DNA of 22,562 bases from Candidatus Hodarchaeota archaeon (GTDB lineage Archaea; Asgardarchaeota; Heimdallarchaeia; Hodarchaeales; Hodarchaeaceae). The first letter of the stretch is position 1; the number at the start of each line of letters is the position of its first letter. The stretch spans positions 1-22,562 of the forward strand of contig JAEOTM010000035.1 of the NCBI GenBank assembly GCA_016839815.1. The letters are read 5' to 3'. The notes under the pieces are model-generated. The model saw nothing but the letters and a program-made list of their open reading frames with translations, did no database searches and was not told the DNA's origin. The translations under genes were made by a program, and so were the position numbers. Positions 1 through 22,562 of the stretch are shown here, piece by piece.

Positions 1-497
1 GGTCAGGGAAGAGTTTTGCAGCTGATTATCTAACTACAAAATATCAATGTAAGAAAATACGTCTATCTGGAAAGATGCGTGACATAGCTCATGAGTTACA
101 GATAAAACCAGATAGGGTTTTTCTTCAAGGCATAGGTAAATTCATGCGTGAATTTGATGACGATGTGTGGGTGCGTTATGTAGCAAACAAAGTCCAATCA
201 AGTGAATCTCCTATTGTAATTGATGATATTCGGAGACAAAATGAGATAGATTATCTACAACCGCTTGGATTCAAATTTATACGGATTGATACTAGCTCTG
301 ATATTCGTAGGAAACGGATAGAAAGTCGTGGTGATGGAAAGATTTCTGATGCAGACTGGGAACGATGGGCTACTCATTTAACCGAAAATCAGGTAATGGA
401 GCTAGTCATTGATTATCATATAAAGAATAATGGTACAGTCGAGAACCTACATAAGCTTCTTGACGAAATCATGATTAAAATTCAGAAAGACAGATGA
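1..497 (+). CDS. P-loop nucleoside-monophosphate-kinase-fold protein (UPF0200/dephospho-CoA kinase/dNMP kinase-like), 5'-truncated at window edge
   Basis: The frame is open upstream of the ORF-track start at 75. Codons from position 3 read SGKSFAADYLTTKYQCKKIRLSGKM, the end of a Walker A motif. Later come IVIDDIRRQNE, RRKRIESRG (lid-like) and IKNNGTVENL, typical of this kinase fold. Stop TGA 495-497. Confidence 0.8.
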   Translation, partial: SGKSFAADYLTTKYQCKKIRLSGKMRDIAHELQIKPDRVFLQGIGKFMREFDDDVWVRYVANKVQSSESPIVIDDIRRQNEIDYLQPLGFKFIRIDTSSDIRRKRIESRGDGKISDADWERWATHLTENQVMELVIDYHIKNNGTVENLHKLLDEIMIKIQKDR

Positions 498-499
498 AA

Positions 500-922
500 T
501 CATTCATAGTCCTTTAGAAGATCCATTGATCCTTTCATCTTCTTCTCGACTTTTTGTTTCTTACGAGAAGCAAGAGCTCCCTTTAACTCATCCACACTGA
601 ATTGATCGGATTCAGCAGAAGGTACATCCTCAAAAGTTCCACCTGTAAGTACAGTGGCTTGACCTCCAGGAGGAATACCAGTATTCGGCCTTTTAGCCTG
701 TCTCAAGTAAACTTGGAATGAATCTACAAAATTACGGGCAACTTTCATAACTAAATCATCAAGAACTCCGGGATTATCTAATCCATATTCAAGTCCCCGA
801 CGAATTTCTGCTATTTGAGATTCAATAGCTTGAGGATTCGTTTTAAAAGCCTTATTAACAATAAGATCTATTAATTTCTTTAGCTCTTGTCCCATCCACG
901 GGTTGTAGTCCTGGCTAGCCAT
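500..922 (-). CDS. Hypothetical protein, 140 aa (helical N-half, low-complexity linker, basic C-terminal helix)
   Basis: ATG start preceded by GAAGGTAGGA. Its stop lies 2 nt from the stop of the convergent kinase gene. No recognisable family motif. Confidence 0.75.
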   Translation of the reverse strand: MASQDYNPWMGQELKKLIDLIVNKAFKTNPQAIESQIAEIRRGLEYGLDNPGVLDDLVMKVARNFVDSFQVYLRQAKRPNTGIPPGGQATVLTGGTFEDVPSAESDQFSVDELKGALASRKKQKVEKKMKGSMDLLKDYE

Positions 923-1004
923 AAGTCCTACCTTCAGTATTTTTCTAACGTTACTTCTTTTTATGCATTACTAATATGATTTATCGATTATTTCGTGTTT
1001 TCGA

Positions 1005-4000
1005 TTATTTTTTATCTTTTTTACCTGTAAAGTCCATCATTTCATCCAAAAGTTGCTCTGAAAACTGTTTATCTGCAGCTGACACCTTATTCTGCTCCCC
1101 AAGAAATTTCGAACTAATAAGCTGATATTTTTTTGTAAATAAATCTAACCATTTTTTCTTCTTACGACGCCCTAAATCAGGAAGAAGCTCGTTTAGTAAG
1201 TCAATGAAGCTTATTGCAATTTCCTTTGAAGCAGTTTGGTTGTTTAATTTTTCAATTATTTCATCCAATATTTCTAAAGATCTTATATATTCACCAGCAC
1301 CAAATTCATTTCTGAATTGAGCCTCAAGAAGCTTAAAAGTTGTTATAGTATTGCTAATTCCTTGAGAAATTTTTAATGCTTCTTCATGTGCAAAATTTTT
1401 CAGTGCTTTATTCTTTTGGTAGAAATTGCCGATATTAAACAGAATGATGGCCGCAGTATCTTTCTGTTCATCATTTAAAGATCGTGTTAGTAATTCTATC
1501 CATGAAATGATCTTACGTACATCTTCCTCCGGGAAATTCTTGGCAGTTACAATTGGATTCAGTTGTTTGATGAGTGCTAGCTTAAGTTCTGGAGGAATCG
1601 AATTAAATGTCTCCTGATTTCGAGTTAAAAATTCCACTATTTCATCGAATAAAGATTTCTCAAGAAATCGATCCATTACATTTGTTGCCAAAAAGATTGT
1701 TTGTGAATGTGCTTCTGATATTCCTCTTATGAGTAAGGTTATTTGTGAATTGAATAAGTCCTTTTCATTTCGATTAAGAGTATCAAATACTAGATTCAGA
1801 TATTTTTCAACAGTTTCTTTAACTAATGATGAATTCGGACTAGTTGATCCGATTAGTAGTTTGAAATATAATTTTAAGAGGTCAGTGGTGTTTTCTGGTG
1901 CATGCTGGAAGAAATAAGGAAGAAAATCATGAATCAATATTGCTACTTCATTTATCTTAAAATCATCTAAACCAAGGTTCACCACATCATACACTTTGGC
2001 AATAGCTCCCTCATAGTTACCCCGGCCAATGAAAGCTTCTACCTTCTTTCGTTCGATTTCAAGAATCTTATCGGTTTGATTGAAATGTTTATAGATCCGT
2101 TCAAGCAGTTCAATAAATCCTAATGACTCATCGAATCGCTTTTGAGAGAATAACTCATTAATAAAACCAGTTAGAACTTGTGTTATAGGTTGGAGAGATA
2201 ATGTTACCTCTGTCATAAAAACGCGTGAGAGTGGTTCCCAAGATCGCTCAAGGAAGATCATTGTATAAGCAATATTATCTACACTCCATAATTTTCGTGC
2301 TTCAGATAAAGCAATGGAGGATGCTTCTTGTAACATCTCTAAGTCGGCGTATATCGTTAAAGCCTGATCGACTAACGTGAAATAAGTATCAAAATCTCCT
2401 TTTGTGAATTGTTCTTTTGCATTTGTTAAGTAGGTATCTGCAAGAGAAAGAGAATCTAATGATGTCTGTTGTGAACTATCTGCCAGAAATTCAATTCCTT
2501 TGTCTGTTTTACCATGGTGTAACAAAGCAGATCCAAAAGATTTATCAAATACAGCAACTTCTTCCATGGTTCCGATTTGAGACATGATTGATCTAGCTGC
2601 TCGAAATTGTTGAAAAGCAAGCTTTTCGGTGATTGGAATGAGATTAATTGCTTTTTCCAACATCAGGTTTGCTGCATCGGCATCTTGTTTTAGTTGGATT
2701 AAGCATGATATCAAAAATTCCAAAAATCGGCTAGAGATGGGATCACTTGAATCAAGTTCTAGATGATGATTCTTCCGATTCTCCACAAAGTCGAGAATTA
2801 AGCCAATTTTTTCCATAAGAACTTCTTGAAGAAAAATGTTGAATGCCTTTCCGAGATATTCAAATCCTCGGTCAGCTAATCCTTTATCAAAGAAATGAAC
2901 ACTAATTTCAAAAGCAGAATCGCCTTGTGCCTCTTTAATTCCAATAAAGTCATATAAATTGGTAATAAGCGTATAAACTGAATCTATAAAGGAGAATTCT
3001 TCCTCGTTTGATAGAAATCGATTAATTAATCCCTCCAACCGCTGTACAGCTGGTAAAATCTCCTCTTGACCTGCATTTAATTGAATAAGAAAATTCACCT
3101 GATTATGAATTATTGAAATCATGTAAGTATACTGTTGTTTTTCTCTTAACCGTTCGATCATGTCATTAGATCGTCTCATTGCTCTGGAAACATTTTCCGT
3201 TCGACGAAGATATTCAAAATTCTGACTGAAGAGAGATAAAGCTTCATCTACTTGATTGTTTTCTAGAAGAAATAGAGCTTGCTGTGAATACAGTAGATCG
3301 TACTTATCTCCATCTCTTAATAACAAATAGACGTTTCCAAGAATGGTAATGAAGTCACTATGAAACAAGGTTGTTTTTAAAGGCTCAAATAATTCCTCTA
3401 GAGTTTTTGCAAAAGCTTGCAAGGTAATTATATCAGTGTCTTGATAGAGTACACTTACTTCCTGTAGATATTCCAATTCCTTCTCATAATTGCCCATCCT
3501 GCTGTGATACTGGGCAAATTTCATCTTTACTTGTCCAGCAGCTTCTTTTTCATTGATATTAACATACGTATCAACTAGGAAATTCTCTAATCGCTCTGCA
3601 GATGATACTTTATTAATCTCGAGAAGCTCATCAACTTTATTTTCCAGTTCATCAGTAATTTTATGGATTCCAGCAAATCTTGAATGAGAAATCAGTATAT
3701 CCACTGCTTTAGTAATATATACAAAATCATCAGATAATAAACCTTGATCAATTAATTGTTTTCCTACTTCACGAATATAAACAGCAACATTTTCAATTTT
3801 TTGATCTCTCCCAGTGTTTTTACAAATTCCGCTAATTTTATTGAAATAAAGCATAGGAAAAAGACTATCTGGGTCGTCAAAACTAGTCTTAGAGGACTGG
3901 TGAATGAGTTGTACCATAGCGCGGGTTCCTTCAGAATAAAGAAATTCAATGACTTCATTTGGAACCGTTTCATCACCAACAAGAATTGAATTTTGAATGG

Positions 4001-4925
4001 CATCATCAAATGTATCGAAAGATTGATCGATTTGATTATTACTGAGGTATATTTTTCCGACTTCTATTAGAATTTTTGAGAATTCCTGTAAGGTTTGAGC
4101 TTGGAGATGAGCTGTCTTCGATCGTGCAATTAGAGTTTCTCCAAGTTCCCGTTTTTCTGGATCAGAAAAATCTTCTGAAAGCAATTTAAGTCCAAGATCA
4201 GCGTAAACTGATTTCTCGATATCGATGACTTTAATATTGTGCTCTTGATCATCAAATAGACTTCTTGCCTCTTCAAATAGATAAAAACCTTTTTCTAATT
4301 TGTTTTTTCTAATATTGATTTCTGCTTCAGCTAGTAAGGATTCAAAAGTTTCTTCTTGATTTTTCATAAGTGAAAATATAATACGCGATTTCTCAAAGGC
4401 TTCTTCTGATTCTCGTTCGCGTTCTGTCTTTTTGGAAGGTGCAAGTTGTTTTCCTACCTCTACAAACACTTTTCCTGCTAATAAAAACTCTTTATTCCTT
4501 TGTGATATTCCAGAGACAATTTCACGACATTCCCCCAAGAAATATCTTGTTAACGCACCGTTTTTAGTTATATATTCTTCATTTTCTACCAGTACTTTAA
4601 TATATTCTTCAATGATCGGAATGGCGGATGCTGCATACCGAAAAAGTTCTTTCTGAGTCTTTGTTTTTCCTCTTCTAGCTACGTTGATGATTCTTCGATA
4701 TAGTACGATAACAGCCTCAGCTCGTTTGTCTTTCTGTCGCGCAGTAATAGCTCGTTCAAGATAGTTTAGGGATTGCTTATAGTCCTTCTGTTCCTCAACG
4801 TAATAATCTGCAATTTCTACGGCTGTTTTTGCTGCGTCATCCCACTTTTTTTTCTTCTCATATTTTTGAAGATCTTTCGTTTTCTTTTCGAGATTCATAT
4901 CATCCAACCATATCTCAAGAGGCAA
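1005..4925 (-). CDS. Large cytoplasmic alpha-solenoid, TPR/SNAP-like repeat protein, 1306 aa
   Basis: Long uninterrupted ORF with TTG start (alternative ATG 9 codons in). Repeated TPR-like helix pairs, e.g. IEVGKIYLSNNQIDQSFDTFDDAI, FAQYHSRMGNYEKELEYLQEV, AKEQFTKGDFDTYFTLVDQALTIY, GRGNYEGAIAK. No signal peptide, TM segment or catalytic motif seen. Confidence 0.8.
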   Translation of the reverse strand: MPLEIWLDDMNLEKKTKDLQKYEKKKKWDDAAKTAVEIADYYVEEQKDYKQSLNYLERAITARQKDKRAEAVIVLYRRIINVARRGKTKTQKELFRYAASAIPIIEEYIKVLVENEEYITKNGALTRYFLGECREIVSGISQRNKEFLLAGKVFVEVGKQLAPSKKTERERESEEAFEKSRIIFSLMKNQEETFESLLAEAEINIRKNKLEKGFYLFEEARSLFDDQEHNIKVIDIEKSVYADLGLKLLSEDFSDPEKRELGETLIARSKTAHLQAQTLQEFSKILIEVGKIYLSNNQIDQSFDTFDDAIQNSILVGDETVPNEVIEFLYSEGTRAMVQLIHQSSKTSFDDPDSLFPMLYFNKISGICKNTGRDQKIENVAVYIREVGKQLIDQGLLSDDFVYITKAVDILISHSRFAGIHKITDELENKVDELLEINKVSSAERLENFLVDTYVNINEKEAAGQVKMKFAQYHSRMGNYEKELEYLQEVSVLYQDTDIITLQAFAKTLEELFEPLKTTLFHSDFITILGNVYLLLRDGDKYDLLYSQQALFLLENNQVDEALSLFSQNFEYLRRTENVSRAMRRSNDMIERLREKQQYTYMISIIHNQVNFLIQLNAGQEEILPAVQRLEGLINRFLSNEEEFSFIDSVYTLITNLYDFIGIKEAQGDSAFEISVHFFDKGLADRGFEYLGKAFNIFLQEVLMEKIGLILDFVENRKNHHLELDSSDPISSRFLEFLISCLIQLKQDADAANLMLEKAINLIPITEKLAFQQFRAARSIMSQIGTMEEVAVFDKSFGSALLHHGKTDKGIEFLADSSQQTSLDSLSLADTYLTNAKEQFTKGDFDTYFTLVDQALTIYADLEMLQEASSIALSEARKLWSVDNIAYTMIFLERSWEPLSRVFMTEVTLSLQPITQVLTGFINELFSQKRFDESLGFIELLERIYKHFNQTDKILEIERKKVEAFIGRGNYEGAIAKVYDVVNLGLDDFKINEVAILIHDFLPYFFQHAPENTTDLLKLYFKLLIGSTSPNSSLVKETVEKYLNLVFDTLNRNEKDLFNSQITLLIRGISEAHSQTIFLATNVMDRFLEKSLFDEIVEFLTRNQETFNSIPPELKLALIKQLNPIVTAKNFPEEDVRKIISWIELLTRSLNDEQKDTAAIILFNIGNFYQKNKALKNFAHEEALKISQGISNTITTFKLLEAQFRNEFGAGEYIRSLEILDEIIEKLNNQTASKEIAISFIDLLNELLPDLGRRKKKKWLDLFTKKYQLISSKFLGEQNKVSAADKQFSEQLLDEMMDFTGKKDKK

Positions 4926-4959
4926 GTGGATAAACTGATAATAACATAAAAACTCGTTG

Positions 4960-4967
4960 ATATAAAA
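4960..4967 (-). promoter_or_regulatory. Putative archaeal TATA box for the 1306-aa gene
   Basis: TTTTATAT on the minus strand ~35-42 nt upstream of the TTG at 4925, with purine-rich GGAAG just 5' of it (BRE-like). Confidence 0.35.
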
Positions 4968-5102
4968 CTTCCAGAACTAGAAAAACTACGAATCTTTATC
5001 TAATTTACTTTCTGGTGGGTTTTATATACCAATTTCTTTGAATAGACAGTATTACTCTCTGAAATTGAAAAGAAGTAGAACATAATTAGGTGTCATTGGT
5101 CT

Positions 5103-6554
5103 ATGCGTGTAGCTTTATTTGCCAGTGAAATGGATCCATATGTAAAAACAGGAGGATTGGCTGATGTAGTTGGTTCCCTTCCTAAGGAGTTACTCTCTTA
5201 TATCAATAATGTAGATGTTTTTTTACCATTTTACCGTGATATAGAAAGGGGTAATTTTCAAGTAACTAAGACAAAGATCGAATTTAAGCTTAAGCTGGGA
5301 TCAAAAACCCTGAATGGGCAAGTCTATAAGATAGAGGATCGAGGTGTATCTGTATATCTTATAGATAATTATCACCTTTTTCGGAAGAGATCGGATCTTT
5401 ACGTTCGTGGGGGAAAAGATTACCCTGATAATCTAGAAAGATTTGTTTTCTTTTGTAAAGGAGCGTTAGCAGTAATTGAACAGTTATCTTTAGAACAGAG
5501 CTATGATATTTTTCACTGTCACGATTGGCAAACGGCCCTTATTCCCCTGTATACACAAATTTCAGATTTTTACAAAAACAGAAACCGACCTATGACTGTA
5601 TACACCATTCATAATCTTGCTTATCAAGGAAAGTTTCCTAAATCGAAATTTCCAATTCTCCAGCTCCCCCGAAAGTATCTAAGTCCAAATTACCTGGAAT
5701 CTTGGGGAAAACTGAATCTGATGAAAGCAGGGTTGAAATTCGCTGATGAATTGACAACAGTAAGTCCAACATATGCTAAGGAAATTCAAACGAAAGAGCT
5801 TGGAGCAGGTCTACATGATATTCTAACAACCAGGAAGAAGAACTTAACAGGTATTCTGAACGGTGTGGATTATTCAATTTGGAATCCTGAAAAATCCTCC
5901 CATTTAGCTGCTAATTATTCCTTAGCAGATACATCAGGAAAGGTAGAGTGTAAAAAATTTATCCAGAAGTATTTTTCCCTTCCAGTAGAATCTGATGTTT
6001 TGCTTACTGGCCTTGTTTCACGCCTAGCATGGCAAAAAGGAATGAACTTAGTGATTGCAGCACTGAAGGATCTTTTACCTGAACATCAGCTCCAATTTGT
6101 GTTGTTGGGAAGTGGAGATACAAAGTTAGAAGAGGAGTTTCTGGACCTCAGAAAACGATTTCCAAACCAAATCGGTGTGAAAATCGGTTTTAGTCAAGCT
6201 TTAGCTCATCAAATTGAGGCTGGAATTGATGCGTTTCTAATGCCATCCCGTTACGAACCATGCGGTCTTAATGACAAGTATAGTTTAAGATATGGATCGG
6301 TTCCTATTGTACACCACACTGGTGGTCTTGCGGATAGTGTTATTGATTACCAGACGCATCCAATCCGAGGGACAGGTTTCATTTTTTACGAATTTACAGT
6401 CGAGTCATTCAAGGAAGCCATGATAAATGCTCTGAAGATTTTTCAACGAAAATCTGAATGGGCAGAATTGATGAAGCGAGGCATGAAGCAAGACTTTTCA
6501 TGGTCAAAATCAGCAGAACAATACATAGAAGTCTATAAACGGCATATTAAATAA
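5103..6554 (+). CDS. glgA: Glycogen/starch synthase, GT5 family, bacterial GlgA type
   Basis: SEMDPYVKTGGLADV (KTGGL motif), FHCHDWQT, TIHNLAYQG, TVSPTYAKEI, GILNGVD, SRLAWQKG, MPSRYEPCGL, TGGLAD, DFSWSKSA. AGGTG RBS at 5088-5092. Confidence 0.95.
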   Translation: MRVALFASEMDPYVKTGGLADVVGSLPKELLSYINNVDVFLPFYRDIERGNFQVTKTKIEFKLKLGSKTLNGQVYKIEDRGVSVYLIDNYHLFRKRSDLYVRGGKDYPDNLERFVFFCKGALAVIEQLSLEQSYDIFHCHDWQTALIPLYTQISDFYKNRNRPMTVYTIHNLAYQGKFPKSKFPILQLPRKYLSPNYLESWGKLNLMKAGLKFADELTTVSPTYAKEIQTKELGAGLHDILTTRKKNLTGILNGVDYSIWNPEKSSHLAANYSLADTSGKVECKKFIQKYFSLPVESDVLLTGLVSRLAWQKGMNLVIAALKDLLPEHQLQFVLLGSGDTKLEEEFLDLRKRFPNQIGVKIGFSQALAHQIEAGIDAFLMPSRYEPCGLNDKYSLRYGSVPIVHHTGGLADSVIDYQTHPIRGTGFIFYEFTVESFKEAMINALKIFQRKSEWAELMKRGMKQDFSWSKSAEQYIEVYKRHIK

Positions 6555-6566
6555 GTAGTGAGAGTA

Positions 6567-7871
6567 ATGGTAGAATTATCGATTTTAAAGGGAACTAAAG
6601 ATAATCTTCCTGAAGAACAAGTGCTCCGTGAGGAAATCGTTGATATCTTGAAGGAATCCTTTCAATTATATGGCTTTAGACCAGCAACCACACCAATTTT
6701 GGAACTTTGGGAAGTTTTAGCTTCCAAATATTCAGGTGGAGAAGAAATTCTTAAAGAAACCTACAAATTATCAGATCAAGGGCAACGAGAGCTAGGATTA
6801 CGTTATGATCTGTCTGTTCCTCTAGCTAGATTGATTGGAATGAACCCCCATTTGAGTAAACCATTTAAACGTTACGAAATTGGCCCTTGCTTTCGTGATG
6901 GTCCAATTAAAAAAGGAAGATATCGTGAATTTGTGCAATGTGATGCAGATACGGTGGGTGTCACCTCAATGTTAGCTGATGCAGAATGTTTGGCGTTAGC
7001 TCATCAAATCTTTAAACAATTGGGACTAGATGTCTATCTGGAAGTAAATAATCGAAAGCTCCTCTCTGGAATACTAATTGCAGCCGGTGTCCCCTCAGAA
7101 TTATTAAGTACAGCTATTCTCTCGATTGATAAAATGAAAAAAATCGGATTAGATGGTGTACGGGAAGAACTAGCTGATAAAGGGATAAGTTCAGATTTAA
7201 CTGAGAGTATCTTTGCTTATTTTAAACTAGAAGGTCCATATTTAGAAATTCTGGATCAATTGGAGAAAAAAATCGAAAATAAAATAGGTAAAGAGGGTAT
7301 TCAAGAATTAAGAGAACTCTATAAATATTTGGAATTATTCGGGATAATTGATGACGTAAAACTTCTTTATAGTCTCGCTCGTGGATTAGAAATCTATACA
7401 GGAACCGTATTTGAAGCGTTCACTAAAGACTCTACGATTCTTGATTCCTCTTTATGTGCAGGTGGGCGGTATGACAGAATTATCGGGAAATTCCTAGATT
7501 CAAAGCAAATTATCCCTGCTGTTGGAATCTCATTTGGTTTAGATACAATATACGATGCTTTAGCCACCCAAAGGACTCCCCCAGCAAGTAAAACTCAAGT
7601 CTATATTATACCTATAAAATCAATAGATACTTGCGTAAAAATTACCACACAGTTGCGACAGAAAGGCATTCCAACTGAAGTTGATCTCCTAAATCGTAAC
7701 ATCTCAAAAAATCTTGAACATGCCAATCGTCTAGAGATACCATATGTTATTATTGCTGGTAAAAGAGATCTAGCACAAAAAAAAGTCACTCTGAAGGATA
7801 TGCGTAAAGGAACTGAGGAAACAGTTAATGTGAAAGAAATTCATTCACATATTGTTGAACTGATGAAATAA
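6567..7871 (+). CDS. hisS: Histidine--tRNA ligase (class IIa aaRS)
   Basis: KGTKD start, LRYDLSVP, motif 2 FRDGPIKKGRYREFVQCDAD, LARGLEIYTG, AGGRYD, motif 3 AVGISFGLD, and a C-terminal anticodon-binding domain. The ORF track starts at GTG 6558; ATG 6567 is the likelier start. Confidence 0.95.
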   Translation: MVELSILKGTKDNLPEEQVLREEIVDILKESFQLYGFRPATTPILELWEVLASKYSGGEEILKETYKLSDQGQRELGLRYDLSVPLARLIGMNPHLSKPFKRYEIGPCFRDGPIKKGRYREFVQCDADTVGVTSMLADAECLALAHQIFKQLGLDVYLEVNNRKLLSGILIAAGVPSELLSTAILSIDKMKKIGLDGVREELADKGISSDLTESIFAYFKLEGPYLEILDQLEKKIENKIGKEGIQELRELYKYLELFGIIDDVKLLYSLARGLEIYTGTVFEAFTKDSTILDSSLCAGGRYDRIIGKFLDSKQIIPAVGISFGLDTIYDALATQRTPPASKTQVYIIPIKSIDTCVKITTQLRQKGIPTEVDLLNRNISKNLEHANRLEIPYVIIAGKRDLAQKKVTLKDMRKGTEETVNVKEIHSHIVELMK

Positions 7872-7892
7872 TACTAAATCTATTTTGAATTT

Positions 7893-7917
7893 GGAAAAAA
7901 AGAAGAGAACTGAAGAG
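7893..7917 (-). terminator. Pyrimidine/U-tract terminator of the MFS gene
   Basis: Minus strand CTCTTCAGTTCTCTTCTTTTTTTCC directly after the MFS stop codon. Confidence 0.45.
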
Positions 7918-9351
7918 CTATAGATTCAGTTCTTTTAATTTACTTTTGTTTGCTGCCACTTTCTCTGGGGTGAGAGTATTCAGGAACCAAAAGACTATTA
8001 CACCACAGATCAAAATGAGAGCTGGAATCGTGGCTGTGTGAAGATGGATTCCAAAAGCGGCACTTTCAGATTGTGGTCTAACCTTTGGAACAAAACCAGT
8101 TAACTCGTGAACAAAGAGAAATATTAGAGCTTGAATAGCAATAGCTAATCTACCAAAGAACGCTCTGAATCCCATAAAGATCCCATCATTACGTCTACCT
8201 GTTTTTACTACGATTTCATCAATGACATCTGCTAAAGCAGGATTCATTAGCATCCAATATCCTCCAAAGCCAATACCCATTATAAACGCTAAGCTAGAAA
8301 ATTCTATGAGAGAATTGGCAAAAGTCATCGGAAGTAATGCTATTATCATAACTCCAGCAGTTATCATAAGCATACGCTGATTACTTAAAACCCTTTTAGC
8401 GAGTCTCAACCATATGGGGATTGTTAATAACGCTCCAAGTAAATAACCTACAAATATTAGCAAATTGGATGTATCAGGTGGTAAAATATAATCTCCGATA
8501 TATTCTATCGATGAGACTAAAGAAACTACTGCCGATTGGTAAAATAGGTAAAGTACTATCCATGCAAAGAAATTACGTGTTTTCAAGGCATTAATTAATT
8601 CTTTGAAAAATGATTCTTCTTCTTTCAGTTGCCTATCATGGAAGTATCTTTCAATCATATCAGGAGTTTCTCTTACACCTGCTATCATTAATAATGCTAC
8701 AAATAATCCTATCAAAGAGAATATAGCAGCAGCTGTAATATAGCTAGAGAAAACATTGGAATCAGTCAAGGTATCAGCCAATATAAAGCCAAGTGCTATT
8801 CCAAAAACTCCAATACCGGCTCCATAACCAGCTGTTCGATTTCTCAATTGTTCAGTACGAAATTTATCAGGAAAAACACTTTGATATGAAACATCCCATA
8901 AACTGAAGAGGAAATCGAAGATACAAATTGAGAAGAGTAACCATAAGAATACCATAATTTCTTCGGTGAAAGTTTCTGGGATAGCTAGTGTTTCTGGAAC
9001 TGCAAATATTATGATAAAGGAAATCGAATAAAGGAACGATCCGCCTAGAATCCAAGGAAATCGCCTACCAAATTTTTGTGTAAATCGTGTTTGTTTTTTT
9101 TCCGTGAAGTACCCGATCAATGGATCGTTGACAGCGTTCCATAGAGAGTACAGGATGAACGCTAACGCAGTTAATCCAAGATCAAGTTGAACAACATTTT
9201 CGTAGTAGAAAAAGCCTATTACAAGAAATGCTTGCCCGAAAAACTCCGCTAAGAATTTTCCTACTCCATATGATAACATAACTCTTTGTGACCAAATTCT
9301 GCTAAGAATTGTCCTAATCCTGATGATAACAATGCTCTTTGTGACAGACAT
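7918..9351 (-). CDS. MFS transporter, glycoside-pentoside-hexuronide (MelB-like) family
   Basis: About 12 hydrophobic segments. WNAVNDPLIGY, TRFTQKFGRRFPWI, LADVIDEIVVKTGRRNDGIFMG are characteristic GPH-family motifs. The start is uncertain because of a 5' tandem duplication. Confidence 0.9.
   Translation of the reverse strand: MSVTKSIVIIRIRTILSRIWSQRVMLSYGVGKFLAEFFGQAFLVIGFFYYENVVQLDLGLTALAFILYSLWNAVNDPLIGYFTEKKQTRFTQKFGRRFPWILGGSFLYSISFIIIFAVPETLAIPETFTEEIMVFLWLLFSICIFDFLFSLWDVSYQSVFPDKFRTEQLRNRTAGYGAGIGVFGIALGFILADTLTDSNVFSSYITAAAIFSLIGLFVALLMIAGVRETPDMIERYFHDRQLKEEESFFKELINALKTRNFFAWIVLYLFYQSAVVSLVSSIEYIGDYILPPDTSNLLIFVGYLLGALLTIPIWLRLAKRVLSNQRMLMITAGVMIIALLPMTFANSLIEFSSLAFIMGIGFGGYWMLMNPALADVIDEIVVKTGRRNDGIFMGFRAFFGRLAIAIQALIFLFVHELTGFVPKVRPQSESAAFGIHLHTATIPALILICGVIVFWFLNTLTPEKVAANKSKLKELNL
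9241..9345. repeat. Imperfect tandem duplication, 52-nt unit with 53-nt period
   Basis: 9241-9292 aaactccgctaagaattttcctactccatatgataacataactctttgtgac versus 9294-9345 aaattctgctaagaattgtcctaatcctgatgataacaatgctctttgtgac. 43/52 identical by hand alignment. Confidence 0.9.
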
Positions 9352-9381
9352 ATCAGCACCAATCTTATATGAGAATTTTGA

Positions 9382-9389
9382 GTATAAAT
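9382..9389 (-). promoter_or_regulatory. Putative TATA box for the MFS gene
   Basis: ATTTATAC on the minus strand ~31-38 nt upstream of ATG 9351. GGTG RBS-like motif at 9360-9357. Confidence 0.4.
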
Positions 9390-9594
9390 TTTACTTAGTT
9401 CGATTTTTTAACGGTATTCTTTTCTAAGAACAGAGTCTTTTTTGAGTTCTTCGCAATGTTTCTCCTTTTCGATACACGAACTATTGAGAGGAGAGAATAG
9501 AAACAACAGGGAAATGTATTCTGGAGTCAAATTCTGTTGAATTCAGGTTTATTCACGAGTATTGAAATGTAAAATTGGAATTTCTACAATTTCG

Positions 9595-9626
9595 AAAAAA
9601 GGGAAAAAAGAAGGGAGAAAAGGAAA
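9595..9626 (-). terminator. Long pyrimidine/U-tract terminator of the surface-protein gene
   Basis: Minus strand TTTCCTTTTCTCCCTTCTTTTTTCCCTTTTTT immediately after TAA at 9627-9629. Confidence 0.6.
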
Positions 9627-11948
9627 TTATTTCCTTTTACGTAGGTAGACAATGGTGAGGATCACTATTGGTAGAAGGTACAGTTCAAAACCAGGGGATA
9701 ATGAGGGGATTGTAGTGGTTTGAGGATCCTCTGATGTAAGAGGTTTTTCAGGAAGAACTTCAAACTCAAACTCTGTATAATACTGCCCTGCAGTGGAATT
9801 GACAATCATCCAGAGTTTATATTGACCAACTGTATCAAAAGTGAGATTAAATCCAGCTTGCCAAGTGTCACCTGGATAAAGAGTATGAACCATTTCTTCA
9901 AATACAGGAGTGTCAGTTCCTTGTTGATCGGATACGGAAGCGATCACATAGAAATCATGTGTTTCATTGGAATAATTAGTTACTCGTAAAACTCCAATTT
10001 CAGTTTCATTGACTGTTATCGAAGAGGAAAAATCAATAGATAGTGCCATATCTCCTTCATAGATATCCCACCAGCAATAACATTCCCAGTTAACGGAGTG
10101 ATCATTTGCATCTTCCAGATAGAAATAGACATCATAAAAACCTGGTTCGTGGAATGTGAAATAGAGGGAATAGACCCATTCAGCTTCAGGTTCTAGGATA
10201 ATGTCATGCATTTCATCGTTAAATAGTACTACACCCTGATGTTCAATTACAATTTCTATGTTGACAAGTAGTGGTTCAGCAAAGTGGGTCTTGACATGGA
10301 ATTCATGGTAGACTTCCTGCCCTACTAGAGCTTCGTAGTCTTGATTAATCCACATTTCTATTGCATCTCCAGGCTTATCATAAACTTCCCACCAACAGGT
10401 GGCCGTCCATCGTTCACCAGTTGCTAATCTCACGTAGAAAAAGACGTAATAATCTCCAGGTTCATAGAAAGTATATTCAGTAGATGTCCACCAATAATTC
10501 TGAGAATAGAGAGTGGTATTGGAACTCCAATAGAGAGAATGATTTCCAGAGGTAGGTGTAGCTATTTCAACATAGATTTCGACATTAGTAAGGGGATATG
10601 AGAAATTGGAATAGACTTGGAAATCTATCCATCGTGTTTCACCAACTTCAGCATTCATATCTTGGAAGATTTGGAGCCAGAGGAATTCAGGGTCATCAAA
10701 TACTTCGTACCAACACGAAGTTACCCATTGATCCCCAATATCGTCAGTTAAAGTAAGCTGGACATCATAATGACCAGATTCTGGGAAAAGATAATTTAAA
10801 TTGATTGTCCAGACACCACCAGCAGGAATGAGAACTGAAGAATTGGAATATAGGACTGTAGTTGTAGAAGGACCAAACATTTCGATTTTTATTGTAACAT
10901 TCATATCATGACCAAAATAGGATTCGACGTAAAAATACATCCAAGAATAGTTACCAACTAAGCCAAAATTGTCTTGATCAATCCATAGATAGAAATGCTC
11001 GGGTTCTACTTCCCAATAACACCACTTATCCCATACTTCTCCAATATCATCAATCAAATACAGAAAAACGTCATAATGGCCAGAATAAGTAAATGTATAA
11101 CCTAAAGTAATATTCCAATGGCCATAATTCGAGATATAAACATTTTCGTTGTAGTAGAGAGAACTATTAGACTCTGGGCCAACCATGACTACACCAATAG
11201 TTACATTGGGCATGGTATGATTGAAGTAAGATAGTACATTGAATGTCATCCAACGTGTTTCACCTACACGAGCATAATAATCTTGATCTATCCAGAGTTC
11301 AAAGTATTCTGGAATTTCAAAATCTGAGGTAATCTCAATATCATCAAGGCACCAGCCTCGATAGTTATTTGCCGCAGAATCCACAGTGTCAAATGAGAAT
11401 TTAATATACACATTGCTCGAATTAAGATAGGAACTAATATCAAAATAAATTAACTGCCAAGAGGGTTCTCCCTCAACAATTACATTCCCAAGATACGACC
11501 AAGAAATTCCTCCATCAATTGATATCAGAATATTTTTTTGATCGTAATAATCTCCTTCTTCTGTTTCTGCCCAAGACCAGAAAGTAAGAAAGGTTTGTCC
11601 TGTAAAACCAGTTAAGTCAAGTCTATCTGATATTAGCTCACCTAAGTTTGGAGTATCGGTATTATTAATGTCATATGTCTCATAGTTTTCTGTGGTAGCA
11701 TTACCATACCAGGCATATTTTGTGCCACTTGGAATTCCACCTAATGGATCTGAAGCGTTGTTATAATCTTCAACATGCCAAAGACCTGTCGCTGTCCATG
11801 CGGAGAAAGCAGATCCCTCAAAATCTTCAAAATAATCGTCCCCAAGACTCGCGGTTACAGGTAAGGGTTCTTTTGGTAGGAAAATTCCAATAAACAACAA
11901 TAAACAAAGAAGTCCAAATAAACTTTGTACTTTCACATTAAACACCAA
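9627..11948 (-). CDS. Membrane-anchored surface glycoprotein: signal peptide, MAM/cleaved-adhesin-like beta-sandwich, five Ig-like repeats, PGF-type C-terminal sorting signal
   Basis: N-terminal hydrophobic stretch LFGLLCLLLFIGIFL. Residues ~38-207 run from YFEDFE through LISDRLDL, ISIDGGISW and GWCLDDIEI. Five ~103-aa repeats follow. The C-terminus is TTTIPSLSPGF plus a TM helix plus RKRK. 19 N-x-S/T sequons by hand count. TTG/GTG start. Confidence 0.85.
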   Translation of the reverse strand: MVFNVKVQSLFGLLCLLLFIGIFLPKEPLPVTASLGDDYFEDFEGSAFSAWTATGLWHVEDYNNASDPLGGIPSGTKYAWYGNATTENYETYDINNTDTPNLGELISDRLDLTGFTGQTFLTFWSWAETEEGDYYDQKNILISIDGGISWSYLGNVIVEGEPSWQLIYFDISSYLNSSNVYIKFSFDTVDSAANNYRGWCLDDIEITSDFEIPEYFELWIDQDYYARVGETRWMTFNVLSYFNHTMPNVTIGVVMVGPESNSSLYYNENVYISNYGHWNITLGYTFTYSGHYDVFLYLIDDIGEVWDKWCYWEVEPEHFYLWIDQDNFGLVGNYSWMYFYVESYFGHDMNVTIKIEMFGPSTTTVLYSNSSVLIPAGGVWTINLNYLFPESGHYDVQLTLTDDIGDQWVTSCWYEVFDDPEFLWLQIFQDMNAEVGETRWIDFQVYSNFSYPLTNVEIYVEIATPTSGNHSLYWSSNTTLYSQNYWWTSTEYTFYEPGDYYVFFYVRLATGERWTATCWWEVYDKPGDAIEMWINQDYEALVGQEVYHEFHVKTHFAEPLLVNIEIVIEHQGVVLFNDEMHDIILEPEAEWVYSLYFTFHEPGFYDVYFYLEDANDHSVNWECYCWWDIYEGDMALSIDFSSSITVNETEIGVLRVTNYSNETHDFYVIASVSDQQGTDTPVFEEMVHTLYPGDTWQAGFNLTFDTVGQYKLWMIVNSTAGQYYTEFEFEVLPEKPLTSEDPQTTTIPSLSPGFELYLLPIVILTIVYLRKRK
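9756..11306 (-). repeat. Five tandem ~103-107 aa Ig-like (CARDB-like) protein repeats, aa ~215-731
   Basis: Repeats begin LWIDQD, LWIDQD, LQIFQD, MWINQD, LSIDFS. They share F-x-x-[SP]-G-x-Y-x-V (TFDTVGQYKL in repeat 5) and end CYWEV, CWYEV, CWWEV, CWWDI, FEFEV. Short DNA-level identities remain between repeats (cgtgtttcacc occurs in repeats 1 and 3). Confidence 0.85.
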
Positions 11949-11954
11949 AAATAG

Positions 11955-11988
11955 TACTTGAATATAAATTCAAGTAAGGCCTACTTGA
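11955..11988. promoter_or_regulatory. Operator-like array of three TACTTGA half-sites overlapping a TATA box
   Basis: TACTTGAAT-ataa-ATTCAAGTA is a perfect 9-bp inverted repeat (11955-11976) containing minus-strand TTTATA. TCAAGTA-aggcc-TACTTGA (11970-11988) follows and shares the middle half-site. Confidence 0.55.
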
Positions 11989-12119
11989 GTGAGTAGTCTA
12001 GAATTTAAAAATCAGTCTGAATGGATTTTCCGCCATCGAAAACAAACTAGAGAAATTCTTCGATTGTGATAATATTTTTCAACAATAAATCATTAAAAGT
12101 TGGCCAAAACTCAAAGAAT

Positions 12120-12863
12120 ATGAGTAGAATGGATTCAAAAAAAAAGCCGATTTTGGAATTTGCTAATCCCATCCGAATCGATATTCTTCAAAAGTTAAGC
12201 ATCTTTCCATCTTCATTTACTTCCCTCACAAAACAATTAGCGATCTCCAATTCAGAAGTCTCCCGCCATATCAATAGACTTATAGAGCAGAAGCTTGTAG
12301 AAAAAGAATCAGGGTCAAAAAATTTAAAATTAACTTCTTTTGGAGAACTTTTAATTGGTGTTTATTCCCCTCTTGACTTTATCTTTTATTATGCTGATTA
12401 TTTTAAGGAACATGATTTAATTGATCTTCCTATATCCTTTTTACGGAATTTAGATTATCTTATGAATAGTGAATTAATACAGGGGTCGGGAAATGTGATG
12501 TTGAAACTACAAGAGATTACAGAGGGATTAAAAAGTGAAGTATGGATCATGACTGATCAAGCGTTCCCAGTTGGTAAACTTTCGATGGATACACGTTATT
12601 TGGTGCCACCAGAGATGGCAAAATTTCGTCCTAATATTGAAAATTTTAATCGGAGTACTCTTGCACGTGTTTTACCTCATATTTCCACTGCTCTATTAGT
12701 AGCAGATGGTGAAACGGGAATGATATTCTTCTCCGATACTAAGGGAACACCTGATTTTACAAAGGGATTCTATGTGCAAAAAGGAGATGAAGAAGGCATT
12801 AAGTATCTTTTACGTATATGGGAATATTATTGGGAAAGAGGGGAAATACCTATGGAGAAGTAG
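12120..12863 (+). CDS. ArsR-like winged helix-turn-helix transcriptional regulator with archaeal C-terminal effector domain (DUF1724/TrmB-sensor-like)
   Basis: FANPIRIDILQKL...FTSLTKQLAISNSEVSRHINRLIEQKLVEK...LTSFG is a wHTH. It is followed by YFKEHDLIDLP and a C-terminal IWEYYWERG. ATG 12120 or 12129 is likelier than the GTG at 12066. Confidence 0.8.
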   Translation: MSRMDSKKKPILEFANPIRIDILQKLSIFPSSFTSLTKQLAISNSEVSRHINRLIEQKLVEKESGSKNLKLTSFGELLIGVYSPLDFIFYYADYFKEHDLIDLPISFLRNLDYLMNSELIQGSGNVMLKLQEITEGLKSEVWIMTDQAFPVGKLSMDTRYLVPPEMAKFRPNIENFNRSTLARVLPHISTALLVADGETGMIFFSDTKGTPDFTKGFYVQKGDEEGIKYLLRIWEYYWERGEIPMEK

Positions 12864-12887
12864 AGAGTATTTTGGTTGTTTTGATCA

Positions 12888-12904
12888 ATCCGAGAATTTC
12901 GGAT
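12888..12904. promoter_or_regulatory. Palindrome, candidate operator upstream of the 75-aa/293-aa operon
   Basis: ATCCGA-gaatt-TCGGAT, perfect 6-bp arms, in the 114-nt gap after the regulator. Confidence 0.4.
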
Positions 12905-12977
12905 GATTCCAAATTTTATCGAGAGTTGTTAGAAAGATAATATTAATTCTTCATTTGACTCGTTAATTAGAGAAAAA

Positions 12978-13205
12978 ATGGCTAAAATTCAGAAATTGAT
13001 TCTTTCCTTAAGCAATCAGGAAGCAATTCAGAGTCTCTCATGGGATAAAACACTATCCAATAATTTTGCACTAATTGTTGCAATGGATAAGGTAAATCAA
13101 ATCAAAATAGTTTCAGAATCGATTTTAGTAATAGAATTTGAAACAGGAGAATTAAGGCTAGATATTGATCTCACTAAACTACAAAACATCAAGTATGTGA
13201 ACTAA
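12978..13205 (+). CDS. Small hypothetical protein, 75 aa, beta-rich
   Basis: ATG start. Its stop is 1 nt before the next ATG. The C-terminal ILVIEFETGELRLDI pattern looks like a beta-hairpin. Confidence 0.7.
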   Translation: MAKIQKLILSLSNQEAIQSLSWDKTLSNNFALIVAMDKVNQIKIVSESILVIEFETGELRLDIDLTKLQNIKYVN

Positions 13206-13206
13206 T

Positions 13207-14088
13207 ATGGAATCTCAATCAAAAGTTGAATCATTTGAAAGACTAGTGATCAGCACAACAGCATTAATTGTAGCGATGTTATTGATCCTTTTGTCTTTGC
13301 TTGGACCCCTAGGATTGGACATCCTTCAGCACAGAACCTCTCCTTCTGCGATTTCTCAAACTCAAGGTCAAGATCTTGTCAACCTAATATTACTTGCACC
13401 TTTATGTTTGATTGGAGGAGTGTTGCACTTAAGAAGGAAATCTGAAGCAAAATATTTTCTTATTTTAGTAGGAATATATGTATGCCTATATACAGGACTT
13501 GCGTACGGAATCGGTCAGGAATGGAACCATCCAGCTTATACAGGGAATGTTGAACAGTATTATTGGCTCTTTCTATCACTAATTATTGGAGGTTTAATCC
13601 TTTTTATGGGTAGTCTGGGAATGTTTCATGAAAATGATGCTCCTGAATTTAATACACGAAATTTAAGAATTTATGCTGGTCTCATGACCTTTTTCTTGTT
13701 ATTCTTTGTATCAATGTGGCTTCAGGAGATCTTAGAGGTAGTGACGACAGGTGATACTTCAACGGGGTCGTATCAAGAATCACCTAACGTATTTTGGGTA
13801 ATACGTTACTTTGATTTAGGATTAACAATTCCCCTGGGTTTTATCGGATTATATCTTCTCCTAACAAGACCCAAGAAAGCCTATCCACTGATGTTGGCTT
13901 TTTATGGATTTTTCGTTACTCTTTCTACTGCAGTTGTCTGTATGGCTTTGGTGATGGTTTTAAATGAAGATCCAAACTTGCAAGCTGAAGGATTTTTCAT
14001 TTTTTCAGTTTTAGCCATATTAGCATATGCTGGTTTATTTTATCTCATCAAACCTAAGTTTTTGAAATGGTGGAAGACACGAAGATAA
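13207..14088 (+). CDS. Uncharacterised polytopic membrane protein (~8 TM), paralog A
   Basis: Multiple hydrophobic segments. Aligns end to end with 15420-16334 (GPLG, RTS, GQDLxNL, IGxEW, FWxIxxFDL). Confidence 0.85.
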   Translation: MESQSKVESFERLVISTTALIVAMLLILLSLLGPLGLDILQHRTSPSAISQTQGQDLVNLILLAPLCLIGGVLHLRRKSEAKYFLILVGIYVCLYTGLAYGIGQEWNHPAYTGNVEQYYWLFLSLIIGGLILFMGSLGMFHENDAPEFNTRNLRIYAGLMTFFLLFFVSMWLQEILEVVTTGDTSTGSYQESPNVFWVIRYFDLGLTIPLGFIGLYLLLTRPKKAYPLMLAFYGFFVTLSTAVVCMALVMVLNEDPNLQAEGFFIFSVLAILAYAGLFYLIKPKFLKWWKTRR

Positions 14089-14111
14089 TCAGAGAGGATA
14101 TTACGGGAGGG

Positions 14112-14127
14112 TTTTTTAATTTTTTTT
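14112..14127 (+). terminator. U-tract terminator
   Basis: TTTTTTAATTTTTTTT starting 24 nt after the stop at 14088. Confidence 0.55.
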
Positions 14128-14230
14128 AAATTGATGCAGAGTATCTCTCCTAAAATTCATAATAATCGGATTATACCTTCTAAATATTGCACGTTTCAAG
14201 TATCACTCTGAAAAACAGATAAAAACAAAG

Positions 14231-14644
14231 ATGAAAATACTTAAGGTGAGGGACTTAGGGTCGAATTCTAGAGGATTTACAGTGAGTTATATATATTGTG
14301 AAGCCTGTGGGGAAAAAAACAACGCTTTATTCTCAAACTGTAAGAATTGCAACTCTAAATTAAACGGTGAGGGAACACCCCAATCAGAAAAAGCTTTACA
14401 ACAAAGAAAAAAATTTCAAAGAAGAAAGAAAGTGCTTTATATAGCTAGAATCTGTTACGGGTTCATTAGTCTTTTTGTAGGAGTATTCATTAGCTTTTCA
14501 ACAAATCCAAGAAATCAATACCATTTTAATATTGTGTTAATAGGTTTTATATTCATAATCATTGGGATAATTTCACTTATTATTGGATTTTTAACTTTAT
14601 TTGATGTGATCAGCTTGGAAAGGGAAGATGGATCCCCTAGATGA
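14231..14644 (+). CDS. Zinc-ribbon protein with two C-terminal TM helices
   Basis: CEAC-x10-CKNC zinc ribbon, basic RKKFQRRKK stretch, two hydrophobic segments. The real start may be GTG 14282, just before the first CxxC. Confidence 0.75.
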   Translation: MKILKVRDLGSNSRGFTVSYIYCEACGEKNNALFSNCKNCNSKLNGEGTPQSEKALQQRKKFQRRKKVLYIARICYGFISLFVGVFISFSTNPRNQYHFNIVLIGFIFIIIGIISLIIGFLTLFDVISLEREDGSPR

Positions 14645-14949
14645 AAGTTAATTTTCGCTGAATTAGTAGGCTTTAATATCTATTAAGTAAGAAAATTCAT
14701 AATTGGAACCCCTTAAGTGTTTTAGTCCACAAGATTTCTAAATAGAAAAATTCGGTTCTAGAGAGGATACACGGGTTGCTTGTTATAAACCGCACAATTC
14801 CTCTGTTAAAACCTACTTTCGAATGATTGATTATCCCAGGTCCATATTTCATGACTGATTAATGGGAGAGATCCTGGAACCAGCATTGTAAAACAGATCA
14901 ATCTCCCTCAATGTAAATTCTTAAATACCCACTAACTTGGATAAGAGTC

Positions 14950-15390
14950 ATGCAACCTAATTTATCAGAAACAGCAAAAGATACTATGTCAAAAAAAGGG
15001 TATAACTGTTCCCAAGCAATATTTGCCACTTATGGAGGACAAATGGGCCTAGGAACAGTTGACTATGATACCTGTTTGAAGATTTCTTCAGCATTTGGTG
15101 GTGGAATTGTTCGAACGGGAAATATTTGTGGGGCTTTAACTGGTGCACTGATGGTAATCGGTCTTAAATACAGTGGAGACAAAGGAAAAAATCAAGAAGA
15201 AGTTAACCGAGTTGGAGGACAATTTTTAAATGAATTTAAATCTCTTAACGGATCAATAATCTGTAGAGAGCTTATCAAACACGATTTAATATCGAAAGAA
15301 GATGTAGAACATGCATTCAAGACAGGAGCATTTGGTAACTGTCCAAAATTCGTTAAAGAAGTCTCTAAGATGCTCGAGAAACTGTTATAA
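14950..15390 (+). CDS. C-GCAxxG-C-C family putative redox-active protein
   Basis: GYNCSQAI, SAFGGGI, GNICGALTGA, GSIICREL and NCPKFV give the full four-Cys signature. TTAAATA box at 14921-14927. Confidence 0.9.
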   Translation: MQPNLSETAKDTMSKKGYNCSQAIFATYGGQMGLGTVDYDTCLKISSAFGGGIVRTGNICGALTGALMVIGLKYSGDKGKNQEEVNRVGGQFLNEFKSLNGSIICRELIKHDLISKEDVEHAFKTGAFGNCPKFVKEVSKMLEKLL

Positions 15391-15419
15391 GATTCTCAAA
15401 TTCTTCTAGTGTAAAGAAC

Positions 15420-16334
15420 TCATCTTAAATAAGATTTGATCAACTCTTTGTTTAAAATATTAGTCATTTTCAAATAAATACTAATAACTACTCCACTCGC
15501 TATAATAAAGAATAGTGTTCTAAAAACACTGGACAAAGGGTCATCATTCAGAAGCATTACAAACTGCATACTAACAACAGCAATACCCATTGTAAGGAGG
15601 GCGCCCAACGTAGTTATTACAAATCCATAAGCACTTTTGTAGTGGAATAAATACAAATAAATACCTAGATATCCTATTGTTATCATAAATATCAAATCAA
15701 AACACTTAATCATCCAAAACAACATCGGTGCTACTGAATATGTTGTTGATGCATTGGTTCCATGTATAATTACTTCATTTATCGTAAATACGCGTTCTAT
15801 GGCAAAAATGGATAATAAACCGCCCCAGAAAAATACACTCGCTCTTTTAAATTTCTTACTTAGTAATGGAGAATCTTCTGTGGTGAATTTTGAGAAAGAA
15901 TATATCAATAAAATAACCCCTGAAATTGAAAGATACAAAAATAACCACACAAAATGATGAGAATTGGCTTCTAGAGAATCGTAAAGGGGATTTCCCCATT
16001 CTGAACCGATAGCATAAACTAGCCCTGAATATACTAGATATATTCCAGGAAAATTTAGGTAAAATTTCGCATGTCTATGTTTTCTTAGTTGTAATACTCC
16101 AGCAATTAGACAGATAGGTGCTATAAATATAAGATTTATCAAATCTTGACCAATTAATTGATTCGTTCCTGTAATAGAAGTTCGATATATAATATTCTTG
16201 GACCCTAAAGGACCTAGTATTGATATTATGACTAGAACTAGAGCTGTTAATAAAGCAATAACACCAGGAATAATATGTTCTATTTGTGTGCTTAATGAGT
16301 TATTGTTTTCAACTAAATCCAGTTTAAAAACCAT
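15420..16334 (-). CDS. Uncharacterised polytopic membrane protein (~8 TM), paralog B
   Basis: Homologous to 13207-14088 by direct alignment: ILGPLG, YRTS, GQDLINL, APICLIAG, YSGLVYAIGSEW, FWMIKCFDL. Confidence 0.85.
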   Translation of the reverse strand: MVFKLDLVENNNSLSTQIEHIIPGVIALLTALVLVIISILGPLGSKNIIYRTSITGTNQLIGQDLINLIFIAPICLIAGVLQLRKHRHAKFYLNFPGIYLVYSGLVYAIGSEWGNPLYDSLEANSHHFVWLFLYLSISGVILLIYSFSKFTTEDSPLLSKKFKRASVFFWGGLLSIFAIERVFTINEVIIHGTNASTTYSVAPMLFWMIKCFDLIFMITIGYLGIYLYLFHYKSAYGFVITTLGALLTMGIAVVSMQFVMLLNDDPLSSVFRTLFFIIASGVVISIYLKMTNILNKELIKSYLR

Positions 16335-16613
16335 CCTAATTTTTAATATAATGAGTTTACATTTAATAGGAATAATTTAGTCTATTTTCTTGACTTTATC
16401 GTTGTATTCACAATTCAATATTCCCTCCTACATTTTTATCCTTTCTGAATTACAAACCTAGTGTGAAACATCATCATTCAGAAGTTAGATCAAGCCTTCA
16501 TTAGATGGTCTCTGAATCCAACCTTGAAATGATTTATTGGACTAGAGAGATTTTTTAAGGAGGAGTATAATGAAAATATTCCTATTATTTAACAAAAGTG
16601 TGGGACAAACAGG

Positions 16614-19600
16614 ATGAAATCTACATTTGCTTCTCTTCTATACTCTTTAAAGTCCGTTTATCGTCGAAAAGCTAAGAATATTTATGCCATCTTGGGTATT
16701 GCCCTTGGCGTCAGTCTTCTTCTTGGGGTTCAAGTTAGTGTTGACTCTGTAGAACAGTCATGGTTAGATGGTTCCATCTATTCAATAGGTAAGCGCCATA
16801 TTCAGGTTTTTGGGACTGCTAGTCCTGTTTTTCCCGAATTTCTTTACACTACTTACCTTGAAAATTCACTTGTGAATAGCAGTTCTCATATTAAATCCGT
16901 CACAGCTCGCTTATCCTGGAAAGGTACTCTTCTTAATGACGCTACGGGGGATATTGAGGTTGCAGTGCCCTTTATGGGAGTAAATCCACTTGAAAAGGGT
17001 TTTGGCGAATACTATAATGCAAGTAACCTTGATCAAGTTCTCTCTTTAAGTCAATTGCAATCCAACGAGTTGTATCTTGGTGAAGATTTAGCTAACCGGT
17101 TATCTGTTGAGGTTGACGAGAATATTACGATTTCTATAGGTTTTGGTGACAAAAAATCAGAGGGCATTCGTACTATCCGCGGTATTTATGGGGATAAGGG
17201 CCGTGGAGAGGAGGATTTTGCCACCCATGCGGTCTTATCTCTTGCAGATTTGCAGGCTCTTCTTCCCTTCGGTCAATCGATTAATGTTATCTATCTTGCT
17301 ATAACCGATGATGTAGACACTAAACCAGAAAGTGAAGCATTAGTGAATGATATTCGTGCTAAACTCAATACTCTTGGCGATACTATTCCCCCCGAATTCA
17401 TTCTCCCAGGTTATCAAATTTCTGATCTCTTTTCAATTACTGATGTTCGTCAAGCTACCAAAGACTCAATTGGTCCCACAATGGATGCTTTACGAATGAT
17501 CATGAACGTTTTTGGGGCATTAGTTATCTTTGCGGGTCTTTTGTTAATCATTAACATTCAATTTATGTCTGTTGAGGATCGAGAGGTTCAAACGGGGATT
17601 TCTCGGGCCATTGGTGTTCAACGGAGGCAGGTTATTCTGCAGTTGATTGTTGAAGCTGGTCTTCTTGGAATTATTGCAGCTTTTGTTGCTATTCCCATGG
17701 GAAGTGTTTATGCTTACTTTCTGATTTATATGTTTGCTCAAACGTTTGGTTTACCTTTGGAAGTTACTCGGCTTATTATTACTCCAAATGTTCTTATTCA
17801 ATCCCTTATCCTTGGAATCAGTCTTGCTTTATTTACAGCGTTACTCCCAGCTGTTCGTGCTTCCCGCATTAATATTGTTGAAGTTATACGAGGGATTATT
17901 CCTCCTCCAGAGGAAAGATTTAGCCGTCGTGGTTTTTATTTAGGTATTGGTATGCTAATTCTCGGTATTATTTGGTTTTTCACGCTTGATAAAGCTCCTT
18001 GGGAAGGTCCCTCTGCGTTTCGCAACATTAATGATGCAGAAGCTATCTACTTTCCCTTTATTTTGATTTTTGTTAGTGTTCCCTTGATTCTTTCTTATTT
18101 TGTTGTCAATAAACATCTTGTTATGAATTTCATGGCTCTTTCTCTTCTTGCTCTTCCGCTCTTCTATATTTTTGTTGTTTTTGATTGGATTGAAGAGGGT
18201 TCAGGAGGTACTATGGCAATTCTTGGTATTTTGCTTTCTCTGGTTATTGGTTCCATTGTTTTTATTGGACTAAATCTGGATTTTATTGCTGATGGGGCCG
18301 AAGCATTCACCAAGTACTTTAAAGCTCTTGCTGCCATTGCTCAGGTCGCTTTCCGTAATATGGCTTCTAACAAGACCCGCTCCACTTTAACCTTTGCCAT
18401 TTTTGCCTCTGTTCTCACACTCAATGTTTTTATGGCCACTTGGAGTTACAGTCAGCGTTATGGCTTTAATGAACAAATGTATGACTTATCAGGTGGAATT
18501 GATATTGCTATTGTTTCTCAAACTCCCATTCCTGACAATACTAGTTTTGATCAACTGGTTACCTCCCTTGATTCTCGAATAGAGCATGTTAGTAAGCTTA
18601 CTATTCCGAGTGATTCTGCTCAACTGTTCTTCCAAGATGAACTAAATTATTCGAGTTCTGATACTACCCTTCCTGCGACCTGTTTTGTTGTCAATCAGGA
18701 GACATTCTGGAGCGATAATGAGACTCAAGCTTTTGAACTACAGTTAATGTCCTCCAAGAATGTACTTCTTGATAGTGTAACCAGTGGTGGTGCAAAAGAA
18801 GCGGATATTGATCGTGAGGATCAAACAACTTGGGAAGCCTTCTTTAATGGCACAAAAATCCATAATAGTTTTGGGGAGGAGAAACCGTTTCTTATTTCCA
18901 GCAATTATTACCTTATTTCCCCCGCAGGCACGGATAAATCCCCCGTCGATGAATCTATCTGGTTGCAGGATAAGAATGGGACACTTGTTGAGTTTGTTAT
19001 TGGAGCTATTACTTCATTTGGTAGTCCAATCGAACAAGTTTATGCTAGTATCTCTATTTCTGTTGTCTCTGGTCCTATGTTTGGTGCTCCTTCCCTTTAT
19101 ATTCCGGAGGAGTATGCTCAAAATCTTGCGTTTTACCCTAGTGAATTAGTTAATGCCTCTAATATGTTTTTAGTTAAAACTAGTGGTCTTTTGGATGATC
19201 AAATGAACGAGGACATCTCAAAAATGATTGAATCGACTGCCAATTCAGTTACTGGTAGTTTTCGTCAAGCTCAAGGGATGTATGGTGTTATTGGTGTGCC
19301 TCTCTGGAGTGTTTTTGAATTCCAATTAGAGATGCAATATCGGATGTTCAATTTTATGCAAGTTTTTACGTCCTTAGGCTTCTTGGTTGGGATTATTGGC
19401 TTACTTGTTGTTTCCGTTCGTTCTGTTAGTGAACGCAAGCGAGAAATTGGTATGATGCGGGCTATTGGGTTTACTCGTTCAACTTTGATTCTCGCTATCT
19501 TGACAGAACTGGTTGTGATGGGCTTTATCGGACTTGTAGTCGGTTTAATTAACGGATCCCTCTTAGGTTGGGCTCTTACGGATATCAATAGTGGTGGGAG

Positions 19601-19739
19601 TGCTACTTTCTTGATTCCTTGGGCTATAATTGGTCTTTATTCATTTATAACTTTTGGAGCTGCTTTCATTGCAGCGATTATACCTGGATGGAGAGCTGCG
19701 CAAATTCCTCCTTCTGAGGCATTGAGGTATGTTGGCTAG
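16614..19739 (+). CDS. Double-length MacB/FtsX-family (type VII) ABC transporter permease
   Basis: ILGIALGVSLLLGV TM, large extracellular domain, FtsX module (SVEDREVQTGISRAIG...PAVRASRINIVEVIR), extra TMs, second extracellular domain, second FtsX module (SVSERKREIGMMRAIG...PGWRAAQIPPSEALRY). Confidence 0.92.
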   Translation: MKSTFASLLYSLKSVYRRKAKNIYAILGIALGVSLLLGVQVSVDSVEQSWLDGSIYSIGKRHIQVFGTASPVFPEFLYTTYLENSLVNSSSHIKSVTARLSWKGTLLNDATGDIEVAVPFMGVNPLEKGFGEYYNASNLDQVLSLSQLQSNELYLGEDLANRLSVEVDENITISIGFGDKKSEGIRTIRGIYGDKGRGEEDFATHAVLSLADLQALLPFGQSINVIYLAITDDVDTKPESEALVNDIRAKLNTLGDTIPPEFILPGYQISDLFSITDVRQATKDSIGPTMDALRMIMNVFGALVIFAGLLLIINIQFMSVEDREVQTGISRAIGVQRRQVILQLIVEAGLLGIIAAFVAIPMGSVYAYFLIYMFAQTFGLPLEVTRLIITPNVLIQSLILGISLALFTALLPAVRASRINIVEVIRGIIPPPEERFSRRGFYLGIGMLILGIIWFFTLDKAPWEGPSAFRNINDAEAIYFPFILIFVSVPLILSYFVVNKHLVMNFMALSLLALPLFYIFVVFDWIEEGSGGTMAILGILLSLVIGSIVFIGLNLDFIADGAEAFTKYFKALAAIAQVAFRNMASNKTRSTLTFAIFASVLTLNVFMATWSYSQRYGFNEQMYDLSGGIDIAIVSQTPIPDNTSFDQLVTSLDSRIEHVSKLTIPSDSAQLFFQDELNYSSSDTTLPATCFVVNQETFWSDNETQAFELQLMSSKNVLLDSVTSGGAKEADIDREDQTTWEAFFNGTKIHNSFGEEKPFLISSNYYLISPAGTDKSPVDESIWLQDKNGTLVEFVIGAITSFGSPIEQVYASISISVVSGPMFGAPSLYIPEEYAQNLAFYPSELVNASNMFLVKTSGLLDDQMNEDISKMIESTANSVTGSFRQAQGMYGVIGVPLWSVFEFQLEMQYRMFNFMQVFTSLGFLVGIIGLLVVSVRSVSERKREIGMMRAIGFTRSTLILAILTELVVMGFIGLVVGLINGSLLGWALTDINSGGSATFLIPWAIIGLYSFITFGAAFIAAIIPGWRAAQIPPSEALRYVG

Positions 19740-19744
19740 GTGAT
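19738..19744 (+). promoter_or_regulatory. Archaeal-type Shine-Dalgarno site overlapping the permease stop
   Basis: AGGTGAT ending 5 nt before ATG 19750, complementary to the AUCACCU 3' end of 16S rRNA. Confidence 0.7.
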
Positions 19745-19749
19745 ATGAC

Positions 19750-20445
19750 ATGACTGACTCTGAATACATGCTAGAATTAACTGATGTGCACAAGATCTAT
19801 GCTCCGAGTACCCCTGCCGAGGTTCGTGCTTTACGAGGGGTAAATTTAACTATAAAGCACGGAGAGATGATTGCTGTCATGGGTGCCTCTGGTTCGGGAA
19901 AAAGTACTCTACTGAATATGATGGGGGGTTTAGATCGTAAAACTGAAGGCGAGATTATTCTAGATGGTATAGATATGGATACTCTTTCCAATAAAATGAT
20001 GACAACCTTCCGTCGTGATAAGATCGGGTTTATTTTCCAGCTTTTCAATCTCTTCCCCTTTCTTACTGCTCTCCAGAATGTTATGCTCCCCCTCTTGTTA
20101 CAACAACAAGATCAGGCTATTGCTCGTCAACGTGCTAGTAGACTACTTCGAGAATTAGGTTTAGGAGGCCGATTAGATCATAAACCTGGTGAACTTTCCG
20201 GAGGGCAACAGCAACGGGTCGCTATTGCACGTTCACTGATCACCCAACCCAAATTGTTATTAGGTGACGAACCAACTGGAGATTTGGATACAACCACGAG
20301 CTCAGACATTTTATCTATTTTTCGCCGTCTTAATAAAGAAAATAAGCAAACTATGGTTCTTGTGACGCATTCTGAAAAAATAGGTGAGCTTTGTGATCGA
20401 ATTGTCCGTATTCATGATGGAAAAATTGTCGAGGAGGAAAAATGA
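19750..20445 (+). CDS. ABC transporter ATP-binding protein, LolD/MacB/FtsE-like
   Basis: Walker A GASGSGKST, GFIFQLFNL Q-loop, LSGGQQQRV signature, Walker B/D-loop LLGDEPTGDLD, H-loop VTH. Confidence 0.95.
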   Translation: MTDSEYMLELTDVHKIYAPSTPAEVRALRGVNLTIKHGEMIAVMGASGSGKSTLLNMMGGLDRKTEGEIILDGIDMDTLSNKMMTTFRRDKIGFIFQLFNLFPFLTALQNVMLPLLLQQQDQAIARQRASRLLRELGLGGRLDHKPGELSGGQQQRVAIARSLITQPKLLLGDEPTGDLDTTTSSDILSIFRRLNKENKQTMVLVTHSEKIGELCDRIVRIHDGKIVEEEK

Positions 20446-22391
20446 TGGCTCTAGAAAAAGCTGAATTGTATGGTTTCTTCCTTATTAATAAGACCAAGAA
20501 GTATGAGACTGCAGACCTTAAGAATCGCTTGATTACTACTGTCCAGAAAATGGCCCGTTCCCCAAAAGAACGTCTTCAAGCGTTTCTTGCAGGTTTTATC
20601 CCAGGTTGGGACGCTTCTAAAATCTCCCCCGAAGTTGTTGTCAAGGAGCTCAATACATTCTTACTACTTAAAGCGAATTTGAATGTGGATACTGTTAAAG
20701 GTGGTGTTGATCGTCAGAGATTTGAAGAACGCCTTAAGGAATGTTATAAGAAATATTGGAGCAAACGCCAAAAAATCCGATTAGCTGAGATTCGGAAAGA
20801 TCCCGAAATTTCCGATTCGCTCAAGATATTAAAAGAAGCTGCCAATGTTCTCTATTATGATAATACTTCTGATCTCAAACAGATTAAATCTGAGATTAAC
20901 ACTAATCTAGACAAACTGATCCACCAAGTTGATAAAACTCTTACGGAAATGATGCGAGATACGTTCGTCGTGCTTTGGGATCTTCCTGGAACAGAACTGG
21001 ATCGCATTGTGATTGCTGATGAAGTTTTTAACCGTCCTATTGAAACAGGGGTTGCTAAGGAGGCTATGGGTGAGATCGCTGATGAATTGATCTTGATTGT
21101 TTTTACCCATAATTTCCTGAAGATTATTAGTCCTGCTCTTGACCGAGCCCATAAAATCATTCTTGCAGGAATGAAGGAAATTCAGGCCTTTCATGAGGCT
21201 TATGATGCCTCCCAGCTTCCTGCCATCAGTGTTAAGCACAAGAAACTTACAGAAGATATGCTTCAAGTCATGGCTGGTAAAATCTTTGGTATTCGTGAGC
21301 TTCTTCGAGGAACTCTTCGCCAGCTACATCGGTGTCGAAGTGGTGTTTTCGAGTTTCTTGTTGAGGCTGAGGATTTAGACAATATTGAATTGGTAAAGTT
21401 TGTTACAAACCTAGCTCCTATTGATGATATTGCAGATCAAATCACTAATGTTATCAGTCTGCAAGATCAGCTTGGTCTTTTCTCTGAAACTGTTCAAGCC
21501 TTATTATTGCAAGCTACATCGCGTGAGATATCTGGTAATACAATTAACCCCAAGGAGAAAGATCTACTAGGCTTTGTGGTGGTTCTTTACCGTGCTTTAG
21601 AATATCTTCGGTTCTATACTGACACCTACCAGGATGTTCAATATTTCACAGTTATTAAAGGCGGAATCGGCTTTGAAGTGGACAAAATTATTGATCTTGA
21701 TGTTCCAGATGATTCCATGATTTTTGCACAGGATTTGTTTAGAACGTACAAGATGAAAACTAGTACTATCTATGCCCTTCGTGGTGTCGATATTGACATT
21801 AAACGGGGTGAAATGGTTGCTATTATGGGTCCTAGTGGTTCAGGTAAGACCACACTCTTGAATATCCTTGCTGGGCTTGATGTTGCAGATCGTGGAACTA
21901 TTTACGTTGATGGTCAGAATTTAAGCCGTTTATTCAAACGAGATAATAGTCTAACTTCCTTTCGTCGTGATAAGATGGGTTTTATTTTTCAATTCTATAA
22001 CTTACTCCCGATTTTATCTAATCAAGAAAATGTGGCATATCCTCGAAATTTAGCTGGGAAATCCCAAGGATCTGAGGACGCTTTGGACATTCTTAAAAAA
22101 GTTGGACTTTCGGAAAATCTTCCTGGGAAGTTTCCAAACCAAATTTCGGGTGGTCAGATGCAACGTGTTACAATTGCTCGTTCTTTAATCAATACTCCAT
22201 CAATTCTCTTTGCAGACGAGCCTACTGGAGATCTTGACTCGATAACTGGAGAACAGGTAATGAAATTACTCCAACAGGTCAATCAGGATCAAGGGATAAC
22301 CACCATTCTTGTTACGCATGATCCTACAATTGCCCAATATGCTTCTCGGACCATTCACATGGAAGATGGTAAAATCATTCGCACCACATAG
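20442..22391 (+). CDS. ABC ATP-binding protein (LolD/MacB-like) fused to a ~420-aa N-terminal helical domain of unknown function
   Basis: The NBD runs from ~aa 426 (nt 21717): GPSGSGKTT, GFIFQFYNL, ISGGQMQRV, LFADEPTGDLD, VTHD. ATGA overlap with the previous gene and a GAGGAGG RBS at 20431-20437. Confidence 0.9.
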   Translation: MMALEKAELYGFFLINKTKKYETADLKNRLITTVQKMARSPKERLQAFLAGFIPGWDASKISPEVVVKELNTFLLLKANLNVDTVKGGVDRQRFEERLKECYKKYWSKRQKIRLAEIRKDPEISDSLKILKEAANVLYYDNTSDLKQIKSEINTNLDKLIHQVDKTLTEMMRDTFVVLWDLPGTELDRIVIADEVFNRPIETGVAKEAMGEIADELILIVFTHNFLKIISPALDRAHKIILAGMKEIQAFHEAYDASQLPAISVKHKKLTEDMLQVMAGKIFGIRELLRGTLRQLHRCRSGVFEFLVEAEDLDNIELVKFVTNLAPIDDIADQITNVISLQDQLGLFSETVQALLLQATSREISGNTINPKEKDLLGFVVVLYRALEYLRFYTDTYQDVQYFTVIKGGIGFEVDKIIDLDVPDDSMIFAQDLFRTYKMKTSTIYALRGVDIDIKRGEMVAIMGPSGSGKTTLLNILAGLDVADRGTIYVDGQNLSRLFKRDNSLTSFRRDKMGFIFQFYNLLPILSNQENVAYPRNLAGKSQGSEDALDILKKVGLSENLPGKFPNQISGGQMQRVTIARSLINTPSILFADEPTGDLDSITGEQVMKLLQQVNQDQGITTILVTHDPTIAQYASRTIHMEDGKIIRTT

Positions 22392-22489
22392 ACTGATGTT
22401 CTCGTTATCAGTAAAATTAAGTCATTTTCTAGTCTTTCAATTAAAGTGTTTAAATCAACGCTAGAATTTAATCATGAAATACGGATGTA

Positions 22490-22561
22490 TTAAATCCCTT
22501 TGTAACCAACCATAATGCGAAGACCATTTCCAGTACTGCTATTTACATTAATCTTCTTCTT
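22490..22561 (-). CDS. Possible 3' end of a convergent gene entering from the right edge
   Basis: One minus frame is open from the edge, KKKINVNSSTGNGLRIMVGYKGI*, ending TAA at 22492-22490. Too short to classify. Confidence 0.3.
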   Translation of the reverse strand, partial: KKKINVNSSTGNGLRIMVGYKGI

Positions 22562-22562
22562 A

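Follow-up and report, generated by a model that had tools for sequence, protein, structure and literature searches.

The window analysed here is a stretch of 22,562 nucleotides from Candidatus Hodarchaeota archaeon (contig JAEOTM010000035.1, positions 1 to 22,562), and the gene under study lies on its reverse strand (Table 1). Translation of window positions 9630-11948 gives a protein of 773 amino acids composed, in this order, of a signal-like N-terminus, a jelly-roll head, five repeats of ~100 amino acids and a putative PGF-type (Heimdall-CTERM-like) anchor. The neighbouring genes encode an MFS transporter, an ArsR-type regulator, HisRS and a glycogen/starch synthase-like glycosyltransferase, and no maturation enzyme was found among the genes flanking 9627-11948. 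The protein database contains one identical protein and 21 homologs of the 773-aa protein. All homologs listed with an organism name are from Asgard archaea, the host taxonomy being taken from the source names of the homologs. The host is an Asgard archaeon of the Hodarchaeales type, and the gene product is an adhesin-like protein of its cell surface; the original prediction, which had called it an archaeal surface protein, agrees with the host and with the named homologs. The succession of head, stalk and sorting signal parallels the architecture of the bacterial TIE adhesins.

Table 1. Features of the surface-protein gene, in window coordinates
Feature	Residues (aa)	Position	Strand	Gln/Cys positions (codons)	Basis or remark
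Whole gene, 773-aa surface protein	1-773	9627..11948	(-)		ORF list and translation; TTG start listed, true start uncertain
N-terminal hydrophobic, signal-like segment (putative)	1-29	11862..11948	(-)		Sequence reading; homologs start with similar hydrophobic leaders
Head, probable MAM / Reelin subrepeat-B / gingipain cleaved-adhesin / CBM-type jelly-roll, with Asp-box	30-215	11304..11861	(-)		Pfam, AF2, Foldseek
Repeat 1	216-318	10995..11303	(-)	Q222 (11283-11285), C310 (11019-11021)	
Repeat 2	319-420	10689..10994	(-)	Q325 (10974-10976), C412 (10713-10715)	Modelled repeat
Repeat 3	421-528	10365..10688	(-)	Q429 (10662-10664), C518 (10395-10397)	
Repeat 4	529-633	10050..10364	(-)	Q536 (10341-10343), C625 (10074-10076)	Extra C623 (10080-10082)
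Repeat 5	634-735	9744..10049	(-)	F640 and F727 in place of Gln and Cys	Membrane-proximal, degenerate
Thr/Pro-rich linker and putative PGF-type C-terminal sorting signal		9630..9743	(-)		Tail comparison with homologs

The head matched Pfam families below threshold: Reelin_subrepeat-B reached 22.1 bits for a cut-off of 27, a family also matched sub-threshold by 20 of 26 homologous heads, and an InhA-like MAM family was hit in the same way. Foldseek, run on the AlphaFold2 (AF2) model of the head (pLDDT 88), retrieved reelin, meprin MAM and Kgp adhesin domains at TMq 0.55-0.66, as well as CBMs, and this modelling suggests that the head is a ligand-binding-type jelly-roll. At the other end of the protein, the tail consists of SPGFE, a hydrophobic helix and RKRK, and can be aligned with the tails of the homologs. 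Two of the latter (P0019 and P0011) score 25.4 with the NCBIfam Heimdall-CTERM model NF045529, above its cut-off of 24; this model gave no match at E<=0.1 in the 773-aa protein itself. The sole archaeosortase-like match in the genome, which is 89.5% complete, is a weak one.

The interval originally singled out, window positions 9756-11306, corresponds to aa 215-731 and covers the repeats. Four of them had been described as pairing a Gln in the opening strand with a Cys in the closing strand, both replaced by Phe in the fifth. Translation and a codon check confirmed all of these positions (Table 1), the Gln-to-Cys spacing of 87-89 aa is correct, and the motifs WIDQD, WIDQD, QIFQD, WINQD and W-x3-C-[WY]-[WY]-[ED]-[VI] were all found. 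In a MAFFT alignment of the five repeats, the Gln residues share a single column, as do the Cys residues, and repeat 5 matches the repeat profile with an E value of 1.8e-10. Repeats 1-3 have one Cys each and no second one, as had been noted; the additional C623 of repeat 4 lies two residues before C625, and repeat 5 is devoid of Cys. Exactly one Cys is present in almost every repeat of the family, and an intradomain disulfide is ruled out because there is one Cys per repeat.

The Ig-like beta-sandwich initially proposed for the repeats is supported by the AF2 model of repeat 2, an all-beta sandwich of 104 residues (pLDDT 96.8), and by its structural matches. The best of these were the CARDB domain of PF1109 (3IDU, 2KL6) and the FnIII domains of RbmA (4BE6, 4KKQ), with Z scores of 13-14 and an rmsd of ~2 A over ~100 residues (for 3IDU_B, Z 13.3, rmsd 2.0 over 98 residues and Foldseek TM 0.79). 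The model has the seven to eight strands of a CARDB-type beta-sandwich, and it places the repeat fold among sandwiches of the CARDB / RbmA / transglutaminase-barrel / macroglobulin (MG) type. Moreover, the repeat profile searched against the PDB found 2KL6 and 3IDU at E 0.008-0.011, CARDB being the sole full-domain profile match, and an ESM Atlas feature search returned only CARDB-like leads, all sub-0.9. The Pfam CARDB model (PF07705) had no match in the 773-aa protein (hmmscan, E<=1). PKD (PF18911 / PF00801) reached 19.6 bits, short of the 27 required, and its match was confined to the strand F-G motif GxYxVxLxVxD (aa 383-407). CARDB of PF1109 from Pyrococcus furiosus and RbmA of Vibrio cholerae match in fold at 11-13% identity, and a Gln/Cys signature is described for neither.

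In the modelled repeat, the first strand runs in two segments, 3-9 and 12-14, and ends with the Gln; the last strand spans residues 91-101 and has the Cys at its middle. Each of the two residues lies on the conserved face of its strand. Q9 extends the hydrophobic periodicity F3-L5-I7 and C96 extends the periodicity W92-x-C96-W98-V100; since each residue fits the periodicity of its strand, both are expected to face the core. We infer from this arrangement that the two side chains are in contact in repeats 1-4.

The original prediction also stated that Gln and Cys vary together, and in the homologs the pair does co-evolve. A first set, drawn from 22 homologs with 28-66% identity, comprised 130 repeats; 112 of these had both residues and none had Gln without Cys. 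The wider set of 275 repeats from 65 proteins contained both in 238, Gln without Cys in 11 and Cys without Gln in four, so that the covariation seen in these alignments is strong, but not absolute. By direct coupling (DCA), columns 9 and 96 were mutual best partners, followed by 21-98 and 12-97; in this mean-field analysis of ~250-300 repeats, gap and indel artefacts dominate, and only these three pairs are usable once gap-prone columns are removed. On the repeat tree, Gln and Cys were lost jointly about six times for 0.62 expected, ~10 times the chance level, and none of 20,000 branch-length-weighted simulations of joint changes reached six. A test of independent pairs on supported branches provided only four pairs for Gln and one for Cys, too few for significance. 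Repeats lacking Gln and Cys retain F72 (97%) and G76 (100%), and the loss is therefore specific; general degeneration of these repeats is ruled out as its cause. The Gln/Cys signature of these stalk domains is real, undescribed and Asgard.

How constrained the two columns are was estimated from the number of parsimony changes. G76 (7 changes), Q9 (16) and C96 (21) rank first to third, for a median column of 110, and the core aromatics F72, Y78 and W98 changed 23, 29 and 29 times. Because the constraint on Gln and Cys is similar to that on the core aromatics, it is by itself no proof of chemistry. It would also suit a non-covalent buried polar pair, two residues touching in the core and conserved for packing and folding, with hydrogen bonds from the Gln amide to the thiol and/or to the main chain at the A/A' switch. 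We regard this reading as a serious possibility that nevertheless falls short of an even chance. Where Gln is kept, the Cys is replaced by Ser (4), Asn (4), Thr (1), Asp (1) or Tyr (1), all of them small or polar residues able to hydrogen-bond, never by Ala, Val, Leu or Ile, and the divergent proteins P0054, P0038 and P0109 carry Q-N or Q-S pairs throughout. Variants that combine Gln with Asn, Asp or Tyr are incapable of a cross-link and are expected for a hydrogen-bonded pair. The absence of conserved catalytic residues points the same way. However, Cys forms hydrogen bonds poorly, and still the residue found alongside Gln is Cys in 238 repeats and Ser or Thr in only five. An invariant buried Gln in the first strand of a stalk repeat, matched by a lone Cys in the last, is moreover the signature of known cross-linked domains.

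A Cys-Gln thioester staple in stalk repeats 1-4 is the most likely single chemistry, and we propose it tentatively, at somewhat less than even probability. The core-facing Gln at the sheet switch of the first strand (A/A') would contact the lone Cys, which points into the core from the middle of strand G, the last one. The two would meet within a Trp/Met-rich pocket formed by W92, W98 and M21 (repeat numbering). On folding, the thiol would attack the Gln amide and NH3 would leave, generating a thioester without outside help. The first strand would be tied to the last, and each repeat would become a closed loop, protected against force and proteolysis in the way that bacterial stalks are by their isopeptide and ester bonds. 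Against this proposal, thioesters are labile to nucleophiles such as the ammonia and sulfide expected in anoxic sediment, and in Spy0125 they are reported to have given no stabilisation (PMC4282584).

Among the closest parallels to such a staple are the ester domains of the Cpe0147 type (PDB 4NI6; T450C variant, 9BLO), which are likewise Ig-like, repeated in tandem and part of a stalk that carries an adhesive head. These domains bond a nucleophile to a Gln, NH3 being released, and the two residues lie in the first and the last strand, as is proposed for the Asgard repeats. Mass spectrometry of the engineered T450C variant confirmed a Cys-Gln thioester that links the first strand of an Ig-like domain to the last (PMC12679949). 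Only ~3% of the protein carried this cross-link, and the crystal structure contains an unlinked Cys beside the Gln, an unreacted state that also fits the non-covalent pair (PMC12679949). However, in the Cpe0147 type the nucleophile (Thr/Ser) belongs to the first strand and Gln/Glu to the last, whereas the Asgard repeats have the reverse order, with Gln first and Cys last. They also lack the HxDxxDxxQ motif and the His/Asp/Glu/buried-acid machinery of ester domains, have no sequence similarity to them and occur in archaeal rather than Gram-positive hosts. Membership of the ester-bond family was rejected on the missing motif, the reversed residue order and the lack of a conserved His or acid. 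The CnaA/CnaB and CLIPPER domains likewise form the stalks of sorted surface proteins and have an autocatalytic staple in their repeats, although the bond residues are missing from some repeats of a family (PMC12617251). Their Lys-Asn/Asp bond, catalytic Glu/Asp and CnaA/CnaB folds differ from the CARDB/MG-like Asgard repeats, which have no conserved Lys column or acid (the whole protein contains 13 Lys), and they were set aside as well.

Natural Cys-Gln thioesters occur in bacterial thioester domains (TEDs: SfbI, Cpa, SaTIE 6FX6) and in complement C3 and alpha-2-macroglobulin (A2M), where Cys SG is joined to Gln CD in the bond proposed here. In TEDs and C3 the thioester forms spontaneously in an aromatic-rich buried pocket, like the one envisaged for the Asgard repeats, and the MG domains of C3/A2M resemble the repeat fold (Z about 12). 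However, TEDs and C3d have different, larger folds, and in TEDs the Cys precedes the Gln. The repeats do not belong to the TEDs, as there was no Pfam TED match, the fold is an all-beta sandwich, the order is Gln then Cys, and TQxx-aromatic-W is absent. The thioester motif of C3 and A2M is CGEQ, set in an alpha-helical TED; C-x-E-Q was found in none of the seven Cys contexts, which leaves only the MG-domain fold in common with C3 and A2M. The thioester of TEDs and C3 is a warhead in one domain, in contrast to a staple repeated along a stalk, and a reactive thioester that captures a partner surface covalently, perhaps when exposed by force, was also considered for the Asgard repeats. The known natural Cys-Gln thioesters are warheads (PMC10619420), and the protein is adhesin-like. 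This role is nevertheless highly improbable: each protein has four to eight copies, which make up the stalk rather than the tip, the two residues point into the interior of a sandwich that is compact and only 100 aa long, and the repeat fold is unrelated to that of TEDs.

The Cys might instead act as a metal ligand together with neighbouring acids, as a redox or persulfide site, or in an intermolecular disulfide linking stalks. Of the solved structures that sequence comparison can detect, the closest relative is CARDB of PF1109 (3IDU), which crystallised together with di-metal ions, and acids are frequent just after the Gln (D/E at position 10 in 74%) and at Cys+3 (position 99, 54%). However, these acids are equally frequent in repeats without Gln and Cys and lie on the opposite, exposed face of the strand, whereas the Cys is core-facing. 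The repeat alignment contains no conserved His, Asp or Glu specific to Gln/Cys repeats, nor a second conserved Cys, and a metal site leaves the coupling of Cys to Gln unexplained. Asgard hosts are taken to be anaerobes, which makes disulfides unlikely. Taken together, another role of this kind is unlikely.

The original prediction knew of no description of such a thioester staple in an Ig stalk or in archaea. This stands for the Cys-Gln staple, since no description of a natural example in an Ig-like stalk was found in the literature. It does not stand for cross-linked archaeal stalks in general: isopeptide-type stalk domains (DUF11/CLIPPER) have already been predicted in archaeal adhesins (PMC12617251), and therefore only the thioester chemistry and this repeat fold would be new. 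The Asgard stalks may be built from domains of a new self-cross-linking class, in which an autocatalytic Cys-Gln thioester joins the first strand of a CARDB/MG-like sandwich to the last and so closes it, a proposal that we put forward with reserve and at clearly less than even likelihood. Such a class would add a fourth kind of intramolecular staple to isopeptide, ester and disulfide bonds, one that needs no catalytic triad and might respond to force or to nucleophiles.

A real bond would mean that a natural thioester serves as a structural staple for the first time, and that stalk domains able to cross-link themselves exist beyond the CnaA/CnaB and ester folds, again a first. Protein ligation might also gain a reversible, thiol-based tool from a domain of 100 residues that needs no catalytic residues to close itself. 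If the bond is not real, the repeat family is nevertheless a stalk domain restricted to Asgard archaea and so far undescribed; its buried Gln-Cys pair is unusual and invariant, and the family marks a set of adhesin-like surface proteins. Cell-cell contacts of Asgard archaea are central to models of eukaryogenesis, and a real bond would place a staple on the cell surface of these archaea, the ones most closely related to eukaryotes.

The Gln/Cys feature lies wholly within a single gene whose product, composed of an adhesive-type head, a stalk and a putative sorting signal, has the layout of a fibrillar adhesin (see table). The closest homolog, P0003, begins ~18 residues further in, and the true start is thus uncertain. 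The AF2 model of the head (pLDDT 88) resembles reelin, meprin MAM, gingipain cleaved-adhesin and carbohydrate-binding jelly-roll domains, and 20 of 26 homologous heads also match the Reelin subrepeat B family. The tail can be aligned with those of homologs passing NCBIfam Heimdall-CTERM. Judging from sequence, 19 N-x-S/T sequons (aa 64-717, across head and repeats) suggest that the protein may be heavily N-glycosylated. The ArsR/HTH_5-type protein could regulate the surface-protein gene, and the PF09719 protein has no evident connection with the surface protein. Both source-genome paralogs carry a PGF-type tail at the C-terminus, and together the three proteins contain 11 repeats having the first-strand Gln and last-strand Cys (Q/C repeats). 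The archaeosortase-like frame matches TIGR04125 weakly (24 bits, cut-off 75), with no PF09721 match; the enzyme processing the PGF/Heimdall-CTERM tails may have diverged or be missing from the assembly.

Features of the surface protein, its gene neighbours and related loci in the source genome (G000)
Feature	Position	Strand	Description
Surface-protein ORF	window 9627-11948	-	773 aa
Start codon	window 11946-11948		TTG, sole start upstream of signal-like segment
N-terminal leader	aa before 30	-	Hydrophobic, signal-like
Head	residues 30-215		Pfam Reelin subrepeat B and MAM matches, both sub-threshold
Stalk			Five repeats, ~100 aa each, C-terminal to head
C-terminal region			Thr/Pro-rich linker, then SPGFE, hydrophobic helix, RKRK
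Winged-helix regulator	window 12066-12863	+	ArsR/HTH_5-type, 265 aa, transcribed divergently to surface-protein gene
C_GCAxxG_C_C protein	window 14950-15390	+	Putative redox-active, PF09719 (E 4e-29), few genes from surface-protein gene
Paralog L003/L008	contig C151, ~18.8-20.7 kb		~592 aa, four Q/C repeats, non-Q/C last domain, no head
Paralog L004/L009	contig C101, ~36.9-38.7 kb		~575 aa, same jelly-roll head, three Q/C repeats
L011	contig C6:43802-44122		257-aa frame; the genome (89.5% complete) has no other archaeosortase-like match

The original prediction placed Gln/Cys pairs at Q222/C310, Q325/C412, Q429/C518 and Q536/C625, 87-89 residues apart, with Phe at both sites (F640/F727) in repeat 5. 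The codons and spacing bear this out and, in an alignment of the five repeats, all Gln share one column and all Cys another. Of the seven Cys in the protein, the leader and the head contribute one each, the latter not conserved among homologs; repeats 1-3 have one apiece and indeed lack a second, and repeat 4 has two (C623, C625). A metal, redox or disulfide role for the paired Cys seems improbable.

The AF2 model of repeat 2, built on an alignment of 121 repeats (mean pLDDT 96.8), has eight strands (3-9, 12-14, 18-27, 33-42, 47-58, 63-71, 76-85 and 91-101). Its top structural matches are RbmA FnIII domains, CARDB PF1109, transglutaminase/factor XIII beta-barrels and the MG domains of C3 and A2M (Z 12-14, rmsd ~2 A across ~100 residues). 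Sequence-level matches are limited to CARDB (E ~0.01) and to a PKD-domain strand F-G motif; of the defining CARDB features, the repeats share the fold only. The Gln (residue 9) ends strand A, which is separated from A' by a two-residue break, and the Cys (residue 96) lies halfway along strand G. Judging from the periodicity of conservation, F3-L5-I7-Q9 share a single face of strand A, and W92-x94-C96-W98-[VI]100 a single face of strand G; since the positions in between are acidic or variable, both Gln and Cys face the core, and we infer that their side chains are in contact.

A word-index search gave 22 homologs (28-66% identity), those with names all being from Hodarchaeales, Heimdall or Kariarchaeaceae. 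An exhaustive profile search gave 60 proteins with E<1e-30, the named distant members again being Asgard MAGs; matches confined to profile positions ~67-95 resemble generic PKD-type domains reached via the strand F-G motif. Of the 275 full-length repeats, drawn from 65 proteins, 238 have both residues, 11 have Gln alone (with S4, N4, T1, D1 and Y1 at the Cys site), four have Cys alone (H3 and M1 at the Gln site) and ~22 have neither. The pair-less repeats sit mostly at one stalk end, usually the membrane-proximal one, as in the surface protein. Divergent repeats of the homologs P0038, P0043, P0045, P0054, P0093 and P0109 keep the full WIxQ[DE] ... Wx3-X-WW motif with Ser, Thr or Asn at the Cys site; the Q-Ser and Q-Thr forms could be ester-bond analogues, and the Q-Asn forms cannot cross-link.

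The covariation expected of such a pair was found. In a tree inferred from 265 repeats with both columns left out, Gln changes 12 times, Cys 14 times and their joint state 20 times, and therefore ~6 events are joint, against 0.62 expected under branch-length-weighted placement (6 was reached in 0 of 20,000 simulations); supported pairs were too few for an informative formal independent-pairs test. The co-loss is specific, because non-Q/C repeats retain F72 (97%) and G76 (100%). Double replacements shift together in character (Ser/Ser, Phe/Phe, Phe/Ile), as side-chain contact predicts. By DCA, columns 9 and 96 are each other's best partner, and the next clean long-range pairs, 21-98 and 12-97, are consistent with a pairing of A' with G and a clustering of Q9, M21, C96 and W98. 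In Q/C repeats, Met21 (strand B) is conserved in 64% and Trp98 (strand G) in 73%, versus 34% and 38% in pair-less ones, which, with the coupling, suggests a Q9/M21/C96/W98 pocket. Columns 21 and 98 correspond to M337 and Y414 in repeat 2. The DCA ranking is topped by a mutually high block (columns 32, 33, 53, 55, 56 and 74) that is probably an artefact of indels or subfamilies.

TED and C3 thioesters form spontaneously. In the stalk repeats, the Cys and Gln would likewise form a thioester by themselves, tying the first strand to the last, a reading that we hold as plausible but tentative. It is favoured by the position of the pair, which coincides exactly with that of isopeptide and ester staples, the lone Cys in each repeat, the strong preference for Cys over Ser/Thr (238 vs 5), the aromatic-rich pocket and the adhesin architecture. 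The same residues could, with slightly less confidence on our part, form a non-covalent buried polar pair: Q/C repeats have no conserved acid or base that pair-less ones lack, natural variants match Gln with Asn, Asp or Tyr, and the pair is not more constrained than the core aromatics. Residue-state changes are fewest at G76 (7), followed by Q9 (16), C96 (21), F72 (23), I7 (27), Y78 (29) and W98 (29), with a median column at 110. Chemical precedent counts both for and against the thioester staple: in an Ig-like domain of the adhesin Cpe0147, the engineered T450C mutant forms a Cys-Gln thioester confirmed by MS, but only ~3% is cross-linked and the crystal form is unlinked (PMC12679949). The two readings remain close.

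The repeats fail the defining features of TED, C3/A2M thioester proteins, ester-bond stalk domains and isopeptide domains alike. The thioester of the Mobiluncus giant adhesin lies in the N-terminal TED, outside the Ig-like repeats, and the authors of that study consider a stabilising role unlikely (PMC10619420). A warhead-type thioester in the present repeats is very unlikely. Nucleophiles of natural ester domains are reported to be Thr or Ser only (PMC12679949). Isopeptide stalk domains have CnaA/CnaB folds only and have already been predicted in archaeal adhesins (PMC12617251), so that cross-linked archaeal stalks are not new per se; for a CARDB/MG-like fold, no Cys-Gln staple was described in the literature searched.

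Of the proposed domain, the Ig-like sandwich fold and the constrained pair are thus retained, with the thioester as its hypothetical element. What is established is a Gln-Cys pair that is constrained, co-evolves, faces the core and joins the first strand to the last in the stalk repeats, which form a real, undescribed and apparently Asgard-restricted stalk-domain family.
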